Assembly: GCA_951406725.2 (NCBI GenBank)
Contig: OX597815.1
Location: 161,882,001-161,946,000, forward strand
Origin: Octopus vulgaris
Taxonomy: Eukaryota
Direction of reading: 5' to 3'
Length of the DNA stretch: 64,000 nucleotides
In this document: in pieces, positions 1-64,000 of the stretch
Position numbering within the stretch: the stretch's first letter is position 1
How the letters are laid out: the number at the start of each line of letters is the position of its first letter
Translations under genes and position numbers: made by a program
Notes under the pieces: generated by a model
What the model saw: the letters and a program-made list of their open reading frames with translations, nothing else
Told to the model about the DNA's origin: nothing
Databases searched by the model: none

Positions 1-187
1 AGGTCAAAATGATTGTTGTGATTAACAAAGAATCTCATGAATTCCACTCTGCCTCTCATTTGTGATAAATAGATATCACACACACACACACACACATATA
101 TATATAAATGTAGATATATATACATACACACACACACCAACACACATATACATATAAATATATACACATGCACACACACACACTCAC

Positions 188-241
<54 letters not shown>

Positions 242-304
242 TTGAAACATATGGTTTCATTATAAACAGGGCAAATTTTAGCTATTTCTCTGCAGACTGA
301 AAAT

Positions 305-368
305 ATGATGATCAACCTTAATTGATTTTCGAACCTTATTGAGTTCTCATCAGAGGTGTCAGCATCAT
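305..368 (-). ncRNA. Type I hammerhead ribozyme (minimal, Penelope/retrozyme type), intact core
   Basis: Minus strand reads acct-CUGAUGA-gaac[ucaauaag]guuc-GAAA-aucaau-UA-aggu. Stem I is acct/aggt, extended by atgatg/catcat beyond an internal loop. Stem III is a near-palindrome (atcaat vs atcgat). Confidence 0.8.
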
Positions 369-402
369 TCTGACAGTTTCCAGAAAAACAAGCAGCCAAA
401 CT

Positions 403-600
403 CTTTTACTTGTTTCAGTCATTTGACTGTGAGGCCATCTGGAGCACCACCTTTAGTCAACTAAATTGACTTATTCTTTGTAAGCCTAGTACTTATTCTA
501 TCAGTCACTTTTTGCCAAACCGCTAAGTGATGGGGATGTAAACACACCAACATCAGTTGTCAAGTGATGGTGGAGGTACAAACAAAGACACAACAACAAA
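403..600 (-). mobile_element. SINE family A, 3' portion
   Basis: Reverse complement of the family A tail (cagtcaaatgactgaaacaagtaaaag) and body seen at 5519-5950 and 35507-35920. Confidence 0.8.
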
Positions 601-634
601 CACATATATACATGTAAATGTATACATATGTATC

Positions 635-742
635 ATCATCATCATCATCATCATCGTTTAACGTCCGTTTTCCGTGCTAGCACGGGTTGAAAGGTTCGAC
701 CGGGGTCTGGGAAGCCAGGGGCTGCTCCAGGCTCCAGTCTCT
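635..742 (-). mobile_element. RTE-type LINE 3' end fragment
   Basis: Reverse complement of the (c)aacccgtgctagcacggaaaacggacgttaaacgat(gat)n tail shared with 53850-54475. Confidence 0.75.
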
Positions 743-762
743 CCTCATCCATCCGCAGCATG

Positions 763-812
<50 letters not shown>

Positions 813-814
<2 letters not shown>

Positions 815-1142
815 GGTGCATGGCTCAGTGGTTAGAGCATCGAGCTTACAATCGTGAGGTTGTGAGTTCGAATCCTTGACTGGGCTGTGTGTTGTGTTCT
901 TGAGCAAGACATTTTATTTCATGTTGCTCCAGTTCACTTAGATGTAGAAATGAGTTGCGATGTCACAGGCTCCAAGCTGTATCAGCTGTTGCCTTTCCCT
1001 TGCATAACACTGGTGTGAAGAGGGGAGGCCGGTATGCATGGGCAACTGCTGGTCTTCCATAAACACCCTTGCCCAGACTTGTGTCTGGGAGGGTAACTTC
1101 CTAGGTGCAATCTCACAGTTAGTCATGACCGAAAGGCGTCTC
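813..1142 (+). mobile_element. tRNA-derived SINE, group C (CORE-like body)
   Basis: Pol III A box (tggctcagtgg) and B box (gttcgaatcc), then a gttgtgttcttgagcaag body shared with 20863 and 41590. Ends in (TA)n. Confidence 0.8.
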
Positions 1143-1177
<35 letters not shown>

Positions 1178-1697
1178 CATACACTCATATATATATATAT
1201 ACCCATATATACATACATATACGTGTGTGTGTGTGTATGTGTGTATATACAATAGGTTTCTTTCAGTTTCCATCTACCAAATCCACTCACAAGGCATTGG
1301 TCAGCCTAAGACTATAGTAGATGACACTTGCCCAAGGTGCCACGCAGCTTGCCATTTCCTTTGATTTCTAGATAGACAAAAAAACAATAAAAATTTTATT
1401 ACACAGAGTTATTAAAATAAAAATAAACAATAAAAAATTCTCTGTTGCACACATGGCTAATTCTGCCAACACCTTTGCATGTCATATAGTGAGGTATGAG
1501 AAATATAACTGTTCAGGCATAAAGTTATGTATTGTTCTACTCTTGTCATTTCCCTAGGTGCATGTAAACAGATATTTGTAATAATTTTTCACAGAGAATG
1601 CTTATGTATGTGTGAATAAACAGCTTAACTTTTGAATGTTATAGGTATTATATATCCATGAATGTTCAGCACTTTTACACTCTACACTCCACCACTC

Positions 1698-1736
<39 letters not shown>

Positions 1737-1909
1737 ACTCTCTTACTCTTAGAAGCAAACATAAGAAGCAAAGAAGTTCTAAGAAATGCATCTGACCAAT
1801 TTGTTCTTGATAATATACAATTATTAACTTGTTAATTTCCATTTTCTTTTCTTCGTATATATATATATATACACATACACACACACACACATACACACAC
1901 ATATATATA

Positions 1910-2420
1910 TAAGGTTAGTAGAGTTAGAGGTTGGAATAACTGTCTAAGGGATAGGAATATCCGTTTTCCTACCAGTATAAATTACCTATGTTAACCTTGG
2001 GCATACATATGCAAGCATATTATGGTCATAGGATACAGGCAATAACAAAGATAAACAAGAGTTTATCATGAATTAAATTTAAATCAAATAGAAAATGGAG
2101 AAATCTTGATCAGCAGCAATTGACTACAATCAATTATTACTTTTTAATACTAAAAGTTTATCCCATCTAACAACCGTTTCTGCTTCTTCTCTTTTCTTTT
2201 ATCTTATATATTTTTCTTCACTCTAATGAAGCTCCATGTTCCAGATTGGAAGTGCTACTAAATAGGACGAATATTATTCTCAGAATTTTCTTTGGCAACA
2301 CTGTAGGACATTGGAAGCAGAAACGGCTGTTAGGTGGGATAAACTTTTAGTATTAGAAAATAATAACCGATGGAAGTCAATTGATGTTGATCAAGATTTC
2401 TCCATTTTCTTCTTAATTTT
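1910..2420 (+). mobile_element. Penelope-like remnant with ~95-bp inverted repeat and degenerate hammerhead
   Basis: 2090-2186 is the reverse complement of 2314-2410. Hammerhead-like CUAAUGA...GAAA-cggcug-UU-aggug at 2219-2336. Flanked by (TA)n. Confidence 0.6.
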
Positions 2421-2423
2421 TAT

Positions 2424-2464
<41 letters not shown>

Positions 2465-2774
2465 TGTATGTATTTATCATCGCCATTATCACTTAGCATC
2501 TGTTTTCTATGCTGATATAGGTCAGACAGTTTTACAGAATCCAGCAACTCAGAAGAGCATGCCAAGGGCATCCATGCAATAGAAACCATATCAGAGTAGA
2601 CTTTGGATCCAATGTCTGCTTTTGCAGTTTCTCTTTGCTTAAATGCCCATCTTAATGCAGGCTACTTTAGAGAATATTTTTGGTGCTTTTTTTTTGGGGG
2701 GGGGGGCACCAACATATGTGAGTTCAACAAATAACTTATAAGGAAATGGAGCAACCCCTATGACTGAGTTGGAT

Positions 2775-3200
2775 GGTAGTAGAGGAGAATGTAGTAGGGG
2801 AGTTTGTAGTAAAGGTGATTGTAGCACAGGAGATTGTAGTAGAGGAAATTTTAGTAGAGGGGATTGTAATAAAGGAGATTGTAGTAATGGAGATTGTAGT
2901 ACAGGAGATTGTAGTAGAGGTGATTGTAGTAGAGGGTATTGTAGTAGAAAGGATTGTAGTAGAGGGGATTATAGTAGAGGAGATTGTAGTAGGGGAGATT
3001 GTAGTAGAGGGGATTGTAGTAGAGGAGATTGTAGTAGAGGAGATTGTAGTAGAGGAGATTGTAGCAGAGGTGATTGTAGTAGAGGTTATTGTAGTAGAGG
3101 GGATTGTAGTAGGGGAGATTGTAGTAGAGGAGATTGTAGTAGAAGAGATTGTAGTAGAGGGGATTGTAGTAGAAGAGATTGTAGTAGAGACAATTTTAGT
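2775..3200 (+). repeat. 15-bp minisatellite (GGAGATTGTAGTAGA)n, about 28 units
   Basis: Directly visible tandem array, open in two reading frames (RGDCS and EIVVE repeats). Confidence 0.95.
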
Positions 3201-4457
3201 AATGGTCCTACATAAAAAGCACCCAGCACACTCTCTAAAGTGGTTGGCATTTGGAAGAGCATCTGAGTGTAGAAACTAAGTCAAATCAGACTGTAACCTG
3301 GTGCAGCTCGCCTGCTTGCCAGCTCTGGTCACAATGTCCAACCCATGCCAGCATGGAAAACAGACATTAAAGGATGATGATGAGGGACAGGCGAAGATAT
3401 TTTACTATAGAAGAGATACATGGCTGCTTTGTATTATAAAGGAGTGGGTAGGAGTAGCTGCAAAAATGATAAAGATGTTGGTGACAAGGTATCAGAGCAT
3501 ATTCTCAAAGTACAAGGTGGGTGTAAGAAAGAATAAAGGCTGAAGATGGGCAAGTGAAGATGGATAAGTTTATAGGAGTAGCAGTGAAACTAGCAGATGA
3601 TATACAATGGTGGAAGTGTGGTTAATGGTAAATATCAGAATGTGTGGCGGGAGATAACAGAAATAGTTCAGAAAGGTGGAGGTGATAAGTGGTAATACAG
3701 GAAGAGTGGAGAGCAATAGTATAATGATAAATCTGTAAATAAACTGGAAAAGAGGGAAATGGTGTGTGAGGTGGGACAGTGTAGGGAGGGAGAGATAGAG
3801 AGAGAAGAGGAAAGAGAGTGACAGATGTACAGGGAGAGAAATGGAGGTTAGAGGTACATAGTGATGACTATAGAGAGTGGGAGAACAGTGTTAAAAAGCA
3901 CTAAAATATGCCATGAGCAGACAGAGCTTATCCAACAGAAGTGGTGGCATTGCTAAAAGTACATTTCTTCCTCCTTGCGCTTCATCAGTGGCAAGTATAC
4001 ACTGGTAACTGTATGCTAACACAAAATTATATATGTCTATAAAAAATATTAACCCAAGACAAATACTGCAGTAAATTAGGTTTTTGATCATGTATATTCT
4101 TTGTATTCTCTAAGTATGATATGCAGATTGCTATTTTAAACTAATACTGCTTTTGACACACATAATGAATTTTTTCAGCCTGCCAGCTAATTGTGACAGT
4201 GATTTTCTAATCACTGTTTTATTTTATCTTTAACAGTAGAGTTTGTCTCGGCATGTGATTGCCAGTAGATATTTGCTACAAACAAACCTCAAAGAAGCAC
4301 AAATATACATTTAGCAATGCCACCACCACTACTGAAGAATTTTCCTCTGCTGCTTATATATTTTTATGTATTTTAATACTGCACATCTGTAAGAGATACT
4401 ATCTTAGAATGAATACCATCGTTAATTAGGCTTTACAGCTCTTGTCACTCATAACGA

Positions 4458-4500
<43 letters not shown>

Positions 4501-4565
4501 ATAGAAATGGTAAGACAACAAAAGAATGGAAGAGACCTCGATATTATGTAAATAGAGGAATTATC

Positions 4566-4666
4566 TGTAAATGTAATATGTGACAATTATTTAGTAGCCA
4601 TGATAAAACTCCAAAACTCGGAGTTTTATCATGGCTGCCAAATAATTATAACATATTACATTTACA
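4566..4666. repeat. Near-perfect fold-back (~47-bp arms) in a (TA)n-flanked repeat
   Basis: tgtaaatgtaatatg...gccatgataaaactcc pairs with ggagttttatcatggc...catattacatttaca around a 7-nt loop. Confidence 0.85.
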
Positions 4667-4826
4667 TATATATATATATATAATTATATCTATCTTTGTT
4701 TGAATTACATAATAGCTTTTCTCTAATTTATATATATTATATATTTATTTTGTGAAATTTGATTTAATACTAAATTGAATTTTTCCCTGTAAGTTTGGAG
4801 TTATACTCCCTAATATTATTATTATC

Positions 4827-4868
<42 letters not shown>

Positions 4869-4884
4869 TTATATATATATATAT

Positions 4885-5180
4885 ACCTGAGTAAACACAT
4901 AAATGTGAAACAAGATGGGTAAAATATAGTACTTGAATACTGGAGGTAGAGTAATGTGCTTTATTATTAAAGTTGCAAAAACATCACAAAAAAAAACTGC
5001 AACTCAGAATTTCAGAGTTTTATGTTCCCATTCATTGGGTGGTGGTAATCAAGAATGGAGTAAGAATTGTGATTTTTATTCCATTCTTGACCACAACTGC
5101 CTAACAAATGGGAACGTGAAACTCTGAGTAGCAGTTCTTTGTGATATTTTTGTGATGCTTTTGCAGCTTTAATCATAAAG
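4885..5180 (+). mobile_element. Penelope-like fold-back repeat with degenerate hammerhead
   Basis: 4960-5180 folds back on itself. aacugc-CUAACAA-aug[ggaa]cgu-GAAA-cucugag-UA-gcaguu at 5095-5136. Same family at 46668-46850. Confidence 0.65.
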
Positions 5181-5197
5181 TATATATATATATATAG

Positions 5198-5512
5198 GCG
5201 TGGAGGCGCAATGGTCCAGTGGTTAGGGCAGCGGACTCGCAGTCATAGGATCGCGGTTTCAATTCCCAGACCGGGCGTTGTGAGTGTTTATTGAGCGAAA
5301 ACACCTAAAGCTCCACGAAGCTCCGGCAGGGGGTGGTGGCGATCCCTGCTGTACTCTTTCGCCACAACTTTCTCTCACTCTTTCTTCTGTCGGCCTGCTC
5401 ACTTAGCCAGCGGGGTGGCGTCATTTGAAGGCTAAAACAATGCGAAGCACATTGTGACCAGCGATGTGTAGCAACATCTGATAGCCTGGTCGGTCATGGT
5501 GATCACGGTGAT
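5198..5512 (+). mobile_element. tRNA-derived SINE, group C variant
   Basis: A box tggtccagtgg and B box gtttcaattcc. Head and body shared with 27300-27610 (minus). Confidence 0.8.
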
Positions 5513-5518
5513 ATATAT

Positions 5519-5682
5519 AGGCACAGTGGTGGCTGTGCAGTAAGAAGATTGTTTCCCAACTAGATAATTCTGGATTCAGTCCTACTGTGTGGCACCTTGG
5601 GTAAGTGTCTTCTACTATAGCCTCGGGCCAACTAAAGTCTTGTGAGTTGATTTGGTAGACAGAAACTGAAAGAAGTCTGTTG

Positions 5683-5733
<51 letters not shown>

Positions 5734-5949
5734 TTATATGTATTTGTCTGTCTATGTTTGTCCCCCACCACCATTGCTTGACAATCGATGTCGGTGTGTT
5801 TATGTTACTTTAACTTAGCAGCTCAGTAAAAGAGAATGATAGAATAAGTACTAGGCTTACAAAGAATAAGTCCTCGGATCAATTTGTTCAATTAAAGGCG
5901 ATACTTCAGCATGGCCACAGTCAAATGACTGAAACAAGTAAAAGAAAAA

Positions 5950-5950
<1 letters not shown>
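5519..5950 (+). mobile_element. SINE family A, full length (tRNA head, CORE-like gcaccttgggcaagt, internal microsatellite)
   Basis: More than 20 copies or fragments in the window share head, body and tail. Probably one of the published octopus SINE families, but the name cannot be verified here. Confidence 0.85.
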
Positions 5951-5988
<38 letters not shown>

Positions 5989-6724
5989 ACATATATACAC
6001 ATACGTGTGTGTGTGTGTTAAAGCAATGTTATTATTTTAGAGCAAGTTTAAGAATAACAACAGACAATTTACTGATGGGGGTGACTCAATACTCTGATTA
6101 GAATAAAATTTATTATGAAGATCAAGTAGACTAAAAGTTCAAGTTTCTGCTATCAACTTGTTCAACCAAACTGGTTCAAGATGATGAAACTGGAAGCCTT
6201 AGTCAATCTGGGTAAGAAAGGAGGAATGAATGACTAAATGTATGTATGTTGTTTGTAATGTATATTGGTATGTATATATGTAGGCGTCAGTGTGTATGTT
6301 GCTTGGATGTAATGTATAAGGATATAAAGTACAGCTAATGCAAAGAGACACGTGAAAATAAAATGAAGCCACATAATGAAATAAATTCACATTATATATT
6401 CTATGTTTGGACACAATCATCATTCTAGCAATCAAACATTGACAGGGCCATTAGGGATAAGAAACAGGACTGGAAATGTGGTGGTAGCAGGCAACTGTAT
6501 CAGATAGTCAGAAGGGAAGCTAGGAGACAGGTTTACTTAGCTAGTGGAGAAGCAGACGTTTATAGACATACACTTTTGTCTTCAGAACTGCAAGGACACT
6601 CAGTCACATGAGTGTGTTTTTGAGCATATACACTTTGGTATCGGAACAAATGATATACAGAAACAGATAAAATACCAAAAACACAAATATTCTTTATTTG
6701 CTTTGTATTTTTATTTCAATATTT

Positions 6725-7140
6725 TGTTCTTGTTACTTGTTTCAGTCATTTGACTGCGGCCATGCTGGAGCACCGCCTTTAGTCGAGCAACTCGACCCCG
6801 GGACTTATTCTTTGTAAGCCCAGTACTTATTCTATCAGTCTCTTTTGCCGAACCGCTAAGTGACGGGGACGTAAACACACCAGCATCGGTTGTCAAGCAA
6901 TGCTAAGGGGACAAACACAGACACACAAACATATACACACACTTATATATATATATATATATATACATATATACGACAGGCTTCTTTCAGTTTCCGTCTA
7001 CCAAATCCACTCACAAGGCATTGGTCAGCCCGGGGCTATAGCAGAAGACACTTGCCCAAGATGCCACACAGTGGGACTGAACCTGGAACCATGTGTTTGG
7101 TTAGCAAGCTACTTACCACCCAGCCACTCCTGCGCCTATA
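6725..7140 (-). mobile_element. SINE family A, full length
   Basis: Reverse complement of the family A consensus over ~415 bp. Confidence 0.85.
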
Positions 7141-7602
7141 TGTAGCTAAATTTTATCTAGAAGTGTTGTCTACCATTTAAATTTGGTGCTAGAATTGCAG
7201 ATGGTATCACAGTAATGCACCAGCTCCAGAATTCCATCTCCAAAGAGGTAAAGTTTGTAAGAAAAACCAAAACTTTCTACAGTAACTCCAGTTCAGTTTT
7301 TGTGCATATTTTCACCTGTGATCGTAAATGCTAAGTAATGGCCAAAAGAGTATGACTGCAAATACGAGCCGCCAAAGTGGGATTCCTTTGAATGATCTCT
7401 GGAGTAACATTGATACTGTGTGTATCTGGGAGAACAAGGGGTCTCTCCATATCAAGCCACTGCTTTTTTTAGCATTGAAAGGTCACAGCTCTAGTGTTAT
7501 AGATGTGTACTTTGAACACTACAGAGAAGAACTGCAAGATGGATTCTTCAAGCCGAGCTAACTGGCAGCCGACCTAGAGGTAGACCAAGACAGGCGACTG
7601 GA

Positions 7603-8000
7603 TAGGTGTGGTTGTGTGGTAGGAAGCTTGCTTCTCAATCACATGGTTCCAGGTTCAGCCCCACTGCATGGCACCTCAGGCAAGTGTCTTCTACTATAGC
7701 CTCAGGCAGTCTTGTGAGTGGATTTAGTAAACAGAAACTTAAAGAATCCCATCATATATACATAATATATATGTATATCTGTCTGTCTTTGTGTGTCTGT
7801 CTGCCCACTACCACTTAACAACCACTGTTGGTGAGTTTATGTCCCTGTAACCGAGCAGTTTAGCAAAAGGCTCTGGTAGAATAAGTACGAGGCTTAAAAA
7901 GAATAAATATTGGGTGTTGATTTATTTGACTAAAAGATTTTCAAGGTGGTGCCCCAGTATGGCCACAGTCTAATTGATGATTGAAACAAGTAAAAGATAA
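7603..8000 (+). mobile_element. SINE family A, inserted in decayed RTE-like sequence
   Basis: Family A head to tail. The upstream flank ends in a GRPR-like motif (ggtagaccaaga). Confidence 0.75.
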
Positions 8001-8718
8001 AAAAAAATAACAGCCTCAGTTGGTCACACCAAAAAAAATCTAATGATTTTGTGGGAAAAGATCACAAGACAGATTCCTCTAATAGAGCAAGAAGGAGATG
8101 ATTGAATAGTATCCCTAATCACAGTTGGTCATGCTTGGGAATCTGGCCAGAAAGTCTAATGATGGTTTCTTCTGATAGGACCCTATGGAGGGGGAGTCTG
8201 AAGATTCTACAACCCTCCCAGGAATAGTGAGCAGAGAAGATGGATCGATGTATGGGTTCTAATTTTCTATATTTTTATATCATCATCCTCGTCATTATCA
8301 TCATTATCATTTAACATCCACCTTTTATACAGGCACAGCTTGGACAGTTTGACAAGAGCCAACCAGGCAGAAGACTACCCTAGGCTACTGTGTCTGTTTT
8401 GACAGGGTTTTGCTCTAGAGTGGACCGAGTGCTTTTACATGGCACCAGCACAGTCGAGGTCAGTTTTGATATGGTTTTTACAGCTGGATGCCCTTCAAAA
8501 TACCAACCACTTTACAGAGTGAACTGGATGCTTTCTATGCAGCCACAGAAGCACAAGCAGGGTTGCCAAGTAACTTACAAGACAAGGAATTTTGAGAGGA
8601 AAGGGGTCATTGGAGGAGGAAATCTTGTATCAGATGATGAAAGGTTAGAGTGAGACAGAGAGGCACAAACGGGTGTCTTGCTATAAAATAGGTACATAAT
8701 CCTATCAAAAGCAACCAT

Positions 8719-8758
<40 letters not shown>

Positions 8759-8761
<3 letters not shown>

Positions 8762-8975
8762 GGGGCTGCTCAAAAGTTCCTGGTTTGGGGTAAAAGAAAA
8801 TATAGGAGGATCAGTTAATTATGACCTTGTTCAACATACTCCCCTCTCAGATTCACACACTTATTACAATAGTGCTTCAGTTTTTCTAAGCTCTGTAAAA
8901 GAACTTGGAAGATTAGGCCTCCAAACAAGCCTTTCATGATATCCTTAAAGTCAAGAGCTTTTGAGTACCATTTCA
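8759..8975. mobile_element. Non-autonomous mariner-like element (second copy at 24479-24697)
   Basis: Terminal inverted repeat caaggggctgctcaaaagttcctgg. The body is the reverse complement of the 24.5-kb copy. Confidence 0.7.
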
Positions 8976-10840
8976 TAGCAATAATATAATGATTTTACTA
9001 CTGTTTTGGCATAAAGTTAAATTATGCACTTCAAGTAATGAATCTGAAGGGGCTCCTATTTTCCGTAGTGATACTGGTATATTGTCAAGACCCAGTTCCT
9101 TGACACAGCTCTGTAACCCTTCTTTGGTGAAGTCATTTATATCTATAGGTAAGGTTGCTTTTGTAGTAGTAATGGTAGTCTGGAGTATGACATTTAGTGA
9201 CTGTTCAATTCAATTCATAATTTGGTCTTAATTTTGTTTGTTTTTGGTTTTCTATATTCTCTTTCTTCGTGTGTTTTCTTTCAGCACCATTTTGTTTACA
9301 CTGCTTTCCAAAATTGAGTTTTGTGAGAAAAGTAATCAAAGAGCTATCTCAAAGAAATGAAATTTATTTTTAACAATACAGAAGCATTAGTTTATCAATA
9401 ACTGCAACTAAAATCTACAAAATATTGCTTTCAAGAATATGTTTCCATGTATAAAACCATTATCTCCAAATTCTTGCAGCATAACAGCTATTTGACAGTA
9501 TCAAAGATCAGTAAAACATTCGATTCAATCCACCAAATCAAACTGATGCAGATTCTTAAAGTATAGAGTATCCTAGGAACCAACATAAATGCAGTTGCAA
9601 TCTTCAATAGTGAAAGAATTTTGAAAACCTAATTTTGAGAAAAATGTATTAAAATAGGAATTTATAAGAATTTTCTAAACAGTGTAGACTTTAATAATCA
9701 TTGTCTTTTAGTAAAAGATACAAACTCCACCCTAATTGATAAGCTGATTTCTTTATTATAATATAGATTACTAATTTATATACTCTTAAAAACAAGTCTC
9801 AAGTAAGTTCTAGCTTTATTGAATAAATTCTGCAGTACTTTCCCAAACTTATATTCCATCTATAACATGTCATATTTTATATCTATATTTAATACTTTAT
9901 ATTTGTAATTTTTTTTTACTGTATACTTGATCCTTTACAAAGCTCCTCTGGTGATTCTATTATTCCTTGCACAATACCTTCAATAAGATACACATTTAAT
10001 TTCTTGGACTTCTAGTCAAACACAATAGCATGACAAATTTTCTTAGTTGCTAAAAACTGCTGAGAATTCAATGTATTTAGGATACCTCTACAATCATTCA
10101 TCTACACTTTCTTCCAAACTACATATTACTAATATGTAATATTTTTTTCCACACATATCTTCAGACCTATTTATTGAATAGCTACTTCTTGAATACAGTG
10201 CTTGTATATTAATCTGGACTTCTCCATATTATATTCTAATAACATTCTAATTACATATTATTGTGTAATTCATATTTTTCTAAACCTCATTTGGCATCAT
10301 ACCACAAAACACATTTTCATTTTGCTGTGCATTATCTGATCTTATTTTATTTCATTTCATTTCATCCTTTTTTTATTGTAGTTCTTCTCTATATCATTTT
10401 TATAAATTACTTTTGAAGTATCTAATCACATGCCTTGTTATTCTGCTCATAATATATTCAAAGTAACAACTCTGATGAGTTTCTTCAGATTTCTTTTCTT
10501 CTCCCTCTCCTGTTTTTTTTTTATATATATACGTAGCATCAGTTTGTATTATAATAACTACATGTATGAAAATACAAACACAGATTTGTGTGCATACATT
10601 GGTCTCATGCATATATGTGTGCATGAGTTTGCATGTATATATGTGGATTTGTTTGTATGCATGCATTTATGCATCCATACATACATACTTACCTCAGTCA
10701 AACCGTCCAACCCATGCCAGCATGTAAAACGGACGTTAAATGATGATGAGGATGATGATGATTATGATGATGATGATGATGATATATATATATATACACA
10801 CGCACATACTAGCAGAAGCACCCAGCATTGCCCAAGTTAA

Positions 10841-11063
10841 CCCTTTCGTTACCGTATTTATTTTGAGATGCTCTGTGTTTCTTTCAATTAATTTTAAATA
10901 TAGCAAAGAATTTAGTAAAATAACTTAGTTATCATTCAGCTAGTGTTAAGAACATGAATTGTGACTAAGGTTTGGTGGAAGATTTTAATTCAAAACTTTA
11001 TGAAAACAAGACATTTGTACCACTGAGCCAGAGCCAGTTTCAGCTGGATTGGTAATGAAAGGG
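10841..11063. mobile_element. piggyBac-like MITE
   Basis: TTAA on both sides; terminal inverted repeats CCCTTTCGTTACC / GGTAATGAAAGGG. Related ends near 20110 and 40120. Confidence 0.85.
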
Positions 11064-11229
11064 TTAAAGATGATAATGAGATTTCATTCAAAAATTTGAT
11101 AAATGAGTTTTTCTTAATAATTATTGTGATTAGTGATTCTAGCATTACACGCATACCAAATTCTGTGAGATCAGCAAAAATAACACTTGAAATAAAAAAC
11201 ACATCTTTATATACGTTATGAGTTTTTCT

Positions 11230-11638
11230 CAGTGGAATATAATTGTAAATATTTTTTTAACTTCAAACATGTGAGCATTCAGCATACAATTATCCATGAG
11301 AGAAGCAAATTTCCTTTTAATCACAAACCAGTTACTGATAAGGTCTGTCCTTGTGGTTTGTTGATGGGCATTGCAAAACTTACTCTAACTGGAAACTGTA
11401 CTCTTTTAAATTGCACTGGTAAATCAGTAGGTATTAATGGAATTCTAGTAATGAATACATTATCACCTGCTCCACATCCAGAAAGTACAGTAGCTTCTAT
11501 AACATGTGGCATCGTTTTCTTGGTCCATTGCAGAACTGCGTAAGATCTAAATTTCTTAGAAGCATTATAGGTGCTTCAAGTTTCATGACAAGCTTATAAG
11601 GTGGTAAACCTTGTGGTTCCAGTGAGTTTAAAAATTGA
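11230..11638 (-). pseudogene. Helitron RepHel (PIF1-like helicase) C-terminal fragment
   Basis: Frameshifted motifs FLNSLEPQGLPPYKL..APIMLLRNL, IEATVLSG, FITRIPLIPTDLPVQFKRVQFPVRVSFAMPINKPQGQTL are typical of Helitron/PIF1 helicases. Confidence 0.85.
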
Positions 11639-12089
11639 ACCGTCCAACCCATGCTAGCATGGAAAGCGGACGTTAAACGATGATGTTGATGATGATGATG
11701 AATTTACTATTTCTAACTGGTCAACAACAGTGTCAATAGAGCTGTATGATTGGCAGTTTCCTGTATAATTCGATGGCAGCACCACATGACTTGCACTGTG
11801 CTTGTGGTGTGCATTTTTCCCAGTGTGCTAACAATTCTGCCAGCTCATGATCTAAGAAGATATGATATTGATATATTATTAATACAGCTCGTTAGTCTTC
11901 TTATTGCTATTTGTTTTCCAAGTGAGAGGTTTTTATTCCAGTTAACATTGAAAGCACTGAGCTACAGGGCAATTTATTGACAAGGAAGTCAACATAAGGT
12001 CACTACTTTTGCTTGAGTGATTTCATACAATAACAAGGCTCTGGCAGCAGATTTAAAGACTGTATTATTTACATGCCTAGCCTCTAACA

Positions 12090-12530
12090 CTGACAAGAAA
12101 AAGAATCACTACTGAGTCATCTGGCTTGCCACCCTTTCTCACTGAACAGGAAAATCTGCATGGATAGGGCCCTCCATGGATTCATGGATAAACATTTTGC
12201 ACAGGACCAAAGATATAGGAAAATATTCAACAGACATAACTTAAGGGTCTCTTTTAGCTACACACCTATTGTCAAGAATATGATGATTTTTCTGATGATT
12301 TTTAATTATTATCAATTAATATCCTTAAAATGCTGGCTGGGGCTGAATGCTTTTGTAGGGTTTATGGTGAGTGCCTAGTGAGTAGTCAATGCAACACAGA
12401 AGCATTGTTTCACAAAGCAGAAGTAGTGTCAACCAACACCAAGTGGTTGATGCATCTACAGAAAAATTATCAGGGCAATAGAGGACCCTTTAAGGCCAGT
12501 CTCAATAATCACAAATCCACTTTTAGAATC
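12090..12530 (+). pseudogene. Penelope-like element ORF fragment (RT thumb / GIY-YIG linker region)
   Basis: MDKHF..RYRKIFNRHNLRVSFSYTP, then GECLVSS and GPFKASLNNHKSTFR, resembling PLE ORFs of marine invertebrates. Frameshifted. Confidence 0.7.
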
Positions 12531-12539
12531 CAAGATATT

Positions 12540-12777
12540 CTTTTATTCTTTTATTTGTTTCAACTATTTGACTGTAGCGACACTGGAGCACTGCCTTAAA
12601 GAGTTTTAGTCAAAGAAATTGAGCCCAGGACTTTGTTTTCTAACCCTAGTATTTATTCTCAGGCCCACTAAGTTACAGGAATGAAAACACATCAACATCG
12701 GTTGCCAGGTGATGGTGGGGGGACAAACACAGACACAAAGATGCACACATATACATACACACATACAAACACACACA

Positions 12778-12818
<41 letters not shown>

Positions 12819-12980
12819 GATGGGTTTCTTTCAGTTTCATTCTAGCAAATCCATTCACAAGGCTTTGGTTGGCCCAAGGCTATAGTACAAGACACTTGCC
12901 CAAGGTGCCACACAGTGGTACTGAACCTGAAACCATGTGGTTGGAAGCAAGCCTCTTATGATACAGCCATGCCTGTGCCT
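12540..12980 (-). mobile_element. SINE family A, full length
   Basis: Reverse complement of the family A consensus. Confidence 0.85.
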
Positions 12981-13768
12981 ATATGTAATGTTACAACTTT
13001 ACCCCACTATGCATGGCAACAAAAGAGGAAACAATGCTATATAATATCAATTAAAGGTCGTTGAAATATTCTAGACCATATCTTACTGAAAGCAGAAGCT
13101 ACAGACTCTACTTAGCAGAGAGGAGAATCATTCTAAAACTCATTTGATCTGGGTACTTTCCTGAACTTGTAAAGTGAAATTATTGGCTGTTGCCTTTATG
13201 AGTGCAAATTCATTTAGGCAATGTGGTCATGTCCATTTCTCAACTAAAGAACGAATACATTTGTGTCTGTGTACACACACACACACACACACACACAGCA
13301 CTTAATATACTTCACCTCTGGCTAACCCCAATCCACGAAGAATAATGCTTCTCCTGAAAAATGATATTTTTATCTATATTTCATTCCACACTTTTACCAC
13401 CAATGAGCAGCTAACTTAGAGTCTATGCATCTCCAACATAAAACAGAAAAATTGGTTAATATTGTCTGGAGACAATATTTGGTGTGAAAGTAATGGTCAT
13501 ATTATGACCATTTATATTCCATAACCAGTAATATATTGCTTGATGTTATAAATATATACTTGGTCTTTTACTTATATTGAGTGTGCTTTTTTCCTGATTT
13601 ATAAACTAGCTGTTAATATAAATATGCATGTTGTGCATTTGTGCATGTGTGTGTGTATATATATATATACACACACACACACATATATATATGTATGTAT
13701 ATATATATATACATACATACATACATACATGCATGCATGCATCATACATACATACATACATACATACA

Positions 13769-13829
<61 letters not shown>

Positions 13830-14277
13830 GTATATATATATATATAAACACACATGCGTGTGCACACATACACAAACTCACACTATATACATATGTGAGT
13901 GAGAGGAGGACACATCAAGCAGTTGAAGAATAAAAGTGTTGACTATTCCAGTGAGTCATGTTGACCATGTTGATACCAGAAACAAAAACTGCCAGACATT
14001 TTCATCTCTTTTAGCATAAATAGTTGACCCGAGCAGATATTATCTTTCATAACTGAAAGACAATAGAAAATGGAATACAAATAATAACAAGCAAAGCCGT
14101 GATGTGCATATATGTATGTTTGAGCACACGCATGTACATGTGTGTGTGGAGGAGGGGACGGGTGCATGTGTGTGTTAGTAACAATACGAACAACTTCAAA
14201 GATGTATTATCTTAAGAAAAGTGAAAACAATATTCCAGACTGTACAGAATATGATTTGCAACTGCAAGTATCATCAC

Positions 14278-14310
<33 letters not shown>

Positions 14311-14572
14311 TGTTTTCAAATCCACCTTTTTCATTCTTGTATACAGCTGATGGAATTTGTTGAGGTGGATTTTCTACAGCTGGATGCTTTTCCTGTTGCC
14401 AACCCTCACTTTACTGTTTCCAAGTAAGGTGATGTTTCTCCATGACCAGAAATGTTTTCAGGGAAGATTAGAAATGAAAGACGCTGCTTGCATGGCAGTG
14501 ATACTTGTTTACAACTATCATGCAGTGTCAAGTAATGAAGACAGTAACATACACACACACACACACACACAC

Positions 14573-14604
<32 letters not shown>

Positions 14605-14842
14605 CGCCATGATAGATTGTTAGCCACTACACACATTTTTTTTTTCCTTGTTTCTCTCCTTGTTTTTTTTCTGTGTCCCTTTCTGTAGAAGAGTGTAGGC
14701 TCAAAACGTAAAAGACTTTTTCTATTCCTGAGTGTTATACTAATACATCTGTTTGTTTTGTACACCACCTGTCTTCGTCTTTTGTTTTTTTCATAAACTC
14801 TCCCTATATATATATATATAATAGATATATATTTCCCTGGCT

Positions 14843-14940
14843 TCTTTGCTGACGAGACAGGCCAGTAGCAAATAGATTTAATTTAATTTAATTAAATCGG
14901 TTTGCCTAGATGTATGTCGAAACAATGCATAGTCCAAAGA
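14843..14940 (+). ncRNA. Type I hammerhead ribozyme, intact core, long stem II
   Basis: ucuuug-CUGACGA-gaca[55 nt]uguc-GAAA-caaugcauag-UC-caaaga. Six-bp stem I and a GUC cleavage triplet. Lies in a (TA)n-flanked module. Confidence 0.8.
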
Positions 14941-15050
14941 TAATAAGGGTAAATGTTTTTATTTTCCTTTGGTTTCTGAATTACAACTACTTAGCAGTTT
15001 GAGTTTAGCTGCTCTTTCTAGTGGGTCGAATGGCCTATCAAGGCCATTCC

Positions 15051-15097
<47 letters not shown>

Positions 15098-15156
15098 TAC
15101 TAATCTGTGACAAAAAATTCAACAAAAAAAGTACTCCATCTGGTGAGAGAGAAATT

Positions 15157-15360
15157 TTTATTTAAAGGTCACAATACATGTATTAAAGTGCTACTAATAG
15201 TTTCATATTTTGAGAGAACTCAAACGTAATCTTCAGGTGCAAATCAATTTCTTTAGTTCATTATGATATGTGGCTTGCACCTGAAGAATATGTTTGAGTT
15301 CTCTCAATATATGAAACTATTATTAAAGCTTTAATACATATATTGTGATCTTCAAATAAA
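15157..15360. mobile_element. Fold-back repeat with a hammerhead motif in each arm
   Basis: 15157-15242 is the reverse complement of 15275-15360. Each arm has CUGAAGA-[uugag uucu cucaa hairpin]-GAAA-cuauua(g)-UA. Confidence 0.65.
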
Positions 15361-15781
15361 CAATATATATATTTATGTATCATGGGCTTCTTTCAGTTTC
15401 CATCTACCCAATATCTGTAGAAATTGTTTGGTTACTGAGCTAAGCACATTTTAACATTTTTTATCATCCTACTAAATATTGGTTAGCCTGGAGCTATAGT
15501 AAAAGACACTTGACCACACAGTGGGACTGAACCTGAAACCATATTGTTGCAAGACGAACTTTATACCACACAGCCAAGTTTGCACCTATATATTTTTTTT
15601 ATTTGTCAGTTTTACAACCATTTCCCCATTCTAACATACAATTAAGGTGTTGCTTTACAGTCAAATGCTTTCAACGCAGTTGCAAACACATGCTTTACAA
15701 AAAAGGGCTGTTATTTATTCCACTTGTCTTTGAAAGTGCATTATTTTCTCTGCACTTTTTTGAAAGGAATCTCAACAATTA

Positions 15782-16072
15782 TCATCACACTATCATCATC
15801 ATCATCATCACCATTATCACCATCACCACCATCACCACCACCACAACCACCACCACCACCACCACCACCACCACCACCACCACCATCATCATCATCACCA
15901 CCACCACCACCACCATCATCCTCACCACCACCACCACCACCATCATCATCGTCATCATCGTCATCACCATCATCACCATCACCACCATCACCACCACCAC
16001 TACTACCACCACCACCACCACTACTACCACCACCACCACCACTACCATCATCATAATCATCATCATCATCAT
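15782..16072. repeat. (CAC/CAT)n trinucleotide tract
   Basis: Direct observation. It accounts for the poly-T, poly-P and poly-V ORFs. Confidence 0.95.
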
Positions 16073-16937
16073 TTCAGTGCTCACATTTCTAAGCTTGCAT
16101 ATATCAGACAGAATTTAAGGCAGACCTTTTTTTCTTCATGACCAGATTCCCTTCCTGTTGCCAACCATCACCTGTTTCCAGGCAAGGTAATACTTCCTCA
16201 TGGCCAAACATGTTTCCACAGAATATTAGAAAAACAGGACTCTGCTTGCATTATGGTGATACGTGTTTGCAGCTATCACACAGTGTCAAGGTAATGAGAC
16301 AGTAACACATACACACATGCACAAACACACATACACATATACACACATATATACATGCATATATGCATATGACAGGCTTCTTTCAGTTTCTGTCAATCTT
16401 ATCCACTCACAAGCTTTGGTTGGCCCAGGATTATAGTAGAAGACATTAGCCCAAGGTACCACACAGTGCGACTGAACCCAAAACCATGTGTTTGGGAAGC
16501 AAACTTCTTACCATATAGACATACCTGCACCTATTTCTTAATAGTGTGTATATATACATATAACAGACGAAACTCTGGTATGCTAACTTTGAAGACAACA
16601 TACACACATACATACATACAAGTGCATGTGTGTATGTATGTATGAATGTATGTATATATGTATATGTGTATTTGGAATTGGTACATAGAAATTGTGTGGA
16701 AGCCTGTTGTAAATGCAGTGATTTCTGGATACACATGTGTTTCTATTTCTTCAATTTTCCTTCCCTGTTCCTTTCTCCCACCTCTATCCTATTTTTCAGA
16801 AGAAGAGTGTATACTCAAAATGTTAAAGCTATTTCTACTTACTTTTTTTCGTTTCATTTCTTTGAGGCAACCTAATACCAACTTTGTGTTTATTTTTTTT
16901 ATTTCATCTTTGTGTTGAGTTTTTTGTTACCTTAGAA

Positions 16938-17000
<63 letters not shown>

Positions 17001-17002
<2 letters not shown>

Positions 17003-17441
17003 TAGCAGGAATATTTAGTCACTACATCTAATATCATGATTGGCTAGAATAAGGAAATTCTAGGACACCACCTAGGGCTGACCTTCTGCAGAGATTCTAG
17101 TTTTTGGAGCTGTGTCTCTGATCTTATGGTATAAAAGCACCTAGTCTCAAACACCTGAGGCAGAGTGACAGAACTATGAGTCAGAGTACACACAGTGCTA
17201 AAGCTGTCACACAGAGTGCTGGGAGAGCAAACACAGAGAATGCTGAAAGAATGGCCTAGCTGAAGAGATGACCTGTTGACTTGACTACTGATTGACTACT
17301 GAATTTCCTTGTCTGTCTCCAGTCACATGAAGAAAAGCAAAACCCCAACTCTCATCCTTGTAAACAAAGAAAAAAATACATTCTTAATTGAAAAGCTCTC
17401 AGCCAGGTCTCTGCCTTTATCATTACTCCATCTTCATTACA
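17001..17441 (+). mobile_element. Probable solo LTR
   Basis: ~440-bp block between microsatellites, starting (a)GTAGC and ending ATTACA. Has ATTGG at ~17039, TATAAAA at 17130-17136 and an AATACA signal near the 3' end. No second copy in the window. Confidence 0.45.
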
Positions 17442-17699
17442 CACACACACACATAAAAGGGTCATTTCATCTTGTTGAACTGCTAATCTCTACACATTTT
17501 GTTCTCTCTATTTTTCCCCTTCTCTTTCCATTGTTTTTCAATCTCTCTCCATTTTTCTTCCTCTCACCCTTTCTGTCAAAGAAAGGGTGAGAGGCTTGAA
17601 ACATCAAAGACTTTTCCATTCTTCCTAAGTGTCAAACTAATACGCCTGCAGGTTGTTCCCTCACCTGTTTTCATTTTTTATTTTCTGGACGATCTGCAG

Positions 17700-18222
17700 T
17701 TATTCACTAAAAGACAGAGTTTCTAATGCCAACCTGTTTAGCAAGTGTAAGATTGGTGGAATCAAGGGCTTCCTTATGCAGTTGCAATTGGACTGGGCTG
17801 GACATGTCCTCAGAATGAGTGACAAAAGAATACCCAAAGTCCTCATATACAGCCAGCTTGATAGTGGGTACGGGAATGCTGGTTGACCATGACACAGATA
17901 TAAGGACAAGCTGAAGAGTAACTTCTCAGCGGTCAATACAGCTCCCAACACCTTTGAGCAAACAGCTTTGGAGTGAACAAAATGGAGATCGTTGTGTCAA
18001 AATGGTATTAGAAACTCTCTGGCAACCAAAGATAAAGGAGAAAAGTGGTTGCAATTATACTGCCTAAACTGATATGTAATTCTTATACTGGCAACATCTG
18101 TGGACTTCTTTGCAAATCGTTGGTAGGACTCAGATATCACATTTGCCATAAGAATTATGACAAAGAAAAATTAAGTTGTCAGATCCTTGTATATTGAAAC
18201 CAACAGGAGAGTCGATCATATC
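17700..18222 (+). pseudogene. RTE/BovB-like LINE ORF C-terminal fragment
   Basis: QLDWAGHVLRMSDKRIPKVLIYSQL..G, then RYKDKLKSN. Followed by a (TATG)n tract. Confidence 0.85.
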
Positions 18223-18253
<31 letters not shown>

Positions 18254-18580
18254 TGTATGTATGTATGTATGTATGTATGTATGTATGTATGTACGTACGT
18301 ATGTATGTATGTATGTATGTATGTGTGTATGTATGTATGTATGTATGTACGTATGTACGTATGTATGTATGTATGTATGTATGTATGTATGTATGTATGT
18401 ATGTATGTATGTATGTATGTACGTATGTATGTATGTATGTTTGTATGTATGTATGTATGTATGTACGTATGTATGTATGTATGTATGTTTGTATGTATGT
18501 ATGTATGAATGTATGTGTGTATATATATGTATGTATGTATATATTTATATATATATGTGTGTGTGTGAGTATGTATATAG

Positions 18581-18620
<40 letters not shown>
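18223..18620. repeat. (TATG)n / (TA)n compound microsatellite
   Basis: Direct observation. Confidence 0.95.
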
Positions 18621-18623
<3 letters not shown>

Positions 18624-19210
18624 TGATCTAACGGTCCTCCATGTTTGTTTTTGTTTGGTCTCCTTGTATGTCTCCACTGTCCTTTTTTTTTTACCAACTT
18701 TGACCCTTCATAAATCCCAAATTTTAATTTGGTTTTTGAGGGAGTAACTGCCCTCAAAGATTCATATTGTCATTCAGTGCACGAAATGAGGAGCAGATCG
18801 GCAGCTGACAACTGACGAAGATTCGTTCTCTATGTTACTTGTCCTCTTTTCCATTTGTTTCTCTCGTTGTTTGCATATTCAACTCATTTGTTCTCGTATT
18901 TCATGTTGTTTACTGTTTACCACAATCTTACACTCATGGCCCCCAACTATATTTGAATGCTTATGACATATTTCAACTTCTGAAGGCAAATTCACTGTAT
19001 GTACCATGGAGAAAAATTCATGCTTATAGTAAAAGGTGTAAAAACTCTATATCTTCTCAGTATCTCCTCCTAGCAGACTCCTGAGCATGGTTTCTGACTC
19101 TTTAGCCATCCTCAGTAGGAGATACTAAAGAGAGATAACTCATGCAGATTCTAAAGCAGTAGCTTTATCTTAAAACATTCAATATCAGACTGGTTGGAGA
19201 GAATACGATT

Positions 19211-19339
19211 GTATCAGTGCTATTAGTGATGAGGAATAAACGAACTTTAGGTTAGTTAACTAACCTAAAGTTATATGCCAAAACATATTTTAACTAACCT
19301 AAAGCTTCTTTATTCCTCCTCACTGCTTAGTGCTGGTAC
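19211..19339. repeat. MITE-like inverted repeat with a perfect 30-bp internal palindrome
   Basis: ~50-bp arms at 19211-19259 and 19290-19339. Palindrome aactttaggttagttaactaacctaaagtt at 19243-19272. Confidence 0.8.
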
Positions 19340-19407
19340 TATTGTGTATGTGTGTGTATATATATATACACACATATATATACATACACATACATATATA
19401 TATATAT

Positions 19408-19463
<56 letters not shown>

Positions 19464-20582
19464 GGAGAGATAAATATATATACATATATACATACACACA
19501 TATACATGTATATGTGTTTGCATGTGCACAAATATTAATAATCTATGGTTTCGCTTATCACTGTCTGCTGATATGATGTTCCAGTCTTTATTGATATTAT
19601 GATTGGCTACTCTGCACTTCCAAAAACTAGTGAAATAAAGGAAAGATATCCCATACTTGTAAAATAAGGAAAGGTTGGTAACAAGAGAAACATTAAATGC
19701 TGCCCTAAATACATCCCTACCCAATCTTTGGTAGAATCGGAAACAGGCATTAACTCATTTTGATACCAACCTGACTGAGGCTAACCCAGGGTCTATGACA
19801 CAGATTTCCTCCTTGCAAATGATCCAACTCCTTCTAACCAGTTTGTTCCTTGTGGGGCCGCCTGGGCACCTTATCACCATTACCTTTGTCTTACTGATCT
19901 CTTTCTCTCTTCTTCCTTTACCTCTACTAGATTTCTGCACAATAGATATGAGTTAGAATATAACCTAATATAAAACCTTACATTAAAATTTCGTGTTAAT
20001 TTGTTCCAAATACCAGTATAATAGTGACTTAGTTATTTTGATAATTTCTGTGTTATTTCAGTAATTGATTGGAACAAAGACTGTGTGTATCAAAATAAAT
20101 ATGGTAACAAAAGGGTTAAACATGTGAACTAATGAATGTGCATGTGTGTGTGTGTGTGTGTGTGAGAGTATCTTCTACTTGTTCCAGTCACTAGACTGCA
20201 GCCATGCTAGAGCACTGTCTTGAAGGGCCCAGTCAAACAAATCAAATCACAGTATTTTTTTTTTTTTAAGTTTGGTGTGTATTCCAGCAATCTCTTTTGC
20301 TAAACTGCAAAGGAACATAAATAAACTGGTAGACAGAAACAGAAAGCCCACCATGTTTGTGTGTTTGTGTGTGTCTCTGTGTCTGTGTTTGTTTCCCCAC
20401 CATGGCTTCACAACCAGTGTTGGTGTGTTTACATCCCTGTAACTTAGCAGTTCAGCAAAAGAGAATAATAGAATAAGTATCAGACTTATTAAAAAAAGTA
20501 AGCACTGGGGATCAATTCATTTGAATAAAACATTCTTCAAGGTAGTTGTGAAGCAGTGGGAGTAACACAAAAACACAACACA

Positions 20583-20615
<33 letters not shown>

Positions 20616-20862
20616 TTAATGTCCATGTTCTAGACTGGCATGGGTTGGAAGGTTAGACAGAGTTCAATATGAGCACGGACTGCATCAAGCTCCAATGTCT
20701 GCTTTGGAATGGCTTTTACGGCTGGATGTCCTTCCTAATACCAATCACTTTACAGCATGGACAGGGTGCTTTTGTTTTCATGCCACCCGTACTATTGAGA
20801 TCGCCATGCAGTTCACAGGACTATGAGTCCTGGGGTAGGTGGGGGTGTCAGCTTCATGCTAG

Positions 20863-21115
20863 GAGGCACATGGCTTAGTGGTTAAGGTGTTGAACTCATG
20901 ATCGTAAGGTTGTGGTTTCAATTCCTGGATCGGGCGATGTGTTGTGTTCTTGAGCAAAATACTTCATTTCACCTTGCTCCACTCCACTCAGCTGGCAAAA
21001 ATGAGTAATCCTGCGACAGACTGGCGTCCCATCCAGGTGGGGAATTTCTACGTCACTGAAACCGGGAAACCAGCCCTTATGAGCCTGGCATGGCTCAAGA
21101 AGGAACATTTTATTT
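20863..21115 (+). mobile_element. tRNA-derived SINE, group C (CORE-like plus V-like domain)
   Basis: A and B boxes, gttgtgttcttgagcaa body, and ctgcgacagactggcgtcccatccagg (V-domain-like). Second copy at 41590-41815 (minus). Confidence 0.8.
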
Positions 21116-21972
21116 TAGGAAACAAGTGTGAGAAGGAAGGGATAGAGCAGGTCCCTACAGAAGGATCTGCATAAATACTCACATCTAGTAGAGGTAAAGG
21201 AAGAAGAGAAAGAGAAACAGAAAAAGATCAGTAGGAGTTGCAAGACACAGGTAATGGCGATAAGGTGCCCGGGTGACCCCACAAAGAACGAGCTGGCTAG
21301 AAGTGGGTGGGCCATTTGCAAGATTGTATGGGAATGAATGAGGGGTGAGGAGGCAGACTGCCAGAATGAGTAGGGCTGAAAGGTAGATGAAACAAGAACC
21401 ATGACCTGGGGAAGATAGAGGAATGCAGGAGAGTGGAGGCAACAAGCAAGAGATAATACAGTTCCTGAGAGGTGGGGGACAAGAGAGATATGATATGGTT
21501 GGGTGGTCTGTGGAACCAGAGTGGAGGCAGGAAGCAGCAACATGAAGTGGAGGAGAGACACTATAATGGGTGGAGAACCCAAAACATAGCATTTCTACAA
21601 CTCAATTTTCTGACGAGAGTAAGATTTGGCACAAGGCTACCTCCTCCAATACCCCACCTCTCAAAGGATCTTTGACTTGCAAGTTACTTGGTGACCCTGC
21701 CAATGCTGACACCATGTAAAAAGCATCAGGGATACACTGTAAAATGGTTGGCACTAGGAAGGGCACCAGCCAAAAATATCATGCCGAAACAGACCTCGCC
21801 AGTGTTGGTGCCTCATGAAAAACACAGTCCACTCTGTAAGGTGGTTGTCATCAGAAAGGGCATCTAGCCATAAAAACAATGCCAAAACAGACAGTGAAGC
21901 CTAGTGCAGTCTCCTGGCTTGCCAGCTTCTGTCAAACCATCCAACCCACGCCAACAAGGTAGACGGACATCA

Positions 21973-22205
21973 AGGCGGCGAGCTAGCAGAAATGTTAGCA
22001 CACCAGGCGAAATGCGTAGCCGTATTTCATCTGCCGTTATGTTCTGAGTTCAAATTCCACCAAGGTCGACTTTGCCTTTCATCCTTTCGGGGTCGATAAA
22101 TTAAGTACCTGTTATGCACTGGGGTCGATGTAATCAACTTAATCTGTTTGTCTGTCCTTGTTTGTCCTTTCTGTGTTTATCCCCTTGTGGGTAGTAAAGA
22201 AATAG
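21973..22205 (+). mobile_element. SINE family B (tRNA-like head, Meta-domain-like centre)
   Basis: ggcggcgagct...gagttcaaattcc...gcctttcatcctttcggggtcgataaattaagtacc...ccccttgtggg(t/c)a(g/a)taaagaaata. About 15 copies in the window. Confidence 0.85.
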
Positions 22206-22234
22206 GTAGACATACATTAAATGATGATGATGAC

Positions 22235-22266
<32 letters not shown>

Positions 22267-22267
22267 C

Positions 22268-22304
<37 letters not shown>

Positions 22305-23730
22305 TGGAGGAGGGGGAGGAGGAGGATATATGTATATATATGTATACACACACAGTCAGCTTCCATACAGTTTCTGTCAGCCAAATTTTCTCACAAGACT
22401 TTGGTCAGACCAGGGCTTTAGAGAAGAAGCTTGCCCAAGATGCCACATGCCACATGCTGGGAGTGAACTCAAAACTACATTGTTGCAACGTGAGCTTTTT
22501 TAACTACCCATACATGTATTTATATATATACAATAACATTTTTTTTGATATTTTGATATCTCCCCAAATAGTTGATATTAGTTTCTCCCATTGATGCAAA
22601 GCACATTTATCTGCAAGGATGCCGTGCCTAAAATTCACATCTATTGTTAGAATTATCTGAGCACTGATTGCTGTTTAGATTCTGGAATTGTGAAACCCAG
22701 TATGGGTTATCAGTCATTCAAACGATGTGCTTCCTCACAGTTTCCATCCACCAAATTCCACTCACAAATTATTGGTCAACTGAAGGTTATAATTAAAACA
22801 CCTGGATACTACACAGCAGGATTGAACCCAGAGCCATGTGGTTGCAAAGTTGGTTTTGTTAACTACTTAACTATGCCTGCACTCTCTAAACTTAATTATA
22901 TGTAAGTAGTATACTTATAAAATACCAAACAATAATCTACTAAATATAAAGAGAAATTCCAGTCATAGACCCAGAGGCATAAAGAATCTAGTTACAAACA
23001 TTAGCAGGAAGGATATCTAATTTGTCTTCCATCAAAACTTTATTTTATTTGGCACCATGATATTACATATCCTGAGAACAATCAGCTTTAAAATGAAATT
23101 AGAATACCTGCTAAATCAATAAACATTGATAAAACAACCAGAACCAGCCAATACTGGAGCTTCCAAAAGGTCACAACGCCTGCTAGAAATAGCAACTAAA
23201 TCTCCTGCAAATTATACCCTATTTTCTTAAATAAAGGATAACAAAGAATACATTTCAGAAACTAACAATCAGTGTTATTCATGTCAGATAAAAAGTCTTG
23301 TGGTATTTATTCTAGCACCTGACGTAGTGAGTTCAAATCCTACTGAGGTCAGATTTGCTTTTCATCCTTCTAAGGTTAATAAATAGAGTACCTGTCTAGA
23401 ATAATGAACTGGCAGAAATGTTTGTACATTTGATGTGAAGCTAAGCAGTATTTGTTCCAGATCTTTGTGTTCTGAGTTCAAGTCCAGCTACCTATTTCAA
23501 TCTATTTTGGGTGGTAGACTTAATCCATTGCCTGGTTTAACATCCCCATCAGGTACTTTGCTTCAAGCATTCACACAAGTTCTCTGACGTAAGGCTATCT
23601 CCCATCTGTCTCAAGGACTCTGTAAGTCATGACAGCAGCATTTTCCAAGCTTCCTGACTAAAAGATGAAAGAAAAAGATCTTGGGCCAACCAAAGCTTTG
23701 CAAATGGATTTGGTAGACAGAAACTGAAAG

Positions 23731-23957
23731 GTGGTGAGCTGGCAGAAATGTTAGCATGCTGGGCGAAATGCTTAGCAGTATTTCGTCTGCTTTTACGTTC
23801 TGAGTTCAAATTCTGCCGAGGTCGACTTTGCCTTTCATCCTTTCGGGATCGATTAAATAAGTACCAGTTACATACTGGGGTCAATATAATCGACTTAATC
23901 CGTTTGTGTTTCCTTGTTTGTCCCCTGTGTAGCCCCTTGTGGGCAGTAAAGAAACAC
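23731..23957 (+). mobile_element. SINE family B nested in SINE family A (23680-24215)
   Basis: 11-bp target-site duplication gaaactgaaag at 23720-23730 and 23958-23968. Confidence 0.85.
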
Positions 23958-24478
23958 GAAACTGAAAGCCCACCATGTGTGTGTGTGTTTCTGTCTGTCT
24001 GTGTATGTGTTTGTCTCCCCACCATGGCTTGACAACCAGTGCTGGTGTGTTTACATCCCTGTAACTTAGCAGTTCAGCAAAAGAGAATAATAGAATAAGA
24101 ATCAGACTTATAAAAAAAAGTAAGCACTGGGGTCAATTCATTTGACTAAAACATTCTTCAAGGCAGTGCCCCAGCAAGGCCACAGTCTAAAGACTGAAAC
24201 AAATAAAAGATATAAGATACCACTGACATGATAGTGGTATCACAGGTAAAAGATTACAATGCGGATGATGGTGATGGTGACAGCGTAGGTCGCTGTTCTT
24301 GTTTAACCCCAGGTCAGTTCTGACTGAGCAGAGACATGATCAAATGCATGCCAGTTATGACCATACCACAGACTACATAGTGGTATCACTGGAAAATGTT
24401 ACAGTATAGGTAATGGTGATGGTGATAATATAAGTTGTTCTCTGGCCCTATGTCAGTTTTGATGGAGTAGAACAAATA

Positions 24479-24697
24479 CAAGGGGGAGCTGAAAAGTTCT
24501 TGGCTTTAAGGGTCATGAAAGGCTGGTCGGAGGCTCAACCTTCCTTCCAAGTTCTTTCATAGGGCTTAGAAAAACTGAAGGACCACTGCAATAAGTGTGT
24601 GAATCTGAGAGGAGAATATGTTTGATAAAAATCATAATTAATTGATCCTCCTGTATTTTCTTTTACCCAAAGCCAGGAACTTTTCAGCACCCTCTTG
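24479..24697 (+). mobile_element. Non-autonomous mariner-like element
   Basis: TA flanks and ~28-bp terminal inverted repeats (caagggggagctgaaaagttcttggcttt / aaagccaggaacttttcagcaccctcttg). Residual transposase C-terminus GLEKLKDHCNKCVNLRGEYV. Confidence 0.85.
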
Positions 24698-24911
24698 TAC
24701 ATACCAGTTTTGACAGTGACGGTGATATGACCATACCATTAGGAGAATGGTGAAATTGTTGGTAATGCTTACAAACTGGGTGATACTGATGGGGATGGTG
24801 GCTGTATAAACTATTGTTGTTTTTAGCCCTGAGTCAACCTTGAGCAGACCTATGATCAAACACATTCTAACCATGGCCAAATCATCGTTTTGTTTATCAG
24901 AAAGAACATTA

Positions 24912-25305
24912 TAGGCACAGGTGTGGCTGTGTGGTAAGAAGCTTGCTTCTCTACTACATAGTTCTGGGTTCAGTCCCATTGTATGGCACCTTGGGCAAGT
25001 GTCTCCTACTATAGCCTCAAGCCAACCAAAGCCTTGTGAGTGGATTTGGTAGACAGACACTGACAGAAACCTGTTGTTTGTGTGTGTGTGTTCGTGTCTG
25101 TGTTTATCCTCCACCACCACTTGATAACCAGTGTTCGTGTGTTTACGTTTCTGTAACTTAGCAATTTGGCAAAAGGGACTAATAGAATGAGTACCTAGCT
25201 TAACAAAAAAATAAGAACTAAGGTCGATTCATTCGACTAAAGATACTTCAAAGTGATGCCCCAGCATGGCCATAGTCTAATGACTGAAACAAGTAAAAGA
25301 TAAAA
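24912..25305 (+). mobile_element. SINE family A, full length
   Basis: Family A head to tail. Confidence 0.85.
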
Positions 25306-26048
25306 GATTTTATGTACCCTTTATTTATTTAAAATGGTGAGGTGTGATTTAAGTGCTGTTTCTAGCCCATCAAGTGACCACCAAAAGGCTCTCTGGCTGG
25401 CTTGACAGAATGTGTATGTTTGGGCCTAGATGTGTGTGTATATTTGTGCACACATTTATGTGTATATGTACATGTGTGTTTACATGTGCAAATACATTCT
25501 GTATCAAGCTGATCTTTTCCTCTTTATCTAAAATGCTTCAAACAATTTACAGTAATATCTACTGCGAATAAACGAAGAAAGAAAAAGCTCAAAGTTTATC
25601 CCATAAATAATCTCTTAACAAAAGCAGAGGAATATTTTTAGCTGAATTCTAACAGATATTTCAACATCACTTGACCTCTCTTGTATTAAATTGTCTAAAG
25701 TTGCTGAACACCTAATGAGAGTAACTTAACATATTTACATAATATTTTATTTTTATCGCAAGTCAGACAAAATATTTATACATCTATCACTATTTATAGT
25801 CAGAATCAGTTTTTTATTTTTATTTTATATTCTTAAGAATTCATTCATTTTTTTTTCCCCCCTTCTTTTGCTCTATTTTAAATATCTGTTTAGCTTCGGG
25901 TTAGAACAGACTGACAAGATTAAATTTTCTTTTTCATGTTGTTTTTCCTTTCCGCTTTTTTTTTCTTTTTTGCTTGGTTTTGTTTATTCTTTTTCTCATT
26001 TTTTTTTTTTAAAGGAGTCAAGCACCTATGGCTAGCAAGGTGGAATGC

Positions 26049-26099
<51 letters not shown>

Positions 26100-26480
26100 T
26101 GTCATCATCATCATCATCATCGTCATCATCATCATCATCATCATTCTTTCTTGTTATTGTTATTGTCATCATCATCAACCTTGTCGTTGCCATCATTATC
26201 TTGATCATCACCATCATCATCATTGTTCTGATCAGAATCCTCATCAGTGTTGATGACCCCATTCTCATCATCTGCTTTGTCCTTGTCATCCTCACCACCA
26301 CCACCACCACCATGATCGCCATCATCACCACCACCATGATCGCCATCATCACCACCACCATGATCGCCATCATCACCACCACCACTAGTGCCACCCTCAT
26401 CATCATCATCATCATCATCACCAACACTACCACTACCACTTTGAAACCCCCACCACCCTGCCTCACCATCATCATCATTA
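26049..26480. repeat. (CAT/CAC)n tract with three 21-bp higher-order units
   Basis: Direct observation; accaccatgatcgccatcatc occurs three times near 26305-26375. Confidence 0.9.
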
Positions 26481-27299
26481 AAATTGCTTTTGTTTCTCTT
26501 TCTATTTTTAATGTGTGTTCTTTCCTTACAGCTAACATAACTCAGATGACAGAAACCCAGGAATGGTTACCTACAGGTGGAATTCTGGTTTAAGCATCCC
26601 ATATAACCCCTCAGACTTTTATATTTTTTTGGAATTTTCGGAAAATTTTTGCAAATTGGTGTTCCACACATAGGAATTCACATGATTATGAAAAACAAGT
26701 TTTTTTCTTAATTTTCTTTATTATTATTAAGGTAGTAGACTGGCAGAGTCATTTGCAAAGTGGCCAAAATGCTCACTGGCATTTCGTCCATCTTTACGTT
26801 CTGAGTTCAAACTCCATCAAGGTTGACTTTGCTTTTCATCCTTTCAGGGTCGATAAAATAAGTACCAATTGAGCCCTGAGGATAATGTAATTGACTTACC
26901 CCCCACCCTACATTCGCAGGCCTTATGCCAAAATTTGAAACCATTATTAATATTGTTGTTATGTTTATGGGCCACCAGCACGAGGGCCAGTCAGGCAGTA
27001 CTGGCATCAACCATGGTTGAATGGTGCTTTTTATGTGCCACCAGCACATGAGCTAGTCAGGCGGCACTGGCAACGACCACGCTTGAATGGTGCTTTTTAT
27101 GTGCCACTGGCATGAGTGCCAATCAGGCGTTGCTATCATTGGCCATGACAATGACTTCACTTGACTCAACAGGTCCTCACCATCACAGTTTATTATGTCC
27201 ACAATCAAAGAACAACAACAACCCTTCTGTATACTAAATTCTACCCAAAAAAACTTCAGTTGGTTTGAAGCCGGTGTAGAAAACTACCACTGAAGGTTT

Positions 27300-27610
27300 T
27301 TATTTATGTGCCCTTTTCAAGCCTAGCCAGGCTCATGGGCCCTGTTTCCCAGTTTCTGTGGTGTATGTGTTCCCCCCAGCTGGACGGGACACCAGTCCAT
27401 TGCAGCATTACTCAAGAAACAGGAAGAGAGAGTGAGAGAAAGTTGGGGTGAAAGAGTACAACAGGGGTCGCCACCACCCCCTGCCAGAGTCTTGTGGAGC
27501 TTTAGGTGTTTTCGCTCAATAAACACACACAACGCCTGGTCTGGGAATCGAAACGGTGATCCTCCAACTGCAAGTCCGCTGCTCTAACCACTGGGCCATT
27601 GCACCTCCAC
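27300..27610 (-). mobile_element. tRNA-derived SINE, group C chimera
   Basis: Head and body match 5198-5390; the tail (V-like domain, cccatgagcctggc) matches 20863-21115. Confidence 0.8.
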
Positions 27611-28194
27611 AAATGTGAATACCATTGGAGGTATCGCACAATAAAACTGAAAGCACATAGCCAGGAAGCAAACTGCTTAACCACACAACTGTGCCTTACA
27701 TTTGCTACGAACAATACATGTTGGCAATCAAAACTAAGAAACACCTGTATCACTTTCAACTGGTTTACAAACTTGAAATCTATCCCATCTCTTATACCAT
27801 TACTGCCAGACTTTTCTTCTAAACAAATATGGTTTCCAGTGCTTGCAGAAGCTGAGTCGTTTTTGATGAATTTTAGGTTCGTAAACCAGTTAAAACAACA
27901 ATCTTTTGTTTTACTGTGAGTGTCGACATTAATTGTTCCTGTAGGCATGATGTTGCAGACACTTTAAATGAATATCTTGAGAGACTGTATCAGAGGTCGT
28001 TCAACCTGCTAGAACATCAGCTAAATGGTCATTTTTGTACTCTCGGTGAATGAATGCGTGAATGTGAATGTTGATTTATATCAGATCGAACTGTCCAGCT
28101 GTTCTTCTTGCACCTGAATTCTCTTCCCCATTCTCACTAGAAAATACTTTAAGGTTCATGGGGCTGAATCAAACTGCTTTAAGTAATAATATAT

Positions 28195-28335
28195 ATTTCT
28201 TTACTACCCACAAGGGGCTGAACATAGAGGGGACAAACAAGGACAGACAAAGGGATTAAGTCAATTACATCGACCCAGTGCGAAACTGGTACTTTATTTA
28301 TCGACCCCGAGAGGGTGAAAGGCAAAGTCGACCTC
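28195..28335 (-). mobile_element. 5'-truncated SINE family B
   Basis: Flanked by the 17-bp direct repeat tttaagtaataatatat. Confidence 0.8.
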
Positions 28336-28994
28336 ATTTTAAGTAATAATATATTTAACCCGTATTGAATATGCTGAGTGCCTCTTTCTTTTCTCCACTG
28401 ACTTGTATGTGTATGTGTATGTGTGTACACACATACACATATATACATGTATGTGCTGATCTCTAATTGTAGAGGGAATATGTGGAAGGGGTAGACACAG
28501 AAAGATGTGGGACAAAGTGGTGAGAAAGGTTCTACAGATGGTGGGACTCACTGAGGGGATGATGTTGACGACATTAAGAAGTTGATGGAGGCAATGAAGA
28601 AAGAGATTGCCAAATGCTGTTGGATGAGTGTTGATGAGTCTCCGTGTGGCTATAAGGGATATTCCATACTACCATACTCTGGGATATCCTAGAAACAGCT
28701 GTAAGACCTTGAATTTTTTCCAATAATAATAATGTATATGACTTGAGGTGTTTGCTTTGCCTTAAAATTTGTTGTCCTCTTTAACAATTATATATTTGCT
28801 ATATCGGAAATCTGCTATGGCTCCATAACCACCATCTCAGCAAAAACCTTGAAGCCCTAGTAATCTATCACAGCACTTATCTAGTGTACCTAATCATTTA
28901 GATCACCTGAGAACTGAACCCCCATACCATGTATATACATATATATACATATATGTATGTATATATACATATATATATATATATAATAATAATA

Positions 28995-29870
28995 ATATTA
29001 AGGAGTATATCCAAACTTACAGGGAAAAATTAGATTTAGGATTAAATCAAATTTCACAGTATAAATATAAATTAAATTAGATATAAAACCGCTATTAGGC
29101 AACTCAAACAGTGATAGACATAAACCAAAACATAAAAAACAAAAAATAAATATATTTAATATAATATACAAAATATATATAAAATATAAAATTTTAAATT
29201 TAAATTATTAAAATTTGAAATATTAAAATTTAAAAAGAAAAATTAAAAGTTTAAAATTTATAAATTTAAAATTTAAAATATAAAAATATAAAAATTTATA
29301 GATATAAATTTTAATATTTCAAATTTTAATAATTTAAATTTTAAATTTTATATTTTACTAGCAGTATCGCCCGGCGTTGCTCGGGTTTGTAAGGGAAATA
29401 ACTATATAAGCATTTTTAGAGATGTAAAGTATAATAGCCATCTCAATATGGCTAACCACAAGGGTGGGGGGTGTTACTGTAGCTTTTTACGTTCTGAGAT
29501 TTAATAAATTTTTAGAGAGTTACTTCCCGCATATATGCCAAAAATGCATTAAAAACGGGAAAAATTGATGGTAAATTTTTTTAAAACTCGTAGACTCATT
29601 GTAGATGCGCACTAATACCCAAAAGGGCTCGATATGAATCACGACTATAAGATACCCGGTTTTGGTTAAACTGCACCGCAAAATGTTGGAGTAGTTAGGA
29701 ATCTAAATCGTAGGAGACAGACAGCACACAACCTCACTTTTATATATAAAGATATATATATTTTGTATATTATATCAATTATATTTATCTTTTGTTTTTT
29801 ATGTTTTGGTTTATGTCTATCACTGTTTGAGTTGCCTAATAGTTTTATCTCTAATTTAATTTATATATGT
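28995..29870. repeat. AT-rich fold-back repeat interrupted by a Helitron
   Basis: 29065-29230 is the reverse complement of 29305-29357 joined to 29753-29870. A related copy lies at 4680-4830. Confidence 0.8.
29358..29752 (-). mobile_element. Non-autonomous Helitron
   Basis: On the minus strand it starts TC and ends CTAG, sits between A and T, and has a GC-rich subterminal hairpin (cccggcgttgctcggg, 29370-29385). Confidence 0.9.
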
Positions 29871-30096
29871 ATATAAATATAGCTATGCTTGAGAAAACCT
29901 GGCAAGCCAAGTGAGACCATAACCATGGCCTATGCCAATGCAGCATAACTGGCCCATTTAAGAGTACCCTTCAATCATTAAACAATAAACTGTGCTTGCG
30001 AAGACCTGTTGAGTCAAGTTAAGTCATTGCCGTGGCCGATGATAGTAATGCCTGATTGGCACCCATGCCAGTGGCACATAAAAAGCACTCATGCTG

Positions 30097-30320
30097 CCAT
30101 TGATTAGCTCCAAGAAGCCATCGCCACCAGTTAGCTATGTGACACATGAACCTGTGTCCATTATAACTTTCGAACAGAGGAGGTCAGCCGCTTCCCCATG
30201 CTGGTCAGCATTCTTCCTATATTTCTGGACTGCTATATTATCTTGGTGATAACTATTAATATCCAGTACCGCTGCCGTAATCTCCTTTAGAGAGACTTAG
30301 AAATATTAATATTTCTACGA
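30097..30320. mobile_element. Rearranged fragment of the 53-kb retrozyme-like family
   Basis: 30097-30210 is the reverse complement of ~53410-53520, and 30225-30318 matches 53540-53630 directly. Confidence 0.8.
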
Positions 30321-30337
30321 TATATACATACATACAT

Positions 30338-30386
<49 letters not shown>

Positions 30387-30482
30387 GATACATAGATACA
30401 TACATATATACATATATATATATATACATATATATATACATATATATACATATATATATATACATATATATATATGTATATG

Positions 30483-30566
<84 letters not shown>

Positions 30567-30885
30567 ATACATACATATATATACATATGTATGTATACAA
30601 TGAGCTTCCAGTTTCCATCTACCAAAAACACTCACAAGGTGTTGGTCACCCCGAGACCATACTAGAAAACACTTGCCATGAATGGGGACTGAACTTAAAA
30701 CTATGAAGTTGCAAAGTGAGCTTCTTAACCACAGCCTTGTTTATGTCTACATTTTTCATTTTCTTTCTATAAGTAGCTTTAAATATCATCACCATCATTA
30801 TTTTTATCATAATCTCCACTATTTGTTATCTATCTTCATCATCCATACAATATCCACATTGCTCACATCATGCCCAACATTCTTG

Positions 30886-30954
<69 letters not shown>

Positions 30955-31269
30955 GCAATCGCCATTATTTTCATTTCATTTTAAGTGGCTGTCAATATTT
31001 TCTAATTCATTTTTACTCTCAGCTTTGATCTATTTCAGAGTGAAACATTTCACATTAACATTTATAAAAAATAGTATACAATATACACTAGAAAAAATTT
31101 CTAATTCTGTGTGTCAGTGGGGAATGCAAGATTCAGAGGTCAAATAAAAGGCATTGGTGGTGATACAGGACCTATTTAACTTTTCAACTTGATTATATAC
31201 TGGAAGAAAAAAGAGATTTTGTTGGGATTAATTATTTTTATGTTTTGATTCAATGACATCCACATCTAA

Positions 31270-31490
31270 CAGATATATTTGAAGGCCTACTAATTTATCT
31301 GAAAGCTTACAAACATATTTGAAGGTTTACAGATATATTTTAAGATTTATTGGTGGAGTTGAAGTTTTACTGACATTTGAAGGATTACTAACATATCTGA
31401 AGTCTTACTGACATATTTGAAGGTTTATTGATATATTCGAAGTTGTATTGACACATTTGAAGGCCTTTTGATGACTTGAAGGTTTACTGA
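31270..31490. repeat. Degenerate ~20-bp minisatellite (ACATATTTGAAGGTTTACTG)n
   Basis: About 10-11 diverged units are visible. Confidence 0.8.
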
Positions 31491-31542
31491 TTTTCTTTTG
31501 TCACATGCCAAATATATGCAGTTTTTGGTGGTAATTTCTTTA

Positions 31543-31760
31543 ACCCTTTAGCATTTAAACCAGCCATAGCCAGCCCAAATATTCTACCTGTTTTATATTC
31601 AAACCAGCCATATCCAGCCTCTTACAGCTACCATACAATGTTATTCTGAAAATAAACAATCACATCATTGAAATCTTGAAACAATGAGATAGTACATGAT
31701 TGATTTAAAACAATGTGAATAGGTAAGCATTACATTTGATAAAATAATCTAAATGCTAAC
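31543..31760. mobile_element. piggyBac-like MITE (same family as the outer element at 59421)
   Basis: Starts ttaa-CCCTTTAGCA; the body matches 59421-59435 joined to 59962-60060. The right end is degraded. Confidence 0.65.
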
Positions 31761-32064
31761 ATGTAAACAAATAAAACTTCATCAAACTTATCTCTTATTT
31801 CTTTACTGCACACAAGGGGCTACACACAAAGGGGACAAACAAGGACAGACAAATAGATTAAGTTGATTATACCGACCCCAGTGTGTAACTGGTACTTATT
31901 TAATCGACCCCAAAAGGATGAAAGGCAAAGTTAACCTCGGCAGAATTTCAACTCAGTACATAGCGGCAGATGAAATACTGTTAAGCTGCCTTAACCACTG
32001 GGCCATTGCACCTCCACCATCTATTCTCTTTCTAGTAAATATCTGGTAATGGAGAAATAATAAT

Positions 32065-32447
32065 CATTTCTACAAAAGGCACAAGGTCTGAAATTTGGGG
32101 AGAAGGGACTAGTCAATCATATCGACCCCAGTGTTTCACTGGTATTTACTTTATCAACCTCAAAAGGATGAAAAGCAAAGTTGACCTCAGAACACGAAGA
32201 CAGGTGAAATACCTATTTCTTTACTATCCACAAGGGGCTAAACACAGAGGGGACAAACAAGGACAGACAAATGGATTAAGTCGATTATATCGACCCCAGT
32301 ACATAACTGGTACTTAATTTATCGACCCCAAAAGGATGAAAGGCAAAGTCGACCTCGGCGGAATTTGAACTCAGAACGTAGCAGCAGATGAAATACCACT
32401 AAGCATCTCGCCTGGCGTGCTAACGTTTCTGCCAGCTCGCCACCTTA
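32065..32447 (-). mobile_element. Dimeric SINE family B
   Basis: Two head-to-tail units flanked by the 18-bp direct repeat taatggagaaataataat. Confidence 0.8.
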
Positions 32448-33647
32448 TAATGGAGAAATAATAATGACCAGACAAAGTATACTTCAACTGAAGTTTTTTT
32501 TCCCAATATCACTATATTGTTATCTTCAAAGTTTAGGAATGAATATTTAGTTTTTTTTTACATAGCAGTTTTGCTAAGAAAATGTGGAATGTTAGAGTTT
32601 ACGTCATCAGTAAAAACACTGACATTGATACCAGCAATGATACATTGTAGAATTTCATTGTATAATGGCTCTAACTTTTATTTATTCCCAAACTTACATG
32701 TCTTTTTTCCTTCTTGGTCTTCAACTATCTCTTTCAATCCAGTAATGTTTCCAAAAAAAAAAATAAATGAAATTCATAGGTGATGGTATCACATAAAAAG
32801 CACTGGTGCTTGTTCCACATAAAAAGCACTGGTGATGGTGCCATGTAAAAAGCACCCAGTACAGTCTGAGAATTGGTTGGCATTAGGAAGGGCATCTAGT
32901 TGTAGAAGCAAAACCAAAACAGACTGTGGAACCTGGTGCAGGTCCTGGCCTTGCCAGTTCCTGTCAAGCTGTCCAACTTATGCCAGCACGGAAAACAGGT
33001 ATTAAATGACAATGATGATTTGTAGAACAAACATTTCGAGAAGCAACACTGAGCAAGATTATGGAACCTATTGTGTCATCAAAAATTGTGGAACCATCAT
33101 TCTCCTTTTTATTTTTGTTAATTCATCAACCCTATGCTGGTCACTTACACAATTATGAGTTGAATGTCATGTGTATTTTATGTGTTATCAGCATAAGAGG
33201 TGAAATCATTGAATATTAGATAAACCATAAATCATCAGATAAGTGAAATTCAAATAAATAATATGTATATTTTATGATTTCTAGGTTAATTACTGACTAG
33301 TAGGCACAGGTGTGACTGTGATAAGAAGTTTGCTTCCTGATCACATGGTTTGGGGTTCAGTCCCACTGTATGACACCTTGGAGAAGTGTCTTCCACTTTA
33401 GCTCCAGGCCAACCAATGCCTTGTGAATGGATTTGGTAGACAGAAACTAAAAGAAGCCAATCGTATGCATTATTTTTCTTTGGAGTTCAAGCTGGCTGCT
33501 AACAAAGCAACAAAATTTCTTGAGTTAAGAGAGTTTCTGGTGTTTGTGAATATGTAGTTGAGTTGGTGTGTTGGTTGAATCGTCCATGCATACACCCAAG
33601 TGTGGTGCATCTATTCACATAAGAGTCACATATGGAAAATTTTGGGA

Positions 33648-33747
33648 GGCACCTTGGGCAAGTGTCTTTTACTATAGCCTCGGGCTGACCAAAGCCTTGT
33701 GAGTGGATTTGGTAGCCGGAAGCTGAAAGAAGCCTGTCGCATATATG

Positions 33748-33790
<43 letters not shown>

Positions 33791-33993
33791 TTCTGTGACT
33801 GTGTTCATCCCCCCAACATCGTTTGACAACCGATGGTGGTGTGTTTACGTCCCCGTAATTTAGTGGTTCAGCAAAAGAGACCGATAGAATAAGTACTAGG
33901 CTTACAAAGAATAAGTCCTGGGGTCGGTTTGCTCGACTAAAGTCGGTGCCCCAGCATAGCCGCAGTCAAATGACTGAAACAAGTAAAAGAGTA
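33648..33993 (+). mobile_element. SINE family A, 5'-truncated
   Basis: Family A body and tail. Confidence 0.85.
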
Positions 33994-33994
33994 A

Positions 33995-34200
33995 TGTCAG
34001 AGAATTTTCATTGTGCCACTAATAGATTGCTCTTTTTCCACGAAATTGAATATTTCAAGGTTTTGTGCAAATTCGTTGGTATATAACTTAATGCACCTAT
34101 AACAACAGGTACAAATAAGAACTCATTGTCAGGGTACAAGAGCTGTAAATTCCACATTAATTCGCTATAAATGTTTTTTTCCTGGACTTTTGATCTGACA
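33995..34200 (-). pseudogene. R4/Dong-like LINE restriction-like endonuclease fragment
   Basis: KVQEKNIYSELMWNLQLLYPDNEFLFVPVVIGAL, homologous to the 40.3-kb and 58.8-kb fragments. Confidence 0.7.
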
Positions 34201-35506
34201 AAAAGTAGAACCACACACATACACACAATTGTGCGCGTTTACTGGGCCGTCTTAATAGCATTGTAGGCACCCAGACAAATCACCACAGCCTTTCAAATTA
34301 TGGGGTATGCCTTTTTAAGAAAAAAAATAATAAAGTGGCATAACTACTGAAATCTACCACCCACCAAATTCGTTGTCTCATAACTTCCAGCAAAATATTA
34401 GAGAGAAAAAAACCACCAAAACGGAGAAATTCCAACTTGTGGGCTCCCTGGTCCGAAACTCCTCTTCCTACCCCCTTGAAAAAAATATTCTCAGCAAATT
34501 GCTTTATAATCATAATCCTTGCTATTGGAAAGGTATTTGTAAGAAATTTCATTGAAAGATAACCATTTTCCTGAAAGTTATGAGGGAAAAAGTTGGGTCG
34601 TGTAAATTCTCAGAAACTCCTCTCACCCACCCCTCGGAAAAATTCTTTCCGACAAATTCCTACATACTCTAAATCTACAGCATCTAAGCGGGGTTTGTTG
34701 AAAATTTCGTTAAAAGGTATCCATTTTTCTGGAAGTTATGAGACAACAAATTCGGGGTGGGAACACATCTGTAGTTATGCCCAACGCTTTTTTTTTTCCT
34801 TACTTACAAATAGTGTTGATTTCTGACAAAACAATTAGATGTATGTCTAAATATAACAAAGCTTTTGTCAACTGCCTTGAAAAAAAAACCCGAGTTAACT
34901 AACTATAGCTTTCACTAACTGCTCATTTTCTGACATTAGATTCATACTTTCCAATACATTACATGCAATAATTTGGATTCTAGTAACCAGTTCAACAAAA
35001 GTTATTGTGTAATTTTTTAATTTTGAGACAAAACGACCAAACTGGATGGAATAGTCGTTTAATGTTGTGTCCTTTGACCTTTGATATTTTTCAAACGATG
35101 CCGGTGTGTTTAAAACTGACTGGTTTGAATTCTAAAATGTATGTATCGAATTTCCGTCATCGGCATTTTAAGTGACAATAGCTTATTTCAAGTACAGGCT
35201 GCCTGGTTTTTTCTTCCGCATTAAGAACATAGTTGAGGCTTGACTTTTGAGTTCTAAGTTGGTCGCTAATTCTCATATTTAGGTAACTTTCTTTCAGACT
35301 TGTAGCTGAGCTGGTGCAAATAATTTTAAAGCTGATCGTCAGTCTGCCATCAATGTCAAACAAGGAGTAATACTTTCAAATGTACCTAAAATAATTTTGC
35401 ACCGCAAGTAAAAAAATTACTGGTGCACTTAACATAGTCAATGAAAATATTATCGGTGTATTTTGTATAAAGAGTTAAAATTATTTGTAAAACAATCAGC
35501 GACTGA

Positions 35507-35920
35507 TAGGAGTGGCTGTGTGGTAAGTAGCTTGCTCACCAACCATATGGTTCCGGGTTCAGTCCGACTGCGTGGCACCTCAGGCAAGTGTCTTCTACTA
35601 TAGCCTTGGGCCGACCCAAGCCTTGTGAGTGGATTCGGTAGACAGAAACTGAAAGAAGCCTGTTGTATATATGTATATAAATATATATATGTATGTGTGT
35701 GTATATGTTTGTGTGTCTGTGTTTGTCCCTCTAGCATTGCTTGACAACCGATGTTGGTGTGTTTAGGTCCCCGTAACTTAGTGGTTCGGCAAAAGAGGCC
35801 GATAGAATAAGTACTAAGCTTACAAAGAATAAGTCCCGGGGTTGATTTGCTCAACTAAAGGTGGTGCTCCAGCATGGCCACAGTCAAATGACTGAAACAA
35901 GTAAAAGAATAAAAGAGTAA
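35507..35920 (+). mobile_element. SINE family A, full length, well preserved
   Basis: Family A head to tail with many CpGs retained. Confidence 0.9.
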
Positions 35921-36906
35921 AGAGAGATTACTCAATCCCAATATGTCCACCGAGTGTTCAAGTTCATTCTCTCTCTCTCCTTTTTTTTTTCTCTTCACTC
36001 CCAGGCTGCTAATTAAGAACGAACTGTCCCGCTTCGGCTATTAACAGTCATCACCATCATTGTGGGTGTCATCAACATCATTATATTCCTCAACATCATC
36101 AAAGTTTTCATCATTCCTATACTGAAAACGTTGAAAAATTGTTGAAAAAACTGTGCATAAAATTTTCTTTTTTGTTTTAATATTAGTGCTCTTTTTTTTG
36201 TTTCTTTTACAAGGGAAGTTCAAAATTACCAGCGCAAACACACTTATGATCGAAGCTATTCCAACAATGACCGTCTACTATGAATGTCTTCATAGAGTTA
36301 TCAAGAAGCACATCAACAACTGCTCTGTTCTATTTCTTTTCTTTCTTTTTCAGAACAGTAAAGTGCAATTCGATAGATGTTTGGCTACTATTTCTAGTAC
36401 GTCAAACAACCACATGCAAGCTACAGAAATTAATGCAAGATTTGTTTGTTTTTGCGTCTGTATGATTAAATTTGGTGTTGAGTGGCAAAGAATGTGGAGC
36501 TAAATTTTTATGTTATTTAAACACAGGTCATTGTAACTTGACCCATTTCTAAATGCTTGTGCTCCATGCAATTTTGCCAATGTAATGTTTGCGTTTCGTA
36601 ACTTATCTCAAAATAATGATATGAAATTGCAGTTTTGGCTATATTACACACACGCATACACACATGCCTGCACGCACATACACACACACACATGTCTGCA
36701 CATGCATGCACACACATGCATTTATGTACTCATGCAAGCGCATACTTATGCAGTGCACAGGCATGGCTGTATAGTAACAAGCTCCCTTCCCAACCACATG
36801 TTTCCAGGTTCAGTTCCACTGCATGACACTTTGGGCAGCTGTCGTCTACTATAACCTCAGTCCAACAAAAGCCCTGTGAGGGGATTTGGTAGACGGAAAT
36901 TAAAAG

Positions 36907-36970
<64 letters not shown>

Positions 36971-37011
36971 ACGCGTGTGTGCACGCATGTGTGTGTGTGT
37001 GTGTGTGTGTG

Positions 37012-37119
37012 CCACTAGCATAGCTAGAGTGTATCACCCCCGGATCCCACAAAAACACATTGCTTAAAGCAGACCCAAAAGTACTGCCCGGGGTGGACCA
37101 CCCCTAGCTATGCTAGTGG
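37012..37119. mobile_element. 108-bp MITE (hAT-like ends) in the (GT)n tract of a family A SINE
   Basis: Perfect 16-bp terminal inverted repeats ccactagcatagctag / ctagctatgctagtgg. Confidence 0.75.
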
Positions 37120-37281
37120 TGAGTGTGTGTATGTGCATTGTGTGCATTTGTGTGTGTGTACGTGTGTGTCTGTGTGTCTTTGTGTTTGTTCCCCACCCCC
37201 TCTTAACAACTAGTGTTGGTGTGCTTACATCCCAGTAACTTAGCAATTCAGCAAAAGAGACCAATAGAATATGTATGTATG

Positions 37282-37313
<32 letters not shown>

Positions 37314-37335
37314 TGTATGCATGTATGTATGTATG

Positions 37336-37382
<47 letters not shown>

Positions 37383-38219
37383 GAAAAATACAAACTGGGA
37401 CAAGAACGTAAAACATTTAGAAGACGATACAAAAAACACGGACGGGACATTTGAAGCCTTCAATCTTCAGTCAAGAACCGGATCATCCTAGTAATTTCGG
37501 CTGATTAATCTTGAGATCGCTCTGATCCGGCCAGCCCCAAGGAAAAACTAAGCTACGAGCATTAGATTTCTTGGAAGAAGGATCGAATGTATACAAAACA
37601 GGGACAGAAAAACGGACGATGCCACACGAATATAAAATACAAAAAACAATAATGGTAAAAACAGGACAAAAACAGCGGGTGTCTCACAACTAATAAACAG
37701 TACAAGTTTAGCTGGCGTATTTGGAAAAAATGCCTTTATCGGCAGACGAAGACAACGATGTTCTCACGGCAGTGGTCGGAGGCCAAAAAGGCTGATTTGA
37801 CCAGCGGTCACGTGAGAGAAGAGAGAGAAAAGAAAGGGGGCAAAGAAAACAAAGAGAGAGAGAAAAAGAGGGACGAAGGCAACAAAGGGGGGGAGAAGAG
37901 AGAGAAAGAAGGAATTAAAGAGGAGAGAAGAAAGAGTGCGTGCCAAGGATTGGCTTGTGAGTGCAAAGTGAGAAAGACAGAGAAATGTGAGAGTGTGGGG
38001 GAAGAGTAGACCAAAGAATCAGATGCAAGAAAAGAGAAAAGGAGGAGAAGTAGAGAGAGAGAGAGAGAGAGAAGGGGACAGATCAGAGTAGAGCAAAACA
38101 CCTCCACCCCGTCCAATGGACGGTGCTGAGTTGTCAAACAAATTTTCTCAAAACAACTTGTCCGACCGTCCCATCGGCCTCCACTTTGAGAAACACTGAT
38201 TTAACCTATATTTGAGACA

Positions 38220-38440
38220 CCAGCAAAAGAAGAAATAGAGATAGACTCTTTTTCTATTCCAAAGAATGCTTTATTGATCGCATTCTCACCTGGAAACGAT
38301 TTTTGTAATTTTTTCAAGACTTATACACACCCTGATACCGTCAGTATCTACATATCAAATTTGAGTGCAATCGGATGAAGGATGCCCAAGATCCTAGAAG
38401 ACACACACACAGACAGACAGAACAGATTTTATACAATAGA
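38220..38440 (-). mobile_element. Degenerate non-autonomous Helitron-like element
   Basis: The minus-strand 5' end (a-tctattgtataaaatctg...ctgtctgtc) resembles that of 29358-29752. The 3' end is unclear. Confidence 0.45.
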
Positions 38441-39194
38441 TATATGATACACATGCATATATATACACACTCATATATATATATACACATATATGTGCAC
38501 GTGTATATGTGTGTATTCATACACACATACACACATAATTGTGTAGACTTACATACATACACAGCTATAAATATGGTTTCAAGATTACAATGCAAATTTT
38601 GATGCTTTGGGTCTACTAAATATGTATCCAAAATTGGATATTTGCTGCTTACAAATGGGTTTAATTCCTTCCGGGCAAGCATATCTGAAGAGTAGAAAAC
38701 ATTTGTTATCTATTCCATAAATATTATTGCTTTTTGTTTAGCATCTGTCTGGTTTTTTATATATACATACATACATACATGCATACACACATACACACAC
38801 GTGTGTGTATAAGTGGGTACCTGTTATCATGATAATGGTAATATGCTATTACCAGAATGAGACTAACTATACTTGGAATAGAAGCAATTTATTTATATTC
38901 TTTATGGTTTACTCAAGTCAGAATCTTTCCAGCTCTTTCCCTTCTTACATCAAATTCTATCTTGGTAATACATGAGTCCTCCATAACCTGCATAACAGTG
39001 ATAGGACTTCATTTTAAGACAGAGTTATTTGTTGATTAGCACAACATCTTTGTTGCATCAATAGGCTGTGTGGTTAAGAAGTTCATTTTGCAGCCACATG
39101 GTTTCAAGTTCAGTATATATTACATACATATGTATATATACATGCATCCGTACATATCTACATACATACATAAATACATACATGCATACATACA

Positions 39195-39230
<36 letters not shown>

Positions 39231-39267
39231 TAATATATATAGATATATATAGATATACATACATACA

Positions 39268-39313
<46 letters not shown>

Positions 39314-39361
39314 TACATACATGCATACATACATACATACACACATACACACATACATACA

Positions 39362-39395
<34 letters not shown>

Positions 39396-40149
39396 CATAT
39401 GCCAGATCAGACTGGAGCCTGGTGCAGCATCCTGGCTTCTCAGACCCCAGTCGAACCATCCAACCCATGCTAGCATGGAAAACGGACGTTTAACGATGAT
39501 GATGATGATGGTATATATCTAATGGAGATGTGCTTGCATAGCAAGTGACCTGATCTGTGATCGTGTGCTGAAACAAAAACAATTGCAGTGAGGAAGGTGT
39601 TTATAAGCCATTTAAAAAAACGCGCAAAAACCATTAGATTCACTTCAACATTTAAATTTAATTTGCCAAAATATTTTCATCGCTTTGAGACCTTGACCTG
39701 ATCACAGACAAAATTCCATGCTGCATCTTGATTAATATATACATAAACATATGTATACATATGTTTATGTATACATACGGAAGTTCTTGTTGAACTTGTT
39801 GACAAACAACAGCAGTAATTGTATTCACCTCAATAGACGTCATTGATTGGTTGAAATTGCCAAAATACAAGAATTTAAATAAGAAATAGCTTACAGACTA
39901 CAGAATGTTCTCAAGAACGCCAAGAGAAAAAGATGTTTTATGTGACACATTCTACCAGTATACAAAGTTTAAAAGTGTTTAGTTACTAAGAAATTATTTT
40001 TTAAATCTGCCGGTCAAAGTGAAAAGATCCCTGAGTTATTTTACAAAATTCTTTGTTATATTTAAAGTAATTGAAAGAAACACAGAGCATCTCAAAATCA
40101 ATTCAGTAATGAACGAAAGGGTTAAACCTGAGAAAAGTCATGTGTTGTT

Positions 40150-40900
40150 TTATTGCTCTGCTTCCAGATTGTATTTGTAATGTGCGAATTATTTGGATGA
40201 TTTATTTTTCTGAAAATCCAAGCTTATCCAGACTGACAGTTAGGCATTTACTTACAAAACCAAGTGTGCCAATTATTATTGGTATAAATGTGAATTGCTA
40301 ATCTGAATACAGAAGCTGGATGTTTCAAAGCAGTTGTCCACAGTTATCTTCTTTCTCTTTGCTATTCAACGATATATTCACATCAACAGGACAGTTGACC
40401 TCTATGACAATTTATACATTTTTGTCAGTCCCAGACAACAATATCCGGCCTTGCATGCTTACACTTGACAGATGTTTAAATGTGAATATTCCACCAGTAT
40501 TCCTTGTGCTGCTATTTGTGTACATATTCAATAACAGGGGGATTCTCTATATTTATTCCGGAACAGTCTTTTGCCCAGATGGCATTGTATATTGTTTTTG
40601 CGATTATGTCCTGTTGCATAGGAAGATAGTACTTTGATGATAATTTGGGGCAGCCGCTGAACTCGTTAAAGTCAACCGTCATCCAATAATACTGTGCAAA
40701 CAAGTTTTTTTCCTGCTGTTTCTCATGGACAGCAGTAGTTGCTTCAGCAATCACTAACAAACTGGCAACTTTGGTCCAGAAAACACTATGACTGTGTGGA
40801 GGATTGACATGTTTTCAACAATGGACAGGCACAACAGGTTCAGTTGGGATGGTGTACCACATTACTGGAAGTGAGTGATGCCAGTCCTAGTTAGGACATT
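40150..40900 (-). pseudogene. R4/Dong-like LINE 3' fragment (zinc knuckle and RLE region)
   Basis: SGCPKLSSKYYLPMQQDIIAKTIYNAI, followed by a decayed HxRPDIV-type motif and QLLYSD..F..IIIG. Confidence 0.75.
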
Positions 40901-41364
40901 ACTCTAGGACAGGGGTCACCAAACTGAGGCAGGGGTCACTAAGCTGCAACACAGTGGGACTGAACCTAGAACCATGTGATTGGGAAGAAAGCTTCTTACC
41001 ACACAGCCACGCCTGCACCTATATATATATATATATATATATACGCAAAACATTCAAACACAGATTTGAAATCAGGTGTCACTACTGTTCATATCATCTG
41101 TGGATAAATATTAAAATTTCAAAATATCACCAGCAGTAACATAGGTGGATCGCAGGTGCAATAGCATTAAATAGCTATGAATTATAAATTTGTACGAAGT
41201 GTAAGGATGCCTAACAAGCATCCACCTGCTAGAAATAAGAGCTAAAGTCTTAAATGTATCCATTGTACTGCACCAAGATAACAGAGAAAAACAGTATGCG
41301 AGGAAAAAAGAAAGGATTAAAACATTTAAGAGCACAAATAAAAATATTATGCAATTAAGGATAT

Positions 41365-41419
41365 CCACCAACCATATTTCGGCTTCTGAGTATTTAAAGC
41401 CTGAGCCTCATCAGTGTGG
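41365..41419 (-). ncRNA. Type I hammerhead-like motif, intact core, weak stem III
   Basis: ccaca-CUGAUGA-ggcu[19 nt]agcc-GAAA-uaugg-UU-ggugg. Confidence 0.55.
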
Positions 41420-41542
41420 CTTACAGGGTCACAATCCATAACTGTCATGTTAAATTCTGACTGTGCAACTGGTTTTGTTTTGCACCAAAAACAAGGCACA
41501 TCGTGCATAAAATTTTATAAGCAAAACATTCAAACACTGAGA

Positions 41543-41588
<46 letters not shown>

Positions 41589-41589
41589 G

Positions 41590-41815
41590 TAAATGTTTCC
41601 TTCTCAAGCTGTGCCAGGCTCATAAGGGCCGGTTTCCTGGTTTCAGTGGCATATATATTCCCCATCTGGATGGGACGCCAATCCGTTGCAGGATTACTCA
41701 TTTTTGCTGGCTGAGTAGACTGGAGCAATGTGAAATGAAGTGTTTTGCTCAAGAACACAATGCATCACCGGGTCCAGGAATTGAAACCACAATCTTACGA
41801 TCATGAGTCCAACAT
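41590..41815 (-). mobile_element. tRNA-derived SINE, group C
   Basis: Reverse complement of 20880-21110. Confidence 0.8.
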
Positions 41816-41821
41816 ACCTAT

Positions 41822-41883
<62 letters not shown>

Positions 41884-41904
41884 GTAAGACCTGACAAATA
41901 ACAT

Positions 41905-42396
41905 AAGTTCATGGCTGTTTCCTGCACCAGCTTCACATAGCAGCCCCAGCCCATCCAAAGTACCTTGGATCACAGGACAGCCTGCTGTGCTTACCTTGGA
42001 TCATAGGGCGACCTGCTGTGTTTGAGGAGACCTATTGAGTCAAGTACATCAACATGAAAATAAAAATCAAATGGAAATTGTAGTTGTGATACCTGTGCCG
42101 GTGGCACATAAAAAGCACCATCTGAACGTGGCTGATGCCAGTGCTGCCTTGACTGGCTTCCGTGCCAGTGGCACATAAAAAGCACCAACCAATCGTGGCC
42201 ATTGCCAGCCTCTCCTGGCACATAAAAAGCACTCACTACACTCACGGAATGGTTGGCATTAGGAAGGGCATCCAGCTGTAGAAACATTGCCAGATCAGAC
42301 TGGAGTCTGGTGCAGCCTTCTGGCTTCTCAGACCCCGGTCGAACCGTCTAATCCATGCTAGCATGGAAAACGGACGTTAAACGATGATGATGATGA

Positions 42397-42400
<4 letters not shown>
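41905..42400 (+). mobile_element. RTE-type LINE 3' UTR with repeated pseudoknot motifs and (GAT)n tail
   Basis: Colinear with 54050-54475 and 59576-59883. Confidence 0.85.
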
Positions 42401-42434
<34 letters not shown>

Positions 42435-43126
42435 GAAAACTTAATTTTTTTAATATATATATCAAACTTATTACTTACCCTTAAATAAAATGAAAGCAGG
42501 TAAAAAAAAATTTATCTTTCCGCATATTGAAAAATGTAGGTGCTAAAGGATTAGACAAAACTTCAATGGTAACCTAATCACCTATTGGGTCTTTGAAACT
42601 GTGCATTTAAGTTTAGGTTACTGAAAAGCATTTTATATATATATATATATATATGTATATAAAAATGGAATATTTTATTGACTCATTAATTTTTGATTTC
42701 CGTCATTCATCTATAGAGCAGAATTTTAAAATTGGTTGGCAATAAAGATTAGCCCACTAAATTTTTCTTTTATTTTTATTTTATACATATTAATACTTCT
42801 CCCACTCTAGTAATATTGACATTAATGGTTGTTCATAAAATAAAATTAAGGAAATATAACAGTAATTATTTCAAATTAGCACATAACCAACAAGCCACAA
42901 TTATCATTGCTGCCAACCACCAACCACAAAAATACCAACAATTATGGCATTAATAATAATAATAATGATGATGATGATGGTGGTGGTGGTGGTGGTGGTG
43001 GTGATGATGATGATGATCAAAACATCAAAAACTAACAATGAAGTGTCAATATGGCTGACATATGATCTATTGGAGTGATGGATTAAATTTGACTGAGAAA
43101 ATAAATAGCTATTATTCTTATTATTA

Positions 43127-44010
43127 AGGCAGTGAACTGGCAGAAATCATTAACATGCTGGGCAAACTGCTCAACAGCGTTTCTTATGGCTTGACATTCT
43201 GTTTTAAAATTCTGCTGAAGTCAACTTTGTTTTTCATTCCTTTTGGGACCAATAGGATTACATAGCAACTGAGTACTGGGATTAATGTGATCAACTTATC
43301 CCATCTCCCAAAATTTCAGGCCTTGGTGCCTATACTAGAAAGAATTGTTGTTGTTATTATCATTATTATTATTATTATTGTTATTATTGAGTAAGGCTGT
43401 GATCTGGCAGAATTGTTAGCACGGCGGATGAAATGCTTAGCGGTATTTCATCTGCCGCTACGCTCTGAGTTCAAAATCTGCCAAGGTCAACTTTGCCTTT
43501 CAGTTTCAGGTCGATTAAATAAGTACCAGTTATGCACTGGGGTCGATATAATCGACTTAATCCGTTTGTCTGTCCTTGTTTGTCCTCTCTGTGTTTAGTC
43601 CCTTGTGGGTAGTAAAGAAATAGGTATTTCGTCTGTCTTTACGTTCTGAGTTCAAATTCCGCCGAGGTCGACTTTGCCTTTCATTTTTTTGGGGTCGATA
43701 AATTAAGTAGCAGCTACACACTGGGTCGATGTAATCGACTTAATTCCTTTGTTTGTCCTTGTTTGTCACCTCTGTGTTTAGCCCCTTGTGGGCAATAAAG
43801 AAATAGGAATTGTTAGCATACCGGGAAAAATGTGTAGTGGCATTTCATCTGCTACTACGTTCTGAGTTCAAATTCCACCGAAGTTGACTTTGCCTTTCAT
43901 CCTTTCAAGGTGGATAAATTAAGTACCAGTTGTGCACTGGTGTCGATCTAATCGACTGGCCCCTTCCTCTTAAATTTTAAGCTTTATGCCTATAAAAGAA
44001 AGGATTATTA
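43127..44010 (+). mobile_element. Cluster of nested and tandem SINE family B units
   Basis: Four B-type units. gaattgttagca is repeated at ~43410 and ~43807, consistent with a nested insertion. Confidence 0.85.
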
Positions 44011-44014
44011 TTAT

Positions 44015-44530
44015 AGAGTGAGAGAGCAGTGCATGCCATCAAAGTGACACTCAGGTGTCACTTTAACGAAGCCCAGTATACCCATCATGATTACCCATCT
44101 GATAAGGGTAAATAAATTCTGATAAGATAAATAGTGCATGACGTTCAGCTGGGGTCCGTTTACAATTTTCTTCAGGTCGAGTAGCCTATCCCACTCAAAA
44201 GGTCTCTGAATAAGGGTTGTTTAAGGATATTGAACGAAATACCCTCGTTTCCAAAGGTGAATTATCCAAACTCCAAAGAATTCCTCTCAACACATGGCTA
44301 TGATGCTCCCCCACTACTTCTGCTCGTGATCAGAGATGCACATATTGTCAGCCACCAAGGGACATGCTCAACTGGTTAAGGTCAAACAACTGACAAGCAA
44401 ATCTGGTATTGAGCAGAATATTTGCTGTAGCTCATCTTTTATACCAAGACAAAACATGTACATGATAACACTTCCAATCAGTTAAGATCAGAAGCCATCA
44501 GAGTCACTGCCTGTTACTGCATCAGGGCAG
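44015..44530 (-). mobile_element. Unclassified interspersed retroposon-like repeat
   Basis: Ends in (TAA)n on the minus strand; an internal part recurs at 60095-60200. Confidence 0.55.
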
Positions 44531-45960
44531 TATTATTATTATTAATACCTCTCCCTTAGCAATGGTGGAGGTATTATTTTCAGTCATATTTATTTTTTTG
44601 TTTGTTTAACTATGGACAAGATATCTCAAGAACTGCTGGATGGATTCAGATGAAACTTTCAGGGATGTTTGGCCTTGTGACTAACACAAACTGATTAGAT
44701 TTTGAGATCGATCTGGTACCAGACAAGGATTCTGGATTACTTTTTATTATATTTTCTTTACATCGTTTCACAGTTTTCTTGTACATGCAAACACTTACAC
44801 ACATATAATCACACATTTTCAACATTGAACATTGCCATCCCATTTCCATTGTACACTCACACACACAAACATACCCCTCTTACACATGCAGATACTCACA
44901 CTTCAAACACTGTTTATTGCCTTTTTCACTACTTTCTTCATTATTCATCTACCGGTATTTCGCCTGGTGCTGCATTCTGGGTTTAAATTCCATTGAGATT
45001 GACTTTACCATTCATCCTTTCAGGATTCATAAATTCATAAATTAAGTATCAGTGAAACTCTGGGGTCAATGTAATCAACTATTGTTATTATCATCATCAT
45101 CGTCGTCGTCGTCGTTGTTGTTGTTGTTGTTGGTGGTGGTGTTGGTGGTGGTTGTTTTGTTATTAGGGCAGTGAGCTGGCAGAATCATTAGCATGCCAGG
45201 AAAAACACTTAGCAGCATTTCATCCATCCTTACATTCTGAGTTCAAATTCTACCAAGGTCGATTTTGCCTTTTTGTTCTTTTGGCATCAATAAAATAAGT
45301 ACCAGCTGTGCACTGGGGTTAATGTAATTGACTTACCACTCCCTTGAACTTGCTAGCCTTGTGCCAAAATTTGAAACCGTTATCTTTATCATTATTGTTG
45401 TTGTTGTTGCTGTTGTTGTTGTTGATGTTCTTGTTCTTGTTATTCCTCTTCATCCAGCCAGCTAAAATTACTCTGTTAAATCTCATCAAGAATTGTCTTC
45501 CAGTTACACGTTTCTCAATGTTTCTTTTCTTTATACAAGGTTATTGACATTAATTAAAGAACTTGCTTTGGTTACAAGAAGATAAGAGGTATAATGGAAG
45601 CCAGACTAATATAAAAAAACACAAATATAAAGTATAACTCTTTAGATGTTTTTTTTCATTTTGTCTGAATTCTTATTCAGGAAATGCACAGAGGATTACT
45701 TGGTGACGACATGCATGTCTGGTGAAGAAGTTTGATTCATAACCATGTTTCTCAGTTTAAGTGTCACAGCACTGCACATGGGACAAGAATATTTTTGCCA
45801 TAGACTGAGATTGATGAAAACCATGTGAAGGGGCTTTGGCAGGTGTAACCTGTGAAGAAGGCTGTCAAATAGATACATACACAGATACATACACACATAT
45901 ACACATGCACACACACACACATATATACATACATAATACATACATACATATGTACATACA

Positions 45961-46006
<46 letters not shown>

Positions 46007-46159
46007 CAGAGAGAGAGAGAGAGAGAGAGAGCTATAGAAACTCTGCCAGATCAGATTGGAGCCTGGTGCAGTCATCTGGTTCGCCAGTCCTCAGTCAAAT
46101 CGTCCAACCCATGCTAGCCTGGAAAGCAGACTTTAAATGATGATGATGAGGATTTTATA

Positions 46160-46198
<39 letters not shown>

Positions 46199-46355
46199 CA
46201 AAAGGATGTGTTGTAATACTATTCAACAGATACAGAAACAGCAATACCAACAACCCAGCATACCTCCATCATCAGCTGCCCCACAGATATCATTATGGTT
46301 TCGACCCTTGGACAGTACCATTCAATCTGGTGGTGTCAACAGCACTAAAATAAGT

Positions 46356-46571
46356 GTTGTTGGGGAACAAACATACCAAAGAAACCACAACTTTCAAACA
46401 CATTTACCCTATGTACAACCGTATCAGTAAATAAATTCAAAAAGTAAAGTACAACCTACTGCAGTTGTTGGGGAACAAACATACCAAAGAAACCACAACT
46501 TTCAAACACATTTACCCTATGTACAACCGTATCAGTAAATAAATTCAAAAAGTAAATTACAACCTACTGCA
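46356..46571. repeat. Tandem duplication, 2 x 108 bp
   Basis: Units start at 46356 and 46464 and differ at one position by eye. Confidence 0.95.
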
Positions 46572-46861
46572 AAATATGTAACTAAACAGTGACCAGTCCA
46601 TTAAGTCATACAAAAATTATATTCCCTACCATCTTCCATTGTATAACATAAAAATATATATACACTTTTATTAAAGCTGCAAAATCTTCACAAAACTGTT
46701 ACTCAGAGTTTCACATTCCCATATGTCAGGCAACTGTATCTATCACAACTATCCGACAAATGGAAGAGTTTTGTGAAGATTTTGCAGCATATTAATCTAT
46801 CTTAGGTATTTTCCCCCTTGTGTTACAGTTATGTGCTTACTCAAGTGTGTGTGTGTGTGTG

Positions 46862-47182
46862 TGTTATAATGTAGATCCTCGTCTACTTGTATGTTGTCAG
46901 CACTATAATATTCGTGTCGCCACAAATATGTTGTAGCAGTATTCCACATATTATCTTTGACTTGTCTATTGTGCTATTGCTGATAGCTCCACAAGACAAT
47001 GACTTTGAAACGTCTACCTTGACAGTAACTCAAATTCATATATATCATGAAACTGACGCTGACTCTGAGAACTTGTACAACAACTCTACTACTACTGACC
47101 TCCTACAACTCACTGTCTGACTTTATAGTGGCTGGTTCATACCACTTTTTCACATGGGAAGGAGAGTACCATTTTCACTACA
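46862..47182 (-). repeat. 3' LTR of the Gypsy element
   Basis: tgttataatg...cactaca, homologous to 51535-51829. Confidence 0.9.
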
Positions 47183-47639
47183 TCTCTTTTATTTTTTTTG
47201 TGGGGGTAAGCAAGTAATTCTATTTTAGTTTATTCACCCCTCCTCTCTTTTTACTGATTTTTTCCAACTTAATATTTTTTCTTTTGGTATCTATTTGTAG
47301 GAACTCTATGTTCTTCCTTTTTTCCCACTTGTATGCATGGGTTCAACCACCTATAACAGTGTTGGTACCTGGAATGTGTCAAAGCTTTTCTGCAGGTTCT
47401 TCTAATCTGTCTGGTTCCTTTTCTATGAATATCTTCTTCAATTGGTTTTTGTGTCTTTTTTCAATACCTTTTCTGTTTTAATTCCATACATCATTTTTCC
47501 CTATGTACTTTGTAAATTTTCATTCTTCCCAGGATTGTTTTCCATTTTTGTATAAACTCATGTACACCTTATCACCAATTTTGAAAAATTTATGGTTGTC
47601 TTTCCTGGTACTTTTTCTTTCCTTGCCAGTTTATCAAAA

Positions 47640-50470
47640 ACTGATTTCACCTTCCTCATGAACCTTCCTGCTGGTGTATTCAGATGTCACCCCATACACT
47701 CTTAAGAATTGCTGTACAGTGACTTCATCTGTAACTTTCTTGTTTGCTTTTCTCAAAGCTCTTTTAAAAATGTCCACAAAATGCTCTGACTGTCCATTTG
47801 ATTTGGAATGGTAAGGCATTATCATTTTATGTTCTACCTTGAACATTTCACAGAATTTTCTAAATTCACTAGACACAAATTGTGTTCCATTAATCAGATA
47901 CAATCATGTCTACGAGGCCAAATCTTGTGAATAATTCGTGCAAAAAATTTATTACTGTTTTAGAGGTTGGTCTTTTGCACTTAACAATTTCTGGCCATTT
48001 TGTAAAACTGTCAACTGCAACTGAGTAGTAATAACCATTTAAGGCAGCGAGCTGGCAGAAATGTTATCATGCCAGGCGAAAAGCTTAGCAGTATTTTGTC
48101 TGCCATTACGTTCTGAGTTCAAATTCCACTGAGGTCGACTTCGCCTTTCATCCCTTCGGGATCAATAAATTAAGTACCAGTTACGCACTGGATCGATGTA
48201 ATTGACTTGATCCCTTTGTCTGTCCTTGTTTGTCCCCTCTATGTTTAGCCCCTTGTGGGCAATAAAGAAATAAGTAATAACCATTTAACAGACCTGGAAA
48301 ATCAGTATGTAGTCTCAACCATGGACTTTTTACTTTTGGCCAGGACTCCCATTTTTTGGTAGGCAATTTCACAGCCAGAGCACATCCTCTGCAGCTTTTA
48401 CTACGTTTTCAACTTCCTTGTCCATCTTCAGCCAATACACATAACTGCACATGAGTGCTTTCGTCCTTTCGATCCCCAGATGTCCAATATGGAATTCTTT
48501 CAGTATACCATCATATATTGAATTTATGTTTACCTGTTGCTGTTTTTTCTTACCAAACCTACTTTTATTTTCTTTAGCTGACCACAGAGTTTTTCTGTTT
48601 CATTAATGAACTTACCTTTTGATGCGTTTCATTTTATCTCCTCCAGAATTACTGGTTACTCCCGAACAATGTTTCACATTATGTGTTTAAGTTCCCCTTC
48701 AGATTTTAGGGCTGTTATTACTGTGTCCTCAAATGGTTTGCCATTTTTGGGTATTAATCTGGATAGGCTGTCAGCATGTCCTAGCTTTTTCAAAGGTAAA
48801 TATTTCATTGTGTATTCATAGTTTAGAAGTATGGTACCCCATCGCTGGAACCTGTTTGCTGTATGTACTAGGATTCCTCTCTTGGATCCATAAATCGTTA
48901 GCAATGGGTGATGGTCTGTTTGTAGTATAATCTGTCTACCATGTATAAACCTGTAGAACTTTTTTATACCAAATATAATCACCAATGCCTCTTTTTCAAT
49001 TTGGCTGTAATTTTTTCACACTGGCAATAGTGTCCTTGATGCATGAGCTATGGCCTTTTGGCTGCCATCTTTACATTTGTGTAGGAGTATGGCACCTACC
49101 CTGTACTCACTAGCATCTGTTGCCAGCATCATTTCCAACTTCAGATAAAAGTGTGTAAGTGACAAATCTGAATTTAACATGCTTTTTAGTTCCTCAAATG
49201 CCTTCCGGCATTTTTCTGACTAAAACCATTTGGCATCCTTTTTAACAGCTCATTTAGTAGAGCCCTTGTGTTGTGTATGTCCGGGATATATCCTTGATAG
49301 TAGTTTACCAATCCTAAAAATACTCATAACAATTTGACATTTGTTGGGGGAGGCATATTCTATATTGCCATCACCCTTGATGGGTCTGGCCTTTATCCCC
49401 TTTAATCAATTTCTTGACCTAAATATTTGATTTTTTTCATAAAAACTCACACTTTTTCTCTGTTAGTTTAAACCTGTATTCATTTATTTTTTCAAATACT
49501 TTTTTAATATGTTCAAAGTGTTGCTCCACTGACTCACTCTTTATCAAAATATCAAGATAAGCAATAACGAAATCACAATCAATTAACATTGCATCCATCA
49601 CTTGTTGGAATATGGCAAGTGCCACTTTTACTCCAAAACGAAGCCACTTGAATTTATATAATCCACGATGTGTGTTGATTGTTAAAAGATGTGCACCATC
49701 TTCCTCCACCTGTATCTGTAGATAGGCCTCTGAGAGGACTAACTTTGAAAACATTTTTCCTCCATTTAGTTTTGAGAACACTTCTTCTGGGCTTGGTAAT
49801 GGATAGTTGTGTTTGACTAAGCAGTCATTTAATCCACACACACTCTTAGTTTTTTTTTTTTTTGTTTCTTTACACATACTGTCAGAGCTGCCCAGTCTGA
49901 ATGGTCAACTTTTTCAATTATATCTAGACTATCTAGTCTTTCCAGCTCTTTATTGACATGATCTAACACTGCAAATGGTATGTTTCATTTGGGCCTAAAA
50001 GCAGGTGTTACCTTTTCTTTTACTGCAATCCTCATTTTTGTTTTAGTGCAACAGCCTAATCCTTCCCCCCCCAAAAAAACACTTGGAAACAATTTAAAAA
50101 TTTTTTGTCTCTTTTGTTCACCTTCATTCGAACTTTTAACCATACCGACTACATTTTCACAGAGAACACTAATGGGAGTATCCCACATTTTAAATAACTC
50201 CATGCACTCTGCGCCAAATAGGCTTAGTGATTTTTCCAACACATAAATGATTGTCCTTTTGTTTCACTTCAGAAAGTTACATTGCAAATACATTCACCAA
50301 TGGAATATAGTTTCTTTTCTGTAACACAATATACTACTTTATTTGATTTAAATAATTTTGGCTCACCAATTTGTCGCCATGTTTCTTCATTTATGATACT
50401 AATAGCACTACCCGTTTCTAATTGCATTTTGACAGTTTCAATTTTCACTTTGACAAATTTTCTGTTCATT
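47640..50470 (-). pseudogene. pol: pol (protease, RT, RNase H, integrase), frameshifted
   Basis: MQLETGS (decayed LDTGS), YPLPSPEE..FSKL..AYLQI..TINTHRGLYKF..FGVK..YLDI, ATDASEYRVGA, YSQIEKEAL, TDHHPL, HIGHLG..YVYW, WLRLHTDF, NGTQF..PYHSKSNGQSE. Confidence 0.95.
48043..48272 (+). mobile_element. SINE family B inserted in the Gypsy integrase
   Basis: 16-bp target-site duplication agtaataaccatttaa at 48027-48042 and 48273-48288. Confidence 0.92.
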
Positions 50471-51380
50471 GTATATAAACTTTTTTCTCTGATGACAAAC
50501 TATTTATTTTTTCTTGTCTGGTCCAATTTTCTGTCTTAGTTCTGCAGTGCGATTTAATGTGACCTGTGTTCCCACAATGAAAACACTTTGCTTCTTTGAA
50601 TCGACACTCTTTTCTCGGGTGCCTACATAGGTTTATCTCCTGTTGTATATCGTATTTTTTGTGAAACACTTAATCCATCTTCCGACTCTTCTACACTGAT
50701 TTTATCTGTAAACAATCTCTGCGTTGGATTTCTTCTGTGTTGTGCCTTACTTTTAATATCATATCGCACGCTTCTGACAGCTTCTGGAGATTATATCCGG
50801 GGTCATTTCCAACTTTGCGAGAATTTTTGTTCTGACTTCTATGTCCTTTTTAGCAGTAAGTCCCTGAACAAAATTCAGGCACCTGAATGAGTCTGGATTT
50901 AGTTTATCCAGTTTAAATCTCTTGCACTCTCTGTTCGCTCTACCCACACATGTGGTAAAGTCTTCATCATCACTTTCTCAGTGTTCAAACACTTCCAATG
51001 TGCTATGTTTTATCACTAAGCATTCTACATAAAATGTCAATTGTGTCCATGAAATTTACGTCAGAAACATTTTTAGGCAATATAAAGTTACAGTTTCCTC
51101 AGAACAGATGTTTTCATTTCGTCTATCCAGTCTTGGCATTCTTTTTCGAAAATTTGTTCAAATCTTCTACAATATGCCTCAAAAATGACTCCTTCTTATG
51201 TTTCATATCTAAATTCATTTATTGAATTTGCCACATCATCTGCTGAAAACGTATTTTCTGGTTTTGTTACCAACTTCATTAGTTGTAGCATTTGTTGATG
51301 TAACATTTGTTGTTGTTCTTTGAATTGTTACTGTTTGTCGTTTTTGCAACTCAACTAGAATCTCTAACGAATTTTCCATA
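50470..51380 (-). pseudogene. gag: gag with CCHC zinc knuckle, frameshifted
   Basis: HPRKECRFKEAKCFHCGNTGHIKSHC and FRCLNFVQGL..EVRTKILAKLE. Confidence 0.85.
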
Positions 51381-51534
51381 ATTTTACAAATTTTTTGTAA
51401 AATATGTACAACAAAATTATTTGTTACTCCTCTGTTTTTTATCAATGTCATCTGCTTAAATTGTTTTCCCATGAATAAACAATTTTTTTTTTTCCAACGT
51501 TGTTCACTTGAATTGTTTATGTCCATGTCGCCAC

Positions 51535-51829
51535 TGTTATGATGTGGATCCTCATTCACTCGTATGTTGCTGTCGGCATCGTAATATTCGTGTCACCACA
51601 TTTATGTTGTGGCAGTATTCCACTTATTATCTTTGACTCATCTATTGTGCCTTTGCTGGTACTCTGCAAGACAATGACATTGAAACATCTACCTAGACAT
51701 TAACTCAAACTCTTATATATAAGGTAACTAACACTGACTCCAACTGAGAACTCATACAATGACTCTACTACAATTGAATTCCTATAACGACTGACCATGT
51801 GACTTCATATTGACCACTTTGCCACTACA
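51535..51829 (-). repeat. 5' LTR of the Gypsy element
   Basis: tgttatgatg...cactaca, preceded on the plus strand by catgtcgccac (primer-binding site on minus). Confidence 0.9.
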
Positions 51830-51850
51830 CCAGTATATATATTTTTTTCA

Positions 51851-52240
51851 AGGTGGCGAGCTGGCAGAAACGTTAGCATGCCGGGCGAAATGCTTAGCGG
51901 TATTTCGTCTGCCGCTACATTCTGAGTTCAAATTCCACCAAGGTCGACTTTGCCTTTCATCCTTTTAGGGTCGATTAAATTACTACCAGTTATGCACTGG
52001 GGTCGATATAATCAACTTAATCCGTTTGTCTGTCCTCTCTGTGTTTAGCCCCTTGTGGGTAGTAAAGAAATAGGTATTTGGTCTGTCATTTCGTTCTGAG
52101 TTCAAATTCTGCCAAAGTCGACTTTGCTTACATCTTTTCAGGTTCCATAAATTAAGTACCAGTTGCATACTGGGGTCGATCTAATTAACTGACCCCCACT
52201 CACTAAATATTCCGGGCCTTGTGCCTATAGTAGAAAAGAT
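51851..52240 (+). mobile_element. Dimeric SINE family B
   Basis: Two units joined at aagaaatag|gtattt. Confidence 0.85.
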
Positions 52241-52418
52241 TATATATATATTTATAGACACTGGCATGGCTGTGTGGTAAGAAGCTTGCTTCCTCACCAT
52301 ATGATTCTGAGTTCAGTCCTACTGCATGACACCTTGGGCAAGTGTCTTCTACTATATTCTCAGGCTGACCGAAGCCTGTGAATGGATTTGGTAGACAGAA
52401 ACTGAAATAACACCATCG

Positions 52419-52503
<85 letters not shown>

Positions 52504-52506
52504 ATG

Positions 52507-52545
<39 letters not shown>

Positions 52546-52671
52546 ATGTATGTATATATATATATATACATACTCGCTCTGACACTCGCTTTGGCTCGCT
52601 CTGACACTGAGTTGAGATAATGCTTTCTAGTATCTCAAAATTTAATATACAATTATTCATAATTATAGTAT

Positions 52672-52763
52672 CCTACGCTGATGAGAAAAGAAGTTTGGGT
52701 AAGGTAGAATTTTCTAATTCTTATGCTTTCCTAAAACTTGATTTTGAAACGTACGTCCGTAGG
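52672..52763 (+). ncRNA. Type I hammerhead ribozyme, fully canonical
   Basis: ccuacg-CUGAUGA-[61-nt stem II hairpin]-GAAA-cguacg-UC-cguagg. Perfect 6-bp stem I, palindromic stem III and GUC triplet. Confidence 0.88.
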
Positions 52764-52953
52764 TAACTTAAAATTGTATGATAGATTGCCGTCATTTCAT
52801 TCTTTCTTACCTGTCTGTGTTTGCCTTTCAAGTGCTGTGTTTTTACTGAGATCTCCCTTTTAGTAGAAAGAATAGCTATAACTCTTTGACTGCTATTTCT
52901 AAATTCGGTGTGTGGTGAGGCAATTCGTTGCTAAACCCTTAATTGCTTAGTAT

Positions 52954-52999
<46 letters not shown>

Positions 53000-53002
<3 letters not shown>

Positions 53003-53630
53003 TAATAGTTATCGCCATACTAATATGGCAGTCTATAAATAAGACTAAAGCTGTCACTGATTAGCTCAAAGAGGCCATCGCCTCTAGAGGTCTTCGAACA
53101 GGGGAGGTCAGCCGCTTCACCTAGCTAAAGGTGATGGCCTCTTGAAGCTAATCAGCGACAGCTTTAGTCTTATTTATAGACTGCCATATTAGTATGGCGA
53201 TAACTATTAATATCCAGTAACACTGCCGTAATCTCCTTTAGAGAGACTTAGTAATTTTAATATTTCTATTATTGAAAACAAGTGGGTGTGTTCCACTGTA
53301 ACTAGGTAAATAAAATCTTCAAACAGACGGTCAGTAGCGACACCTGCTGGTTCTGACTACGCTGCATTGATAAAGGGCAACAATCCTGAAACATGTCTGC
53401 AGATGTCTGACTAGCAAGGTGAAGCGGCTGACCTCCCCTGTTCGAAGGTTGTAATGGACGCAGGTTCGTGTGTCATATAGCTAGCTAGAGGCGGTGGCCT
53501 CTTGGAGCTAATCAGCGACAGCTTTAGTCTTATATTTATAGACTGCCATATTAGTATGGCGATAACTATTAATATCCAGTAACGCTGGCGTAATCTCCTT
53601 TAGAGAGACTTAGTAATTTTAATATTTCTA
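53000..53630 (+). mobile_element. Retrozyme-like or non-autonomous Penelope-like element, ~360-bp unit
   Basis: 53121-53268 recurs at 53481-53630 (offset 360-362). An inverted partial copy lies at 53000-53122. One hammerhead per unit; (TA)n flanks. Confidence 0.75.
53362..53402 (+). ncRNA. Minimal type I hammerhead ribozyme, U3-A8 core variant
   Basis: cugca-UUGAUAA-aggg[caacaa]uccu-GAAA-caug-UC-ugcag. Confidence 0.75.
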
Positions 53631-53635
53631 ATATA

Positions 53636-53676
<41 letters not shown>

Positions 53677-53717
53677 TATACATACATACACACACACACA
53701 TATATATATACATACAT

Positions 53718-53768
<51 letters not shown>

Positions 53769-53783
53769 CATACATACATACAT

Positions 53784-53840
<57 letters not shown>

Positions 53841-53849
53841 TATATATAT

Positions 53850-54475
53850 ATGAGGAGAGATGTGTGAAGAAGTGCCACTCCCAAACTGTTGAAGGAATCC
53901 GGGGTAGAGGTAGACCCAGGAAGACATGGGACGAGGTGGTCAAGCATGACCTTCATATATTGAGCCTCACAGAGACTATGATAAAAGACCAAGACCTCTG
54001 GAGATATGCTGTGACTTTGAAGACCCGACAAATGAAGTGAGTTCATGGCTTGCAGGACAGCCTGCTGTGCTTGAGGAGACCTATTGAGTCAAGTATGTCA
54101 ACACCAACATCAAAATAAAAATCAAATGGAAATTGTTGTTAAGAAACCCATGCCAGTGACATGTAAAAAGCACCATCTGAACGTGACAGATGCCAGCGCC
54201 ACTTGACTGGCGTCCATGTCGGTGACACGTAAAAGCACCAACCGATTGTGGCCGTTTGCCAGCCTCCTCCGGCCCCTGTGCCGGTGGCATGTAAAACGCA
54301 CCCACTACACTCTCAGAGTGGTTGGCGTTAGGAAGAGCATCCATCTGTAGAAACTCTGCCAAATCAGATTGGTGTATGGTGCAGACATCTGGTTCGCCAG
54401 ACTTCAATCAAATCGTCCAACCTATGCTAGCATGGAAAACGGACATTAAACGATAATGAAGATGATGATGATGAT
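53850..54475 (+). mobile_element. RTE-type LINE 3' end (ORF C-terminus, ~430-bp 3' UTR, (GAT)n tail)
   Basis: [28 protein letters not shown]..stop at 54040, followed by the UTR shared with more than 10 fragments in the window. Confidence 0.9.
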
Positions 54476-55273
54476 GTGTGTGTTTATCATTGTGCTTGTG
54501 ATTATCCCTTGACACCTGTTGTTAGTTTGTTTACATTCCTGTGGCTTAGAAGTTTGGCAAAAGAGATTGATAGAATAAGTACTGGGGTTGATTTGTTCGC
54601 CTAAACCCTACAAGACAATGCCCCTGCATGGCCACAGTCCAATGATTGAAACATGTCAAAGATTAAAGTCAATAGATTATATTTGCAAAAATAGTGATAA
54701 GAGAATAATTGAGTAAATATTTAAAATTGCATATTGAATAACATAAAAAATTAGAATATCGTTAGATATTTTATTTTATTTTTACTCCTGTGCAATGTTT
54801 AATTCTGCTTTTCATCTCACTGGGTTTAAAAAGGATTTCAGTTGACTTTTGACTTTCATCCTGCCAAAGTCCTTAAAATAAATACAAGTTATATTACAGA
54901 GAGATCAAGTATTAAATCAAATGTCCATTAAACCTTCCCTCTTCTAATAAATAATCTGTGAGCTAACATCAAATGTCAGAAACTGATATTGTAATACAAT
55001 GCAAAGACATTTGAGTGACAGAACTAATACAGTATCAGACTATAATACCTTTTGGTACTTTGTTATGATCCTTTAAACACAGAGTTCATTTTCATTCTTC
55101 CGGTGTTGGTTTTGCTTTTGTACATAGATGCAGGCATGGGTGCATGGTAAGAAGTTTATTTTCCAAGCATATGGTTCTGGGTTCAGTTCCACTGTGTGGC
55201 ACATTGGGTAAGTGTATTCTACTATAGCCACCAAATTCTTGTGAGTGAATTTGGTAGGCAGAAACTGAATTAA

Positions 55274-55786
55274 GGCAGCGAGCTGGCAGAAACGTTAGCA
55301 CGCCAGGCGAAATGCTTAGCAGTATTTTGTCTGCCGTTACGTTCTGAATTCAAATTCCACCGAGGTCGACTTTGCCTTTCATCCTTTTGGGGTCGATTAA
55401 ATAAGTACCAGTTATGCACTGGGGTTGATATAGCCGGCTCAATCCATTTGTCTGTCCTTGTTTGTCCTCTCTGTGTTTAGCCCTTGTGGGTAGTAAAGAA
55501 ATAGGTATTTCGTCTGCCATTACTTTCTGAGTTCAAATTCCGCCAAGGTCGACTTTGTCTTTCATCCTTTTGCGGTCGATAAATTAAGTACCAGTTATGC
55601 AGTGGGTTTGATGCAATCGACTTAATCCGTTTGTCTGTCCTTGTTTTTTCCCCTCTATGTTTAGCCCCTTGTGGGCAATAAAGAAATAAAAAATAATGTC
55701 ACATTTTAAACTTGAGGAAAATCTTACATATTTTTATTGTTCCACTTATAGATTATGTTTAGCCCCTTGTGGGCAATACAGAAATA
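55274..55786 (+). mobile_element. Dimeric SINE family B with captured flank, nested in SINE family A
   Basis: 14-bp target-site duplication agaaactgaattaa at 55260-55273 and 55787-55800. Confidence 0.85.
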
Positions 55787-56087
55787 AGAAACTGAATTAA
55801 ACCCATCATGTGTGTGTGTATGCTTGAACTAAATTTGACAGTGTTTATATACCCTTTTTTCAGGAATAGCTTGATATATTGGTGAATGGTCAATGGTGTT
55901 GGAGAGCATAGACATAAAAGCTATAGTTGAGGTAATGTTAGCTGACAAGGAAGATTAAAAGCCATCTGGATATTGGAAAAGAGTTATCTGCATCAGGATT
56001 ATTCATGCTGGGTATCAAAATGCCAACATCATGACTGCTGCTCAATGCTCTTGGAATTCTGTAAAGGCTGTAAGATGTGACATGGAC

Positions 56088-56322
56088 AGCGGCGAGCTGG
56101 CAGAAATGTTAGCACGCCCGGCAAAGTGCTTAGCAGTATTTAGTCTGCCGTTACATTCTGAGTTCAAATTCTGCGGAGGTCGACTTTGCTTTTCATCCTT
56201 TTGAAGTCGATAAATTAAGTACCAGTTACGCACGCAGCACTGGGGTCAATGTAATTGACTTAATCCCTTTGTCTGTCCTTGTTTGTCCCCTCTATGTTTA
56301 GCCCCTTGTGGGCAATAAAGAA
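56088..56322 (+). mobile_element. SINE family B
   Basis: ~19-bp target-site duplication taagat(g/a)tgacatggacag. Confidence 0.88.
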
Positions 56323-56339
56323 TTAAGATATGACATGGA

Positions 56340-56903
56340 CAGTGTAAAAACCAAGTTTCTCCAAGCTGTGGCAGTCTTTGCATCTGTCTCCAATGATGGT
56401 GACATCGTGCTGCTTCCCATCTTAGGGTCAATTCAGACAGCTATGCAAAGCTGCTGCAGATTGGGGTCAATCTCTGGCTGAAAGACCATATGTGTGGCAG
56501 CAGGATTTGACTCCTTGCCATACCTTCAGAAAGACGTGGTTGTTGGAGAATTTCTATGACTTCACCAGTCTCAATTACTGGTTTCCTAATTACCCTGATT
56601 CTAATCTTGTGTATTACTATGTGTGGGGTGCAGTTGAGAAAGACACCAACTGTTCTGCCAATCTTGTGGCCAAGATCAAGGAGGTGTTCAAAGATCTTCC
56701 CAGGAACACAGTGAGGAGTGCCTGCACCAGGTTCTGGAGCTGTCTTGAGGCCATAGTGGAGGCTGAGGGTGGCTTTTTTATCTTCCAGCCATAATATAGT
56801 TGATAGTTTTTGATTTTTTTTTAATACTTTTATATTTGGATGGGATTATGTGTTTTCTTGGCTTTCTATGCAAACTGTCAAATTTTAGCTTCAACGCCCT
56901 GCA
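56340..56903 (+). pseudogene. Tc1/mariner-superfamily transposase 3' fragment
   Basis: WQQDLTPCH..WFPNYPDSNLVYYYVWGAVE..CTRFWSCLEAIVEAEGGFF, decayed QQDxAPxH and WPPxSPDLNP motifs. Confidence 0.8.
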
Positions 56904-56907
56904 TATA

Positions 56908-57780
56908 CATGATCTGATCAATAATTATCCGGACTGTTGTCATATTAATGAAGCTAAAGCATGCAGAGTGAAGCTGCTTGGCACAGATTGACCTTGAACT
57001 CTGCTTTGCATGCACACTAAGTTTTAAAGTTCTAGCTCACTTCCGCTGTTTACAGCAGTGCTTGGAAGGAATGTGTGTAGCATGTGATTGTTGTATTGAC
57101 CATGACAGAGAAACTTGAGTAAAGAATTTGCATCAAATTTTGCCAAAAGCTTGGCAATACCTGCCCAGAGGCCTATAGAAAGTTTTCAAGAAGCTTTCAT
57201 CATTCTTGACATAATCAAGGAAATCTTGTGCAACTGAAACCTGAGTGTCTTTTTGGTCAGCTGAAAGCAGTTTTGACAAAAACTTGGCAGACATGTGTCT
57301 CATACCCAAATCTTCAGTGATAATGGACTGAACTGAATCATTACTAATCTGTACATCCTCTGATAACTCATGGATGGTGATTCAATGATTTCCCCTCACA
57401 GCTGCATGCACATCTGCAATGTTTTACTCAGTTCTGCTGGTCGCGAGTCTCCCAGAACGTTCGCCAATATTGACATATTTTCAGCCATCTTGGAAACATG
57501 TGAACCACTCGTATATTTGTATGCAGCTCATACACTCCTCTCCATACACTTTTTGCAACTTTGTGCAAGCCTCTGAGCAGATATTACCATGACAACTTTC
57601 TCTGTCATAGTCAATGCGACAATCACAGGCTACGCATGTTCCTTCCAAGCACTGCTGTAAACAGCGGAAGTGAATTAGAATATCAAAATTCAGTGTGCAA
57701 TTTTTGCCAAGCTGTTTTACTCTGCGTGCGTTAGCTTTGTTAATATGGCAACAGTCTGGATACTTATCGATCAGACCGCA
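56908..57780. mobile_element. Mariner derivative built from two inverted 5' ends
   Basis: TA flanks; 56908-57120 is the reverse complement of 57590-57780. Residual MTEKLE*RICIKFCQKLG on plus and SVQSIITEDLGMRHVSAKF on minus. Confidence 0.8.
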
Positions 57781-58445
57781 TATATTGTGTGTGTGCTTGT
57801 ATCTCCTTGTTCTAACACCGTGTGACAGTTGTAAATGGTTGTTACTGCCACGCGTGTAGAGTCAGTCATTCATTTCCAGTGTACTGCACCAACATGTCAG
57901 GCCCTGGGGAAATATAGAAAGAGCATCTTGCAGTAGAAATTCTGCTTCAGTGAACTCTGTCCAACATATATATACAAGTATAGGAAAGTGGATGGATCTT
58001 GTGATAATGATGATGATGATGATGACGATGACGATGATGACAATGGTCTCTGAGGAGATAATCAATAAAATAAATAGCAGGTATTCAGTGGAACCTTTTT
58101 ACTTTCAGTCAATTAGTCGTCTGCTTGTGCTAATAGCGGAAATTCTTCATATAACATATTAGCTATGTGATTAAGGAGTTTGCCTTGCAACCACATGGTT
58201 CTAGTTTCAATCTTACTGCATGGACAACACTTTGGACATGTATCTTCTATTACAGTGTACTTGATTGATTAATACATTGTGTGTAGAGTTTGAGTATAGA
58301 AACTGTTCTGAAACCTGTTATGTATGTATGGATGTTTTCTTTTGTTTTTAATTATTTGAATTCTATCTCTGAAGAAGGAGCTGGTTTCTATTAAAGATAC
58401 AAAATTCCATCAGTGGAATGTAGATAACAAAAATAATATCACATA

Positions 58446-58676
58446 GGCAGCAAGCTGGCAGAAACGTTAGCATGCCGGGCAAAATGCTTAGCGGTATTTC
58501 ATCTGCCGTTACATTCTGAGTTCAAATTCCGCCGAGGTCGACTTTGCCTTTCATCCTTTCGGGGTCGATAAATTAAGTACCATTTACACACTGGGGTCGA
58601 TGTAATCGACTTAATCCCTTTGTCTGTCCTTGTTTGTCCCCTCTATGTTTAGCCCCTTGTGGGCAATAAAGAAATA
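58446..58676 (+). mobile_element. SINE family B
   Basis: Target-site duplication aaaaataat(a/g)tcacat. Confidence 0.9.
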
Positions 58677-58744
58677 AAAAATAATGTCACATTTTAAACT
58701 TGAGGAAAATCTTACATATTTTTATTGTTCCACTTATAGATTAT

Positions 58745-59090
58745 ATTTGTAGTGTGCAAGTCAGTTGGTTGATTTGATTTTCTGAAAATCCAAACTTATC
58801 CAGACTAACAGTTAGGTATTTACTTGCAAAACCAAATACACCAATTATTATTGGTATAAACATGACTTTATTATTTGGATATAGTAACTGAATGTCTCAA
58901 AGCAGTTGTCCATAGTTATCCTTTTTCTCTTTTATCAGAGATATTCACATTATTATCAGAGATATTCACATTAGCAGGACAGCTGATTGCTCTAATGGTA
59001 CATACTTTATCTTGTTTTTCCCAAACAACAATATCCAAACTTGTTATGTTTACACTTGACAGATGTTTTGATAGGAGTGTTCCATCAGTA
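58745..59090 (-). pseudogene. R4/Dong-like LINE 3' fragment
   Basis: Colinear with 40165-40480; LDIVVWEKQDKVCTIRAISCP. Confidence 0.75.
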
Positions 59091-59420
59091 TCCAGTATAC
59101 CTGTGTTAATGTGTGTGTGTATGTGGGAGTGTGTGTGTGTGTATGTATGTATGTATGTATGTATGTATGTACATATATGTATATGTGTATGTTGCATCCT
59201 ATGACTGGTTATGGCCAAAAAAGGCAAAACACTCAATGATATTTCTATTGTTTGGCCAAAAAAGGCAAAACACTCAATGATATTTCTATGATGAATGTGT
59301 CAGCATGGATGGTAAGTTCTAACACCTACTGCAAGAGATGTCTGTCATTACCATATCTAGGCAAAAACTTGCTGGCTCCTAGCAGAACTGAAAAGTCACA
59401 TTAGTACTATTTATGCTTAA

Positions 59421-60060
59421 CCCTTTAGCATTTAACCCATTAAGTCCCACTGACCTATAAATAGGACACTAAATGGAAAGATTAAATAAGCTATATCACA
59501 TTGTCTCAGTATCCTATTTATAGGACACTGAGTATTTCCATTTCTACTTGAAGTAAGGGAATTTTAATAATTATTTGGCACATAAAAAGCACCATCCAAA
59601 CGTGGCCTATGCCAGTGCTGCCTTGACTGGCTTCCGTGCCGGTGGTACATAAAAATCACCAACAAATTGTGGCTGTTGCCAGCCTTGCCTGGCATCTGTG
59701 CTGGTGGCACGTAAAAAGCACCCACTACACTCATGGAGTGGTTGGTGTTAGGAAGAGCATCCAGCTGTAGAAATACTGCCATATCAGATTGGAGCCTATT
59801 GCAGCCTCCTAGCTTCCCAGACCCCGGTCGAACTGTCCAACCCATGCTAGCATGGAAAACGGACATTAAACGATGATGATGATTTAACCTATTTCCAATC
59901 ACCTGTAACAATTTAAAAGTAATATTTAGAAATTTAAGTACTCCGGGACTTAATGGGTTAAACCAGCCTTAATATTCTACTTGCTTTATGTTCAAACTGT
60001 TTTATGTTCATGCCAATAAGTAAATAAGACATTTGACAGAGGAATCTGAATGCTAAAGGA
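59421..60060. mobile_element. Nested piggyBac-like MITEs containing an RTE 3' fragment
   Basis: Outer: ttaa-CCCTTTAGCA...TGCTAAAGGA-ttaa. Inner (59436-59957): ttaa-CCCATTAAGTCCC...GGGACTTAATGGG-ttaa. RTE UTR at 59576-59883. Confidence 0.85.
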
Positions 60061-60344
60061 TTAAGAGAACAATCAAGCTATGGCATTGTTTGAAATTGAG
60101 CATGTTCCTTGGTGGCTGACAATGTGTTCATCTCTGATCAAGAGCAGGATTAGTTGGGGAACATAATAGCCATGTGTTCAGAGGGATTCTTTGGGATTTG
60201 AATAAATGTAACGAAAGCAAAGTCTGAAGGAAATATTAACCATTTTTCAAGGTTTCTAGGAGTAAGCAAATAGGAAACAACAATTGCTACCCAAGGACAA
60301 AAATCGTATTGGGCAGTGTTATATTTTCCTTGTTGCTGTAAAAG

Positions 60345-60710
60345 ACTGTGGCCATGCTGGGGCATAGGCTTGAAGAAATTTTAGTTGAACAAATCAACCT
60401 TAGTACTTATTTTTTGTTAAGCCTGTTATTTATTCTATCAGTCTCTTTTGCTGAAGCAATGGAGATGTAAACAAACTAACACTGATTGACAAGTAGTGGT
60501 GTGAGACAAACACAAACACAATGGCATACACAAATATATACATACATATACAATGGGTTTCTTTCAGTTTCCATCCTCCAAATACACTGATAAGGCTTTA
60601 GTTGGGCTCGGGCTGTAGTAGAAAACACTTGCCCAAGGTGCCACACAAGTGGAATTGAACATAGAACCAATGTGGCTTAGAAAGCAGACTTCTTACCACG
60701 CAACCACATG
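60345..60710 (-). mobile_element. SINE family A
   Basis: Reverse complement of the family A consensus, diverged. Confidence 0.8.
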
Positions 60711-61823
60711 AGTATTTATTTTATTGATTCCTTCCTCCATCTAGGAATGATGAATGGTAAAAATTGCCTTTGTAGGATTTGAACTCAAAATATAGAGGGG
60801 ATGCAACTAAATATCTATAGATGCACTTTTCAAATATTGACAGATATTCTTCCTACTCATTTGACCATTGCAGTAAAGCTAACACTGTGTTTCATGGTTG
60901 CATGGTGGTGAGGTTTCTGTTTGTGGTGGGGGTAGTGGTGGCGGTTTTGTTGTGGTAGTATGTGTTTGTGATGAGGGTGGTGGTGGTGGTGGCAGTGGCG
61001 GTGGCACTGGTGGTGATGTATGTTTGTGATGAGGGTGGTGGTAGTGTTGAGGGTGAAGTACATGGGTAGGGTGGGGTGTCGATAATGGTGAAGGTGGGTG
61101 ATGGAGGTGTTTCTGTTTGGAGTAGTGGCGGTGGTGGTGGTAGTAGTGGTGGTTCTGTTATTGTTATTGGTAGTAGTAGTGTATATGTTTGTGGTGATGG
61201 TGATGGTGATGGTGCTTGTGCTGGTGCTTGGTGGCGGTGGTGGTGCTGGTGGTGCTGGTGGTGCTGGTGCTGGTGCCTGGTAGTGGTGGTGGTGACAGCT
61301 GAACAAACCCTTGGACTGCAATAATGTCACCAATGAGAAGTAAATAGCAATACCAAATAAAACAGGAGGGGAGGATGACAGGGAATCAACAGAAACAATT
61401 TTCTTCTTTTATATTTTATTAAATTTTAAAATTCTCTTATATTTAGATTTCTATAGATTTTATAATAATAATTATTATTATTTTTATTATTATTATTATT
61501 GAGGTGCACCTGGCAGCCAGGATAACCAGGATGTGTGGGGTTTCTCAGTTGCCCCTAGGACAAACTCCACCCTTTTGGGGATTTTATTGTTTAATTTCAT
61601 TGTTAATTGTTGTTTGTACTAAACCTCACTAGTCCTTTGTGTTGTATATGTGGTTTGCGCTCAGCCCTTGTGGCCAATAAAGAAACCATTACTTCCTCTC
61701 CTTCTTTTTTTTTATCATTCCATTATATGTAAACCCCCACATTTTATGTCTGTCTTTGTATTCTCCCCCTCAACTTTTACCCTCCTGGCAAATAAATGAA
61801 ATCATTATTACTATTATTATTAT

Positions 61824-62213
61824 TGTGTGGTAAGTAGCTTGCTTACCAACCACATGGTTCCGGGTTCATTCCCACTGCATGGCACCTTGGGCAAGTGTCT
61901 TCTACTATATGCCTCAGGCTGACCAAAGCCGTCTGAGTGGATTTGGTAGATGGAAACTGAAAGAAGCCCGTCGTATATATGTATATATGTATGTGTGTGT
62001 ATATGTTTGTGTGTCTGTGTTTGTCCCCACAACATTGCTTGACAACCGATGGTGGTGTGTTTGCATCCACATAACTTAGCAGTTCGGCAACAGTGACCGA
62101 TACAATAAATATTAGGCTTACAAAGAATAAGTCCTGGGGTCGATTTGCTCGACTAAAGGCAGTGCTCCAGCATGGCCACAGTCAAATGACTGAAACAAGT
62201 AAAAGAGTAAAAG
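61824..62213 (+). mobile_element. SINE family A, near full length
   Basis: Family A head to tail, within a (TAT)n tract. Confidence 0.88.
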
Positions 62214-62248
<35 letters not shown>

Positions 62249-63004
62249 CATTATTATTATTTTCTCTTTCATTTTGTATTTTATTAAATTTTTAAACTTT
62301 CTTTTTAAATTTTTATTATTACTGTTATTATCATAACTACTACTACTACTACTTTGTTATTTTGATATTTTTGTTAAATGTTCTTTTTTTTGTTTTTTCC
62401 TTTTTTTCTTTCATTGTTTATTGTATTTTGACCTTCAGAATGAAGTCAGGGGCACAGACAGAACCCACTCGCCTACCCCAACGCAACAATGTTTGTTTTT
62501 AAAAGGTAAAGAGGGGTCAGGGTCCAGTTCAAAGACAGAAGGCAACCATCTCAGTGTAAACTCACTGAGAGAGAGGGGGGAGAGAGAGGAGCATAGAAGG
62601 GACAGGTCAGATGAAAGAAAGAGAAAGTTAAGGGTAAGGTCAGTGAGAAAGGAAGGGAAAAGAAGTGTGATAGATGGGGAGGAAATAAGGGGAGAGAATG
62701 AAGAAAAACATGGAAAAAGGTGTGTAAAAGAGGTGCATTATGGGAAAAGAAATGTGATAGGGTGAAAAACATGTAGAGAGATAAAGAGAGTCATGAGATG
62801 ATATGCGAATGAAGGAGTGAGTGAGAGAGAGTGAAAGAGAGAGAAAGACAGAATGAAAGATAGATAGATAGATTGATAGATAGATCAATAGCTAGAAAGA
62901 TAGAGAGAGGGAGAAAGAGGGAGCTAGAGAGAGTGAAGGGGAAAGAAGGAGCTAGAGTGAGAAGGCAGAAAGAAGGGAAATTGAGGGTGTGAGAGAGGGA
63001 GAAA

Positions 63005-63058
63005 GGAGATAGATAGATAGATTGATAGGTAGATTAGATATATAGATAGATAGGTAGG

Positions 63059-63095
<37 letters not shown>

Positions 63096-63116
63096 GGATG
63101 GATGGATGGATGGATG

Positions 63117-63182
<66 letters not shown>

Positions 63183-63198
63183 CAGATAGATAGATAGA
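63005..63198. repeat. (GATA)n / (GATG)n microsatellite
   Basis: Direct observation. Confidence 0.95.
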
Positions 63199-63199
63199 T

Positions 63200-63520
63200 T
63201 GGAAATCTCGCGTAGAAGCGCCATCCAACCAAAATGCAAATATATAGGAAACTACCACCCGTGTCATCTCTTGTGAAAGGAAGGAGAGTCCAGTTTGCTG
63301 GACATTGTTGTAGAGCTGAAAAAGAGGTAATTTCTACTCTTCTCCTCTGGAAACCATCTACTTGCAATACCAGAGGGTGCACACTCTCCTACCCTGATGT
63401 AATCTCCAGGGATACAGGCATCCAGCAACAGGACCTCTGTAATGCCATGATGGACCGTGAAGTCTGGCGTAGCATGGTAAATTCCATTGTCTCGACCACG
63501 GTCGAACAATGATGATGATG
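63200..63520 (+). pseudogene. RTE-like LINE 3' end
   Basis: [47 protein letters not shown], then (GAT)n. Confidence 0.85.
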
Positions 63521-63542
63521 AGATAGATTGATTGATTGATCG

Positions 63543-63768
63543 ATACATACATACATACATACATACATACATACATACATACATACATACATACATACAT
63601 ACATACATACATACATGCATGCATGCATATATACATACATAAATACATACTTACATACATACATACATACATACATACATGCATGCATGCATGCATACAT
63701 ACATACATACATACATACATACATACATACATACATACATACATACATACATACATACATACATACAT
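63543..63768. repeat. (TACA)n microsatellite
   Basis: Direct observation. Confidence 0.95.
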
Positions 63769-63769
63769 G

Positions 63770-64000
63770 AGGGCTATGTATTTGCAATCCAGGAACAGGA
63801 GATTACCACGAAGTACTTCGTGAACAAGAGAGAGTGACACTCTTGTAATCCCAAAGTGCAACCACATGTGTAGGCTATGTCATGTTTCTGTGGAAGACAT
63901 CATGCATGTGATTAGCAGCTGTCCTAAAATGTCCTTAATGGTACTACCTCCCTATATGGCACGATGTAGTTGCTAAAACAACGTAAAAGAGACTGTCGTG
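63770..64000 (+). pseudogene. R4/Dong-like LINE zinc-knuckle fragment (runs off the window)
   Basis: GYVFAIQEQEITTKY..CRLCHVSVEDIMHVISSCPKMS..YYLPIWHDVVAK. Confidence 0.8.

What the first reader, a model, noticed from the sequence alone, without database searches (positions are those of the whole stretch)
52672..52763. Fully canonical hammerhead, the best candidate for current activity
Seen: every core nucleotide is intact, with perfect stem I (cctacg/cgtagg, extended by agt/act), a long stem II hairpin, a perfect palindrome cgtacg as stem III and a GUC triplet. Four CpGs are retained in a CpG-poor window, suggesting youth or constraint. Known: such palindromic stem III motifs cleave efficiently as dimers. 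The predicted cut is after 52757.
Basis: partly seen in the sequence, partly recalled or inferred. Interest (0 to 1): 0.75.

Follow-up and report, generated by a model that had tools for sequence, protein, structure and literature searches.

The report
Solo, mutated copy of hammerhead retrozyme
This self-cutting RNA motif sits in one stranded, truncated copy of a young jumping repeat with over a thousand copies in the genome, and it carries a rare change at a conserved base pair, so it is likely a passive offspring of a known kind of element rather than the best candidate for activity.

Summary
The type I hammerhead is real: stems, core, palindromic stem III and the cut after 52757 are as described. 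It is not fully canonical. Position 11.1 (52745) is U, not C; only 8 of 1,078 family matches carry that change, likely a decayed CpG. The motif lies in a solo, 5'-truncated 369-bp piece of a ~583-bp protein-free repeat (at least 1,865 matches) inserted in (TA)n. Siblings form tandem arrays and head-to-head arms with two fixed 3' ends, the insertion signature of Penelope-like elements. This is a new member of the animal non-LTR retrozymes. A natural tandem folds freely into a double hammerhead; the solo copy misfolds and would need a partner in trans. Tandem siblings with C11.1 are better candidates. One lead: 394 of 941 family cores read CCGAnGA (U4C), and those loci are more often tandem (21 of 54 vs 7 of 83; confounded by subfamily). 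The scan found sister retrozyme families in this genome before, including a CCGAUGA one. No cleavage, transcript or circle was shown here.

The parts
52588..52956 (+). Solo, 5'-truncated copy of the repeat: positions 1-369 of the 583-bp unit of L025; ends at the first of the family's two fixed 3' ends
   Evidence: 96% to the L025 unit; 97-99% to the top genome matches
52573..52586 (+). 14-nt duplication of 52595-52608 at the 5' junction, likely template slippage at the end of reverse transcription
   Evidence: sequence; cause inferred
52667..52677 (+). Stem I 5' strand (52672-52677) with internal loop (52670-52671) and extension (52667-52669)
52678..52684 (+). Core C3-A9, canonical U4 form
   Evidence: 547 U4 against 394 C4 matches in the genome
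52685..52745 (+). Stem II: 4 bp, 2x2 internal loop, then a long interrupted hairpin
   Evidence: compensatory changes at pairs 10.2 and 10.3
52745..52745 (+). U11.1 in place of the family's C11.1 (G-U wobble; lost CpG)
52746..52757 (+). G12-A15.1, palindromic stem III/loop 3 (52749-52756) and GUC triplet; predicted cut between 52757 and 52758
   Evidence: palindrome duplex -9.8 kcal/mol
52758..52768 (+). Stem I 3' strand, unpaired U1.7 (52764) and extension
52419..52572 (.). TA/TG microsatellite, left flank of the insertion
52957..53002 (.). (TA)n tract at the 3' junction, as in nearly all family ends

Best explanation
The motif is a type I hammerhead inside a solo, truncated copy of a young, dispersed, protein-free ~583-bp repeat, which is likely a non-LTR retrozyme copied into (TA)n tracts by a Penelope-like enzyme, and this copy is likely a passive offspring with a weakened ribozyme. 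Shown: family size, unit, tandem and head-to-head arrays, two fixed 3' ends, TA targets, compensatory changes in stem II, the rare U11.1. Predicted by folding: tandem units form a double hammerhead through the 8-nt palindrome; a lone unit does not. Inferred: multi-unit source loci are transcribed, cut to ~583-nt monomers and probably circularised by a host ligase; a Penelope-type RT/GIY-YIG protein nicks (TA)n and starts reverse transcription inside the RNA at unit position ~366 on one strand and ~469 on the other, running across the ribozyme site. The window copy is one arm that stopped after 369 nt and later lost C11.1 by CpG decay. It cannot give a unit-length RNA or circle, and would cut only in trans or slowly.
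For: Family: 1,865 exact matches to a 3' motif, 1,078 to the ribozyme 3' half. Tandem periods 568-591 bp, up to 6 same-strand ribozymes in one array. 3' ends: 87 of 143 at unit 340-380 and 40 of 143 at 440-480, nearly all followed by TA repeats. Of 66 two-arm loci among 127, 51 have one end of each class, 1 has two of the first, none two of the second. In 40 loci picked by the 3' motif alone, 26 of 62 arms cross the cut site, 12 exceed one unit, and 2 begin within 3 nt of the cut. No Met-started ORF above 49 aa in the unit. G10.1-C11.1 in 33 of 33 ribozymes of that sample. Pairs 10.2 and 10.3 change on both sides in 7 and 5 of 30 rows. The L025 tandem folds unconstrained into a double hammerhead. 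Window monomer: P(10.1-11.1) 0.55 against 0.97-0.98 in two siblings; active fold costs 3.9 kcal/mol. The 8 U11.1 copies lie on three different stem II backgrounds; in 2 of them a neighbouring unit keeps C. Intact Penelope-type ORFs (784-aa frames, 99-100% alike, GIY-YIG hit) with two 3' ends 32 bp apart, TA targets and inverted copies exist in the genome. The same signature is described for PLEs (PMC8557442, passages) and internal dual initiation was shown in vitro (PMC11167929, parts 1-2 of 4).
Against: No autonomous element with a homologous terminal repeat was found: the two PLE families examined give no significant match to the unit. G-U at 10.1-11.1 is still a pair; two window ribozymes co-fold as a double hammerhead (-56.6 against -49.8 kcal/mol for the monomers), and natural ribozymes with even a U-U mismatch there are reported (PMC3088659, section 8), so this copy may cut. 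I found no measured rate for G10.1-U11.1. Rfam does not recognise the motif. Arms that cross the cut site fit an uncleaved multimer as well as a circle. In PMC11167929 ribozyme mutants did not affect insertion in vitro, and in the 2026 preprint only 1 of 9 predicted dimers cleaved. Unit-to-unit differences within arrays (1-5) are not smaller than between some loci (0-1), so copying from a single molecule is not shown.
Confidence: 0.8

Rival explanations
1. This locus is an active, locally useful ribozyme: it cuts a host or read-through transcript at 52757.
For: 13 core letters intact, U4 form, stems I and II formable; dimer fold still predicted with U11.1; family RNA, if abundant, could supply a trans partner.
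Against: U11.1 is rare and not amplified (8 of 1,078); solo copy; monomer misfolds; older than most sampled siblings; no host gene was evident among the window's ORFs.
Confidence: 0.08
2. The unit is simply the terminal repeat (pLTR) of an autonomous Penelope-like element, and all copies are truncated products of that element.
For: PLE insertion signature; hammerheads are typical of pLTRs (PMC4209133, parts 1-2 of 4); retrozymes are reported as related to pLTRs.
Against: In the sampled loci, arms longer than one unit continue into another unit, not an ORF. The only adjacent PLE ORF (L036) lies beyond a TA junction. Sister families at about 70% identity are also short ORF-less units.
Confidence: 0.08
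3. The family spreads on uncleaved tandem transcripts and the ribozyme is a hitch-hiker with no role in mobility.
For: 394 of 941 cores carry U4C, a change reported to lower activity considerably in vitro (PMC3088659, passage); few arms start at the cut; ribozyme dispensable in vitro for a PLE.
Against: Core, stem I and palindrome are kept across subfamilies 76-97% alike while stem II changes compensate; U11.1 never amplified. These changes are few events on a tree, counted over many copies.
Confidence: 0.2

Closest known systems
Animal non-LTR retrozymes (PMC7229834: passages and sections 14, 17; bioRxiv 10.64898/2026.07.22.740005: parts 1-3 of 5)
   Same: Type I hammerhead in each tandem unit, no ORF, low GC (36%), many solo copies, PLEs in the same genome, short palindromic stem III that favours dimers as in axolotl.
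   Different: Unit ~583 nt against 170-400 nt in PMC7229834 (within 51-972 bp of the preprint); 61-nt stem II; dispersed head-to-head arms with two fixed ends; a large U4C subfamily; expression and circles not shown here.
Penelope-like elements and their pLTR hammerheads (PMC4209133 parts 1-2 of 4; PMC8557442 passages; PMC11167929 parts 1-2 of 4)
   Same: Partial tandems, inverted 5'-truncated arm, two alternative 3' ends, (TA)n targets, hammerhead upstream of the 3' end.
   Different: No RT/GIY-YIG frame; the two ends lie ~100 nt apart against the 30-40 bp tail; ribozyme has canonical 6-bp and 4-bp helices rather than the minimal PLE form.
Newt, axolotl, Schistosoma and Dolichopoda satellite hammerheads (PMC7229834, PMC2837043 passages)
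   Same: Canonical geometry: 6-bp stem I and 4-bp stem II each followed by a loop; unpaired U1.7 as in extended hammerheads (PMC11875169 passages); dimer cleavage.
   Different: Loop 2 is an internal loop of a long hairpin; copies are dispersed insertions rather than long satellite blocks.

Membership tests
Type I hammerhead ribozyme | Core C3 U4 G5 A6 N7 G8 A9, G12 A13 A14 A15, U16, H17 | tested here: met
   definition from PMC3088659
Type I hammerhead ribozyme | Pairs next to the core formed (1.1-2.1, 10.1-11.1, 15.1-16.1) | tested here: met
   C-G, G-U wobble, A-U
Type I hammerhead ribozyme | Conserved G10.1-C11.1 pair | tested here: not met
   G-U in this copy; G-C in 1,070 of 1,078 family matches
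Type I hammerhead ribozyme | Structure supported by compensatory change | tested here: met
   pairs 10.2 and 10.3; few independent events
Type I hammerhead ribozyme | Match to an Rfam hammerhead model | tested here: not met
   the long stem II is a likely cause (inference)
Type I hammerhead ribozyme | Self-cleavage 3' of C17 | not testable with these tools
   needs in vitro transcription or RNA ends
Non-LTR retrozyme | Tandem units, each with a type I hammerhead | tested here: met
   family; the window copy itself is solo
Non-LTR retrozyme | No protein-coding capacity | tested here: met
   longest Met ORF 49 aa
Non-LTR retrozyme | Expressed as unit-length linear and circular RNA | tested here: inconclusive
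   only contigs of runs guessed to be RNA were available
Non-LTR retrozyme | Active element by the preprint's criterion (two consecutive complete ribozymes) | tested here: not met
   window copy has one; met by siblings such as L025, L193, L210
Penelope-like element, autonomous | RT plus GIY-YIG frame | tested here: not met
Penelope-like element, non-autonomous | Partial tandem, inverted arm, two 3' ends, microsatellite target | tested here: met
Penelope-like element, non-autonomous | Homology to the terminal repeat of an identified helper | tested here: inconclusive
   none in two PLE families examined; other families not surveyed

The most novel reading that the evidence does not exclude
The family is a natural experiment in ribozyme tuning: a derived, weaker U4C core (394 of 941 copies) lets the RNA template survive longer, so a Penelope-type enzyme writes longer arrays from two fixed start sites ~100 nt apart, one on each strand of a TA cut. 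Selfish selection would then favour slower self-cleavage.
Probability: 0.2. Interest if true: 0.6.

Novelty: new member of a known kind. Interest (0 to 1): 0.3.

Why it matters
The locus itself matters little: it is one decayed copy among more than a thousand. The family adds a cephalopod-type example (organism inferred, not given by a call) of animal retrozymes, with an insertion footprint that supports the proposed Penelope route. It also offers matched natural variants (U4 or C4, C11.1 or U11.1, solo or tandem) for testing how cleavage rate affects spread. I saw no cephalopod retrozyme in print in two searches or in the main text of PMC7229834; supplements were not read and may list one. 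This scan had already noted sister families.

Tried and rejected
Rfam: no hammerhead match. Expression: no RNA holder listed; contigs of four runs guessed to be RNA cover the unit but show no strand, level or ends, and no silent control stretch was laid, so nothing is claimed. In one search the U allele at 52745 is absent from X1 and X16 contigs and a small share in X15 and X17; that table omits common family variants, so absences were not used, and an assembly error at 52745 is not excluded. Helper: the 8-kb periodic copies on C8 are a segmental tandem duplication without a long ORF; two intact PLE families share the footprint but not the sequence; 30 loci of a sister family led to no helper (output partly cut). 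Single-template test: inconclusive. Linear monomer as main template: 2 of 62 arms start at the cut, not favoured. CpG retention as proof of constraint: rejected. Two classic papers on U4C and on stem II were not held; the U4C effect is taken second-hand from PMC3088659. Samples: L002-L030 and L031-L090 were chosen by likeness to this ribozyme; L091-L102 were hand-picked and left out of the tandem tests; duplicates L022 and L024 were dropped; one search uses only the first 100 listed matches of 394 and of 547.

Full report
Observation. The sequence at 52672-52763 holds a type I hammerhead: stem I CCUACG/CGUAGG, core CUGAUGA, a 61-nt stem II, GAAA, and GUC with the cut after 52757. The palindrome is ACGUACGU, 8 nt. 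A strict descriptor finds this motif and one at 14849 in the window, and none in 100 simulated windows of the same dinucleotide make-up. The 92 nt fold with z = -2.07. Rfam finds no hammerhead.

The motif is not fully canonical. Position 11.1 (52745) is U. The window's 27-mer occurs once in the 2.8-Gb genome, the C form 254 times. With a looser pattern, 8 of 1,078 matches have U, on three stem II backgrounds. In 40 loci chosen by a 3' motif outside the ribozyme, 33 of 33 ribozymes in 18 loci have G10.1-C11.1. PMC4209133 (parts 1-2 of 4) calls this pair highly conserved; PMC3088659 (section 8) calls it the most conserved pair after 15.1-16.1 but reports natural ribozymes with U-U there. I found no measured rate for G-U. 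The change removes a CpG, so CpG decay is the likely cause. Four CpGs in 92 nt occur in 99 of 1,390 windows; the element as a whole has CpG o/e 0.73 against 0.35, which fits a young family.

What it belongs to. The ribozyme lies in a repeat spanning 52588-52956 between two TA tracts. The best 40 scored candidates of 1,568 are 97-100% alike. Siblings show a 583-bp unit; the window holds positions 1-369 only. Periods range from 568 to 591 bp. A 3' motif has 1,865 exact matches. The unit is 36% GC and has no Met ORF above 49 aa. This copy differs from its nearest sampled relative at 3 of 287 positions, while 89 of 119 pieces have a closer relative and 36 an identical one (sample biased towards this subfamily).

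Insertion footprint. Of 143 3' ends, 87 fall at unit 340-380 and 40 at 440-480, nearly all running into TA repeats. Among 127 loci, 61 have one arm and 66 have two head-to-head arms; 51 of the 66 have one end of each class. In the unselected sample 26 of 62 arms cross the cut site, 12 exceed one unit and 2 start within 3 nt of the cut, so the template was uncut or re-joined. Partial tandems, an inverted arm, an optional tail and microsatellite targets are described for PLEs (PMC8557442, passages). Two internal start sites and cleavage of both strands were shown in vitro for one PLE (PMC11167929, parts 1-2 of 4). The genome holds young intact PLE frames with a GIY-YIG domain and the same footprint, with ends 32 bp apart, but their ends do not match the unit. 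The helper is not identified.

Ribozyme mechanism. As a monomer, stem III has 2 bp and is barely formed (P 0.001-0.004 in three copies); the active fold costs 3.9 kcal/mol in the window copy, and P(10.1-11.1) is 0.55 against 0.97-0.98 in siblings. The natural tandem in L025 folds without constraint into a double hammerhead with an 8-bp stem III. Two window ribozymes also co-fold that way in trans. So the dimer idea holds for the family, as for axolotl retrozymes (PMC7229834, passages), but the window copy has no partner in cis. Across 30 distinct rows, pairs 10.2 and 10.3 change on both sides in 7 and 5 rows, and N7 varies; these are few events. U1.7 is unpaired and invariant in that alignment, next to where extended hammerheads make a loop contact (PMC11875169, passages); the contact is inferred only. 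Predicted activity is uncertain: 1 of 9 predicted dimers cleaved in the 2026 preprint.

U4C lead. 394 family cores read CCGAnGA and 547 CUGAnGA. The diverged subfamilies have U4, so C4 looks derived. U4C is reported to lower activity considerably in vitro (PMC3088659, passage; primary paper not held). C4 loci are more often tandem: 10 of 49 against 2 of 49 in fetched loci (p 0.028) and 21 of 54 against 7 of 83 among the first 100 listed matches of each. Within one stem II background it is 18 of 36 against 2 of 13 (p 0.047); within the other 3 of 18 against 4 of 54 (p 0.36). Copies share ancestry and exact patterns miss older units, so this is a lead, not a result.

Expression. No run is on record as RNA. 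Contigs of runs guessed to be RNA cover the unit but cannot show strand, ends or circles.

Comparison and novelty. It works like, and by structure belongs with, animal non-LTR retrozymes (PMC7229834 sections 14 and 17; preprint); the expression criterion is untested. Searches showed no paper on a cephalopod retrozyme; supplements were not read. The scan's earlier notes describe sister families of 359-495 nt in this genome with the same two-arm footprint, one with a CCGAUGA core; none matched this sequence. I had found the two ends before reading them; the two-arm tally and the editing test came after.

Verdict. A real hammerhead in a decayed solo copy of a new retrozyme family of a known kind. 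Interest 0.3.

Noticed in passing
window 14844-14939 (+): Second type I hammerhead with CUGACGA, intact G10.1-C11.1 and palindromic stem III, in a short insert between TA tracts; 73-79% like another family with ~493-bp tandems (L060, L068, L080).
   Followed up: partly
window 357-315 (-): Minimal hammerhead-like motif: CUGAUGA, 4-5-bp stem II, GAAA, UA triplet, 4-bp stem I; no relative among fetched loci.
   Followed up: partly
window 53000-53212 and 53412-53634: 213-nt near-perfect hairpin element (-148 kcal/mol) and a rearranged second copy, flanked by TA tracts; also in L003 and L017; MITE-like.
   Followed up: partly
L071:3400-4061, L145-L174: Sister families about 70% like unit 275-470, with the same two 3' ends; their hammerheads show an extra mismatch beside stem II (A-A or C-A).
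   Followed up: partly
L103-L144: Two young intact Penelope-type families (784-aa frames, 72% alike), TA-targeted. No canonical hammerhead found; one has a UUGAAAA ... GAAA motif that may be the U3-A8 variant (read by eye).
   Followed up: partly
family copies L002-L102: Private non-CpG changes on the sense strand: T>C 38, C>T 28, A>G 13; the T>C excess is unexplained.
   Followed up: no
window 48674-51592 (-): Broken LTR-retrotransposon-like frames (RT and RNase H motifs, recalled) just upstream.
   Followed up: no
L091-L093: An ~8.1-kb segmental tandem repeat, at least four units at 99%, that carries one family insertion per unit.
   Followed up: partly
window 15150-15370: Two diverged inverted copies of a short sequence with CTGAAGA ... 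GAAA but no stem I pairing; possibly a decayed two-arm insertion.
   Followed up: no
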